Shown one piece after another: positions 1 to 64,000 of a DNA stretch of 64,000 nt. Below the pieces are notes generated by a model that ran no database searches, was not told the origin of the DNA, and worked only from the letters and a program-made list of their open reading frames with translations. Made by a program: the position numbers and the translations under genes. Location of the stretch: the NCBI RefSeq assembly GCF_006345805.1, contig NC_043006.1, positions 50,096,001-50,160,000 on the forward strand. The letters run 5' to 3'. This stretch comes from Octopus sinensis. Taxonomy: Eukaryota. Each line of letters starts with the position of its first letter. Positions within the stretch are counted from its first letter, which is position 1.

Positions 1-312
1 ATAGTCGAACTGAACCTGGAGGCTGTAGTAGAGAGGATTTTGGTAAGTCCATTACTATAGCCTCACTACAATCAAAGCCTTGTGAGTGGATTTGGTAGAC
101 TGAAGCTGTGTATTTGTGTGAGACATATATAGCGCCCGTACTGGTGCCACATTAGAAGTACCCAGCACACACTGTAATGGTTAGCATTAGGATAGGCATC
201 CAGCTGTAGAAACCAAACCAAATCAGAGTGGAACCTGGTACAGCTCTCCAGGTTGTCGGCTATGCTCAAACCGTCCAGCCAATGCTGGCATGGAAAATGA
301 ACATTAAAGAAT
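1..312 (+). mobile_element. SINE fragment: family-A head remnant joined to an RTE-like tail (...ggcatccagctgtagaaacc...atgctggcatggaaaatg)
   Basis: The head matches the caaagccttgtgagtggatttggtaga block of family A. The tail matches the reverse complement of about 4895-5050. Confidence 0.6.
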
Positions 313-2528
313 GATTTATATATATATATACATTCTCTGTTTCATTTTATTACTAACTTTAGTTTGTTGAGTACTACTGAACACTATTTCAAATCATTAT
401 GCCAGTTTTTACTGACTTCACTAGTTTCACTTTCTGGATCATAAAATGAAACATCAACTGTTTTTACTTTTTGCATATTCTCTATGGCTGTATGCATCTC
501 TTATGGTCAGTTACAGTGCAAAGTGGAATGGGTGCATTTTTATCATGACAGCACTATTTTGCCGTGTCCTTGACAAGGTATAAAGCATCTTCTCCATCCT
601 ATGTTGTCTCCTTTTGTTCACAAGCATTTAAAAGCTAACTCTTTCCTGGTGGGTAGAAGAGAGTGGTAAAAAAGGACCAGACTGAGGAGGAGCAGAGTGA
701 GAGAAACAAGAGGGTGATAGGAACAAGAATAGAAGAAAAGAAAGTGCTAGCTACATGATTGTTGGTTGGGAGATTCAGTCAAGACAGTATGAGCAATATA
801 TGATGAAAGAAGAGTGCTTAGAGAGAGGTAGAGTAACAAGTTAGTATTGGATGTGAGCAAGTTAAGGGACAGAGAGTTTGTGGTTGTTACAATAATAGGT
901 AATGTAGGGAGTAATGTGAGGTTGACGAATAGCAATGAAGATAGGTGATAAGAGTGGGAGTGATGAAATGTGTTGGAGGAGAGAGTAATGATAGAGAGAA
1001 AGAAGTGAGTAATGAAGAACTTGTGATAGTAACGTGGGGAATTGAATACAAACAAGACAAATCCTTGTGATGCTAACTGTCATAACAGGCAACATGCAGA
1101 GAGAAAGAATAATTGCTGCAGGTAGGGGAATGTAATGAGTGGAGTGAGAATAATGGAAAAAATGAGATAGTAATTAAGAGAGTACATAGAGACATAAAAT
1201 GAACATGATGCTTAAGAGAAATCCAAATATAGATATACATCCCAATTTCCATTACCATCAATATTTTACATGTGTTTTTCTATGCTTGCATAGGTTGGGC
1301 AAATCATCTCCAGAACAGTGTTTTGCCACAAGTCATGTTCTTTGTCTTTTAACAAGGTTCAACTTCTTGAGATAAATCTTTACCACTTTATCGATTGTCT
1401 TCCTTGGCTTCACTCTTCCAGGGTCCTCTCACTTTGAATTCTCAGCACTTCTTTACACCACTAGCATCTGCCATTTGCATCACATTCTACCATTGCCTTC
1501 TTTCCTGCATACTGCATCAAATTCCTCTTATATCTAGTTTTTCTCTCAGTTTTTTTTTGCTCCTTCATTCATGCTCACTAACAAGTGGAGTATGCTTGCT
1601 TCATTCTTCTCTTTCCAGCCTTTGCAAATTCTCTGTGTTCAAGGTTCACATCTTGCTGCCATGCAATATTGCATTATCTGAGAAAGGAACTCTTTGTTGT
1701 TAGAAGTAATATCTCCTTGAATTTTTCCATGGCATTCTTACTGTGGCATTACTGTATCTTGGTTTCAGAATAGGTATTCCATATCCCTGTCATAAGAGGT
1801 GGCTAAAAGGGCTGGTGACTGGGAATTTGTCCAACCAATTCTTCCATGTAGCAGTAGACATAAAATCATAATTATTATGTTCCTATTGTAATAGCTGAAA
1901 GGGTTTTAGGTGGAGATATGGCTGCTATTTCTAGCAGGTTGAATGACTGTATAGATGTTCCCTCATTTGCTCATGCTCTAGCTGATGTCAGTTATATAAA
2001 TTTTTATAGGCTCAGATTTTCTTTTGATGTCTCCTATATCCATTTGTAACCCCAACTCAGTTCTAATTGAACAAATCCATAGCAAGTTGACAGATATATA
2101 AGTGCAAAACAGATCTCTTGATGGTATAAGTATGCCATGCATCTGCTTAGTTGTGATCCATACAGCACACTCAAACACTCGGTTAATCATATGGAATGCA
2201 GTGGTGGACGTGTTACAATCTTTACAGTTTTATTTGTGCATGTTTGTAGATTCTAGTGGAAGCAGTCAGTAACAGTTTAATTTCTTTTGAATTTATGATT
2301 GATGGTATATATTATCCATGCTAATAAGCTTGAAACTGCTGCAGGTATTATTATGTCTGTTCTGTTTATGTTTTTTTTTTTTTTGGACTAAGTAAGAGGG
2401 ATAATATTTTTAGGATACCATTGAATATGTGTCTTAGGGGAGGAATTGCAAAACATACAGCAAACAAAAAGAAAACCCTCTTCATCACTCTCCATCTCAA
2501 CTTTTATAATATCTTTATCTGTTTTCAG

Positions 2529-2599
2529 TCCAATGAAAGGATAGTAAACCGTATTCAGCATGTGAAAAAACTCATAAAAAGATTCAAGAAAGAAAGACG
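2529..2599 (+). CDS. TFPT: First visible coding exon of a TFPT/INO80F-like gene with an HMG box (SNERIVNRIQHVKKLIKRFKKER; upstream exon(s) not found)
   Basis: Acceptor ttatctgttttcag|TCC and donor CG|gtgagt (phase 2). The peptide matches the recalled human TFPT coiled coil [24 protein letters not shown]. Confidence 0.85.
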
Positions 2600-2915
2600 G
2601 TGAGTTTCTGTATATTTCTGGGAAGAGTGTATTATTATTGGTTGTGGTAATAATAATTTTGATTAGAGAATCTTTGTCTCTAGTTTGTATTTTATACAGA
2701 GCTATGTTTTAACTTCATATCTAAAGTAACTCATTAATTCATATCTGCTGTGCAGTGGGATTGAACCTGGAGCCATGCAGTTATGAAGTTTTACTTAACT
2801 ATACATCCATGACCAGTGCTTATTTCTTAATTACTTACTCTGTAGCTTTTCATTAAAGATTTCATCTCTTTCCAGTCTTTATTTAATTAATACTTTACAT
2901 TTATATATGTTTTAG

Positions 2916-2985
2916 GTTTTTATCCAATAAACTAGACGAACATGGTGATAACTACAGAGAGGCATCTGTTCCTGTTATGTGGGAG
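2916..2985 (+). CDS. TFPT: Exon 2 of the TFPT-like gene (R-FLSNKLDEHGDNYREASVPVMWE)
   Basis: Acceptor tatatgttttag|G completes the CG+G Arg codon; donor GAG|gtatgt. It continues the recalled TFPT motif RFLMRVLDSYGDDYR. The exon is too short for the ORF track and was found by hand. Confidence 0.88.
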
Positions 2986-4093
2986 GTATGTTTCTATGAT
3001 GTGGTTGTATTCATTCATTTTTTGTTCTGTAAAAGCAGGACTTGGTCTTCTAGCGCTTGTAACAACTGAATCAAAGCATAAAACTTCCACTTTCTTTCTA
3101 ATCTATTGAGTTGTGTAGCCCCTGGTCAGCCTTGATTGAGCAAGCCTCATCAAAAGCATTGAAACTGTGACCAACTTTTGCTATATTTAAACACAATGTA
3201 TGTGTATTTGAGTGTGCTTATGCTTGTCACCCTATCTTGACATTGCATATAAATGTTATTCATTTCCAATATACTGCAAAAAACATGTCTGGACATGGGA
3301 AAATATTACTTTGCTAGGAAACAGGTAAGGATTGGCAACAGGAAGGCTGTCAGAAATCTGCCTCAAATCTGTTGACCTAATGAGGCATGGAAAAGTGATT
3401 AAAACAATGATGATGATGATGATATGCTTGTACAGTTGTCTGTATTGTGTATATTTGTATTTATGAGTATACATGTGCAGGTGTGTGCATGTTTGTGTGT
3501 ATGAGTTTGTACAGTGTTCCCCTGTTGTTACCTTCTTTTCTTCAATATCTGCTGGTGTTCTATTTATTTTTTCCGCCTCTTTTTGATGGTTCTCCTAAAC
3601 CTCTGCTTTCCATCAAAACTTGTTCCCTCTCCACCCCTCTTCCGTTATTCCTCACTGTTGTAATAATTTTCTTCTCTCTCACTTATTCCACTTTATTTAT
3701 CCTAACAAACCAGTAAACACTTTGCACTTTCTGGTGAAGAATTCTCTCCAAAACATTAACCTTTTGTTCTTCTTCATGGCATAACATTTATTCCACTGTT
3801 TGGACAATTGGTGTGACCATTTACTGAAACAGACCATCATTAGTCTCCTAGGATTGTACTGTTTCATTATAGTGTAACTAAACTTTCATTATCTAATGGG
3901 CATTTCCATTTTGTTGTTGTTTTTTTTTTAATATAAAGTGGTTGGCATCAAGAAGGGCATCCAGTCATAGAAACATACCAAAGGAGATACTGGAATATGA
4001 CAGAGTACTCTGGCTTTTTAGATCTTGCTGAATTGCCCAACCCATGCTAGCATAGATGATAGACATTAAATAATGACAGTAATATATATATAT

Positions 4094-4480
4094 GTAGGTG
4101 TAGGAGTGGCTGTGTGGTAAGTAGCTTGCTTACGAACCACATGGTTCCGGGTTCAGTCCCACTGCGTGGCACCTTGGGCAAGTGTCTTCTACTATAGCCT
4201 CGGGCTGACCAAAGCCTTGTGAGTGGATTTGGTAGATGGAAGCTGAAAGAAGCCTGTCGTATATATGTAGATATATATGTATGTGTGTGTGTCGGTGTTT
4301 GTCCCTAACATCGCCTGACAACCGATGCTGGTGTGTTTACATCCCTGTAACTTAGCGGTTCGGCAAAAGAGACCAATAGAATAAGGACTATGCTTACAAA
4401 GAATAAGTCCTGAGGTCGATTTGCTTGACTAAAGGCAGTGCTCCAGCATGGCCACAGTCACATGACTGAAACAAGTAAAA

Positions 4481-4482
<2 letters not shown>
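4094..4482 (+). mobile_element. tRNA-derived SINE, family A (internal AT/GT microsatellite)
   Basis: Head ggagtggctgtgtggtaag...ggttcagtccc and end gactgaaacaagtaaaaga. More than 10 related copies occur in the window. Confidence 0.85.
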
Positions 4483-4519
<37 letters not shown>

Positions 4520-4549
4520 CTCCATACTTTGAAATGACTAAACATGAAC

Positions 4550-4880
4550 TACTGTTGGAACTTACATACCATGTACAGGAAACTTTTACCTCTTTCATAC
4601 ACCACTTTTCTTAAATAATGGAACTGCAACTACAATATCTTTATATATTTTATATTTTTATTTCTATTTTCATTCTCTTATTTCCTTCTATATTCCCTAT
4701 CTCCTCCTTTTCCATAATAATTCCTTATTTCAAACTCAAATATTAACCTCTATTTAACCATCTCACATTGTCTCTGATGAAGGGATATCCATAATATCCC
4801 AGAAACAGCTGTAAGACTATATTTTTTTTACTTATAAATGTCCTGAAAACTCCTCAAAACCTTGGCTTTGTTATCTCATT
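4550..4880 (+). mobile_element. Penelope-like terminal-repeat fragment carrying a hammerhead motif
   Basis: Contains gtct-CTGATGA-a-gggatat/atatccc-a-GAAA-cagctg-TA-agac. The element boundaries are approximate. Confidence 0.5.
4770..4817 (+). ncRNA. Minimal type-I hammerhead ribozyme motif
   Basis: CUGAUGA core, 7-bp stem II, GAAA, palindromic stem III (A-CAGCUG-U), UA cleavage site and 4-bp stem I. Confidence 0.6.
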
Positions 4881-4890
4881 TTGTCTGATA

Positions 4891-5350
4891 TCATCATCAT
4901 CATTCATTTAGCGTCCGTTTTCCATGCTAGCATGGGTTGGACGGTTCAACTGGGGTCTGGGGAGCCCGAAGGCTGCACCAGGCCAGTCAGATCTGGCAGT
5001 GTTTCTACAGCTGGATGCCCTTCCTAACGCCAACCACTCCGAGAGTGTAGTGGGTGATTTTATGTGCCACCGACACAGGTGCCAGACGAGGCTGGCGAAC
5101 GGCCACGCTCGGATGGTGTTTTTTATGTGCCACCGACACAGGTGCCAGACGAGGCTGGCAGACGGCCACGCTCGGATGGTGTTTTTATGTGCCACCGACA
5201 CAGGTGCCAGATGAGGCTGGCGAACGGCCACGATCGGATGGTGTTTGTTACGTGCCCGCAGCACGGAGGCCAGTCGATTCGGTACTGGCTACGGCCACGT
5301 TCGGATGGTTTTCTTGTGTGCCACCGGCACTGGTACCACAAAGAAACAAA
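4891..5350 (-). mobile_element. Retroposon with an RTE-like (ATG)n tail and an internal 62-63 bp tandem repeat
   Basis: The catcatcat tail lies at the left end. Repeat units start at 5061, 5124 and 5186, followed by degenerate units. Confidence 0.65.
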
Positions 5351-5637
5351 TTCCATTGATGTTCATCTATTTTGATTTGTTTTATGTATATATATATATA
5401 TATAATCAATAATAATAAGGGAGTTTCTTCTTATAGTAGAAGAAATAGCTAAGTTCTTTGGTTGCTATTTCTAAAGTTTGGTATGTGGCAAAGCAAATTT
5501 TGCTGAACCCTGATTATAATTATACTCATAATTATAAAAATATTGTTTATATATATATATCATCATCATCTTTCTGCACCTTTTTTTCCCCACTGTTGTT
5601 GTGGCATTGTTTCTCTTATCTTATTCCTCCATTACAG

Positions 5638-5922
5638 GAAGACCAGATATACCTCAATGCTAACCAAACAAAGGTAAAGAGTCCACCGGAATCATGTGAA
5701 GAAGAGCCTCCTTCCAGAGTTGCTAAAGGGTCGTTGGGTTTCAGTAGTCTACTAGAAACGACGGGCAAAGGTCCACTGCCCTCAGCACTTGCTAAAGTGC
5801 GTAAAATGAAGGCTGACAAGAAAGATGGTGTTGCTGACAGCAGCAAGAAGCACCCATCGAAAAATGCATTTCTGACATTCTATGAGCATCATAAAAATAT
5901 TGTTCAGGATGAGTATTTCCAG
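5638..5922 (+). CDS. TFPT: Exon 3 of the TFPT-like gene (95 aa linker plus HMG helix 1, ...KKHPSKNAFLTFYEHHKNIVQDEYFQ)
   Basis: Acceptor ttattcctccattacag|GAA and donor CAG|gtttgt, phase 0 at both ends, inside ORF 5458..6021. Basic patch followed by an NAF-x-x-F HMG-box start. Confidence 0.85.
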
Positions 5923-6329
5923 GTTTGTATATCTTTTTATAGTTTTGTTCTTTCTTTTCTCTCTTTCAGTCAAATAAGGAGATTTCTTAGGACTGGGAAA
6001 CTTTTCGGACTTACATCTTGAATTAACCTTTTAGCATTGAAACCAGCCATATCTAACCTAAATATTCTACCAATTTTATGTTCAAGCCAGCCAGATGCAA
6101 CCTCTCACTCCTACCCTACAATGTCCTAGAAATAAGCAATCACATCTTGAAAATCTCAAAGCTACAATATGATGAATGATTAATTCAAAACAATGAGAAT
6201 AAATAAGCATTACATTTGACAGAATAATCTGACTGTTATAAGCAATATTTGTTTTTTTATGACATCTCTGTTTTAATCACATCAAGCAAGGTAGCTGGGC
6301 ATTATCCCTTCCCTTTCAAGTGACACAGT

Positions 6330-6653
6330 TTGCTGAGACCTCCTTCAGTCATGACTGACTGTGGGATTGCACCTAGAAAGTTACCCTCCCAGGCACAAGT
6401 CCAGGCAAGGTTGTTTATGGAAGACCAGCAGTCGCCCATGCATACTGGCCTCCCCTCTCCACGCCACCAGTGTTATCCAAGAGTAAGGAAACAGCAGATA
6501 CAGCTTGGCACCTGTGACATCGCAACTCATTTCTGGAGCAACGTGAAATAAAGTGTCTTGCTCAAGAACACAACACGCAGCCTGTTCGGGATTCAAACAC
6601 CCAACCTCACGATCATAAGCTCGACGTTCTAACCACTGAGCCATGCGCCTTCA
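6330..6653 (-). mobile_element. tRNA-derived SINE with a Meta/V-SINE-like core
   Basis: The minus strand reads gaaggcgcatggctcagtggttaga...ttcttgagcaagacacttt. A 13-bp TSD-like repeat caagtga(c/t)acagt lies at 6317 and 6654. A second copy is at 59944-60278. Confidence 0.8.
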
Positions 6654-7671
6654 CAAGTGATACAGTAATGTATCTTAATACTGCAAATAAATAAAAGGTC
6701 TGTCAATTTTACATTTTGTGACTCAGAATTCCAAGAGTCTTGGTCTATCTTCATTCCTCATATCATATCTACAGCCTCCCTGTATATTAGAGTAGACATG
6801 CTGTTTTCTGCATCTGAAAGAAAGAGCTGATGCTATTGTTTGCTGATAGATGAGAGGCTTTCACAAATGGCCAGCCAGATATTCTTGCCTGACTGACCCA
6901 CTGGTGTTTTGCAGTACTACCAAGATATGTGTTAGTCCTGTATACACTTTTCAGATTTATCTTTACACTTGTGGCTCATAATTTTGATATGATTTACTGG
7001 CTGGATACTCTTCCTGTGGTTGGGTTTATTTGCTTTGTCCTGAATTCCAAGAAATGGACTGGGAATGAGGAAGTTCACTTGTAGGTTGTTGTAATTGAAA
7101 TAATGGTGGCTGGTGGAGTGGAGATGGCGGAATGATAACAAGCTCACTATTGACAGGATGCACTTGTCAAGCAAAGTTCCACCTGTATACCTTGGAAGGA
7201 AGAACAAGATATTAACCCTTTAGTGTTCAGATTATTCTATCAAACATAATGCTTATTGATACACATTGATTTGAATTAATCATGCATTATCTCATATCTC
7301 CAAGATGTTGATGGTGTAATTACTTAATGTAGAATAACATTGTAGGGTAGGTGTGAGAGCCTGGATCTGGTCAGTTGGAGTATAAAACAGATTAAATATT
7401 TTGGCCGGATATGGCCAGTTTAAATACTAAAGGGTTAAGATATGAGTGACACACACACAATTATATTTTGTAAGATGTTCTTTCTTTTTGTGATAAAATA
7501 GTTATTTAATATTTTAATAAGATTTGGTTGTAATTTATTATCAGTTGATCATGTAGAGGCTTTCTCTTTGACTCATGCAGTGAGGATAATAGTGCAAGTA
7601 GTGGTGGTCTATTAATTTAACTTCTGAATCCATTTAAGATATATTTGAGTTTCTTACAGTAAAAATAGGGT

Positions 7672-7990
7672 TTTATTATTATTGTTATTATGTTTGACTT
7701 TTGCATTGTATTTGTACAAGTTGACTCCAAGTCTCACTCAGGGACCTCAAGAGAAAACAGGTTTGAAGTTCAAGTTGGTGTTATGCCTGGGGTGTCATAT
7801 ATTTGGTTTTGCACATAGTATTGTTCTAGAGAATGTCTAAGAAAACAAGAAAATAATAAGTTTGTTTTAAAATTTGAGATTACATAGACAAAATTTCATG
7901 TAGGATATGAGCGGTTCCCGTGTGCACTATCTTTTGAATTTCTGTCCTTTTGGGGTTTCTTGGTATCTGAGCTAGGTAGGAATCAGCCCC
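7672..7990 (-). mobile_element. 5'-truncated R4/Dong-like (RLE) non-LTR retrotransposon 3' end, antisense in intron 3
   Basis: Encodes GADSYLAQIPRNPKRTEIQKIVHTGTAHILHEILSM*. Its 3' UTR matches that of the 50357-51100 copy, and it has an AAT tail. Confidence 0.8.
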
Positions 7991-7995
7991 ATTTA

Positions 7996-8335
7996 TTATT
8001 ACCTCCACCATAGCGAAGGTAGAGGTATTGCTTTCAATCGTTCTTGTTTGTTTGTCCATGGACAAGATAGCTCAAGAACTGCTGGATGGATTCAGATGAA
8101 ACTTTCAGGGTTGTTTGGTCTCATGACTAGCACAAACTGATTAGATTTTGGGATCAATCTGATAATGAACAAGGATTCTGGATTATTTTACCTGTTTTTT
8201 TAACTTTTGAGAGTGGTCATTTGTGAAAGCAGTCGAGTTTATTTCAGATATTCTCATTTTAAAAATCCTCTCTGGCTAATCGTTGAGAGGATGTTGGTGT
8301 TGCCTTTGCAGAGGCTTGCGCTCTCTGAGGGCTAT
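7996..8335 (+). mobile_element. Non-autonomous Helentron-like (HINE/DINE-type) element
   Basis: Starts ttattacctccacca, then a gttt microsatellite and atgaaacttt, and ends gcagaggcttgcgctctctgag. This is the recalled HINE terminal layout. Confidence 0.55.
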
Positions 8336-8357
8336 TATTATTATTATTATTATTATA

Positions 8358-8519
8358 GCGTAGGAGTGGCTGTGGGGTAAATGGCTTGCTTACGAACCAC
8401 ATGGTTCCGGGTTCAGTCCCACTGCATGGCACCTTAGGCAAGTGTCTTCTACTATAACTTCAGGCCGACCAAAGCTTTGTGAGTGGATTTGGTAGATGGA
8501 AACTGAAAGAAGTCCGTCG

Positions 8520-8556
<37 letters not shown>

Positions 8557-8765
8557 ATATGTTTGTGTGTCTGTTTTTGTCCCCCCCAACATGGCTTGAC
8601 AGCCGATGCTGGTGTGTTTACGTCACTGTAACTTAGCAGTTCGGCAAAAGAGACCAATAGAATAAGTACTAGGCTTACAAAAAATAAGTCCTCGGGTCGA
8701 TTTACTCGACTAAAAGGTGGTGCTCCAGCATAGCCTCAGTCAAATGACTGAAACAAGTAAAAGAG
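8358..8765 (+). mobile_element. SINE family A
   Basis: Full head, internal microsatellite and tail, with several CpG-to-TpG/CpA changes. Confidence 0.85.
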
Positions 8766-8933
8766 TATATGAGGATGACATTGTGAGAGCCAGAACAAAT
8801 GCTACAAGGCAAATCTAACACTCAAACTATTCTGCCAACAATAATGAGCAATAATAATAATCTTAATGATTTTTTTTTTTTTAAAGATCATATTCTGATT
8901 GAATTTAACCAAATTGCTTTTATATTCTTACAG

Positions 8934-9017
8934 AGAACTGGTGAAGAAATTCCACATCATGTACTAATTGCAAAAGTTACAGATAACTGGCATAATCTGA
9001 CGCCAGAGAAGAAACAG
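8934..9017 (+). CDS. TFPT: Exon 4 of the TFPT-like gene (HMG helix 2, RTGEEIPHHVLIAKVTDNWHNLTPEKKQ)
   Basis: Acceptor ttttatattcttacag|AGA and donor CAG|gtaaat; 84 nt, phase 0. W-x-x-L-x-x-E-x-K HMG signature. Confidence 0.85.
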
Positions 9018-10336
9018 GTAAATTTCTAATTTGATTTTATTTATATTTCTTGTACTAGATTATCTCATTGGTCTTGCAGCCATGTTGGGTCAATTCATTC
9101 CAGGGTGTTTAGTTGATTAAATATCAATCTTAATACTTTGGTACAATTTCAAGCTTCTCATAAAGGGACATAATTCAGATGGAACTAAATGTGCATTTTT
9201 TTTTTTTCACATCAATGTTGATATGTAAACACTCGAAAAGATTTTGCAGGTTCTCTCTGCCAAATTCCATCAACCAGTTTCTATAATTCTCTAGGAATTC
9301 GTTGACCAATATTATGAGTAGTTAACTTTTGCCGAAGACTGTGCACTTTGGAATCAAACCTGGAATCAATGATGCAAATTGAATGTCTTAAAACCGCACA
9401 GTTACACCAGCAACCGTTTATATTTTCAAATTATCTCCCCTGTGTTTTACTTGTTTCATCAATAAATTTTTAAAAACTACTAAGTATAATACTATTTGAC
9501 TAAAATACAATACAGTGGGTGTGTGAAGTACTCTATATTTTGTACGTGAAGTACTTTATTCATAGGTGATTTAGTATACGTTGTATGTATGAAATATTCT
9601 TTCATTTTACTCGTTTCAGTCATTGGACTCCAACCATGCCTGCAATATTTTTTAAAAACCTGATAGTAGTCTATCGTTCTCTTTTTACATAACTGTTGTG
9701 GTGAACAATTCTCAGTCACTGTGGGGGTGAACACAAAGATGCCAAGCCCCATATGTATGATGTGTGTGTGCATACACACACACTCCCACGTAGAACAGGG
9801 TTTCACGCTGTTTCTGTCAACTAGAGGCACTCACAAGGCATCTGTTGATTTTGAGCTGTAGTAGAAAATACTTGCTCAAGGTGTTGTGCAGTGGGACTGA
9901 ACCAGAAATTATGTGGTTGTAAAGTGATATTCTTACTGACAGCCTGTTGAGTGAATACATTTTTCAGTATGAGGTTTGTACTAAAGTTTGACTATAAAGT
10001 GTTGCGAATGCATTATGGTACTAGTTTCAAACGTTAGTATGTTGTTTCTGAACTGCAAGTAAAGCTATGACTGAGTAAAACTATGCTCAAAGGCATTCTC
10101 GTCTTTTTAGTGCTACCTAGGAATGGCTGTGATTTGAGAGATATTTAGCTGCTATTTCTAGCAGATTAAGCAACCATGTAGTGCTTTCCTTGTTGCCAGA
10201 GTGGCATAGTAGAAGCATTGGGCAGGTACATAACTTTGCATTTGTCTTACTAATGTTTTCACTCATGCTTTACTTTTACAAATATACTTCATGTGTGTGC
10301 ATGTTGATATCCTAAAACCAAAGAACCATGTAAGAA

Positions 10337-10648
10337 GCACTGGTGCCATGTTAAAGCACTGGTGCTGGTGTCACATAAGGGGCACTGGAGCTGGTCCCAC
10401 ATAAGGAGCACTGGTGCTGATGCCAGATAAGGAGCACTGGTGATGGTCCCACTTAAGGGCTTAAGAGGCACTGGTGCTGGTATCACATAAGGAGTGCTGG
10501 TATCACATAAGGAATACTGGTGCTGGTCCCACATAAGGAGCACTGGTGCTGGTCCCACATAAGGAGCACTAGTGCTGGTCCCACTTAAGGGCTTAAGGGG
10601 CACTGGTGCTGGTCCCACATAAGGAGCACTGGTGCTGGTATCACATGA
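10337..10648. repeat. 26-bp minisatellite (CACTGGTGCTGGTCCCACATAAGGAG), about 11 units, two with a cttaagggcttaag insert
   Basis: Direct head-to-tail units without unique spacers. Confidence 0.9.
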
Positions 10649-10979
10649 GCAAATATTTAGTACGAGCAAAACGCCCCCCCCCCCGTCCAATCGATGGTGC
10701 TGAGTTGTCAAACATTTAAGCCAAATTTTCTCAAAACAACTTGTCTGACCGTCCCATAGGCCTCCCTTTTGAGAAACACTGACTTAACCTAAATTTGAGA
10801 CACCAGCAAATGAAGAAATAAAGATAGACTTTTTTTCTATTCCAAAGAAAAACGATTTTATTCACACAAATATGCAACCGAAGAGTTTAAAGTGGAAGGT
10901 GCAGTTATGTACAGGTTGACGGAAGAAAAGCAGGACAAAAACGGCTTTATCGTTCGCATTCTCACCTGGAATCGATTTT

Positions 10980-11124
10980 CGTAATTTTTTCAAGACTTAT
11001 ACATGCCCTGATACCGTCGGTATCTACACATCAAATTTGAGCACAATCGGATGGAGGATGCCTGAGATCCTAGAAGACACACACACACACACACACACAC
11101 AGACAATGGATTTTATATAATAGA
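10980..11124 (-). mobile_element. Helitron-type 5' terminus fragment
   Basis: The minus strand begins A^TCTATTATATAAAATCC followed by a (tg)n tract, like the other Helitron 5' ends here. No 3' end was found. Confidence 0.45.
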
Positions 11125-11286
11125 TGAGACCTGGAATAACTGAAACGGTGATGAGGGTTAGAGAAAGATCCATACAGTTTTGAATTTTTGTATATATTGG
11201 TATTTCTCTTTTGTGAAAGTTTTGTGGTTCTTGGACTTTGTTTATTGAAATGACAATCTTTTATGCCTTTTATTAAAAAAAAACAG

Positions 11287-11460
11287 GTATACTACGACAT
11301 GTATGAAAGAGTGAAGGAACCAATACCAAACAGCAAGTATTCCAGTCAAGAAACGAATGAAGAATTGGTGCGTAAACAGTCTGAAGAAGCTGCTGTGGCA
11401 GCTGCGAATCTTTTGGCTGATGACAGCGACATAAATGTTAAACAGGAGATGGAAACATGA
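11287..11460 (+). CDS. TFPT: Terminal coding exon of the TFPT-like gene (VYYDMYERVKE...INVKQEMET*)
   Basis: Acceptor aaaaaaaaacag|GTA, phase 0. It completes HMG helix 3 (KQ|VYYDMYER), followed by an acidic tail and TGA at 11458-11460. Confidence 0.8.
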   Translation, partial: VYYDMYERVKEPIPNSKYSSQETNEELVRKQSEEAAVAAANLLADDSDINVKQEMET

Positions 11461-12117
11461 AAGGTGATGCTTGAGTGATTGCTTTGCATGTGACTGTAAA
11501 TGGGTGAGTGTGTGTGTGTGTGTGTGTGTGTGCATGGTTGGGGATTGTGTTGCAATTGAGGTGTACCCTCCACACACACACACACACATACACTCAAACA
11601 CAAATTCATAAAAAATAGTATGCATACATATATATATATATGTGTGTGTGTGTGTGTATATATATGTGTGTATATATATGTGTATATATATATATGCACA
11701 TACACATATTTTGCCTATTTATATATACATGACTGCATGCATATGTATGTAATTTTATATATTTATATATTCACACTAACATGAGCACTTATGTATACAT
11801 ACACACATGTATACATATATGTATACGTACATTGTGTATATATATTTAAGTATATAGTTATGTGTGTATATATATATATGTATACATATATATATGGAAA
11901 ACGGACGTTAAATGATAATGATGATATATATATATATATATATATAATAATAATAATATTAGGGAGTATAACTCCAAACTTACCGGGAAAAATTCAATCT
12001 AGTATTAAATCAAATTTCACAATATAAATATATAAAGTATAAATTAGAGATAATTCCACTATTATGCAATTCAAACAATGATAGACATAAACCAAATCAT
12101 AAATAAAAAATAAAATA

Positions 12118-12503
12118 TCTTTATATATAAAAGTGAGGTTGTGTGCTGTCTGTCTCCTACGATTTAGATTCCTAACTACTCCCACATTTTGCGGTGCAGT
12201 TTAACCAAAACCGGGTATCTTATAGTCGTGATTCATATCGAGCCCTTCTGGGTATTAGCATGAGTCTACGATTTAAAAAAAAATTTACCATCAATTTTTC
12301 TCATTTTTAATGCATTTTTGGCATATATAAGGGAAGTAACTCTCTAAAAATTTATTATTAAATCTCAGAACGTAAAAAGCTACAGTAACCCCCCCCCCTT
12401 TGTGGTTAGCCATATTGAGATTGCTATTATACTTTACGTCTCTAAAAATGCTTATATAGTTATTTCCCTTACAAACCCGAGCAACGCCGGGCGATACTGC
12501 TAG
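12118..12503 (+). mobile_element. Non-autonomous Helitron (386 bp)
   Basis: 5' TC, 3' hairpin cccgagcaacgccggg followed by CTAG, inserted between A12117 and T12504 with no TSD. Confidence 0.85.
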
Positions 12504-12705
12504 TATTTTTATAAAACATATAACTAGATCACAAAAAGTATAAAAATCAATATATAATGTATAATAATCAATATATAATATATTGATTATTCATTTTTAT
12601 ACTTTTTGTGATCTGGTTATATGTTTTATAAAAATATATTTTATTTGTTATTCATGTCTATCATTGTTTGAATTGCATAATAATGGTTTTATCTCTAATT
12701 TATAT

Positions 12706-12742
<37 letters not shown>

Positions 12743-14650
12743 ATACATACACACACATATGGGTATATATAAATTCACGCACACTGACTTACACTCAGCA
12801 TTGTTATTAAGTCTTGCTTGAAGTTAGTCTGAATCTTCTGAAGTTTACTCTACCCTGGTTTGTGTCACCCTGAACAAAAATTTGCTTTAATTTTGGTCAT
12901 CATCAACCACAAGCCTTGCTTAGTTTTAGTAGAAGAAAAGAGTTAAAAAAAAAATTGAAAGAGATAAAAATCTATTTTAATTAAAATATTTTCCTTCTCT
13001 GGAATGTCAGAATTGGAAGGGAAGAACTGTATGTAAAGTATTTTATATTATTATGTTGGCATATGGCGAGCAAATTTGTAATATTGGGTGCATAGTTGTC
13101 TGAATCTACACCAGTTCATGCTTGTTACTTCCATTTTATTTACCTTCAAGTGATGTAATTGTCAAATTTGAATCTTGGCACCAAGCTCAAAATTGACTTT
13201 GATATGAAAATTGATTTTGATCTCAACATGGGGCAAATTTAATTTCAATATGAATGTTCAATATTACCCTGACATAAAAGTCAGATTCAATCAAACAGAG
13301 CTAGAAAAGTCATATTTAGCTTTGATCTGGAAGTCAAATTTGGATTTACATGTGAGGGTCAAATTCAACCTTTGGATGAGTTCCATTTGATCTTGACATA
13401 CTTTAAATTTGAGCTTTGAATCAAAGGATTGGAATTAAATACTGAAAGATGTTTAGTGTGGTGCATTTACTGTTTTCTAACACAGTAACAACCGTTTAAT
13501 GATATCAAAATAATATATAATAACGAGGTCTGTGGATTTAACAGATATGGTAAAATTCCTGGGTAAATGTCTTAAAGTACTTTCACTTTTGTTTCTACAA
13601 CATTCTGACTGCTGCAAAATATGTTGTTGTTGGGTGAAGCCACCTCTCCTGTGTGGCATGGATACTGGAAAACAAAAGGAACTTAGATATTGATTTAGAT
13701 GATCTACAAATTTTCAACCATATGCTAAGATATATATATATATATATATGTGCATGCATGCAAAAAACAAGTATTATTATATAAGTGAGAAAATTGTGTG
13801 AGGGCAAAAACAAATGATTTTTGAGAAAAAACAGAATAAAGGAAAAATTTCTATTTAATTACTATAAAAATGTTAAAAGAAATTAATAATTTTTAAAAAA
13901 TCACAAAAATAATGAAAATACAAAAAAAGCCCAAAAAACAATGACTTCACCTCAATTTTTTATAGTATTTATTCATATTAGAGATTTTTTGATGGTGTAT
14001 ATATATATATATATATATATATGTTATACACTAAAATTTCAACACAGTGTTGTTTTCAATACTTGCATATATGAATTTATATACATAATGTTTACTAAAA
14101 CCTGTTTAGTCTCACTGTGAGCCAATCACAGAAGTTTTGCTAGGAGATTTGAAAGTCCCTTTAGCATTAATATAATCTGAGGTCAGCTGAACTATGTATG
14201 TTTCTGTCTTCCCAAACACTTCTTATTTGTTTGCCACTGCTTTCATTCACTTCCCTACTGCATTACATTGCCCCAACCCTTACTCCACAACGGCTCAGGG
14301 ATTCCATGATAGCTGGTCTACAACCCTGCTGTTCAAACAGCCAGCCGTCCAAATCAACCCTGGCAGTTGAACTAGGTATATCTGGACAATTGGACAGGAT
14401 TAACATTTTGTGGTGCCATTTTTAGCACATCATTCTTTCATCATTTGATATATATATATATATATATATATCAAAAGATATTCCCAGCAAAGATAGTATT
14501 AAAAAGGTAAAAATAAAAAAATTGTCAATACAAAAAAATATAAATTTTATATATTATTTTAATGCTAAAGGAATCTTTGGATCACTCCTTCACATCCAGA
14601 CTAAATGTATGTTTATTAGTCACATTGTATATAATTTTACATATGCAGTC

Positions 14651-14694
<44 letters not shown>

Positions 14695-16159
14695 GTATGT
14701 ATGTACTTTCTTTCTTACTTTATTAATTTATTAGAAATGTTGTGCAGCAGAAATGTGGTGTAGTTAAAATTCCTTGCAAGCCAAGGTTGTTTTCCATTTG
14801 TTACTTTCATTCTTCAGTTAAATTCCCATTTCATTTCATTTCTCAATTAATATTACTAATTGCTGCTGTGAATGCAAAAGTTTTCATTTCAATTGCCACT
14901 GATGTCATCTCTGGCTCAACCACCAAGATCCACTGGTTAGAGCCTTTGTGTGGCATTCAATATGTTGAAAATAGCAACCAATTTTATGTTGTCTGGGAAA
15001 AAAAAAAGACAAAAACAAAATGTCTGAAAGGCTGGATGGTTATGGCTGGAAAGCTTAGGTCTGACAAGGCCAGCATAGTTATTAGCAACAACAATAAATA
15101 CCAGACGAGATATTTCCTGGTATTTTGTGGTCTTCTGACAATAATAATAATTATAATGATAAAAATAATTATTAATTGTTATGACATCAGCATGTCAGCC
15201 AAAATGCTTAGTTATATTTTCCCTTCTCTTTACAGTCTTAGTTCAAATTCTGCCAAAGGTCCACTTTGCCTTTCATCCTTTTGGGTTTGGTAAAAGTAGC
15301 ATTTGATCCCTAGGGATCAGTGTAATTGACTTACCCTCTCCTTAAACTTTTATTTCTGATTTTGGCACAAGGCCAGCGAATTTGAGGGGATAGTCAGAAG
15401 TAAGTCAATTACATCAACCTTTTATAGGCCCCAAAAGGATGAAAGGCAAAGTTGACCTTAGCAGGTTTTGAACTCAAAATGTAAAGAGTTGGAAGAAATA
15501 CTGCAAGGCATTTTATCTGCCGTTCAAACTATTCTACAAATCCATTGTTCTCTCAATTGTAGTAATAATACTCATACTAATATTATAGAATTGTTTTTTT
15601 AATTCATATTTTCTTTCCCATTTGCTGGTTCATCCTGGATTTTTAATGCTCCAATTTCAGAAAATGTTTCTATTTTCTTGTAATATAAATTTTAGAAAAA
15701 GAAAAAAAAAATGAAATAAAAAAATGGTAAATAAAAAACAATGAATAAAAAAGCAATTAATTTTGTGTCCCTTTTTTTTATTTTCAAAATAATATTGTTG
15801 ATTTATGAGTTTTTAATGGGCTCTTTATTAGCTAATTGCATTTCATTTGCAGTAGAGAAACCATTTAGCCAAATGTACCGTGAAGTTGGTCAGGGCCCAA
15901 AAATCACTTAGTTCTGAGATGCACTTTTTAGTACACACCATGTCGGCACTCCTTGATTGAAATCTACTTGAGGCCACTTTTGCTTCTCCAATACAAATTT
16001 GTTTTTTAAAGTGATCGAAATTAAAATCTTTTATCAGAATTTCATATTAATTTATATTCCTAACGTTAGCTTAATATTGACCAAGTTGTTTTAATCAAGT
16101 CTTCATTATTTTCAATTGAAGCAAAGGCAAGGCAGTGTATTTCAATAAAATAAAGATAA

Positions 16160-16447
16160 ATGTCATCCTTTTCAAGCCTAGCCAGGCTCATGGGCTCGGT
16201 TTCCGTGGTGTATGTATTTCCCCTTGCTGGACGAGACACCAGACCATCGCAGCTTTACTCAAGAAACAGAAAGAGAGAGTGAGAGAAAGTTGTGGCAAAA
16301 GAGTACAACAGGAGTCATCACCGGAGCCTCATGGAGCTTTTAGGTGTTCGCTCAATAAACACACCCAACGCCTGGTCTGGGAATCAAAACTGCAATCCTC
16401 TGACCGCGAGTCTACTGCCTTAACAACTGGGCCATTGCGCCTCCACT
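16160..16447 (-). mobile_element. tRNA-derived SINE, family B (ggaggcgcaatggcccagtggttagggcagcgg...)
   Basis: Related copies at about 20070-20365, 28563-28810 and 53677-53962. This copy is CpG-decayed. Confidence 0.8.
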
Positions 16448-16496
16448 TTCAATAAAATTATTGTAACAAAAATGTGAATTAAATACTTTCTACCTC

Positions 16497-16720
16497 AGAA
16501 AGGCTGTGAGCTGGCAGAATTGTTAGCATGCCAGGCAAAATGCTTAGCAGCCTCTCTTCCAAGCTTCATGTTCTGAGTTCAAATGCTGCTGAGGTTGTTT
16601 TTGCATTTAATTCCTTCCGTATTCAAAAAAATAAGTACCAGTTGAGTACTGGGGGTCGATGTAATCAACTTCCCTCCCCATCAAAATTGCTGGCCATATG
16701 CCATAAATTGGAAAATTTTC
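16497..16720 (+). mobile_element. Deu/Nin-domain SINE (degenerate)
   Basis: Matches the 30083 family (gagctggcagaa...aagtaccagttgagtactggggg), with most CpGs mutated. Confidence 0.7.
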
Positions 16721-17828
16721 AACCATACACCATGTGGTAACTATCTGTGTCTGAGGCGATGGAGTATTTCATTCAAACAATTTGTATCAGTCCACACTGT
16801 AAAGTGGTTGGTGTTCATAAGGGCATTCAGCTGTAAAAACCTTGTCAAAAGTGACCTCGCCTGGGCTTGTGCCACATAAAAAGCACTAAGTCCAGTCTGC
16901 TGAGTGGTTGGTGTCAGGAAGGGAATCTTGCCATAACAGTCACAGAAGCCTGGTGCAGGCTTTGGCCTGGCTGGTTCTTGTGGTACCATCCCACCCATGC
17001 TAGCATGGAATATGGACATTAGATAATGATGATAATGTATCAGGTTTCTAGTGGGGGCATTGCATCTTTGACACAAACGTTGAATCTTTCATTACCATAG
17101 TAGATATGAACGAATGAGGGAATCTCTACATATTTACCCAAGTTGTTAGAAATGACAATCAAATCTTCAACTCACTCTATTGTCTTAAGAACATAGGATG
17201 ATGTAGATCTGGATATATCTCTTAATGTAATGCAGGATAATCATGATTGAATTGCCTTTAGTTTTATAAATCTGTTAGGTCTAAACAAGGAATACAAAAG
17301 TAAAATTTCTGGTAATTGGAGTTGACTATGTATATGTACATCTATGTGCAGGCCTGGGCAAGGCTTATTTTGTGGAAGATTAACTGCTACCCATATATGA
17401 AAGTGCGTGTCCTTTCCTCACGCCATCGAATATAGAAATGAGAAAGGCAATGCGCTAACAGACCTGCTCTAGATTGGTAATTTTTATCGACTTCGATATA
17501 AGGATATATAGAGAAGTTGACCTCAGCGTGACTTGAACTAAGAACACTGAGTTGGATCAAATACCATAAGCCATTCTTTCAATGCTCTACGACTGTGCCT
17601 GTTCATCTCCTTCACAACAAATACATAAACACACACATCACAGGTTCAGTGAGTATGTAGGGGGAACCTCGAGTCAACCTTTTTGAGAGGTGGGCCGTAT
17701 GAAACATAACGCATCATTATGTGGTCTGCACAACTAAAGAAGTCTGAGTTAACTTTTCATTAGGTGTGCCATTCAGAAAGTCCTGCGGGTCCGCAGGTTG
17801 TCCACAGCCACTCTAGACGTTCACTCAA

Positions 17829-18025
17829 CTTGACTGCGGCCATGCTGGAGCACCGCCTTTTAGTCGAAGAAATCGACCCCAGGACTTATTCTTTGTAAGC
17901 CTAGTACTTATTCTGTCGGGTTCTTTAGCTGAGCTGCTTAGTTACGGGGACGTAAACACATCAACATCGGTTGTCAAGCGATGGTGGAGGGACAAACACA
18001 GACACACAAACATACACATACATAC

Positions 18026-18062
<37 letters not shown>

Positions 18063-18250
18063 CATATATATATATATATATACACACACGACAGGCTTCT
18101 TTCAGTTTCCGTTTACGATATCCACTCAAGGCTTTAGTCTGCCCGAGGCTATAGTAGAAGACACTTGCCCAAGGTCCCTCGCAGTGGGACGGAACCTGGA
18201 ACCATATGGTTGGTAAGCAAGCTACTTACCATTCAGCCACTCCTGCGCCT
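17829..18250 (-). mobile_element. SINE family A
   Basis: Reverse complement of the family-A head, microsatellite and tail; CpGs largely intact. Confidence 0.85.
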
Positions 18251-18251
18251 G

Positions 18252-19367
18252 AAAAATATGGGACGCTTCACGAATTTGCGTTTCATCCTTGCGCAGGGGA
18301 TGAAACTTAAGAAACTTTTCTTCAGATGCATCAAGCATCTTCTGAGCAAACTTGGTTGTACTCCTTAGACTGAAACCATTTCTCTTCACAAAACGGAAGC
18401 ACTAGATGGGTGTGCCTTTAAAATCAGTTGTCTCTTCTGTCTCTTGTCCTTTCCCTTTGCTCTTTGTTTTTTTTATCTCCTAAGCAATTCTTCTTCCTTG
18501 ATCGATAAGGATCTTTGTCGAAACAAATGCATCAGTTTGCATTTAGCTTTCGACCCAGTGCTTGTCTTTTTCCTCCAGATTTGGCCACCTCGCCTTTTAG
18601 CCTCGTGCTGCTCTCTTCATCCTTGGCATCTGTAAAAGTTCGTCTTTGTGCTTTCTCCACAGTCCAATCATGGCAGCCATAGGAGGAGCCCCAAACTGTC
18701 TTGCTCCAGCTTTATTTCCATGCTTCTCTGCAAACTGAGTCACTTTCAATTTGAAATTCGCTTTTTATTCTCGGACATTTTTACGCTAATAGGAAACAAA
18801 AATCTTTAAAAAAAAGGAGTAATGCAAGATCAATTTAAATAACAGTAGAAAATACCTAAGATGGTGTCTCAGTTGAATTTCAATATTTGGTTATGCTACA
18901 TTCACGCCTGTTTCAGCGTGAGCTGCATTACCATATAAGGCCTTTGAGCATGCTTGCTGTTTCTGATAGGTTGTATGATCTCCATGTGCAGCCTGGGTTT
19001 TTCAAAAAAGTGTTAATGTTTGCACTTGCGTGTTCGCTCGCAATTTGAAATAAAATATAGAACTTTCGTGTTAATACACAAATACAAATTTAACAGTCTC
19101 AATGAGCACGAGTAAGTACTCTTTGGCAGACGATTGTCGTTCATGATGTCCACTTTATGCGCATGCCGTTGCTTGACGAACGGATAGTGACTCATCCAAT
19201 AGGACGTCGCAACCCGTGGGTGTTAGCCTGAGGCTTGCGATGCTGTAAGTCATGGAGATTTGAGATTCGAGGAATTAAGTAATTTATTAATATCTATAAT
19301 ACTCCCATATTTTTTAACCTAATTTTTGATAAAAAAAAAAGGGTTCCTTATACACGTTAAAATACGG
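18252..19367 (-). pseudogene. pogo/POGK-like DNA transposon relic (Brinker-type DBD plus CENP-B HTH, with stops and a frameshift)
   Basis: The minus strand from 18778 reads KVTQFAEKHGNKAGARQFG...WRKHKDEL...ARWPNLEE...FVKRNGFSLRSTTKFAQK. One terminus, TA-CCGTATTTTAACGTGTATAAG, lies at about 19345-19369. Confidence 0.75.
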
Positions 19368-20069
19368 TACATACACAATAATGACGGGATCTGTACGTGC
19401 TTATTCAACCTGGTCGAAATAATACCTTGATCTTTCTCCAATGGATAGTGTTCTCGTAATTACACTGGATAATGTAGTAACTGAGATGTATTATCTACGA
19501 CAACACTACAAAAGTACCAAGAGCAGCGGATTCGCGACACTAAAAGCAGGTCGGGGAGGATACTTTACTGAGGTTGCCCTGGTTCTTTGAATTTTGACAG
19601 CGATATGTGTGATGACCTTAAAATGGTGGCCTTTTCTTTGGATAAACATCGGTGGCGTGAACAGGGGAGACTTGTAATGCTTAGACTACCATTAGACTTC
19701 CTCAGAAAAATCTAGTTCATGTTTGCACATAAGGCATGGCTGTGTGATAAAGAAGCTCGTTTAACAGCCACGTAGTTTCGGGTTCAGTCTCATTGTGCAG
19801 TACTTTGGATGAATATCTTTTACTCTAGCCCCGGATCGACCAATTTGATAGACGCAAACTGTGTGAAAGTCCGTTGTGTCTGTGTGTTAAGTCACTTGTA
19901 GAACTATCTTTGCAGACAAGAGAAAAAAAGAGGAAAAATCAAGGACACTACGACGACCAATCCTGAGCAGCCTACCTTCCCACGTAGCTTTTGTTATCAA
20001 TTTGTTTCTCCCGAATCAGACTCGTTGGGCATCAGCAAACCTGCAACAGACATTTTATTATATATTCGC

Positions 20070-20365
20070 CCTTTTCAAGCCTAGCCAGGCTCATGGGCCC
20101 GGTTTCTGTGGCGTATGTGTTCCCCACCAGCTGGACGGGACGCCAGTCCATCGCAGCGTTTCTCAAGAAACAGGAAGAAAGAGTGAGAGAAAGTTGGGGC
20201 GAAATAGTACAACAGGGGTTGCCACCCCCACCCCCCTGCCGGAGCCTCGTGGAGATTTTAGGTGTTTTCGCTCAATAAACACACACAACGCCCGGTTTGG
20301 GAATCGAAACCGCGATCCTCTGACCGCGAGTCCGCCGCCCTAACCACCGGGCCATTGCGCCCCCC
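20070..20365 (-). mobile_element. SINE family B
   Basis: Near-consensus copy with CpGs intact. Confidence 0.85.
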
Positions 20366-22430
20366 ACACAACAGACATGGACGTCCCTTTCTGTAAATCT
20401 TCGCTTGTGAAGCCAAGCCGAGAAGGTGTATGTATCACTGCTTGACAACCGGTGCTGGTTTGTCTATGATCCCGTAACTTAGCGTTTCGGCTAGAGATAT
20501 CCATAGAATAAACACCAGATTTAAAACTAACTACTGGGATCGAATTCGACTAAAGCCTTCAAGGCAGTGCCCCAGCATGGCCACAGTTCAAATTATTGAA
20601 ACGAGTAAAAGCTAAAAGAAACACGTGTAGATGCATGATCAGTATTAACCGACAATGCTCTATAAACGGAGACACATCATGTCTAGAAAAAAGGTGTGTT
20701 GGTCACAATTGGAATGTCTGTTTATAAGGTTGACCAGATGATTAAAAAAAGTCTCGGTGTGTATAGACAACACTTTAATTTTGTACTTAAGTTGGCATTT
20801 ACCCAAGATGAGTTGAGACAACTGCAATTAGTGAATCAACCGCATCACAAAAAGATGATCACGTTCGATGATCACAGGTGACCGACGTAGTGATCATCTA
20901 CCAGTTTTGATTCCAACGACGGGGATCAGTTATCGATTTAAGATCCGAACTAATCTTACTAATAAATTCGAAGCATTTCGTTTTATTTGTTGAAGAATGT
21001 GCAATTTTAAATTCCTCCCATGACAATGTTACCATTAAAAATATAAAAACGATGGCCGGGTCAGCGGAGGAAGAGTGATGTCCATGACGATATTTAAAAG
21101 ATCTTTGAGACTGATTGTTGTGTTAGGTCTAGTGGAAGAACCTGCATCTCCGTATTTGTCCTCAGACGTGATCTGGTCTATGTGCCTCTGCTATAGGTCA
21201 CCCAGGGGTCTGGTGACGCTGCTAAATTGATCGGAACATCAAGTCTACCACACATAAACGAGTACAGTCTAATCAATGTCTATTCATTTTCACTCAAAAC
21301 TTTGGTCGATCTGAGTCTCCGATGGAAGATACTTTCCCCAGATGCTGTGCAGTGGGATTGAACCTGGAACTCAATGATTGCAAAGAGAATATCTTAATCA
21401 CGCAGGCATACTTTTGTCACCAATGAATGACGCGCGTCCTCTACAGCAGGATGTTCATCACTTCTTTGTTTGATGCAATCAAATCTAGAATTAACTGTTG
21501 ACATAGGAACGATTAACTTATGAGATGGAGGAAACACAGTGGCGAAAATACAATCAGCTACCTTCTGGTGTGGATATAAGCCGAAAACCACCTAGCAAAT
21601 GGAAAGACAGCTTCTCAAAAAGAATAACGTGTCAGAAGCTTGAGTTGCATTTAGCATTATTTGTTGGGATGGTCTCTAATGCAATAACCATGTAGTTTTA
21701 CCGGTCTTGCAATGTACAATGAAGACGCAGGGGAATGTCTCCAAACAATATCTTGGAAAGTGCTGTACTTCTAGGCAATATCAGTTTCCACTATATATAT
21801 TGATAGAGGGAAAAAATCTTCATATAATGCTCCTACAATTCAATATTATATGAAACTTGGGAAAATAAAACTAATGCAAATCCATCCTGATCTCATGTAC
21901 CGCACTACCATTTTTCGAGTTTTTCCCTTTTTTGGTTTGCAATCGCACGACAATATTTATATTGGTGATTAAATCTGAAGAGAAAATGTCTGCTGCTCAA
22001 ATGGAAGCATATGACCTGCATTTTTAGTTCTCAGTTGTAAGTTTATTAAGTGAATTAATAATAAAGTTCTTAAATGGGGGCGAAATACGGCTCCGTCGAT
22101 AGCAATTCACTAACACACACACATACACTCACACATACATGCATACACACATACATACATACATACATACATACATACATACATACATACATACATACAT
22201 ACATACATTCGGTTTGAAAGCCAAAAAGCTGGACTTTTCGATCGATGTTTCACATGATATCTGTTCCGCCCGAGTTGACCAGATGTTCCTTGGTCATTCA
22301 CGCCATCAGCAATGCAGTAAATCAGTTCCTGCCCCGTTCGAAACTTGTAACCAACGACGCTCTTCTTCACAAAATGCGATATGGAATAAATTCATAATGA
22401 GCGAAAACAGAATTTAAAATATTTATTTAT

Positions 22431-22752
22431 AGGCGTAGGAGCGGCTGTGTCTTCTTCTATAGCCTTGTGGGTGGATTTGGTAGACAGAAACTGAAAGAAG
22501 CCCGTCGTATATATGTATATATATATGTATGTGTGTGTATATGTTTGTGTGTCTGTGTTTGTCCTCCTAACATCGTTTGACAACCGATGCTGGTGTGTTT
22601 GCATCCCCGTAACTTAGCGGTTCGACAAAAGATACCGATAGAATAAGTACTAGGCTTACAAAGAATAAGTTCTGGGTTCGATTTGTTCGACTAAAGGCAG
22701 TGCTCCAGCATGGTCACAGTCAAAATACTGAAACAAGTAAAAGAGTAAAGAG
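22431..22752 (+). mobile_element. SINE family A with an internal deletion in the head
   Basis: ggagcggctgtg is joined directly to tcttctatagcc; the tail is normal. Confidence 0.8.
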
Positions 22753-23000
22753 TAAATTGTATATAACTATTCATTTAATGAATGTTTTCTTGAGCGAGAG
22801 CACATCACGTTTTAATTTATCATGGCAATCTATCTGTATTAGACCCACCCACCACCACGTTTAGCTGTTAAATATAATATTTTATTCAAAAGTTTAATAA
22901 AACAGTTGAGCCACTGCAATCACTCGATAAAAAATTATACAGTCCTTTCTGTAAAGAAAACAAAAATACACATAATGCATCGAAAATAAGTATTCTAAGC

Positions 23001-23090
23001 TCAGTATTAGGTAGTATTCATAAAGAATTTATTCAGTAAATTTATTCAGCATTAGGTAGTATTCATAAAGAATTTATTCAGTAAATTTAT
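23001..23090. repeat. 45-bp tandem duplication
   Basis: tcag(t/c)attaggtagtattcataaagaatttattcagtaaatttat occurs twice. Confidence 0.85.
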
Positions 23091-23589
23091 CATAAATGCA
23101 CTGAAAGCAATTTACGACAGGGCATGCAATTTGCAAGTCAACGAGTGCATGTTCATTTTGATTGATAACTTTATTTTCTCTCGCTAATCACAAAAATGGA
23201 AAAAAAAAAATTGGAGAAAAAAACTAGAAATATAAACAAAAAAATGCGGCAGATCAATAATAAGAACCATGACATGGCTGTTGCACTTGCATAAGAAAGC
23301 AGACGAATCTCTCTTAGACTCACATGTGTCGAAGTTGACGAGATAATCCATTGTATATATTATAACTAGGCATGTCACAGACATACTGTCTCCTTATTTC
23401 ACCCTTTTTACCTCTGCTATAGAGCTTCTTCGTCACATGGTATCTCCAGTGAAACTATTCACTTCTTATCCTCCTGTCACCCACCATCTGGTTTGGTTTG
23501 AGGTTTCTTTTGCTTGCTTCTGTGATTGCTAGGTTGCTTGTTGTTGTTGTTGAGGTTCATATCGACCTTGATCTAGTAAAAATACATCA

Positions 23590-23832
23590 AAAAGTATTTC
23601 TTATTTCTTTATTGCCCACAAGGGGTAAACATAGAGGAGACAAACAAGGACAGACAAAGGGATTAAGTCGATTAGATCGACCCCAGTGCGTAACTGGTAC
23701 TTAATTTATCGACCCCGAAAGGATGAAAGGCAAAGTCGACCTCGGCGGAATTTGAACTCAGAACGTAACGGCAGACGAAATACCGCTGAGCATTTCGCCC
23801 GGCGTGCTAACGATTCTGCCAGCTCGCCGCCT
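23590..23832 (-). mobile_element. Deu/Nin-domain SINE
   Basis: Reverse complement of the ggcggcgagctggcaga...ccgaggtcgactttgcctttcatcctttcggggtcga family. Confidence 0.85.
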
Positions 23833-23984
23833 TCAATAAGTATTTCTGCGATAAGCAATCCATCTCTTCTTTCCCGTTCCATGCTGGAGATCGGTCCACC
23901 CCACTGACGGTTCCAGTAGCACATACATACATACATACATACATACATACATACATACATACATACATACATACATACATACAT

Positions 23985-24850
23985 AATGAGCAGAAGACTA
24001 TGCATGGATATGTTAATGGAAAGTTCCGTGATGATAGTAACATCGATCATCAAAGCAGTTTACCTCCCACTTTGAAGGGTATATGTTTGCAATCCAGGAA
24101 CAGGAAATATCAACCAAGTACCTGATGCACAAAAGGGATAAAGATGCAGGAAAGCCGTAAAATATGACAACCGACGTAGACTTTGTGGAGTTCACACTGA
24201 AGTTATCACCCACATCACAAGCAGTTGTTCGAAAATATCATCACGGTATTATCTACCGATGAGACATGATGTTGTAGCTAGGACACTCTATAATGAAATC
24301 CGTCGGAAGGATAATCCCGACGACAAATAAACAAAAAACCACAATGTGGTAGAAGCCATAGCCACTCAAAGTAAAAAGGCATATTGGTAGAATGTACAAG
24401 TGAAGACCTCAATAAAATGTAAACACAACAGATCTGATATAATGATTTGGGATTGAGAAGAGAAACTGCACAGTCGTGGAAATTAGCTGCCCAGTGGATG
24501 TTAACATAAAGCTGAAGATCAGCGAAAAAAAGAACACCTATGCTGAATTAGTGAGAAATCTGCAGATACTCTATCCATATTACAAGTTCAGGTTTATACC
24601 TGTAATTATTGGGCCCCTGGGATATGTAACACACTGCCTAAATACCAATCTTGAGAAATTGGGCTTCTCAAAACCAGAAAGGAGAAAGCTAATTCGAAGA
24701 CTACAGGTCCAATCCATCACTGGAACTGTAAAAAATCTGTAAGACTTTCCAGGAGTTTATCATTTAAATATATATGAGCTTGTCTATATATGAAACTATA
24801 TGCATGAGAATACATACGTAAAGCATACAAATCTGCACATACATATATAC
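23985..24850 (+). mobile_element. R4-like RLE non-LTR retrotransposon 3' fragment flanked by (ACAT)n
   Basis: Degenerate FAIQEQEISTKY...RLCGVHTEVITHITSSC...RHDVVA...EISCPVD...EKKNTYAEL...IPVIIGPLG: a CCHC-like knuckle followed by a PD-(D/E)xK endonuclease region. Confidence 0.8.
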
Positions 24851-25048
24851 ATATACATATACATACATGCATACATACATACATACATACATACATACAT
24901 ACATACATACATAAAAAAAAAAATACACTGTTGTTGATGTTGAATTTCCAATGAAGGTGCCTTGAATCTAGGCTCTTTTAGCAACTGGCTCTTATTCTAT
25001 TGGCAAGAAATCTTGAAATAAAGCTGGACAGTGACATAAATACGTACC

Positions 25049-25085
<37 letters not shown>

Positions 25086-25196
25086 GACAACCATTCTCTC
25101 GACGCGACGTAATTGATTACTAAAGAGAGAGAGAGGGAAAACTGAGGAGAGAATAGATAGATAGATCGAGAGAGAGAGAGAGAGAGAAAGATATAG

Positions 25197-25230
<34 letters not shown>

Positions 25231-26565
25231 CAACTTCAGTTATTATTAATGCCAGCGGAAGGGTTAAATGCAACGTGCACATCGGTTGGATTTGAACTTA
25301 GTCCGTTAGGAACTGGAACAAATGCACTGTATTCGAGGTTATGGCTTCGCCAATTTATAGATGTATTCAATGTCTTTTTTGTTCAAGACAACGTAGTTTG
25401 ATTTGGCTGCTATAACTAGTAAATCAAGATACCACGTAATATATAAGGCTATTTTATTTGTCACGTATAATAATATTAACTGGTTAAATTGCAGCTCTGA
25501 GTTGAAAAGATTTAATAAGTACGGTTTGCAGACAGTTCGGCTCTAAGAAGCTCCCTTAGCTGAAATTGCCGAATGACAATGGAGAACGTATACTACTCTC
25601 AAAAAAAAAAAAGAAATCACAAAATCCAAGCAGTTCTCTGTGAAAAATCCTTATATTACTTACCTTAGACTCTGTCGTTATATTGATCACCCTTAAGGCG
25701 GCGAAGTAAGCCGCTGGACAAAATGTTAAAATTTTGTCAAAATCAACTTTGCCTTTCATCCTTTCGGGATCAATAAAATAAGTACCAGTTGAGCACTGGG
25801 GGTCAATGTAATCGACTTAACCCTCCCCCGAAATTGTTGGCCTTGTGCCAAAATTCGAAACCGTTATATTGACCACCCTTAAAATCTTACCAATGTTTCG
25901 CTGAAGGGGTCAAGTGAGACCGTAAATGATTGTTATTTTCACCAATTTGTTTTAAAGACTAGACGCATTTCAATCTGTATCACCTTTATTATCTAAGCAT
26001 TTAGATCAACTGCTTATTGTTTTTAGGCTTTATACAATAATAGCTTAAAAGCCTCACTCCATGCGGACTTTTAAGATAGCTTCTGCGAAACGCTGATTGG
26101 GCCTTCGGTGCAAAACTGAAGACAGCAATAATAAAACATTTATTGGCATCCTTCCATCTCAGATTTATATCACACAATATCACATTTGGAAGATTTTATA
26201 TCACTGCGACTTTTAGAGAACACTAAAGCAGCAGGGTAAACAACATGTTCCACATGGTTTATTCAGATTTGAACTGATAACATGAAAATACATTACTTTT
26301 TGGTAATAATAATTATCATTCTCTCAGCTATAGACACAAGGCCTGAAATTTTGGGGGAAGGAGCATAGTCAATTACTACGACCCCAGTGCCCAACTGGTG
26401 CTTATTTCAATGCCCCGAAAGCATAAAAGCAAAGTCAACTTTGCGGAATTTGAAGTCGGAACGTAAAGACGGACGAAATGCTGCTAAGCATTTTGCCCGG
26501 CGTGCTAACGATTCTGCTAGCTCGCAGCCTTAATAATAATAGTAGTAGTAGTAGTAGTAGTAGTA

Positions 26566-27100
26566 TGTATGCCGCTATCTCAGAAAGAATATAAGAGACG
26601 TCATGACAACATAGCAAGGATTGTCCACGAACATAAACCCGAAGGCATCATCGAAAATGATAATGCCAAGATCCTTTGGGATTTTATAATTCAGTGCGAC
26701 CATGAGATAGAGAATAGGAAACCAGATATAGTGTTAATTGAGAAAAGAAGCAAACGATGCTGGATCATAGATGTAGCATGCCCAGCTGATAATAAGGTAT
26801 GCGATAAGGAAGAAAGAAAAGTCGATAGATATGGCAGTTGTGGTCGCTGAAAAAGGTGTTAGTAGTATCAATATTTGTCGGAGCCCTGGGAACAGTAAGT
26901 AAAAATCTTGAGAAGTACATGGAACAAATAGGGGCTGCAAAGGGTGGAGCACTTGCAGGAAATAGCACTGCTTGAACCGCTCGAATACTCCGGATGGTGC
27001 CCGAAAAATAAGGGGTGTTACCTTAGTTCACTGATAATGAACAGCTGACACCGTAGTACATCTCCAGCGTTAGAAGCTGTACAAAGACAATAACAACAAC
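26566..27100 (+). mobile_element. R4/Dong-like RLE retrotransposon 3' fragment with internal deletions
   Basis: EYKRRHDNIARIVH...KILWDFIIQCDHEIENRKPDIVLIEK...IIDVACPAD, flanked by AAT/AGT and AAC/AAT runs. Confidence 0.8.
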
Positions 27101-27279
27101 AAGAACAACAACAACAATAATAATTACAAGGCCTGAAAATTTGGAGGAGAGGACTAGTCTATTACTCCGACCCCAGGGTTCCACTGGTTGTTAATTTGTC
27201 GACCCCGAAAGGATGAAAGGCAATGTCGACCTCGGCGGAATTTGAACACAGAACGTAAAGACAGACGAATCACCGCTAA

Positions 27280-27820
27280 GCAGTACCAGGCAGTGGCTCT
27301 CATGGCTGTTGAGCTTAACTGATTGGAAGTGTTATCATGCACATTGTTTTGTCTTGGTATAAAAGATGGGCTACAGTAAATATTCTGCTCAATACCACAG
27401 ATTTGCTTGTCAGTTGTTTGACCTTAACTAGTTGAGCATGTCCCTTAGTGGCTGACGATATGTGCATCTCTGATCACAAGCAGAAGTAGTGGGAGAGCAT
27501 CATAGCCGTGTGTTGAAAGGAATTCTTAGAGGTTTGGATAATTCACCTTTGGAAACATGAGTGGTTCGTTCAACATCCTTAAACAATCCTTATTCAGGGA
27601 CCTTTCGAGTGGGATGGGCTACTCGACCAGAAGAAAATTCTAACTGGGCCCCACCTGCAAGGTCATGCGCTGTTTATCTTGCTATGAGATCATCATGTCG
27701 CGCACATATGGTTGTGATGCATGCGTACGCTTATCAGACGGGTAGTCATGACGGGTATACTGGGCTTCGTATATTTTACCCCAGTGTCACTTTGATGGCT
27801 TGCACTGCGCTCTCACACTC
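27280..27820. mobile_element. Unclassified, apparently non-coding interspersed repeat (about 550 bp) ending in (AAT)n
   Basis: Colinear and highly similar to 51321-51876. No tRNA head and no recognisable protein domain. Confidence 0.75.
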
Positions 27821-27862
<42 letters not shown>

Positions 27863-29107
27863 CCTTTCTACTAAAAGTACAAGGCCTGAAAATTTGGAAG
27901 CGGGGACTAGTCTATTACTCCGACCCCAGTGTTCCACTGGTACTTAATTTGTCGACCCCGAAAGGATGAAAGGCAATATCGACCTCGGCGGAATTTGAAC
28001 ACAGAACGTAAAGACAGACGAATCGCCGCTAGCATTTTGCCCGACGTGCTAACGATTCTGCCAGCTCGCCACCTTAATAACAAAAACAACAAAAATAATA
28101 AGTTTTCTGTTGGTGTGAATGCGCGCGCGTGTGCGTTGGTGTATCTCAAGTATTATGGTTAAATTGAGTATAGCGTCTTAGCAGTTAAATATCTTATGAT
28201 ATTGTAAGAATAACTAATTGATCAAATATGAAAAAGAAAATGAAAGAAACTCCATCGCAGTATATCAGAATAGTGTAACAGATAAGTAAGAATGTAGTTC
28301 GCATTGTGAGAAACTCATATTAATGAAGTGATGGATTATCAAAAAAAAAAAAAAAAAAAAAATAATAATATATCAGAGTCATGTGCCAGACAGACAAAAT
28401 GTTTTGTAGTTTTAGGTTGTGTTGCTTAAAAGTAATGAGATTTGAGTTGACGCAGAGTGCAGGCTTTTAGACAGATAAATAGAAAGGCGAAAAGACACAC
28501 AATAAAAAGAGTAAATTGATGGATTAATAAATAATTCAATGGATCTTATTATCTATGCGTCCTTTTCAAGCCTAGCCAGGCTCATGGACCCGGGTTCCCG
28601 GTTTCTATGGCGTATGTGCTGCCCCCAGCTGGACGGGACGTCAGTCCATCGCAGCGTTACTTAAGAAACAGGAAGAAAGAGTAAGAGAAAGTTGGAGCCG
28701 GAGCCTCGTGGAGCTGTTACGTGTTTTCGCTCAATAAAGACATACAACGCCCGGTCTGGGAATCGAAACTGCGATTCTCCGACCGCGAATCCGCTGCCCT
28801 AACCACTGGGAATTCAATGGATAGATTATAGGAAGTACAATTGATATTTTAAAAAATTGAATAGAATGTAACTAAGTATTAACAGTGGATCTAGGCATTG
28901 TCTGGGTGTAGGCACATATAAATACATGGTGATTGCCCCATCTTCACTGATAATTGCTCCATCTCCACAGATGCTTACCGTCTCTCTAAGATTTTTTGTC
29001 GTCATTGACATTCCTGACTTTCTGTCAATGGCCTCTGAGTCGACTATTCAGTTCCGCTGCAGATCTGCATGTTTTGAAGCATAAGTGACTGACGAAAGTT
29101 GTAACTT

Positions 29108-29303
29108 ACTCTTTACTCTTTTTACTCTTTTTACTTGTTTCAGTCATTTGACCGCGGCCATGCTGGAGCACCGCCTTTAGTCGAGCAAATCGATCCCAGG
29201 ACTTATTTTTTGTAAGCCTAGTACTTATTCTATCGATCTCTTTTTGCCGAACCGCTAAGTTACGGGGACGTAAACACACCAGCATCGGTTGTCAAGCGAT
29301 GTT

Positions 29304-29354
<51 letters not shown>

Positions 29355-29491
29355 CATAAATACGACGGGCTTCTTTCAGTTTCCGTCTACCAAATCCACT
29401 CACAAGGCTTTGCTTGGCCCCTACGCAGTGGGACTGAACCCGGGACCATATGGTTGGTAAGCAAGCTACTTACCACACAGCTACTCCTGTG
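29108..29491 (-). mobile_element. SINE family A (internally deleted)
   Basis: Reverse-complement head and tail around a (CA)n tract. Confidence 0.85.
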
Positions 29492-30082
29492 CACTTCCAA
29501 TTTCACATATTGCCACTCTTCCATCGCCATAAGACTTTCAATAGATGGAATGACAAATGAGGTCACCATAAAGAGACCTCTATACATCACTGGATTATTG
29601 AGATAAATGCTTGTACAACACGAATGTCACTCTCTGAGTTTTCATGATTAGTACCTGGTGACAGGCCGAAGGGAAATGACCAGAAATTATGTGGAACTGC
29701 ATGTTATATACCAGTGTGTCTCTCCTCTTGAAGGATATTGTGACCACAGCTATGAGTCACTCACCCACAGTGGTTTTACTGAGCAACCTGACGCTATTTC
29801 ATTGATTATCATCTAGTATTTTTTCTCTTTTATTTTTTTAATGCGTTCCGCATGAAAAGACTTGCTATTTATACCCGGTCTTAAACCATTAAAAAAACAG
29901 CATAAATTGATTGAGTTTAAAAGAATGTGCTCATTGGGAAGAATCTTTTGGTGAAAACCTCATTAAAAATATTGTCTATGAAAAATGTAGTGTGGCATTA
30001 AGTGAGGAAAAATAATGGTAATCCACAAAATTGACTCTGAATCAAAATATCTCAGCTATTGTAATAGAAAACTACACAATGA

Positions 30083-30870
30083 TAAGGCGGCGAGCTGGCA
30101 GAAACGTTAGCACGTCGGGCGAAATGCTTAGCGGTATTTCGGCTGCCGTTACGTTGTTAGTTCAAATTCCGCCGAGGTCGACTTTGCCTTTCATCCTTTC
30201 GGGGTCGATAAATTAAGTACCAGTTACGCACTGGGGTCGATGTAATCGACTTAATACCTATGTCTGTCCTTGTTTGTCCCCTCTATGTTTAGCCCCTTGT
30301 GGGTAATAAAGAAATAAGTATTTCGTCTACCGATACGTTGTTAGTTCAAATTCCGCCGAGGTCGACTTTGCCTTTCATCCTTTCGGGGTCGATAAATTAA
30401 GTACCAGTTACGCACTGGGGTCGATATAATCGACTTAATCCGTTTGTCTGTTCCTGTTTGTCCCCTCTATGTTTAGCCCCTTGTGGGTAATAAAGAAATA
30501 AGTATTTCGTCTACCGATACGTTGTTAGTTCAAATTCCGCCGAGGTCGACTTTGCCTTTCATCCTTTCGGGGTCGATAAATTAAGTACCAGTTACGCACT
30601 GGGGTCGATATAATCGACTTAATCCGTTTGTCTATTCCTGTTTGTCCCCTCTGTGTTTAGCCCCTTGTGGGTAGTAAAGAAATAGGTATTTTGTCTGCCG
30701 CTACGTTCTGAGTTCAAATTCCGCCGAGGTCGACTTTGCCTTTCATCCTTTCGGGGTCGATTAAATAAGTACCAGTTACGCACTGGGGTCGATATAATCG
30801 ACTTAATCCGTTTGTCTGTCCTTGTTTGTCCCCCTCTGTGTGTAGCCCCTTGTGGGCTGTAAAGAAATAA
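30083..30870 (+). mobile_element. Deu/Nin-domain SINE with one head and four tandem 184-bp body units, flanked by a 16-bp TSD
   Basis: Units start at 30134, 30318, 30502 and 30686. GAAAACTACACAATGA occurs at 30067-30082 and 30871-30886. Confidence 0.9.
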
Positions 30871-30949
30871 GAAAACTACACAATGAAAGAGCACTATGAG
30901 AAGAATCTTATGGTGAAAACGTTGTCAAAAAATATTTGCTACGAACTTA

Positions 30950-32228
30950 CGAGGGGCGTTCAATAAGTAATGCCCCTGACCCACTTCCCATAGCAGTAGA
31001 GCAACGAAACTTGGCACAGTTATTAGTCTTTTTCTACATAGCAACCACCCAGAGTTACTCATTTCTCTCATTGTTTGATGCAGCTCTGGAGACCGTTTTT
31101 TGTAGAAGACCCTAGCTTGGTCCTCCAACCTGAACGTGACTTCAGAAATCAAGGCTGCATCATCTGGGAAACGCTTTCCTTTCAAAAACAACTTCATGAC
31201 TGGGAAGAGGTGAAAATCAGAGGGTGCAAGGTCAGGAAAGTAGGGGGATGGGGGAGGAGTTCATAGCCATACGCCTGTGCTTCTGATCTGGCGACAAGCG
31301 AGTTGTGGACCGGAGCGTTGTCCTGCAGGAGGAGGATGCTTTGCTGATCTTGCCCCACCTCTTGATTTTGATAGCTTCTCTTAATTTCCTCAAAAGTGAA
31401 GCATAATAGGCTCCTGTAATTGTGGTACCCTTTGCCAGGAAATCTGTCATCACTACTCCGTCCTGGTCCCAGAAGACTGTGAGCATGACCTTGCCAGCGG
31501 AGGGCTGTACCCTTGCCTTCTTTGGAGGGGGTGAGCCACGGTGCTTCCACTGCATTGACTGGGCTTTGGTCTCTGGATCATCGTGATGGACCCAGGTTTC
31601 ATCCTGTGTAATCAGTCTTTTGAAAAATTTTGACTCATCTTCTTGGCACATCTCCAAATTCACCCTCGAGCACTCGACGCGTTCTTGCTTCTGGAAAGGT
31701 GTGAGCAACCTGGGAATCCATCTGGCAGACACCTTTTGCATATGCAAATGGTCATGAATGATAGTTTCCACAGACCCGGTACTAATCTTGACCTCATGGG
31801 CTATTTGGCGAATAATTATGCGTCGATATTCCAAAATGGCAGCCTCAACTTGACGGACAGATGCCTCATCAATGGCAGAAGGGGGGCGACCAGATCTGGG
31901 AGCTGTTTCCACAGAGTTCCGACCATGTTTGAATTCACGATGCCAGCGTTTTACAAGGTCATATGATGGGGCATCATCACCATAAGTTACTTTCATTTCA
32001 TCAAAAGTCTCCCGTGGTGTGCGTCCTTTCAAATACAAAAACCGGATCACTGCTCGACACTCAACAGGCTCCATTTCACACTTGACTCGGTTCAAACACC
32101 TGTAAATCAGAAACCACAATTAATTCAGAGCTGTTATTTGCCACTTACTCTATAGAGATATAAATGATTGCACATGCAAAATTTCAACTGCAAGTGGGTC
32201 AGAGGCATTACTTATTGAACGTCCCTCG
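30950..32228 (-). mobile_element. Full-length mariner (DD34D) transposon with a frameshifted transposase
   Basis: About 37-bp TIRs CGAGGG(G/A)CGTTCAATAAGTAATGCC(C/T)CTGACCCACTT with TA on both sides. The ORF from 32074 reads MEPVECRAVIRFLYLKG...WIPRLL...QDETWVHH...QDNAPVH...HPP, split over three frames. Confidence 0.95.
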
Positions 32229-33787
32229 TAAGTAGTGTGACTTTAAATGACGAAAAAAGGTGCTAACGTTTCTACCAGCTCGCCGCCTTATGGAACAATA
32301 TATTACTTGCAGATTGCCATGTTCAGTATCTAGCCTCACTCTTTACAATTTGGTCTGTCGTTTTCTTGCTGGAGAATTTAAGGAAAAGGAAAAAAAAAAT
32401 GTGGTAAAAAATGTCGATTTCCTAAGGTTGAATCAAGGAGGATTCAGTTTCTTCATCGTTGTTGAAATTTTCAAATTAAGAAGAAATAGAAAAGGTGTTG
32501 AAAGGCTTCATCAACTTCAAAGAAAACCATCCGGAAAATTTATCAATGGTTACATTCCGTTAATGCTTTTAATATGTCAGGCAACTGTTGACTGTCACAG
32601 CACATTGGAGAAAATAGTATAATATTAACCAGATATGCGAATAGCCACCAAAGAAAAGCTGAGAAAAATGAAGCTAAAAGAAGCTCGGATCAAAATAAAT
32701 TTCTGAAATTGTTCATTAAATAGTGTGTGCACTTTATTGCTTTTTCTAATTTTCTGTTTTTATTGCAAATTTTTCAAATTAATATTTTTAATCAAAAAAT
32801 TTTTAGTATAAAGATAAACATTTTTGTCTTATTTGTAGAATTATTCGAAGGAAAAATATACAAGTAAATAAAATTAATTATAATTAGAGAAACGTAGCTT
32901 GGAAAGAAAGTGGACTAAACTGGAAAAATGCAGGCGCAGAGTGCTAGAATATTCTTAAGTATTGAACCTGGAAAAGTACAGGACAAGCAATTATTAAGTC
33001 TGAAAAAGTACAGGACTAGAACAAGAGACTTAAAATACAGCTGCTGAAGTTAGAATTTAAAAACTGAAATAGTAAAAAGTGCCCTTTTATATTTTTACTT
33101 AAAAGTTTAAATTAGAATACTCAAGAGGCTATTTTTTTCAATTTTAGTGAAAAGATTAATTGCCTCTAAGCTTACAAATTAAAAATTTAGCATTACAAAT
33201 TTTGTGCTTTCTGTGTCTAAAGAAATCGCATAGTAGCAATTTAAACAAAACTGATAATGTATTATAACCCCCAAGTTTTTTAAACAAAGGTTAGATAATT
33301 ATTTCTACAGTTTGCATTCAATTTGTTCATTAGCTTTCATTTTTAAATGTTCTTCTGACTGTAAATAGAGAATAGTTTATCTGATAATGTAAAATTTAAA
33401 GAAATGAACTCTTTTGTTTCTTAAAAATCTTTTTGCTATTTTTTAATTCTATTTTTGATTTATATATATTCTATATGAGTTTAATTTTTACACAATATTT
33501 GTAATTTAGAGGTTTTGGATAACGAGTTTTGTTATGAAAATAAAGAAATAATATAATACTAAAAATAAGACACAAATGATTTAGGCTGACACAAAGACAT
33601 TTTAAAAACAAAAGTATTAACATAGACACAGGCGTGGCTATGTGGTAAGAAGCTTGCTGTACAACCAAATGGTCCTCGGTTCAGTCCTACAGCATGGCAC
33701 CCTAGACAAATGTCATCTGCCATAGCTTTGGGCCGGCCAAAGTCTTGTGAGTGGATTTGGTAGACGGAAACTATATATGTATATATA

Positions 33788-33976
33788 TTCTTTTACTTGT
33801 TTTAGTCATTTGATTACGGCCATATTACAGCACCGCCTTAAAGGGTGTTAGTTGAAGAAATTGACCCCCGGACTTATTCTTTGTAAGCCTAGTACTTATT
33901 CTCTCGGCCTCTTTTGCCGAATCACTAAGTTACGAGGACATAAAACCACCAGTATCGGTTGTCCAGTGAGGGTGAG

Positions 33977-34021
<45 letters not shown>

Positions 34022-34240
34022 CATACACACACACATACACACACACAAATATGTATGTATATATATATATATATATATATACATACGCTGGGCTCCTTCC
34101 ACTTTCCGACTACCATATCCACTCACAAGGCTTTGATCGGCTCGAAGTTATAGTAGGAGATACTTGCGTAAGTTGCCACACAGTGGGACTGAACCCGGAA
34201 TCATGTAGTTGGGAAGCAAGCTTCTTATCACACAGGCACG
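33788..34240 (-). mobile_element. SINE family A (diverged)
   Basis: Reverse-complement tail and head around a (CA)n(TA)n tract. Confidence 0.75.
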
Positions 34241-34246
34241 CTTATA

Positions 34247-36298
34247 TCTTCTATAGATATAAAAGAGGATTCTGTCAGTCTGTTTGTTTGTTTGTCCAGC
34301 AAAATATAAGTAAATAGTTCAGGGGAAGCTATTATACTTTTTCTATTTATATAAAATCGAAATTATGTCTTTTTCTTTCTCCAGCAAAATGAAAATACCT
34401 GGTTCAAGGGAAGCTATTATGCTATTGCCTAATTTGTTTTAACAAAATTTATGCAACAGTACAACACTAATTGTGCACAAACTTATGAGGAACTGCAATG
34501 AGACAAATATTCTCACAGGTTGTGGTAAAGGTGACACTATCTTCATTCCTCGCATACCAGTTATACTATCTAACGTGCCATTCCAGTTTAAGCCGTTACA
34601 GTTTTCTATCCCTCTTTCTTTTGCCATGAGCATTAATAAAACTCAGGGCCAAACCCTAAAAGTTGCTGGATTGCCGCTTTAAGAACCATGCTTTTTATAT
34701 GGCCAACTTTATGTAGGGGCATCACGTGTGGGAGCTGCGTAATTTTTCTCAACAAAAATTATGCACTGGTATAACACTAATTGTGCACAAATTTATGAAG
34801 AACTGCATTGAGGCTAATGCACTCCGAATAAAGCAAAAATCATTGTTTATAAGGAAATATCCACTCTTATGTAGCATGAATACTTCAATAACTTAAATTA
34901 TCATTACTATCATTACTATCATTAAATTCAAGAATGAATATAACTGTCATTAGTTTATTGATAAATAAAATATCACACACAATTCATTTATTATTGTCAT
35001 ATAATAAACAATCAGAAGTTCGTGTATGAAATCCATCTTTTTTCTACTTCAATTATTACATGTTTTTCTCTTACATAATACACACATACAGGAGGAGTAA
35101 ATCTAAATCTGTAGTCGTAGTCTCACCCTGGTTCAGATTCAAAACTGAATCTTTCAATTCTCCTTGGACATACGGTCTATTCAAATGTCAAGAGAAACCG
35201 TGACAAATGGGTCTTCCACTTGACCTGTGACCTTCTCAGTGCTATCGCGCAGTCACTTGGATTCCACAAAGCAATTCTTCTATATGATATGGATATTTTT
35301 CTAGCTTCTTTCACGTTGAAACTGAATCTTTCAGTTCTTCGGTATACCGCCTATTCAAACGTCAAAAGGAACCGTGACAAATGGATGTTCCATTTAACCT
35401 GTCGCCTTTTCATTGCTACCGCAGTCATCAGGATTCCGTAAAGCTATTCTTCTGTATGATGTACCTATTTTTCTAGCTTCTCGGTTCAGATATAAATATA
35501 CAAACTTCCTTCAGATACGCAGACAAAATCTGACAGTGAAGCGATACGCACACAGACACAATTTCACAGGGAAACGGAAAACATCGACACACCCACAAAA
35601 AGACAATTCACATCAACAATTTCACAAGGAAATGAAGAACATCGACAAACATCAACAACATGCATTCCCACTCACAGACCTGTCTCGCTCTCACTACTGA
35701 CTTCTCTATCACACCTTGCATTCCTGTAATATAGCGTCAGAATTTCAGCACTAACACTGACAGGACACAGTATTTGTAATTTCATTGGACTATTACTTAC
35801 TGATGCCATGCCTTGCATTCTTGTAACATAGCGTCGGAATTTAAGCACTAACACTGACAGGACACAGCATTTGTAATTTCATTTGACTATTATCGACATA
35901 CCCACAAAAAGACAATTCAAATCAACAACATGCATTCCCATTCGCAGACCTGTTTTGCTTTCTCTAGCGACTGCTACAGTTAAACTTCTCCATCACACAA
36001 CGCCATGTCTGGTATACCTGTAATATAGCGACCATGCTTTTCACATGGTCAAGTTTATGCAGGAGCATAATGTGTGGAAGCCAAAGCAAGTCTTTTTGCT
36101 TATGCACTCCGAAATAAAACAAACAAAAAGAAAGACATTGTTTATAAGGAAATATTCACTCTTAATGCAGCATGAATACTCCAATGAATTATTTCACGTA
36201 GGTCATATTATTGTACGTAGGTCATGTTTCCTGGCGTTCCCTATGGCAGTAACAGCATATTTTCAGAGTCAACCGTCATACGACGGGTAAACCTCTAG
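34247..36298 (+). mobile_element. Non-autonomous Helitron (about 2.05 kb) with a PIF1-like helicase C-terminal fragment
   Basis: A^TC 5' end; 3' ccgtc/gacgg hairpin followed by CTAG^T. 34440-34740 encodes ILTGCGKGDTIFIPRIP...FAMSINKTQGQTL...GQLYVGASRVG. Confidence 0.8.
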
Positions 36299-36317
36299 TA
36301 TAAATAACACACACGCG

Positions 36318-36389
<72 letters not shown>

Positions 36390-36755
36390 ACACACACACA
36401 TACGTCATCAATTTCTGTAATTCTCTCCACCTACTATTTATCAATCTATTTATTTAGCTGTCTGTCTCCAGCACTTATGCAAGTGTGTGCGTATGGTAAG
36501 TCTCCCGTTGCTGGGATCAACCTGCACAGATGATTTGCTAATAGTGAAAACATGTTTGAACTGTACGTTAGCTCACTCCATCAGATCAACATTGCCTGAA
36601 CAGGCGTACAGTGTACCACACGTCAGGTGTCAAAGTGGTCCCAACTCCCGGTCTAGGAATTGAACCCACGATTTCGTGATTGCGAGAACGAAATCCTAGG
36701 TCTCAATCTCATGGAAGTGAATATATGTATGTGTGTGTGTGTATGTATACATACA

Positions 36756-36836
<81 letters not shown>

Positions 36837-36988
36837 GTATATATATATATATGCACGTATATATATATATATATGTACGTATATATATGTGTGTGTGTAT
36901 GTGTGCGTGTGTAATAAAGACACACACGCACATACATACGCTCGCACGCATGCACGCTCACACTTATGTATTAGACGCATATCTACCA

Positions 36989-37068
<80 letters not shown>

Positions 37069-38090
37069 CTTTTATCTTTCACTTGTTTCAGTCATTAGAC
37101 TACAACCATTTTAGAGTGCTGCCTTGAAGCAGTTTTAGTCAAACAGATCGTTCCCAGTACTTATATTTTAAAGTATGGCACTTATTCTGTCAGTTTATTT
37201 TGCTGAACCGCTAAGTCACGCGGAGATATAAAAAGACCAATACCGGTTATAGGGTGAGAAACAGACAGACACACACACATTATATATACGTATACGACGG
37301 TCTTTCACACAGTTTCTGTCTACCAATTCATTCACAAGGCATTGGTCCCTAAGGTACCACACATTGGGACTGAGCCTCAAAACAACTTAGTTGTAAAACG
37401 AACTTCTTGACCGCACAACCACGTAAGGATTTACGTGTGTCCTTGTATTATGTTATCTACATATCAATTAAAATTTTTTTGTTTTCGCTTTTCTATCTGT
37501 CACCTCACCTTTCAATGCAATTAGGCATTAAAAAAACCTAAAATAACAATAAAACGCTTATTGTCGTTTTCTATTGCCTGTCTATTGCACTATTCTGATA
37601 TATCTTGGATGATTTTTGCGATCACCGAATAAATTTCAGTTTCTCCTAATGCTAACTAAACTCATAATCTCTGTTATACTATTCTAATATATCTGATGCT
37701 TTTCGATGTCTCATTCATTCGTTTTTACTTGTCGATGAAGAAATGCAATCAGATGTTAAGTAAAAAAAAAACAACAACATACAGTATATCTTCAACAATG
37801 ATTTTTATAACACTAGGCAATGATATATATAATTTACAATCTGTTGTAAGTAAATGTGCGTGAAATGGTAGGGAAATTGTCAGAGAGTTGTGAGTTGCTT
37901 CGTCTTGCTAGCGTGGGTTTAAAGACACATAGTTCCCGGTCACAATATGAGAAATTCTTCAAAAGAGCTAAATTCCATATATGATATATTAAATCTGATT
38001 TATTTATTTAAAATATTTGGAATATTTATCAAACACAAAAAATTAACAACAAAATATAAAGTTATAAAGAAACCAGAAATATTCTGGCAA

Positions 38091-38247
38091 AGGAGTGGCT
38101 GTGTGGTTAGTAGCTTGCTTACCAACCACATGGTTCCGGGTTCAGTCCCACTGTGTGGCACTTTGGGCAAATGTCTTCTACTATACCTTCGGGCCGACCA
38201 AAGCTTTGTGAGTGGATTTGGTAGACGGAAACTGAAAGCAGCCCGTC

Positions 38248-38326
<79 letters not shown>

Positions 38327-38545
38327 TGTGTGTGTGTGTTTGTGTGTCTGTGCTTGTCCCCCCAACATCGCCTGACAACCGATGGTGGTGTGTTTACGTC
38401 CCCGTAACTTAGCGGTTCGGCAAAAGAGACCGATAGAATAAGTACTAGGCTTCCAAAGAATAAGTCCTAGGGGCGATTTGCTTGACTAAAGGCGGTGCTC
38501 CAGCATGGCTGCAGTCAAATGACTGAAACAAGTAAAAGAGTAAAA
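38091..38545 (+). mobile_element. SINE family A
   Basis: Complete head, (AT)n(GT)n tract and tail. Confidence 0.9.
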
Positions 38546-38689
38546 AAGAAAGTGTGACCGGCACTGAATGGGCCAACAACGAACTGATCAGCGATGAAGT
38601 GAGTGGCGATGAATTGAACAATGCCCTGTTATCCAAACGCCGTCGTCGTGCACCCTAATTCTCTTTTGACTCCCGCCTCCTTGCCAATG

Positions 38690-39700
38690 GGGAAGTTAGA
38701 TTTTCATGCCAAGATCTGACACCTCAACATTATCGGCTTCATTCCATATGTTTTTCCAGTCGTTTCGTATCTTCATCAAATCTTTAGGTGTTAGATACTT
38801 CTCCGTCTTGAATGATCTCGTTGAAATTATCTCTTGCAGCGGACGCATTAAATTAGAACTGATATTAAATCGTAAATAAGTTTTAGCAATCTTCATATCT
38901 TATCTTGAGTGCTCAGCTCTAAAACATGTTGCAATGCTAAACGGTTTACCGGTAAGTTGAGACAAGAATGGTTTGATACCTTCAAGGCCACCTGGCTTTT
39001 GATACACCCTCATTTTAAAGTAATTGCTAACATTTAGTAGTGTAACTAGGTAGATTACAAATCGTTTGCACTGTTTCAAAATATGACTTGCGATAAGTAC
39101 TCAGCAGAGCCATTTCTATAAAAACTGAAAATATAGTAGCCACTTGCCACACAGAAAACACTGTTCTAGTATTTTTGGTTATACTTCCTCGACATGTTGG
39201 CAGCATTATCACATACTTGCAACCTTCAGTTATTCAGATTAACTGTGTTCATTGCAGCAATCTGCAAACTTGGTAAATCTTTACTAGTACATCGTACACA
39301 TCATTTAAGTTAACATACCTAAACAGAAATAATGGGGGAGGTCTAATACTGCAGCTCGAACAAAATATCCTTTTTGCGTTTCCAGATATACCGTAAATTA
39401 AAGATGGCGGCATCAGTTTTATGTTAAAGTATAAAAATATAAATGAAGCGTATTTTTTTAAAGTAAAGCTGATATATCCACATGCAGTGGATTTTCGATT
39501 TAATTTTGTATAGAAATAATTTCCTGCATGTCAATAGTAGATTACTGAAAGCAGAAATCTTTAATTTAGTACTAAAAAGCAAAACAACAAAAATACAAGC
39601 AAGCAAACTTACAGATAAAAGCCAACAGAGAGGCATTATTGAAGACTCATATTTTGTATATTCTGATAAATTAACTGAACTAACCAAACCTATTTTAATC
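38690..39700 (-). pseudogene. Degenerate hAT (ZMYM1-like) transposase
   Basis: The minus strand gives NLNN*RLQVCDNAANMSRKYN (compare CRGQSYDNAANMSGKYN), YFETVQTICN, VSKARW (compare LSxTRW) and IRNDWKNIWNEA, with many stops and frameshifts. Confidence 0.65.
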
Positions 39701-39840
39701 TAACTTAACTTACAATAATAATAGGTTAGGGAAGGTTAAATGAGTTTATTTAGAAAAATATATAAAAAAAATTACAAATACATTTCTCTATATTGAGAGC
39801 GTATCGCATGCCAAAGATACAATTGAAGAGCATCTAAATA

Positions 39841-40799
39841 TCTCTCTCTATATAAACGGCAGTTTGTCTGTCTGTGTGGCTGTGTGTCTGTCAGGTTGTA
39901 CCCTCACCCTAACCACGGCTCTCAACCGATTCTGATGAAACTTGACACACACATAGCCCAATGTCATAATTCAAAACTAACGCAGCGAAAATTTTGAAAA
40001 GTTCCCCCAGTTCTGAAAAAAATCGATAGATTCGACATGGGGTCGAGAATCAGAAACACAAACCACAGACTGTCTAGGGGACGCAACTCGACCTTTTTAA
40101 CTCTCAACTCCATCAATATCCAGCTACTTGAAGCTATTCCTGGTGATGTCCACGTCTACAAATCTATTGATAGGACAGCAGACCCCACCGAGCTTGCCGA
40201 TTATCCTGTTGAATTCCTGAATTCACTTGAACCGCCAGGCCTGCCGCCACACATCCTGAAGTTAAAAGTCGGTGCGCCCATTATGCTCATCAGGAATTTG
40301 GTTCCACCTAAACGGTACAACGGCACACGTCTGGTTGTGAAACATTTGCCACCACGTTTAATAACGGCCACAATACTTACCGATTGTGGGAAGGGAGAGG
40401 ACGTCTTCATTCATGCATGCACCTTCAACCGTCGGGCGCTGACCTACCAATCCACTTCAGGCGTTCTCAGTTTCCTGTTAAACTCTGCTTCGCAATGTTC
40501 ATCAATAAATCCCAAGACCAAACGCTACAAGTCGCTGGGTTACAGTTGGGCGACAAGTGCTTCGCCCACGGTCAACTCTACGTGGGCTGTTTCACGCGTT
40601 GGGAGGCGCAATGATGTTTTCATGTTTTCGCCCAAAGGGACAGCTAGGAACATCGTATACACAGAAGTATTCGAGTGAAGAGAAGACATTGCAACCTAAC
40701 ATGCGCCTTTCCTCCCTAGAGGGAAAGGACTAGATTGGGATTAGTCGTTGCCAACTAGGGGCTCTCACATACCCGGGCAACGCCGAACTATGCTGCTAG
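39841..40799 (+). mobile_element. Non-autonomous Helitron (959 bp) retaining a PIF1-like helicase C-terminus
   Basis: A^TC...cccgggcaacgccg...CTAG^T termini. 40090-40675 encodes YPVEFLNSLEPPGLPPHILKLKVGAPIMLIRNL...NGTRL...FAMFINKSQDQTL...HGQLYVG, with frameshifts. Confidence 0.9.
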
Positions 40800-41129
40800 T
40801 ATATACGTATAAAGATGGTAATAATTTATTTATGTACTTTTTTTTTATTGAAAGCCCTACCTTTGACGTTTAGGGAATTCTGTGCTCTAATTAAATAAAT
40901 TAATTATTTTTTCTTGCAGTAATGCCGACACACAGTGTTTATAAATTCAAGAGGTGACTGATGACGCTTAGATTATGTTATTTCATGATTAATGGATTCG
41001 GATTCGAATTCGTCCATTCTTATTTTTTCTTGTGTTTGTGTGCGTGTGTGTGTGTGTGTGTGTGGGGGGAGATAGAGTACACACACACACACACACACAT
41101 ATATATTTATCTACAAGATTGATTGGCAC

Positions 41130-41225
41130 CTTGGGAGATTGTCTTCTGCTATAGCCTCGGGCCGATCAAAGCCTTGTGAGTGAATTTGGTAGACAGAAAC
41201 TGAAAGAAGCCCGTCGTGTATATGT

Positions 41226-41276
<51 letters not shown>

Positions 41277-41517
41277 GTATATGTATGTATGTATGTATGT
41301 GTGTGTATATGTTTGTGGTCTGTGTTTGTCCCCCCCCCAACATCGCTTGACAACCGATGTGATGTGTTTACGTCCCCGTAACTTAGCGGTTCGGCAAAAA
41401 TAGACGATAGAATAAGTACTAGGCTTACAAAGAATAAGTCCTGGGGTCGATGTGCTCGACTAAAGGCGGTGCTCCAGCATGGCCGCAGTCAAATGACTGA
41501 ACAAGTAAAAGAGTAAA

Positions 41518-41520
<3 letters not shown>
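41130..41520 (+). mobile_element. SINE family A (5'-truncated)
   Basis: Begins at ggcaccttggg; tail intact with CpGs retained. Confidence 0.85.
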
Positions 41521-41566
<46 letters not shown>

Positions 41567-42044
41567 GGATTACATACTGAAGAGAAAAGGAATTATGGGA
41601 CTTCTATATACACACAGCCATTACCTATTCTTACAAAAAATTTCACCATGGATTTATCGTATTTTTATCAAAATTCTTAGTCCAAATTTATACCAATATA
41701 GATCTATACCAATTACTTTTTAAAGAAAACCTTTATCATACGATTTTAAATAGCATCTCTATCATTCGATTTATTACACTAAAATTCAACCTTTTCTCTG
41801 ACGCGTGGATATACTTCATAATAATGGTTATCAACTTTGGATTTCATTTCGAAAGGTGGTATATTCATGAAACGATAGTAAGATCTCCCAAATCTTTTTA
41901 AATGATCATAGTTATACTTTTTATAAAATTTTTTATTAATACACATTGTTTATATTATGGACTTATCTCGACTGATTTTTATGAAATAGTTTTTTTGCTT
42001 TTTCTCTCTAATATATATATATATATATATATAGATATATATAT

Positions 42045-42087
<43 letters not shown>

Positions 42088-42236
42088 TATATATTATGTA
42101 TATGTATATGTATATATATGCACACATGATGTATATATATATATATATATATTATATATATTACACATACATACACACATACCATGATTGATCGCTAAAT
42201 CCACAAGTTTTTATTCTCTGTTCATTTTCTCGTGTT

Positions 42237-42273
42237 CTTTTCTGTTGAAGAGCGTAGGCTCGAAACGTAAAAG
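42237..42273 (+). ncRNA. Hammerhead-like motif (CUGUUGA variant) in a Penelope-like fragment
   Basis: ctttt-CTGTTGA-a-gagc(gtag)gctc-GAAA-cg-TA-aaag. Confidence 0.45.
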
Positions 42274-43009
42274 ACTTCTTCACATTCCCGAGCGTCAAAC
42301 TAATACACTTTCTTGTTGTTTATACATCTAATTAGAGGCCTCCCGCTTTGGTTATTGTTGTTAATGTTTTTATTAGTCTCTGGTTAAGCTTGATTGAGCA
42401 GATTTGTGCTCGGAGACTGGTGTACTTGTGATCAATTTGTCTTCCCTTGCACAGTGTACACATTTTATCCACCGTTTAATTGATTCTATCATTTGATGTT
42501 TTCATGCCACCACCACCACCACCACCATAACCACCACCACCACCATCACGAACAACAACAACACCAGTATCCACCTAGTCTTCCTAATAACATTAATGAT
42601 TTCAAACATAGGCCACATACTTTTTTAGGGAGGTGATGAGGGAGAAGTCCAGAGTAGATTCAATGAAGCCCGGTACTTGGCTAGCACAAAATTCATGCCA
42701 TGGAAAGATGAAAGACCAAAGTAACCTGAGTGAAGGGTTTAAACTCAAATATAAAGTTCTTTAGTTATATGTAAAGAACCATAACTAAATTTTTGCAAGG
42801 CATTTTATCTGACCCTTTATTAAATGGATCATCTAATGCCTTTATGCTATTTAGTTCCCTAATAGTAATAATTACAAAAGTAAAAAAAAAAATGAATAAA
42901 AAAATAATTAGTAAAAATTGCAAACCTTTAAAAATCTAACATGAAAATCAATCAGCATCTAAAGAACACGTCTTGTTTTCTATTATCCTACTTTAGATAA
43001 GTGAGTGAG

Positions 43010-43094
<85 letters not shown>

Positions 43095-43344
43095 TAAAGA
43101 GAGAGAGAGAGAGAGAGAGAGAAAACGAGAGAGAAAGAGAGTTTTTTCCTTCAAGCAAAAAAAAAAAAAAGAAGACAGTCTTTTCTCATCTTTTAGATAA
43201 AATAACAATCACTAAATGAATATGTAAATCAGTAAGTAGATAAGATAAAGTTTTAAAAAATAATAAAATAATGCAATGAAATATATTATGGCTTCCACAC
43301 TAAATTCGTCAGATGTGGCAACTACAAATACGCACATATAGACG

Positions 43345-43409
<65 letters not shown>

Positions 43410-43604
43410 TATATCTATATATATATATGTATATATGTATATATGTATATGCATATATATACAAAACACACATGCATACAAACATATACATAAATTGTAT
43501 ATACGTACACATACTCATGCTTACATATGTACAAATACATACTATACCCATACACGTACATACAAACGCACACGCATACAGATATATATTTACATATATA
43601 AATG

Positions 43605-43643
<39 letters not shown>

Positions 43644-43878
43644 CGTGCGTTTCTGCTTGTTTCGGTCATTGGAGTGTGGCCATGCTGGGGCACCGCCTTG
43701 AAGAATATAATCGAACAAATCCACCTCTGTACTTATTAATTTTTAAAAGACTGGTACTAATTCTATTAGTCGCTTTTGCCGAACCGCTACATACGAGATA
43801 CGTAAGCAACCAGCACCGGTTAGTTACGGATAAAAACATACACACACATACACACCACGCACACAACTATATGCAAAT

Positions 43879-43910
<32 letters not shown>

Positions 43911-44153
43911 ATATGTGTGTGTGTGAGTGTGTGTGTGTGTGTGTGTGTTGTGTGTGCGTGTGTGTGTTGTGTGTGTGTGTGTGTGTGCGTGCGTGTGTGT
44001 GTGTACAGAACTAATACTGTATCCCTTCTTCTATAGCCTTCAGCTTCATTGTCAGAAAAATACTTCCCGCCTATCCAGCTACCGATTTTCTACAAAACCC
44101 AAATAAATTTCACAAGAGAATAATTCTCTGCCTTATGTGAAATACTGTTGCAA

Positions 44154-44192
<39 letters not shown>

Positions 44193-45443
44193 CACACACA
44201 CAACACACACACACACACCACACAAGCATTTCAGAATACATCCCAAAAGAAATCCGCCCAATCGGTAGGTAAAAAACATCCTCTGGCGCAGAGACGCATG
44301 GTCTCTTCACTTTGACTATTAGACTGGTACAACAAGCACCTTTGAATTAGCTAGCTGAAAATGAACACCATCTACGTTACTTGACCCACCAGCTTCTTCT
44401 GATCTTGTCACCTATGCAGTGCTCTTACAACCACCGACTGCTGTATCCAATACATCCTTTCAGAGCGTGAATCGTCAAGAAAATCTTTCCTGCCCACCTT
44501 TCTCCTGCAGATGTCGACTTGCAACTAAGTTATTCAAAAGAGCAAAAGCCATTGTTATAGCAATCAAAGAGGAGAAGTGAGGAGATCGTGCGTCTGCGAA
44601 CCAGAGAAAGTCGCACGTTGTGAATGAGTCTTCGATTGTCGATCAGATGATTTTCTTTTGTATGCAATCTGGGATGTTTGTGTGTGTTTGTGTACATGTG
44701 TGCGTGTATGAGTGCGTATGTGTGTGCATGTGTGTATGTCTGTGTGTGCATGTGCATGTGTGTGTACGTATGTGTGTGTGTGTGTGTGTAGTTACAAGAT
44801 TTCCCTCATATGCGGTAAATATTGAAACAGGACAGAAACCATATTAATCTAACACTCTAGTAGGACTTCCGAAGACCATTACCCGTTCTCCCTAACTAAA
44901 GCACACTCAAAAGTTCTATATTTTATACAAAGCACACTAGCACCTATACACACACACACATACACACATATATACATATACACGCACCAAATTAGGTATA
45001 ACAGCTTCTCTTCGAATGTGACTTTTTACTGCCAAATTAACATGGCAAAAAAGCTACAATTCTTTTGCAAACACCCAATTACCAACATTAAACATACATT
45101 CAAATATCAAGGAGACAAAACAAAAACACATCACCACAAACTATATTTTATACTATGCTATACGAAATCAGTAAAAAGTCTCCACGAAACCATTTCCCTC
45201 AAGAGACTGAATCATATTCTACGAATTGTGAATCTGCTTCTTGGTGGAAAGTAATTGTCTATAAAAGCATGCAAACGTTAACAACACTTAAAAATAAAAT
45301 GAAAAATATGAAAAACGAAATCATCTTTTGTGAGCAACATTTATGATGATGTACTTTCACATCTTCAAAGGATACCTGGGAGGTGGCAGTTGAATAACTA
45401 TGAATGCTGCCATAATCGCAAGCGGACGACAGCAGTAACATCG

Positions 45444-45502
<59 letters not shown>

Positions 45503-45507
45503 CATAC

Positions 45508-45543
<36 letters not shown>

Positions 45544-45593
45544 TATATACATAGTCAGACATACACACATATGTACGTACATACATACATACA

Positions 45594-45694
<101 letters not shown>

Positions 45695-46188
45695 GCGTAT
45701 ATATATATGTGAATATATGTTTGCATATATGCATGTCAGTGCGTATATTTTGACTTATGCGTGCCTAATGCAAAGAGTATAACATTCGTATGTGCATATG
45801 GAAATAGATATATATCCTATCGGCTAAATTTTGGGTATGTTTTTACATATTTTGGGGTTCCATCAATGACTTGTAATTTTCTGTGTATGTATATTTGCAT
45901 GCATATACATGCATACATACATACATACATACACACCTACAAACATACATACATCCATGCATGCTTAACTGCATACATACCGACATACATACAGACATAC
46001 ATACATACATACATACATACATACATACATACATACATACATACATACATACATACATACATAGTACATGAGCAACGACTTTCACCATGTATTTGTGACG
46101 GGTTAACTACCACGTTATACACACACATCATCTCCCTTTCTCACTCTCTCTCACTCACTCACACCTCACCCCACACGCACACACATAT

Positions 46189-46226
<38 letters not shown>

Positions 46227-46523
46227 ATATGCGTATGTACATGCATCCATACACTGATATTCAGAAAATGTATGCACACATACATTCACACATAAATATA
46301 CACAAAACTACGTACATGCACACAGATATACATACATGTACACACAGAACATTGCACTTAAATGCATATATTCAAGTACAATTCATACAAACAGCATTGA
46401 TTGGTCGGCAATCCTCGAGCTGAGTACACGTACGATCGTTAGCAGATAGGAATATGCAAATACATATGATAAAATATATAAGCATAAACCCAAGGGAGTT
46501 GTAAAGGAATAAAGAAACGCACT

Positions 46524-46568
<45 letters not shown>

Positions 46569-46840
46569 ACGCACACGCACACTCACACACACATACACGC
46601 ACACACATACAAGCATTCACACATACACGCGTACACAAAAACACATTCTAATTGGATATGAATGCAGCATTAACAGCCCAAGGAAAGACTTCCCATGTTT
46701 GAATATTCGGCACGCGCACACACATACACACGCACACACACACACATACACACACAAACCAGAAATCAGCCGTAATATACATAATAGTAATATTATGTCC
46801 GTCTCTTATTCCCCTCCTTCCATTCGTGCATTTTTACTTT

Positions 46841-46882
<42 letters not shown>

Positions 46883-47219
46883 AATGCATGTGAGTGAGTG
46901 TAAGCATATATATGTACACACACACACACACACACACGCACAGGTAAAATAGACTAATGGAAAGAGGAAGGCAAGAGTGGGATAGGTGGATGATGCGAAA
47001 AGTTACAAGAGATGGGCAAAAATTCAGAAAGTGATGAACAAAATGTAAATACACAGGCACACAAAATATAAATAAAAATTGGGCACAACGAGGACTATGG
47101 CCTCCAAATTGGAAAAACGGGAAAAAAAAGACGGATGTTTCGGGCGAATGCTTTATCAAATAAGAAGCAATGTGAAAGAAACAGGAAACGATATCTATGT
47201 GTATCATTCTACTACATGC

Positions 47220-47523
47220 TAGTGCTTCCCAAAGTGGGCAGTAATGTGCCCCTAGGGGGCAGAGGAAAGTTCCAATGGGGCGTTGAAGAAAAGTGGGGTG
47301 ATAATGAGGAAGCGATGTATGTTGGGCGATAATGGGGTAGTGATTTGTGTAAAAACAACAAAATAATGGGTTTATTAGGTTAAGTTTTATCTGTGAAATA
47401 CAGTTGCTTTAAATTTGCTTCAGTAAGAGGTCTATGTTTGTTATGGCTAGTTGGGGTGGGGGCGCTAGGAATGTGGCCAGGGGGTCAAGGGGGCAGCAGC
47501 CCGAAAAAGTTTGGGAACCACAA
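47220..47523. mobile_element. hAT/Charlie-like MITE
   Basis: Imperfect TIRs tagtgcttcccaaagt / agtttgggaaccacaa, resembling CAGTGGTTCCCAAAC ends. No clear TSD. Confidence 0.55.
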
Positions 47524-48243
47524 GAGTGTGTGTGTATATATATGTATTGTGTATGCATGCATGAATGTATGTATGTATGTATGTATGTATGTATGTATGT
47601 ATGTATGTATGTATGTATGTACGTATGTATGTATGTATGTATGTATGTATGTAGTATGTATGTATGTATGCATGTGTGCACGTATGTATGTTTGTATGTG
47701 CGTGCATGTGTGTGTGTGTGAGCATGTATGTGTATATGTGTGAGATCACTTTTGTGATCTCTTATGAGCGCCACTGATAATATGGAATCCAATATAACCT
47801 GTTGCATTGTAGGGTTGCCGGCGAGTAAACCACCTGCTTGGTGAGAAGGGATGCTAGAAAGCCAAAAAGACTAAAAACAAGACTTTTTAAAAGAACGGAT
47901 GGACCTAGCAGTAGTACAGACTCTCAGAAATTCCGGGCTGGTTTCCGGTGGGCTGGGAGAAAACTGGGAGTGATGCCCCCCACCCACCCCGTCAGTTTTT
48001 ATTACAGTATATTGTTAAGACAAGGTCATTCTGATATACAACCAGACATGCAGGCAATGTCATTGGACATTTTGAGGGTCTTTTGCTTGCTTAATCTCTT
48101 CATAGGGAGAAAGAACATACCTTTAGATATTTTGTTTTACTTATTTGAGTCGTCACGGCAGACTTGCCGTAACGACAACAGCAGCAGCAGCAGCAACAAC
48201 AACAACAACAATAATAATAATAATAATAATAAGAAGAAGAAGA

Positions 48244-48665
48244 AGAAATTAAGGCCAACAGACCAGATATAGTTGTCAGAGATCATGAAGAAAAAAAATG
48301 CCTTCTAATTGATGTATCAATACCGGCAGATGACAAGTGTCTCTAAAGAAATGGAGAAACTCTCAAAATACAAAGACCTGGAATAGAGGTAACTAGAATG
48401 TGGAACCTGAAAACAGAAACAATTCCTATCATAGTAGGTGCATTAGGCATGATAAAAAATATTCAGACAATACATAACAAAAACACCAGGACTTACAACA
48501 CATATAACATACAGAAAATTGCACTACTAGGTACTGCACACATCCTACGCAGAACACTTTCCATACAATAACCATCAGAGCATCACAACAAATCACAGCA
48601 CATACCCAAGGCACACAGAGCTGCGCTCGGTAGTGAAGTGAAAGCACGCTATAAAAATAAAACTA

Positions 48666-48668
<3 letters not shown>
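48244..48668 (+). mobile_element. R4/Dong-like RLE retrotransposon 3' end (train member 1)
   Basis: NRPDIVVRDHEEKKCLLIDVSIPADD...KLSKYKDLE...IPIIVGALG...LGTAHILRRTLS, a short 3' UTR, then (AAT)n. Confidence 0.85.
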
Positions 48669-48718
<50 letters not shown>

Positions 48719-49093
48719 TAATAATAATAATAATGATAATAATGAAAATAATAATAATAATAATAATAACAACAATAATAATAATAATAATGATAATAAT
48801 AATAATAATGATAATAATAATAATTATAACAACAACAACAACAACAACAATAATAATAATAATAATAATAATATTAATAATAATATTAATAATAATATTA
48901 ATAATAGTAGTAGTAGTAGTAGTAGTAATAGTAATAGTAATAGTAATAGTAGTAGTAATAATAATAATAATATTAATAATAATATAAATAGTAATAATAA
49001 TAGTAGTAGTAGTAGTATTAATAGTAATAGTAATAATAATAATAATAATAGTAGTAGTAGTAGTTGTAATATTAATAGTAATAGTAATAGTAA

Positions 49094-49125
<32 letters not shown>

Positions 49126-49188
49126 ATAATAATAATAATAATAATAGTAGTAGTAGTAGCAGTTGTAGTAATATTAATAGTAATAGTT

Positions 49189-49248
<60 letters not shown>

Positions 49249-49280
49249 TAATGATAATAATAACAATAATAATAATAATA
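48669..49280. repeat. About 610-bp compound (AAT/AGT/AAC/GAT)n microsatellite
   Basis: Read directly from the sequence; it is the source of the poly-Ile ORF artefacts. Confidence 0.95.
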
Positions 49281-50255
49281 AGAGTAGCCGAAATCTGCTG
49301 CAAAGAAAATAAAATTAAATGCAAAGACAAAAGCACATGAAAAATTAGCTAGCAGATGGAAACAGAAACCTCCGCATGGCAAGTATGCGGCTCGTAGCAA
49401 ACAAGCTGACGTCGACCAAACACACATGCATCAATGGTTACGAAGCTCAGGGCTAAAAGCAGACAGCGAAGATTTCATATTAGCTGCTCAAGACCAAAGC
49501 TTATTAACCCGGAACTACCAAGCCAATGTGATAAAAAATGAAGCTGACCCAAAATGCCGATTCTGTAACGATGAGATTGAAACTATAGACCACCTAATCT
49601 CACTTGTAGAATCTTAGCACCTGTAGAATATAAAGCAAGACATGACAGAGTTGGCCAGTATTTACATTGGACAATATGTCGGCATTATAAAATCATCTTG
49701 AAGCTGTGATTGAGGGAGAAAATGTGTCGATTCTATGGGACTTCCCCGTACATACCGACAAAACTATAAAAGATAATAAACCGGATATTATTATAAAAGA
49801 TCAGTCAAAAAAGGTGTGTTTATTAATTGCCATGAATATTCCTTGCGATCACAATATAGCAGCGACAGAATTTGACAAGATCAGTAAATACAAAGACTTG
49901 CTAATAGAAATTGAAAAAATGTGGCTTCTCAAGGCGACTACAGTACCAGTGATTGTAGGATCTCTAGGAATGATAAAAAAAGGTACTGAAACCTATTTGA
50001 AAATGATATTAGGCTTACCATCCCTACAGGAAATGCAAAAAATCGTGTCAACTGGAACGACTCATGTACTGAGAAGAGCATTATTGCTGTGAAAACAACA
50101 TCTATTCATGAATTTATTTATTAATTAATTTTTTTAAATACATATTTTATCTGTGAATTTGTGTGTGTAATCTGGGATTGCATACAATGAGCTTCTCTGC
50201 TCTAGGTGTACGGAAAGCACTCGGCGAGAAACGGAAGAAAATTTGAAGAAGGAAA
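49281..50255 (+). mobile_element. R4/Dong-like RLE retrotransposon 3' end (train member 2)
   Basis: WKQKPPHGKY...ILAAQDQSLLTRNY...CRFCNDEIETIDHLIS...KPDIIIKD...DKISKYKDL...VIVGSLG...TGTTHVLRRAL. Confidence 0.88.
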
Positions 50256-50306
50256 GAAAACAACAACAACAACAGCAACAACGACAACAACAACAACAAC
50301 AACAAC

Positions 50307-50356
<50 letters not shown>

Positions 50357-50359
<3 letters not shown>

Positions 50360-51100
50360 AATAAAATGAAACCATTGATCATGTTGTCTCCAAGTGCAGT
50401 CTTCTTGCACCTACAGAGTATCTCAACAGGCATGATGGAGCTGCACAATATATTCACTGGGTAATTTTTAAAAGCCTGGACTTGTCCCATGATTAGAACT
50501 GGTGGGAACACAAACCACCTTCAGTGCTTGAAAATGACCACACCTCACTTCTCTGGAACTTCACCATTCAAACTGACGGAAAGATAGATGCGAATAGGCC
50601 AGACATCATATTGAAAGACTTCAGACAAAAATCATGCTTCCTCATTGATATGACTGTCCCAATCGATATAAGCGTATCTGTCAAGACCTACCAAAAACTG
50701 AGCAAATATAAAGATCTTGAAATAGAAATTAGCAAAATGTGGAACCTGAAGACTAAAACAATACCTGTTGTCATAGGTGCCCTGGGAATGATAGTAAAAG
50801 GGGCTGATTGCTACCTAGCTCAGATACCAGGAAACCCCAAAATGGCAGAAATTCAAAAGATAGTGCTCATGGGAACTGCTCATATCCTACGCAAAATACT
50901 TTCTATGTAATCTCAAGTTTTAAAACAAACACAATTTTCTTATGGTTTCTTAAACATTCTCTAGAACAACACTATGTACAAAACCAAATATATGGTATCC
51001 TAAGCATAACACCAACATGAATTTCTAGCTTGTTGTCTCTTGAGGCCTCTGGGTGAGACTTGGAGCCAACTTGTACAAATGTAAAGCAAAAGTCAAACAT
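50357..51100 (+). mobile_element. R4/Dong-like RLE retrotransposon 3' end (train member 3)
   Basis: ETIDHVVSKC...RHD...LLWNFTIQTDGKIDANRPDIILKD...KLSKYKDLEIEI...GTAHILRKILSM*, with (AAT)n on both sides. Confidence 0.9.
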
Positions 51101-51102
51101 AA

Positions 51103-51179
<77 letters not shown>

Positions 51180-51271
51180 TAATAATAATAATAATGATAA
51201 TGATGATGATGATAATAATAATAATGATAATAATAATAATAATAATTATAATAATAATAATAATAATAATG

Positions 51272-51320
<49 letters not shown>

Positions 51321-51322
<2 letters not shown>

Positions 51323-51876
51323 GCCCCGATGCAGTACCAGGCAGTGGCTCTCGTGGCTTCTGATCTTAATTGATTGGGAGTGTCATCATATACATTGTTT
51401 TGTCTTGGTATAAAAGATGGGCTACAGTAAATATTCTGCTCAATACCACAGATTTGCTTGTCAGTTATTTGACCGTAACCAGTTGAACATGTCCCTTAGT
51501 GGCTGACGATATGCGCCTCTCTGACCATGAGCAGAAGTAGTGGGGGAGCATCATAGCTATGTGTTGAAAGGAATTCTTGGAGGTTTGAATAATTCACCTC
51601 TGGAAACATGGGTGGTTCGTTCAACATCCTTAAACAATGCTTATTCAGGGTCCTTTTGAGCGGGATGGGCTACTCGAGCAGAAGAAAATTTTAACTGGGC
51701 TCCACCTGCAAAGTCGTGTGCTGTTTATCTTGATATGAGATCACCATTTCTCGCACATATGGTTGTGATGCATGTGCCTGGTGTACCCTTATCAGACGGG
51801 TAGTCATGACGGGTATACTGGGCTTCGTATATTTTACCCCAGTGTCACTTTGATGGCATACACTTCTCTCTCACTC
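51321..51876. mobile_element. Unclassified 556-bp apparently non-coding repeat embedded in (AAT)n
   Basis: (AAT)n on both sides; second copy at 27280-27820. Confidence 0.8.
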
Positions 51877-52360
51877 AATAATAATAATAATAATAATGAT
51901 CTAAAATGTTGGCACAAGTCCAGCAAGTTCGGGAGATGGATCACATCGACCGCAGTGTTCCACTGGTACATATTTTATCGACCCAGGAAAGTTGAAAAGC
52001 TAAGTTGACCTCGGCGGAGTTCAACTATGCCTTTCATCCACTTGAGATCGATAAAATTAACAACAGCAACGAGAACAACAACAATAATGATTTGAGAATG
52101 AAAATAAAAAACTAAAGAAGGAAAACCAAGACATTTTGGATTGAAATTGGTGTCCTGCATGTAGAGTTAATGTAGTAAAAATTTATGTAAAATATTGATA
52201 AGTTTAGAAAATGGCAGAGTTAGATGAATAAGTTAGATAGTTATATGTAAGTACGTAGATACAAATAGATACCTATAAATATGTAGATACATATACAAAT
52301 ACATATATATATATATATAAATAAATGTATATATATATATATATAAATACATATATATAT

Positions 52361-52413
<53 letters not shown>

Positions 52414-52866
52414 TACATATATATATATATACACATATATATATAAATTGAAATAGAATATTCTTTCTATGTTTTAGAGAACATGAAAAGGTAGTTGAGT
52501 GCAATACGTTCTGATATGCTTTGAGAGTAAACACATGATTCTGCTCTGAGGGCATCATTGATGGATCATTAAGAACTATTTGAATAACAATAACAATAAT
52601 TATGTTAATGCTTTCGTTTGAATTATGCAAATTATCTGAGGCTATAAATGAGTTTTTTGTATATATCTACAGCTTTATTCTAACCGGATTCAAAGTAGGG
52701 CAATTGCTTAGGTATTGACACCTACTGAGGGAAAAATACAGGTAAACAACTTTCTTGTTGTTTTCCCCCAAAATATTATTTATTTTCGTTAATGACATGT
52801 TTATTCTGGAAAACTCTTCAATACCTGAGACTATTCTTCGTTGACACGCACACACACACACGTATT

Positions 52867-52899
<33 letters not shown>

Positions 52900-52954
52900 T
52901 CGTGTGTATATAATATGTGTGTGTATATAATATATATATATATATATATAATAC

Positions 52955-53052
<98 letters not shown>

Positions 53053-53129
53053 ATTATTATTATTACGGAGATGTACTTGCATAGCAGGTGCTTTGATCTA
53101 AGATCGTGTGCTGAAACGAAAACAATTGC

Positions 53130-53371
53130 AAGCCATTTAGGAAACACACAAAAGCCGTTCGATTCACTTCAACATTTAAGTTTAATTTATCAAAATATTT
53201 TCGTCGCTTTAAGACCGCGACCTGTTCACTGATAAAAAAATATTTCTCAGATGCAGCACGGATTTTTGTCAGTGAACAGGTCGCGGACTTAAAGCGACGA
53301 AAATATTTTGACAAATTAAACTTAAATGTTGAAGTGAATCGAACGGCTTTTGTGTGTTTCTTAAATGGCTT
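53130..53371. repeat. Inverted repeat: two 109-bp arms (4 mismatches) with a 24-bp spacer, Penelope-like terminal repeats
   Basis: 53130-53238 is the reverse complement of 53263-53371. Confidence 0.92.
53265..53315 (+). ncRNA. Minimal hammerhead ribozyme motif with a G3:C8 core (mirror copy on the - strand in the left arm)
   Basis: tttgtca-GTGAACA-g-gtcgc(9 nt)gcgac-GAAA-atat-TT-tgacaaa. Confidence 0.65.
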
Positions 53372-53396
53372 ACAAACACCTTGCGCGCTGCAATTG

Positions 53397-53464
<68 letters not shown>

Positions 53465-53617
53465 CTGTTCAATCCATGAGACTATCCTTCGTTCACACGT
53501 ACACCCACACGTATATGCACACACACACACATATATATATATACATACAAGAAAACCGAACGAAAACAACCATATATATGTCTACACATATACATATATA
53601 CATAAATATATATATAT

Positions 53618-53661
<44 letters not shown>

Positions 53662-53676
53662 GTGTGTGTGTGTGTG

Positions 53677-53962
53677 TGGTTAGGGCAGCGGACTCGCGGT
53701 CGCAGGATCGCAGTTTCGATTTCCAGAACGGGCGTTGTGAGTGTTTATTGAGCGAAAACACCTAAAAGCTCCACGACGTTCCGGCAGGAGGTGGTGATCC
53801 ATGCTGTACTCTTTCACCACTCTTTCTCCCACTCATTCTTCAGTTGGCCTGCTCGCTTAGCCAGCGGGGTGGCGTCATTCGAAGGCTAAAACAATGCGTA
53901 CGCATTGTGACCAGCGATGTGTAACTACATCTGATGGACTGGTCGGTCACGTGATCACGTGA
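53677..53962 (+). mobile_element. SINE with a family-B head and a different 3' tail (...cggtcacgtgatcacgtgat)
   Basis: The head matches family B; the sequence diverges after ccggcagg. Confidence 0.7.
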
Positions 53963-54108
53963 TATATATATATATATATATAAACTTACTTGGAGGAAAG
54001 AAACGAAACGACGCGAGGGCGCTCAGTCATATAATAACAATTTAATAAATAAAATATATGCATACATACATACATATATGTACGTACCTACATCTATATG
54101 TATATATA

Positions 54109-54147
<39 letters not shown>

Positions 54148-54664
54148 TATAACATATATATATATATATGAGTACAGGCCACCACAAATAAACGTAGAAC
54201 ACAACGAGAAACGAAAACATAAAAACAAACTAGGAAACGGACTTTTTTTAACAACGAAAAAACAGAGTAAAAGACAAACAATACAAGGAATATTCCTCTT
54301 CATCAGCTGTCCCTGGTTCGACTCAATGCGTGTTTCGAAGGTAAGGACAGAACACGATCCGGTCGAAGCAGTTCTTTCTGCAAAATGAATTAAATAAAAT
54401 ACTTTTGCAGAGGGGTAAAACAAGGAAAGAAAAAAAGTGACAAGAACAGGATGTAAAAGCAATACAAATAAAAATACAGTACACATAAAGAATAAAAACA
54501 GGACAATGAAACCAACATTTAGGGCTTTCTTTAGGCCTAGACGATGGAAAAATTTGGAGTGCAATTTAGAATCGACTTTCTAGAGACAGAAAAAGTCGGT
54601 GTTGACTTGTAGAAAGCTACGAGCAAAAGAAAGCTAGTAGTCCATTCAGAAGTGAGAGAGATGA

Positions 54665-54705
<41 letters not shown>

Positions 54706-54935
54706 GAGGAAAGGAAACCAGAAAGGGTGAAAAATGAGAAGGAGAGAGACAGGAAGAGAGGAAAACAACAGGAAGGAAGGAAGGTCAAGTAAAGGGTTAG
54801 AGAGTTCGCGTCATAATTAATATATAAAAAACTTACTTGGAGGAAAGAAACGAAACGACGCGAGGGCGCTCAGTCATATAATAACAATTTAATAAATAAA
54901 ATATATGCATACATACATACATATATGTACGTATC

Positions 54936-54973
<38 letters not shown>

Positions 54974-54977
54974 ATAT

Positions 54978-55365
54978 GGAAACGTACAGGACAAGCTATT
55001 ACTTGTAGTAAAGTAAAGAATAAGAAACTTTTTACTTAAAATATTGCAGTAAAGAATGTCAGTTCTTCTAATTTATCACTCTTTACAGTTATCATCTTTT
55101 AAATTTATTGTACAAAACTGTTCAGGTAATGAGTAAGTTTGTCTAATTAGTCATTTTTTTATGTATTTAAGGTAGTAAATTAGCCAGATTCTACTTAAAT
55201 AAGTATAGTGTTATTTGTAAACTATAATAAAATAATTTTTAATATTCAAATTTTAATTTTAGCTGCAATATTTTAACTAAAAAGTTTCTTATTCTTTACT
55301 TTACTAGAAGTAATATCTTGTATACTTTTACAGGTGTGATAACTTGTCCTGTACTTTTCCAGGTT
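54978..55365. mobile_element. Foldback/MITE-like element with 51-bp internal inverted repeats
   Basis: 54999-55049 versus 55263-55313 differ at 2 positions. Related sequence lies inverted at about 32915-33080. Confidence 0.55.
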
Positions 55366-55560
55366 TATGATCTTAAGAATATGACTTTTCATGCACGCAT
55401 TTTTCCATGTGATCTATGAATTTTCCAGGCATTGCTGTTATCAGATAATTAATAATGTGTCAATTAATAATTTAAGATTTTACCTTAGAAAATACTGAGA
55501 TAATATTTTAATTTGCAAGCCGGCTAAACGGTGATGAGGGTAGCAGACATTTTTTTAATG

Positions 55561-55652
<92 letters not shown>

Positions 55653-55809
55653 TGCGTAAGATATTGAGGACAGATTTATGATTATAAAATCAGATATATA
55701 ATAACAGGTAATAATGCTTATTCTAGTAAACCGTTCAATCCATGAGACTATCCTTCGTTCACACGTACACCCACACGTATATGCACACACACACACACAC
55801 ACACACACG

Positions 55810-55855
<46 letters not shown>

Positions 55856-56003
55856 CAAGAAAACCGAACGAAAACAAATATATGTCTACACATATACATA
55901 CATAAATGCATACATGCATACATACATACATACATACATACTACATACATACATACATACATACATACATACATACATACATACATACATACATACATAC
56001 ATA

Positions 56004-57493
56004 CGAGAGTAAGTCAAAAACTATCCACACTTTCACCATAACATATCTTTATTATTATCACACTGCCTTCTACGCGTGTGTTTACTACTGGTATTGTTGT
56101 AGTCTTATTTTCGAAGTTTGAGCCAGATCGCGCCATTTTTCTTTATGTCTTTACAGTGTAAGCATGACCGCTCCACTAGCAATATGCACGAAAGAAGAAC
56201 AAAGAGAAGTAATCCGATTTCTCTGGTACGAAGGTGTATCAGGTGCTGAAATTTATCGGAGGCTTTCAGTTCCATTGGTTAATGGTTTCAATAGTCTAGG
56301 TGGCCGTGTGTGGGCGTGCATTGTCACGCAACAACAAAACTTTCTTCGACAATAGGCTTCGCCATTTGGTGCGAATTGCTGTTTTCAGTTTGTTGGCCAG
56401 CAAAGCACTGTATCTTGCACTGTTGATCGTGAACCACTTTTCCAGTATAGGCCTTTTTGAGTCCCCCAAAAAGGTTAGCATCACTTTTTCCCGCGGAAGA
56501 CTGAGTCTTGAATTTCTTCGTCGCTGACGAGCTAGGATGTTTCCACTCCATGCTCTGCTTTTTGGATTCTGCCTCACAATAATGGACCCACATTGATTCT
56601 CCTATGATTATTCTGTTCAAAAATTCCTCTCCCTCATTGTTGTAGCGATCGAGTAGATGTTGGCGAACCTCAAGACGTTCGCGCTTGTGCTCTGCAGTAA
56701 GCTCTCTTGGCACCCATCTTGCACGGTCTTTATGGAAGCCGAGTTCATTGTGGATGATTTGATAGGCAGAACCTAAGGCGACGAGCTGGCAGAAACGTTA
56801 GCACGCCGGGTGACGCGCTTAGTAGTATTTCGTCTGCCGTTACTTTCTGAGTTCAAATTCCGCCGAGGTCGACTTTGCCTTTCATCCTTTCGGGGTCGGT
56901 AAATTAAGTACCAGTTACGCACTGGGGTCAACGTAATCGACTTAATCCCTTTGTCTGTCCTTGTTTGTCCCATCTATGTTTAGCCCCTTGTGGGCAATAA
57001 AGAAATAAGAACCATGACTAATCTGAAGAGAACGAGTTACCTCATCGATGATAATTCGCCGGTTCACCAATGCCATCTCTCGAGTTTGCTGAATCTTCTC
57101 GTCAGTGGTGGAAATTGATGGGTGTCCTTCTCCTGCTTCGTGCGTCACGTTTGTCCGGCCACTTTTAAACTCCTCGATCCACTCATATACACTTCTACGC
57201 GGTAGTGCACTGTCCCTATATTGTGCTAAAAGCCTCCGATGAATTTCAGTACCCGACACACCTTCCGACCAGAGAATTCGTAGCACTGCACTTTGTTCTT
57301 CTTTGATGCACATTGCTAGTGGAGTGGTGATGCTTACACTGTAAAGTCATAAAGAAAAACAGTGCGACCAGGCTCAAACTTCGATCACGTGACCACAATA
57401 GTACCAACTATATTTACGCATGCGCAGAAGGCTATGTGACAATAATATAGATATGTTATGACGAAAGTGCGGATAGTTTTTGACTTCTCCTCA
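56004..57493 (-). mobile_element. Rearranged mariner: degenerate transposase lacking its 3' end, capped by an inverted 5' end
   Basis: TIRs ...AAGTCAAAAACTATCC(A/G)CACTTTC...ATAACATATCT with TA flanks. The minus strand encodes CIKEEQSAVLRILWSEG...WVPRELT...LRDNARPHTA; the + strand at 56164 encodes a second N-terminus, MTAPLAICTKEEQREVIRFLW. Confidence 0.85.
56774..57007 (+). mobile_element. Deu/Nin-domain SINE inserted into the mariner ORF
   Basis: TSD AGAACC at 56768-56773 and 57008-57013. Removing the SINE restores QISHGSAYQIIHNELGF. Confidence 0.9.
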
Positions 57494-57509
57494 TATATAT
57501 TCATTTATT

Positions 57510-57916
57510 CATTTACTTGTTTCAGTCATTTGACTGCGGCCATGTTGGAGCACCGCCTTTTGTCGAACAAATCGAACCCAGGACTTATTCTTTGTAAGCC
57601 GAGTACTTATCCAATCGTTCTCTTTTGCCGAACCGCTAAGTTACAGGGAGGAAAGTACACCGACATCGGTTGTCAAGCGATGGTGGTGGTGGGGATAAGC
57701 ACAGAAATACACACGCGCGCGCACACACACGCACACACACACACACATATATATATACGACGTGCTTCTTTCAGTTTCTGTCGACCAAATCCACTCACAA
57801 AGCTTTGGTCGGCCCGAGGCTATAGTAGAAGACACTTGCCCAAGGTGCCACGCAGTGGGAATGAACCCGGAACCATGTGGTTGGTAAGCAAGCTACTAAC
57901 CACACAGCCACTCCTT
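57510..57916 (-). mobile_element. SINE family A
   Basis: Complete reverse-complement copy. Confidence 0.88.
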
Positions 57917-59759
57917 TGCCAGAATATTTCTGGTTTCTTTATAACTTTATATTTTGTTGTTAATTTTTTGTGCTACTTACCTCACAGTCAAACACACACA
58001 CGCACACACACACATACACACACATACACACACACGTATCAGAGTGTGTGTGTTAGCAAATAATAGATTATTTTATAGTTTCACTGCGTATAAAACAATT
58101 TCAAAATGCAAGGAATAAAAGCGAACAGTTTGCCGATGTATAGTATAGAAATTTGAGAACTGTGGGAAGGTATGGTGCTGGTGGTGGTGAAGAGGGAGTA
58201 ATAAAGGCTGCAAATAAATTTGTTTATTATCTAAAAGAGTGAAAGACAGATGGGTCAAATGAAATGGAAAATTTTGATGGAGAAGGCAGGGAAGTAATTA
58301 CAGGACTTAAAAATTAATTATAACGATTTATAACGAAAAAATCAAAAGAAATAAATTAATCATACTTGAATGATAGAGAAGAATTATTACATGTTATTTA
58401 TGCCTTTATTCTAAGGGAATTAAGTACGTTTATTTATGTAGCGTATTGGTTGTTCATAATAATTATTTGACCAGAAAATAAATATTTAAGGTTACATAAA
58501 TTCAATAGTTTTTGATCAGTGGAGTTAGAAGTTTAATTATAATTTTTTGAGCGGTTTTATTATAAAATATTATAATATAAATTTCCTGTTTGCATTCAAT
58601 CGAATGTAAACCAATTTTTTAAAAAAGGACAATAATAACATAAAACGAATAATTCACAAAAATATATGCCATGGACATTGTTTTATAGCTTTGTGTTTTT
58701 AGGCATCAGGATTATAAATGTGTTTGATAAAGTTGACATAAAGTTGTTTGTCAGTGGAGTGTAAAAATGTAATAATATGAAGTTATTAAGGTGTATCTAT
58801 CAAAAATGATGATCTTGTGTATCTATTGCAGAAGACCCATGCAAACTGTTTTCAAAATGAAAGCGGGAAGAAAACAAGGTAAGACACCTTTCGTTACACT
58901 AAACATTTTGTACTGGCATCTTTCATTTTTTTAATCTTTTGCTTGTTTCAGTCATTGGATTGCAGCCATGCTGGAGCACCGCATTGAAGGGTTTCGTCGA
59001 TTAAATTGACCCCATTATTTATTATTTTTAGATCTAGTACTTATTCTATCCGTCTTTTTTTTTTTGCTGAACCACTAAGGTACGGGTATGTAAACAAAGC
59101 AGCACCGGCTGTTAAGCGATGGAGAAAGGATCAGGAGGGAGAGGACAAACGCATACATTAAGACACACACACACACACACACATATACAGCAACACACAC
59201 ACTCATACACATTACTCACACAAATATAGATTCGACGGGCTTTCTCAGTTTCCATTTACCAAATTCCTTCACAAGGCTTTAGGCGGCCAGGGGCTATAGT
59301 AGAAATAGAAGACATTTGCTCAAGATGTTGCGTAGTAGAATTGAAACAGAAACCACGTGGCTGCAAAGCGGTAGGTAATCTGTAAATATTTGTACGTGTA
59401 AAATAACATTTACGATACAAATACAGTTAATACAGTTATTGTGCAAATTCTAGCTCAAAATTATAAAGAAAGTGAAAAAAATATTCTTTTAACGCTTTCA
59501 TAATTCAGTTCCTATTTGTGTCATTATTTTGTACGGAAAAAGTTGTCTTCCCTTACTTCCACTTCCAATGTAAAAACAATTTGCTCGAGTGTTGTGCGAT
59601 ATACGGGATGATATAGTTGCCAAAGAAAACACACATTATGCACTTCATTTAGGGAAAAAATTACATTTGACTGATTACCACAACCTCAAGATCAGCAACT
59701 CGCTTTTTTCTATATCTTCTCTATTAATCCCAAAATTAGAACTGACAATTTACTACTCC

Positions 59760-59935
59760 ACTTGATGCACCCACCTCGCCACATATTGGAATTCTACTGT
59801 TGGTTTCCTTCCAGAACCCATTACAAAAATTTTTTTCAAGTCTTTTTCCCTAGGTGTTTAACTATTTGGAACTCCATCCTAGTCAACATTTTCAGTCATG
59901 GCGTCCTCGACTTGTTAAAAATATCAATCATACAT
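59760..59935 (+). mobile_element. 3' end of a CR1/L2/Jockey-group LINE
   Basis: SRTHYKNFFQVFFPRCLTIWNSIL resembles the RT C-terminal SFFPRTIxxWNxLP motif. Confidence 0.5.
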
Positions 59936-59943
59936 CCCTCCTG

Positions 59944-60278
59944 TGAAGGCGCATGGCTTAGTGGTTAGAGCGTTGAGCTTACGATCGTGAGGTTGTGAGT
60001 TCGATTCCCAGACCGGGCTGTGTGTTGTGTTCTTGAGCAAGACACTTTATTTCACGTTGATCCAGTTAACTCAGCTGTAGAAATGAGTTGCGACATCACT
60101 GGTGCCAAGCTGTATCGGCCTTTGCCTTTTCCTTGGATAACATCAGTGGTGTGGAGAGGGGAGGCTGGTATGCATGGGAAAATGTTGGCCTTCCATAAAC
60201 AACCTTGCCCAGACTTGTGCCTTGGAGGATAACTTTCTAGGTGCAATCCCATGGTCACTCATGATCGAAGGGGGTCTC
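59944..60278 (+). mobile_element. tRNA-derived Meta/V-SINE-like element
   Basis: Same family as 6330-6653. Confidence 0.8.
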
Positions 60279-61252
60279 AAACATCCCGCATATTACATGT
60301 CACTGACTTAGAAAAAGCACAATGAATAAAGTAGTAGTAAATTTTCTGAACGTAGGAAAAAGATAGAATAGTCACGTCTAAAATGCCATGATTGATTAGG
60401 GCTAAACAACAGCTAAACACCTTCTCTTAAGTAAAGAGGGATACATTGTATATAAATGTCCTGACATACAAAAATGGTTTAACGATTGGAACGCATTTGA
60501 AAAAGGCTTGACGTCTAGAATGCATTTCCGCTTAATAAGGCAAGGACAGAATTGGGGTAAAAGCACAAAAACAGTGACAGGAAGAATGTCATTAAGATCT
60601 GAATGAACCGAATTGCTGATATTCTGTTTGAATAGACTTAACTCACCGGTGTGAAATAGTCTACAAGAGCTATTGGCAATGAGCCTCTTCTTCAAAGTAA
60701 ACAATGAAAATAGCGAAAGGCAAAAAAAAAAAAAGCTGGCATGATATTCGTAGGTGAGGTTGCTTAAAAACTGTTATTGTTATTGATATTGATATTGGTA
60801 AGTCGAGCGACAGTATACAATCTCCTATAGTTCGTTCGTACGCTTCGTCATGTGCAATCTATGTTGATGTATGTGAATGTATGTGGATGTATGAGTTTGT
60901 ATGTGTCCATTGGTTGTTGTATAGACGAAGGCCCTTCCAAGGGATTGCAACAGTAATTCTTTGATCGAACCTTGTTACATACTGCATCACTCGGGTTCTT
61001 CTTGAGAATTACATTAAGGAAACACATGTCTACGAAAGTCAGTCACGCGCTTTATTCAATTAGAAGGTAGTTTATCTGATCGAGCTGTTGAATACTCATC
61101 TACTTGCCAAGCACAAAATTCTGAGTTCAATTCCACTGCATTGCACTTTGGGCAAATGTCTTCTACTATAGCCTCAGACCGACCAAAGCCATGTGAGTGG
61201 ATTTGGTAGCCCATGATGTGTGTGTGTGTATGTGTGCGTGTATATATATATA

Positions 61253-61325
<73 letters not shown>

Positions 61326-62107
61326 TGTATGAATGTATGTATGTATGTATGTATGTATGTATGTATGTATGTATGTATGTATGATGTATGTATGTGCATC
61401 TGTGCGCGCTCTGGTGTGTGTGTGCTTGTCACTCTAATCGCTTGACAACCTGTGTTGGTCTGTTTATGTCCCTGTAAATTAGCGGTTCACTCAAAAGAGA
61501 ACCGACAAAGTAAATACCAGATTTGAAAATATTAGGTACTAGGGTTGCTTTGTTCGAATAAACCCTTCAAGGCGGCGGCTCTCCAGCACGGATGCAGTCT
61601 AATGACTGAAACAAGTGAAAGTTAAAAGATATATTTGTCTAGTAGCATTTTTGTTGTTGTTGTTGTTGTTGTTCCACATTTTATTACTTTTGTTATTGAT
61701 TAGCAACACATGAGATTTTATAGAGACAATATAGAAAAGGACTATATTATCCAAAGTATCGCTCTCGCCGTTTCAGGCTGTAAAAGTTTGGTCTTAGAAG
61801 GAATTCTATTGCTATTTCTAGGCGGTCTACCGATCGTATATCTCGTCTTACGTTGGTTTTTGGCATACAATAGCGTATGAAGAGGAACATACCATACTAT
61901 AGCTTCTTTCCAACTACATGGATAAAATTAAAACGTAACATTATTCGTTGCACTATATACACATACATATATACATACATACATACATTTATGTATGTAT
62001 GTATAGTTAATCCAAACATGAATAAAGAGAAAACACAACAACACGAAGACGTGGAACAAGTATAGTGTTATTGGATGCTCAGGAAAAGAAAGAAAGAAAG
62101 AAGGAGG

Positions 62108-62142
62108 ATTTAACGTTTCGAGTGGAGCTCTTCGTCAGAAAT
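62108..62142 (-). ncRNA. Minimal type-I hammerhead ribozyme motif (canonical CUGACGA core) in a Penelope-like fragment
   Basis: Minus strand: attt-CTGACGA-a-gag(ctcca)ctc-GAAA-cg-TT-aaat. Confidence 0.65.
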
Positions 62143-62522
62143 ATAGAAAAAAAGAAAAGTCCAAGGAAGGGAAGACAGAGAAAGAAAATCGTCAACGATA
62201 CACACGCGGTGACATATTGAAATGCATGTATGTATGTATGTATGTATGTATGTATGTATGTATGTATGTATGTATGCTTACATGTATGAATATATAGTTC
62301 ATAGATGAGATTAAGATATTCTCCGTATAGAATACACTCTGTAGTGTCCAAGAGATTTAAACTTGAGTGAGTATAGTAGTTAATGTCGGGATAAGCAAAT
62401 TAGACAGATCGAAATATAAAGTATATTAAATACATAAAATGTAAAAAAATGTATATATGTATATATATTATTTGCCTATCTCTACATTTACTTCTATATA
62501 TGAATATATATATGTGTGCGTT

Positions 62523-62555
<33 letters not shown>

Positions 62556-62699
62556 TGTGTGTGTGTGTGTGTGTGTGTGTGTGATGTAAATTACTGCTCC
62601 AAAGGGCTCAGAGAACAAATGTTAATTTGAATATAATAAATTGAAAAACACATCATGCTATGTTCTTCTATTTTACTGGATTCCGTCACTCAATGGAGT

Positions 62700-64000
62700 C
62701 CAAATAATTGATGAGCAGCAGACTGCCGAGACCCACCTTTTAGAGTTTAGTCGATAATATCAACTCAAACACTTAATTTCGAATTGATTTTAATGGTTTC
62801 TAATTACTGAGTAGCTAAGTTTATAAGAGTCGCTGTTTTTTTAAGGAGAACTTTTCCATATAACTGAAATCAAACAACTGAAATATATTGAAAGCGAAAT
62901 AAATTTAACTGCGCACAAACCAGCAAACAAACAGTCTTCCCAGACATGGCGAGCTTCCAATGAAATTATTGACCGCAAAAGTACAATTAAGTTGAAACTA
63001 AAAGCCACAAATCTGCAGGAATTACGAAACTAATGGAAGGAATATTTCCAAAACCTCCTCTTTAATACTCCAGTATTTCAGAAAGACCTATAGAAACTGT
63101 TGTTAGACATGATCTAGATATCAAATTTTGTAATTTCACATTAGGTGAACTAACTGGAGTGCCTAAAATGCCTAAACACAGGAAGCAGCTGTATTAGAAA
63201 ATATATAACTAGATGATTGAAAAACAGGCATTTAATGATATTCTCTTTCAATGTTACAGTGCAGTTTATAATCACAACCAAATTGAAATGCGAACTTAAG
63301 ATTGTATTCTATTTCCCAAGAAAAGTAATTCAGACGAGGCTAAAATTACTGAGTGATTAGTCTTAGAGTGTAATAGCAATAACTACTTATTGTTAAACCA
63401 TAGACAGTCGGAGGTCGTAAAGTTGTTTCGAAGAAAGCAAAGCAGGTTCAAGAAAAACTGGTTTACTTGTGGAAAGATATTAATAGTCAAAAGGATCGCT
63501 GTGAGAGCCAGGCCATCATATTGCTTGTAGACTTCTCAAAAACTTTCGACTCAGTCCATTGAGACAAAACGGAATATCTCCTTCTTACATGTGGTTCAGA
63601 TCAAGAAGTAGGGGCAGCAATAATGATGTTCTGCACAAGAGCTAAAGTACGATCATCTGCTAAAGTACGATTAGCTGGAGACATCGATTTCTTCAATATC
63701 AAGGGAGGTATCTTGCAAAATGATACGCTTATACAATTCTAGTTTACTTTCTGCCTAGACTATCATCTGCACTTCAACTGACAAAAAAAAAAAAAAGAAC
63801 TCGGATTCACGCTCACAAAGTCCACTTTCGTTGGTCACACATCTCTAACAACCTAAAAACAACAGAAGCAGATAATGTTGATAATATCGATCTCTTCGTA
63901 GTTACCATCTCAGAAGCTACCATCCTTCTACATCACCTTGAAAAGGAGCAGAAGATATTACTCTTTATACCAGTGTCTTAACGTATGCATTGTTGTTTAG
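62700..64000 (+). pseudogene. Degenerate LINE (RTE-like) reverse transcriptase fragment
   Basis: WKEYFQNL...AIILLVDFSKTFDSVH...DFFNIKGGILQNDTL...FCLDY...ELGFTL, with stops and frameshifts; it runs off the window end. Confidence 0.75.

What the first reader, a model, noticed from the sequence alone, without database searches (positions are those of the whole stretch)
2529..11460. Animal TFPT/INO80F orthologue with a C-terminal HMG box: the yeast Nhp10 architecture in a metazoan
Seen in sequence: five phase-compatible GT-AG exons splice into one open 227-aa frame. It runs from a coiled coil (NERIVNRIQHVKKLIKRFKKERRFLSNKLDEHGDNY) through a Pro/Ser/Lys linker to an HMG box (KHPSKNAFLTFYEHHKNIV...VTDNWHNLTPEKKQVYYDMYER) and an acidic tail. 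Recalled knowledge: the coiled coil matches human TFPT, an INO80 N-module subunit with no HMG box. Yeast Nhp10, also in the INO80 N-module, has a similar N-terminal coiled coil followed by an HMG box (KRPTNAY...WKNL...KPYYKLY) that binds distorted or linker DNA. Inference: TFPT and Nhp10 are orthologues, this lineage keeps the ancestral DNA-binding form, and vertebrates lost the HMG box. The HMG box is split across three exons, so it is invisible in the ORF track.
Basis: partly seen in the sequence, partly recalled or inferred. Interest (0 to 1): 0.85.

Follow-up and report, generated by a model that had tools for sequence, protein, structure and literature searches.

The report
Octopus INO80F/Nhp10 gene: coiled coil plus HMG box
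This is the octopus copy of a small subunit of the INO80 chromatin remodeller, and its layout (a dimerising helix plus a DNA-binding HMG box), shared by most invertebrates and early fungi, indicates that human TFPT and yeast Nhp10 are the same ancestral gene and that vertebrates let the HMG box decay.

Summary
Five GT-AG exons (2529-2599, 2916-2985, 5638-5922, 8934-9017, 11287-11460) splice into 227 aa. These are residues 35-261 of the RefSeq protein LOC115216485 of Octopus sinensis (261 aa). Exon 1 lies about 1.2 kb upstream of the window.

- **Domains.** The protein has an INO80F/TFPT coiled coil (Pfam PF24245, above threshold), a disordered linker, an HMG box split over three exons, and an acidic tail.
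- **Distribution.** The same architecture occurs in molluscs, a brachiopod, a bryozoan, a priapulid, arthropods, echinoderms, a hemichordate, amphioxus, a tunicate and early-diverging fungi. Shark and mammalian TFPT lack the box, but the shark keeps a detectable relic of it.
- **Link to yeast.** The N-terminus of yeast Nhp10 matches the fungal coil profile at 28 bits (0 of 5000 shuffles reach this). Its HMG box falls in one clade with all INO80F-linked boxes.

There are three caveats:
- The octopus box is the most eroded among the molluscs. It falls below Pfam's threshold, has lost the PKKP strand, and has a shortened helix 3.
- The architecture is not special to this lineage.
- Databases already record the architecture.

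I found no paper that states the orthology. Interest is moderate.

The parts
2529..2599 (+). Exon 2 (residues 35-58 of the 261-aa protein): the middle of the INO80F coiled coil (SNERIVNRIQHVKKLIKRFKKER).
   Evidence: AG acceptor at 2527-2528 and GT donor at 2600-2601. Lies in Pfam PF24245, residues 21-64 of P0001. The AF2 helix 2-66 has pLDDT above 90.
2916..2985 (+). Exon 3 (residues 58-81): the end of the coil and the conserved post-coil motif LDEHGDNYREASVPVMWEE.
   Evidence: AG at 2914-2915 and GT at 2986-2987. The motif is nearly invariant across 35 lophotrochozoan orthologues. It is recognisable in shark and mammalian-type TFPT (LDSHGDGYR...ILLED).
5638..5922 (+). Exon 4 (residues 82-176): a disordered Pro/Ser/acidic linker, a basic patch (KVRKMKADKKD), and the first third of the HMG box.
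   Evidence: cag|GAAGAC acceptor and CAG|gtttgt donor. pLDDT is below 50 for residues 94-154.
5845..5922 (+). HMG box part 1 (residues 151-176): a degenerate N-terminal strand (KKHPSK in place of PKKPAN, a 2-residue deletion) and helix 1 (NAFLTFYEHHKNIVQDEYFQ).
   Evidence: Alignments A1. AF2 helix 155-178 has pLDDT about 94. The diagnostic Asn before helix 1 is present.
8934..9017 (+). Exon 5 (residues 177-204): HMG box part 2, the loop and helix 2 (RTGEEIPHHVLIAKVTDNWHNLTPEKKQ). It is 84 nt with phase 0 at both ends.
   Evidence: tacag|AGAACT acceptor and CAG|gtaaat donor. AF2 helix 184-197. The invariant Trp195 is present. Bivalve models P0038 and P0040 lack exactly this segment.
11287..11460 (+). 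Exon 6 (residues 205-261 plus the TGA stop): a shortened HMG helix 3 (VYYDMYERVKE, broken by Pro216, nt 11287-11319), an acidic tail, and the C-terminal VKQEMET.
   Evidence: aacag|GTATAC acceptor and the stop at 11458-11460. AF2 helix 200-214. The YY.MY signature of INO80F-linked boxes is present.

Best explanation
Window 2529-11460 holds exons 2-6 of the single octopus orthologue of the INO80 N-module subunit. This subunit is called INO80F/TFPT in mammals and Nhp10/Nht1 in yeasts.

**Shown:**
- The protein is a long N-terminal helix (the INO80F domain) plus a conserved LDEHGDNYR...MWEED motif, about 70 disordered residues, a three-helix HMG box and an acidic tail.
- This coil-linker-HMG layout is shared by most invertebrate phyla sampled and by early-diverging fungi.
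- The boxes attached to INO80F coils form one clade that includes Nhp10.

**Inferred mechanism:**
- The helix pairs with the related INO80E/Iec3-type helix. In S. pombe, Nht1 and Iec3 depend on each other for incorporation. The pair docks on the N-terminal region of the Ino80 ATPase.
- The flexible linker lets the HMG box reach DNA outside the nucleosome and bind it without sequence specificity. It would thereby contribute to the linker-DNA sensing described for the yeast Nhp10 module.

**Inferred history:**
- Coil plus HMG was present in the opisthokont ancestor.
- Vertebrates lost the box by decay in place after splitting from tunicates.
- Cephalopods have separately eroded the long arm of the box (the PKKP strand and the C-terminal half of helix 3), so DNA binding by the octopus protein may be weakened.
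For: - **Gene model:**
- **Domains:** Pfam INO80F at 50.3 bits and HMG_box at E 1.7e-4 on P0001. HMG scores 64.1 bits against a profile built without cephalopods, with 0 of 2997 shuffles reaching it. In the AF2 model, helix 2-66 and three helices at 155-214 have pLDDT 92-98, and the Foldseek top hits are BBX, CIC, SOX9, SOX30 and BAF57 HMG boxes at probability 0.93-0.99.
- **Distribution:** the INO80F profile found 241 cluster representatives among 1.84 billion, and more than 50 of the 150 listed have a downstream HMG box. Named examples with both Pfam domains are molluscs and Lingula; Saccoglossus, Branchiostoma 'TFPT', Anneissia and Diadema; Lepeophtheirus, a mite, Cloeon and Basidiobolus; Priapulus, Watersipora, Nymphon and Styela; and Paraglomus and Coemansia.
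- **Nhp10 link:** the sequence was verified as NHP10_YEAST. Pfam INO80F scores 21.4 bits, E 2.6e-4, at residues 7-45, and it is the only non-HMG hit. Basidiobolus aligns with Nhp10 in one collinear HSP, E 3e-23. The fungal coil HMM scores 28.4 bits, with 0 of 5000 shuffles reaching it, and hhalign of the fungal against the mollusc coil gives probability 97%, E 6e-11. The HMG clade has support 0.80. Diagnostic residues are Asn (24/24 against 1/34 in other boxes), Thr (22/24 against 1/34) and the second Tyr (23/24 against 0/34).
- **Vertebrate decay:** the shark relic scores 8.7 bits with 0 of 2768 shuffles reaching it, and its alignments to amphioxus and mollusc orthologues run collinearly through the box.
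- **Partner and DNA-sensing roles:** PMC7896557 and bioRxiv 10.1101/2025.11.21.689789.
Against: - The octopus box is below Pfam's gathering score (22.4-22.8 against 25.4). It lacks the basic PKKP strand, the diagnostic Thr and half of helix 3.
- The family's boxes are near net-neutral, so DNA affinity is uncertain.
- S. cerevisiae Nhp10 itself is below the INO80F cut-off. It scores only 10.6 bits against a profile dominated by metazoan sequences, and hhalign against the narrow mollusc profile gives probability 3.6%. The link therefore rests on fungal intermediates.
- Coiled coils can resemble each other by periodicity, and shuffling does not fully control for that.
- Neither complex membership nor DNA binding was tested for any invertebrate protein.
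- I could not name any non-bilaterian animal or other holozoan sequences, and I could not obtain S. pombe Nht1.
- No octopus RNA data were examined.
Confidence: 0.85

Rival explanations
1. Convergent fusion. An INO80F-type coil acquired an HMG box independently in animals and in fungi. On this reading TFPT and Nhp10 share a coil family, or only a coil-like periodicity, but are not orthologues, and vertebrate TFPT never had a box.
For: HMG boxes are promiscuous modules. S. cerevisiae Nhp10 is below the Pfam INO80F cut-off and weak against metazoan-only profiles. SH-like support for the joint HMG clade is only 0.80.
Against: Domain order and linker layout are the same in both kingdoms. INO80F-linked boxes share residues that are almost absent from 34 other boxes. 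The shark TFPT relic sits at the orthologous position. Tunicate and amphioxus orthologues carry the box.
Confidence: 0.07
2. The octopus HMG-like domain is a decaying or repurposed remnant that no longer binds DNA. On this reading the protein acts only as a structural or protein-binding subunit, as vertebrate TFPT presumably does, and cephalopods are partway along an erosion parallel to the vertebrate one. Orthology is not in dispute here.
For: All three cephalopod sequences lack PKKP (a 2-residue deletion) and have helix 3 cut short by proline. The octopus box is below Pfam's cut-off, whereas other molluscs pass. It sits on the longest branch in the HMG tree. The diagnostic Thr is lost.
Against: The hydrophobic core (F159, F162, W195, Y206/207/210) and three confident helices are kept. 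The box is conserved among cephalopods that are only about 60% identical overall, which implies selection. A basic patch precedes the box.
Confidence: 0.3
3. Gene-model artefact. The coil exons and the HMG exons belong to two neighbouring genes that were joined by prediction.
For: The octopus RefSeq model is a prediction. No octopus transcript was examined. The introns are long (2.6-3 kb) and full of repeats.
Against: Short contigs from two sequencing runs of a cephalopod relative encode coil and box in one uninterrupted ORF. The same architecture occurs in dozens of species. All junctions are in phase, and exons 2-6 contain no internal start or stop that would fit two genes.
Confidence: 0.02

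Closest known systems
Human TFPT / INO80F (Amida), a subunit of the INO80 N-module; Pfam PF24245
   Same: The N-terminal INO80F coiled coil and the following L-D-x-x-G-D-x-Y-R...L/W-E-D/E motif are shared. A [VILFM]-K-x-[ED] motif near the C-terminus is present in both.
   Different: Mammalian TFPT has no HMG box, and Pfam finds only INO80F. It also has a longer N-terminal extension. The octopus protein keeps a three-helix HMG box.
S. cerevisiae Nhp10 (and S. pombe Nht1), the HMG subunit of the fungal INO80 Nhp10 module
   Same: The order is the same: N-terminal coil, linker, one HMG box, acidic tail. The HMG box shares the clade-specific Asn and YY..Y residues.
   Different: Nhp10's coil is highly diverged (INO80F 21.4 bits, below the cut-off). 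It lacks the metazoan post-coil motif and the 4-5-residue insertion between helices 1 and 2. Its box keeps the canonical PKRP strand and a full helix 3, both of which octopus has lost. Nht1 itself could not be fetched.
Invertebrate and early-fungal INO80F-HMG proteins (for example Branchiostoma 'TFPT', Haliotis and Styela 'non-histone protein 10-like', Mytilus 'NHP10', Basidiobolus 'non-histone protein')
   Same: These are direct orthologues with the same two Pfam domains in the same order.
   Different: Their HMG boxes are canonical (50-74 bits). The octopus box scores 22-23 bits and has the cephalopod-specific deletions.
HMGB1/2 and Nhp6A, the abundant architectural HMG-box proteins
   Same: They share the HMG-box fold. 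The family profile matches HMGB1 box B at E 1e-10 to 4e-17.
   Different: They have no INO80F coil and belong to a different HMG clade. They have Ser instead of Asn before helix 1 and no YY. They are not dedicated remodeller subunits.

Membership tests
INO80F / TFPT (Pfam PF24245) | N-terminal INO80F coiled-coil domain scoring above Pfam's gathering threshold | tested here: met
   33.9 bits on the window-encoded part and 50.3 bits on full-length P0001, against a cut-off of 25.1.
INO80F / TFPT (Pfam PF24245) | Post-coil motif L-D-x-x-G-D-x-Y-R ... E-E/D-D shared with vertebrate TFPT | tested here: met
   Nearly invariant in alignment A1. It aligns with shark TFPT in BLASTP and hhalign.
INO80F / TFPT (Pfam PF24245) | Physical membership of the INO80 complex, pairing with INO80E | not testable with these tools
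   No structure of TFPT or Nhp10 exists in the PDB copy. No complex prediction was available.
HMG box (Pfam PF00505) | Profile match at or above the gathering score | tested here: not met
   22.4-22.8 bits against a cut-off of 25.4, although E is 1.3e-4 to 1.7e-4. The precomputed Pfam annotation omits PF00505 for the octopus protein but lists it for the other cephalopods and molluscs.
HMG box (Pfam PF00505) | Homology to canonical boxes through orthologues | tested here: met
   64.1 bits against an INO80F-type HMG profile built without cephalopods, with 0 of 2997 shuffles reaching it. The family profile A1 hits HMGB1 at 3.8e-17.
HMG box (Pfam PF00505) | Three-helix L-shaped fold | tested here: met
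   AF2 helices at 155-178, 184-197 and 200-214 have pLDDT about 94. Eight of the ten best Foldseek PDB matches at probability 0.8 or higher are HMG boxes, with target TM-scores of 0.58-0.71. The E-values are weak (0.17-0.6) because the box is a small part of a 261-residue query.
HMG box (Pfam PF00505) | Basic N-terminal strand (P-K/R-K/R-P) and a full-length helix 3 forming the long arm | tested here: not met
   The octopus has KKHPSK with a 2-residue deletion, and helix 3 ends at Pro216. All three cephalopods share this.
HMG box (Pfam PF00505) | DNA binding or bending | not testable with these tools
   This needs a gel-shift or bending assay.
Nhp10 / Nht1 (fungal INO80 HMG subunit) | Architecture of coil, linker, single HMG box and acidic tail | tested here: met
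   hhalign of A1 against Nhp10 gives one collinear alignment over both domains at probability 98%. Pfam gives the same layout for both.
Nhp10 / Nht1 (fungal INO80 HMG subunit) | Coil homologous to the Nhp10 N-terminal coil | tested here: met
   The link is transitive. The fungal coil HMM scores Nhp10 at 28.4 bits (0 of 5000 shuffles reach it) and octopus at 31.4 bits, and hhalign of the fungal against the mollusc coil gives probability 97%. The direct mollusc-to-Nhp10 comparison is weak.
Nhp10 / Nht1 (fungal INO80 HMG subunit) | HMG box in the INO80F-linked clade with its diagnostic residues (Asn before helix 1, L-T in helix 2, Y-Y-x-x-Y in helix 3) | tested here: met
   The clade is monophyletic with support 0.80. 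The octopus has Asn and YY..Y but has lost the Thr.

The most novel reading that the evidence does not exclude
The yeast Nhp10/Nht1 subunit and the metazoan TFPT/INO80F subunit are one orthologous gene. Reviews list them as species-specific parts of a 'very divergent' INO80 N-module. On this reading the opisthokont ancestor had the coil-HMG form, most animals still have it, and vertebrates (after the tunicate split) let the box decay in place, leaving a relic in sharks. Vertebrate INO80 would then have lost, or handed to another subunit, the Nhp10-type HMG contact with extranucleosomal DNA. Cephalopods may be repeating that erosion independently.
Probability: 0.8. Interest if true: 0.55.

Novelty: new member of a known kind. 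Interest (0 to 1): 0.45.

Why it matters
The INO80 N-module is still described as evolutionarily very divergent and poorly understood (bioRxiv 10.1101/2025.08.25.671740; PMC9733932). Reviews list Amida/TFPT and Nhp10 without equating them (PMC7171469). Neither protein has a solved structure.

Treating them as one subunit would have three uses:
- Yeast Nhp10 genetics and biochemistry could be applied to animal INO80.
- It predicts that INO80F pairs with INO80E as Nht1 pairs with Iec3.
- It raises a concrete question: what replaced HMG-mediated linker-DNA contact in vertebrates?

The gene itself is an ordinary, already annotated housekeeping gene, and the domain architecture is already visible in Pfam and UniProt. 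The value lies in a comparative inference, not in a new kind of element.

Tried and rejected
- **Exon 1 in the window:** not found. It was located upstream through the chromosome record.
- **Word-index search restricted to the coil:** it reached only molluscs. The exhaustive profile search was needed.
- **PDB sequence searches** with the coil profile, Nhp10 and a mammalian-type TFPT: these returned only unrelated coiled coils, generic HMG boxes or nothing, so no structural template exists for the module.
- **Direct comparison of the narrow mollusc coil profile with the Nhp10 N-terminus:** inconclusive (hhalign probability 3.6%, P 0.012; HMM 7.7-10.6 bits with 1-8 of 2000 shuffles reaching it). 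I replaced it with the fungal bridge.
- **First scan for HMG relics in HMG-less proteins with the mollusc box HMM:** nothing significant for the shark. A broader metazoan HMM that included the basic lead-in gave the 8.7-bit relic. The first run of that script failed on an option conflict and its numbers are void.
- **Other HMG-less proteins:** mammalian-type TFPT, P0066 and the millipede protein show no relic.
- **Apparently HMG-less bivalve proteins (P0038, P0040):** these are models that skip or truncate the box, not real losses.
- **P0180 (nematode):** it is annotated INO80E, so I did not count it as an INO80F without a box.
- **Seven literature searches:** no paper states the TFPT-Nhp10/Nht1 orthology. 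Subscription journals and orthology databases were not searchable.

Full report
**1. What is in the window.**

Reading 2300-6100 and 8700-11700 and splicing by script confirms five exons on the + strand with canonical AG/GT boundaries: 2529-2599, 2916-2985, 5638-5922, 8934-9017 and 11287-11460. They give one open frame of 227 aa ending in TGA.

The first exon starts at an acceptor, so the start codon must lie elsewhere. A search of the protein collection returned a 261-aa RefSeq protein, 'uncharacterized protein LOC115216485 [Octopus sinensis]', that is 100% identical over all 227 residues and has 34 more at the N-terminus. Those 34 residues are not encoded in the window.

The chromosome record (CM016868.1, GCA_006345805.1) matches the window with 0 mismatches over 14,460 bp. 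It places exon 1 (ATG...CAG|GTAAGA) 1,160-1,261 bp upstream of window base 1. The gene has six coding exons over 12.7 kb, and the window holds exons 2-6.

**2. Is the splicing real?**

I had no octopus RNA. A 60-65% identical cephalopod protein (P0002) is encoded as an uninterrupted 780-nt ORF on contigs of 1,150 and 1,636 nt from two independent sequencing runs. For a gene spread over 12.7 kb in octopus, that can only be spliced message joining the coil to the HMG box. The same joined architecture recurs in dozens of species (see section 4). I rate a chimeric gene model at about 2%.

**3. Domains.**

Pfam results:
- INO80F (PF24245) scores 33.9 bits on the window part and 50.3 bits on the full protein, against a cut-off of 25.1.
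- HMG_box (PF00505) scores 22.4-22.8 bits, E 1.3-1.7e-4, just under the cut-off of 25.4.

That shortfall reflects cephalopod divergence, not the absence of a box:
- In the 35-sequence alignment A1, the octopus segment aligns column for column with canonical boxes (DPNAPKKPANAFLMFC...W...YYDMYEKEKERYE) of gastropods, bivalves and Lingula.
- The profile of that alignment hits HMGB1 at 3.8e-17.
- An HMG profile built from 19 non-cephalopod orthologues scores octopus residues 135-225 at 64.1 bits. None of 2,997 shuffles exceeds 14.7 bits.

AlphaFold2 with A1 gives:
- a single long helix at residues 2-66 (pLDDT 85-98);
- disorder at 94-154;
- three helices at 155-178, 184-197 and 200-214 (pLDDT 92-95).

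Foldseek against the PDB returns HMG boxes as the top matches: BBX, CIC, SOX9, SOX30 and BAF57, with probability 0.84-0.99 and target TM-scores of 0.58-0.71. The E-values are weak because the box is a quarter of the query.

The box is split over three exons: 5845-5922, 8934-9017 and 11287-11319.

**4. Distribution of the architecture.**

A profile of the coil alone (A2) was searched against 1.84 billion cluster representatives. It found 241 proteins at E ≤ 1e-3. Of the 150 listed, more than 50 carry an HMG box downstream of the coil. Most of the rest are short fragments.

Named examples that carry both Pfam domains:

| Group | Examples |
|---|---|
| Molluscs and brachiopod | many molluscs, Lingula |
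| Other protostomes | Watersipora (bryozoan), Priapulus, Nymphon, a mite, Lepeophtheirus, Cloeon |
| Deuterostome invertebrates | Anneissia, Diadema, Saccoglossus, Branchiostoma (named 'TFPT'), the tunicate Styela (named 'non-histone protein 10-like'; INO80F 25.3 bits, HMG 50.8 bits) |
| Fungi | Basidiobolus (INO80F 63.1 bits, HMG 68.9 bits), Paraglomus (65.7, 73.6), Coemansia (31.7, 67.8) |

Automated pipelines have already named members 'TCF3 fusion partner-like', 'NHP10' and 'non-histone protein 10-like'. Shark TFPT (Mustelus, P0078) and a mammalian-type TFPT (P0093) have INO80F only. I recognise P0093 from memory; no tool named it.

**5. The link to Nhp10.**

The evidence that connects it to the family is:
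- Pfam finds its HMG box (49.4 bits). The only other hit is INO80F at residues 7-45, at 21.4 bits and E 2.6e-4. That is below the cut-off but in the expected place.
- BLASTP of the Basidiobolus protein against Nhp10 gives one collinear HSP from coil to box (27-184 against 4-167, E 3e-23).
- An HMM of the first 80 residues of 14 early-diverging fungal proteins scores Nhp10 residues 5-47 at 28.4 bits, with 0 of 5,000 shuffles reaching it (maximum 17.1).
- The same fungal HMM scores octopus at 31.4, scallop at 30.1, amphioxus at 34.6 and mammalian-type TFPT at 25.5 bits.
- hhalign of the fungal coils against the mollusc coils gives probability 97%, E 6e-11.

Direct comparison of a mollusc-only profile with Nhp10 is weak, so the connection is transitive.

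There is independent support from the box. In a tree of 58 HMG boxes, the 24 attached to INO80F coils (animals, fungi and Nhp10) form one clade with SH-like support 0.80. They share residues almost absent from the other 34 boxes:

| Residue | INO80F-linked boxes | Other boxes |
|---|---|---|
| Asn before helix 1 | 24/24 | 1/34 |
| Thr of 'LT' in helix 2 | 22/24 | 1/34 |
| Second Tyr of 'YY' in helix 3 | 23/24 | 0/34 |

. A concatenated coil-plus-box tree separates a fungal clade containing Nhp10 from an animal clade with deuterostome, lophotrochozoan and arthropod groupings, as vertical descent predicts.

**6. Vertebrate loss.**

Amphioxus and the tunicate keep the box, while shark and mammal do not. 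Several results point to a relic in the shark:
- BLASTP of amphioxus against shark, and hhalign of the mollusc profile against shark, both run collinearly from the coil through the linker into shark residues 181-239 (KDEREPQPAGKRHSSPFYILAHDQ...LGQVWDPGSPEEKAGY).
- That region scores 8.7 bits against the metazoan box profile, with 0 of 2,768 shuffles reaching it (maximum 7.9).
- Mammalian-type TFPT shows nothing.

This is modest evidence that the box decayed in place in the vertebrate stem. Some non-vertebrate HMG-less entries are models lacking the middle box exon (Tegillarca P0038, Mytilus P0040). A millipede protein (P0068) may be a real secondary loss.

**7. What is particular to octopus.**

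Compared with other molluscs, the three cephalopod sequences differ in two ways:
- PKKPAN is replaced by HPSK or IPRQ, with a 2-residue deletion.
- Helix 3 ends early at a proline (ERVKEPIP against EREKERYEREM).

These are the two elements that pack together as the long arm of the L-shaped fold. The octopus also lost the diagnostic Thr and sits on the longest branch of the box tree. The hydrophobic core (F159, F162, W195, Y206, Y207, Y210) is intact.

The octopus therefore keeps the ancestral architecture, but it is not a good example of the ancestral DNA-binding form. I give 0.3 to the reading that its box no longer binds DNA effectively.

**8. Mechanism.**

Shown: the domain anatomy and the homology above.

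From the literature:
- The Nhp10 module associates with extranucleosomal DNA and is proposed to sense linker length (bioRxiv 10.1101/2025.11.21.689789).
- In S. pombe, deleting nht1 or iec3 removes Nht1, Iec3 and Iec5 together from INO80 (PMC7896557).
- C. thermophilum 'HMG' and 'Iec3' were co-expressed as N-module parts (PMC9733932).

The Pfam INO80E and INO80F coil families cross-hit: the Basidiobolus and Paraglomus proteins score 30-36 bits on INO80E.

Inferred: the octopus helix forms a heterodimeric coil with an INO80E-type partner on the Ino80 N-terminus. The disordered linker tethers the box so that it can contact linker DNA.

**9. Novelty.**

The gene is annotated, although as 'uncharacterized', and the two-domain architecture is already in Pfam and UniProt. 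Seven full-text searches found no paper equating TFPT with Nhp10/Nht1. Reviews and a 2026 preprint still treat these subunits as lineage-specific and the N-module as very divergent. I could not check orthology databases or subscription journals.

The result is a sound and useful comparative inference about a known family. It is not a new kind of element, and it is not specific to this window.

Noticed in passing
P0078 (Mustelus asterias TFPT), residues 181-239: Shark TFPT has no Pfam HMG hit, but it retains a decayed HMG-box relic at the orthologous position: 8.7 bits, with 0 of 2768 shuffles reaching it, and collinear with the amphioxus and mollusc boxes. Mammalian-type TFPT shows none.
   Followed up: partly
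window 8934-9017 (exon 5); P0038, P0040, P0058: The middle HMG exon is 84 nt with phase 0 at both ends, so skipping it would keep the frame and break the box. Bivalve models P0038 (Tegillarca) and P0040 (Mytilus) and the unnamed P0058 lack exactly this segment. They could be annotation errors or a conserved HMG-less isoform.
   Followed up: partly
window 11437-11457 (VKQEMET) and the C-termini of orthologues: A [VILFM]-K-x-[ED] motif (SUMO-consensus-like) sits near the C-terminus in octopus, Aplysia, Lingula, a crinoid, Styela and mammalian-type TFPT (IKVEED). It is absent in many others.
   Followed up: partly
window 31232-32119 (-) and 56324-57313 (-): Mariner/Mos1-type transposase remnants. 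The first carries HTH_48 plus Transposase_1 (87 bits). The second is split into two ORFs with a weak HTH_48 hit.
   Followed up: partly
window 40037-40678 (+): A 213-aa ORF with a Pif1 helicase 2B domain (53 bits). It is probably a Helitron-type or Pif1-like helicase fragment.
   Followed up: partly
window 49706-50092 (+) and 50524-50910 (+): Two 128-aa ORFs that resemble each other (…DIIIKD…CLLIAMNIP… and …DIILKD…CFLIDMTVP…) and have no Pfam hit. They are probably two copies of a retroelement ORF tail.
   Followed up: no
window 5058-5338 and 10355-10646 (introns 3 and 5): Intronic tandem arrays: a 63-bp unit repeated 4.4 times and a 26-bp unit repeated 10.8 times. The second creates a spurious 140-aa ORF on the minus strand.
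   Followed up: no
window about 4100-4480 and about 8700-8765: A repeated interspersed element. It has a tRNA-like head (…ggttccgggttcagtcccactgcgtggcacc…) and a shared tail (…ctccagcatggccacagtcacatgactgaaacaagtaaaag…), which suggests a SINE. ARAGORN calls no tRNA in the window.
   Followed up: no
P0068 (Chamberlinius hualienensis, millipede) and P0036 (unnamed, 157 aa): These are full-length-looking INO80F proteins with no HMG box or relic, from outside the vertebrates. They may be independent losses.
   Followed up: partly
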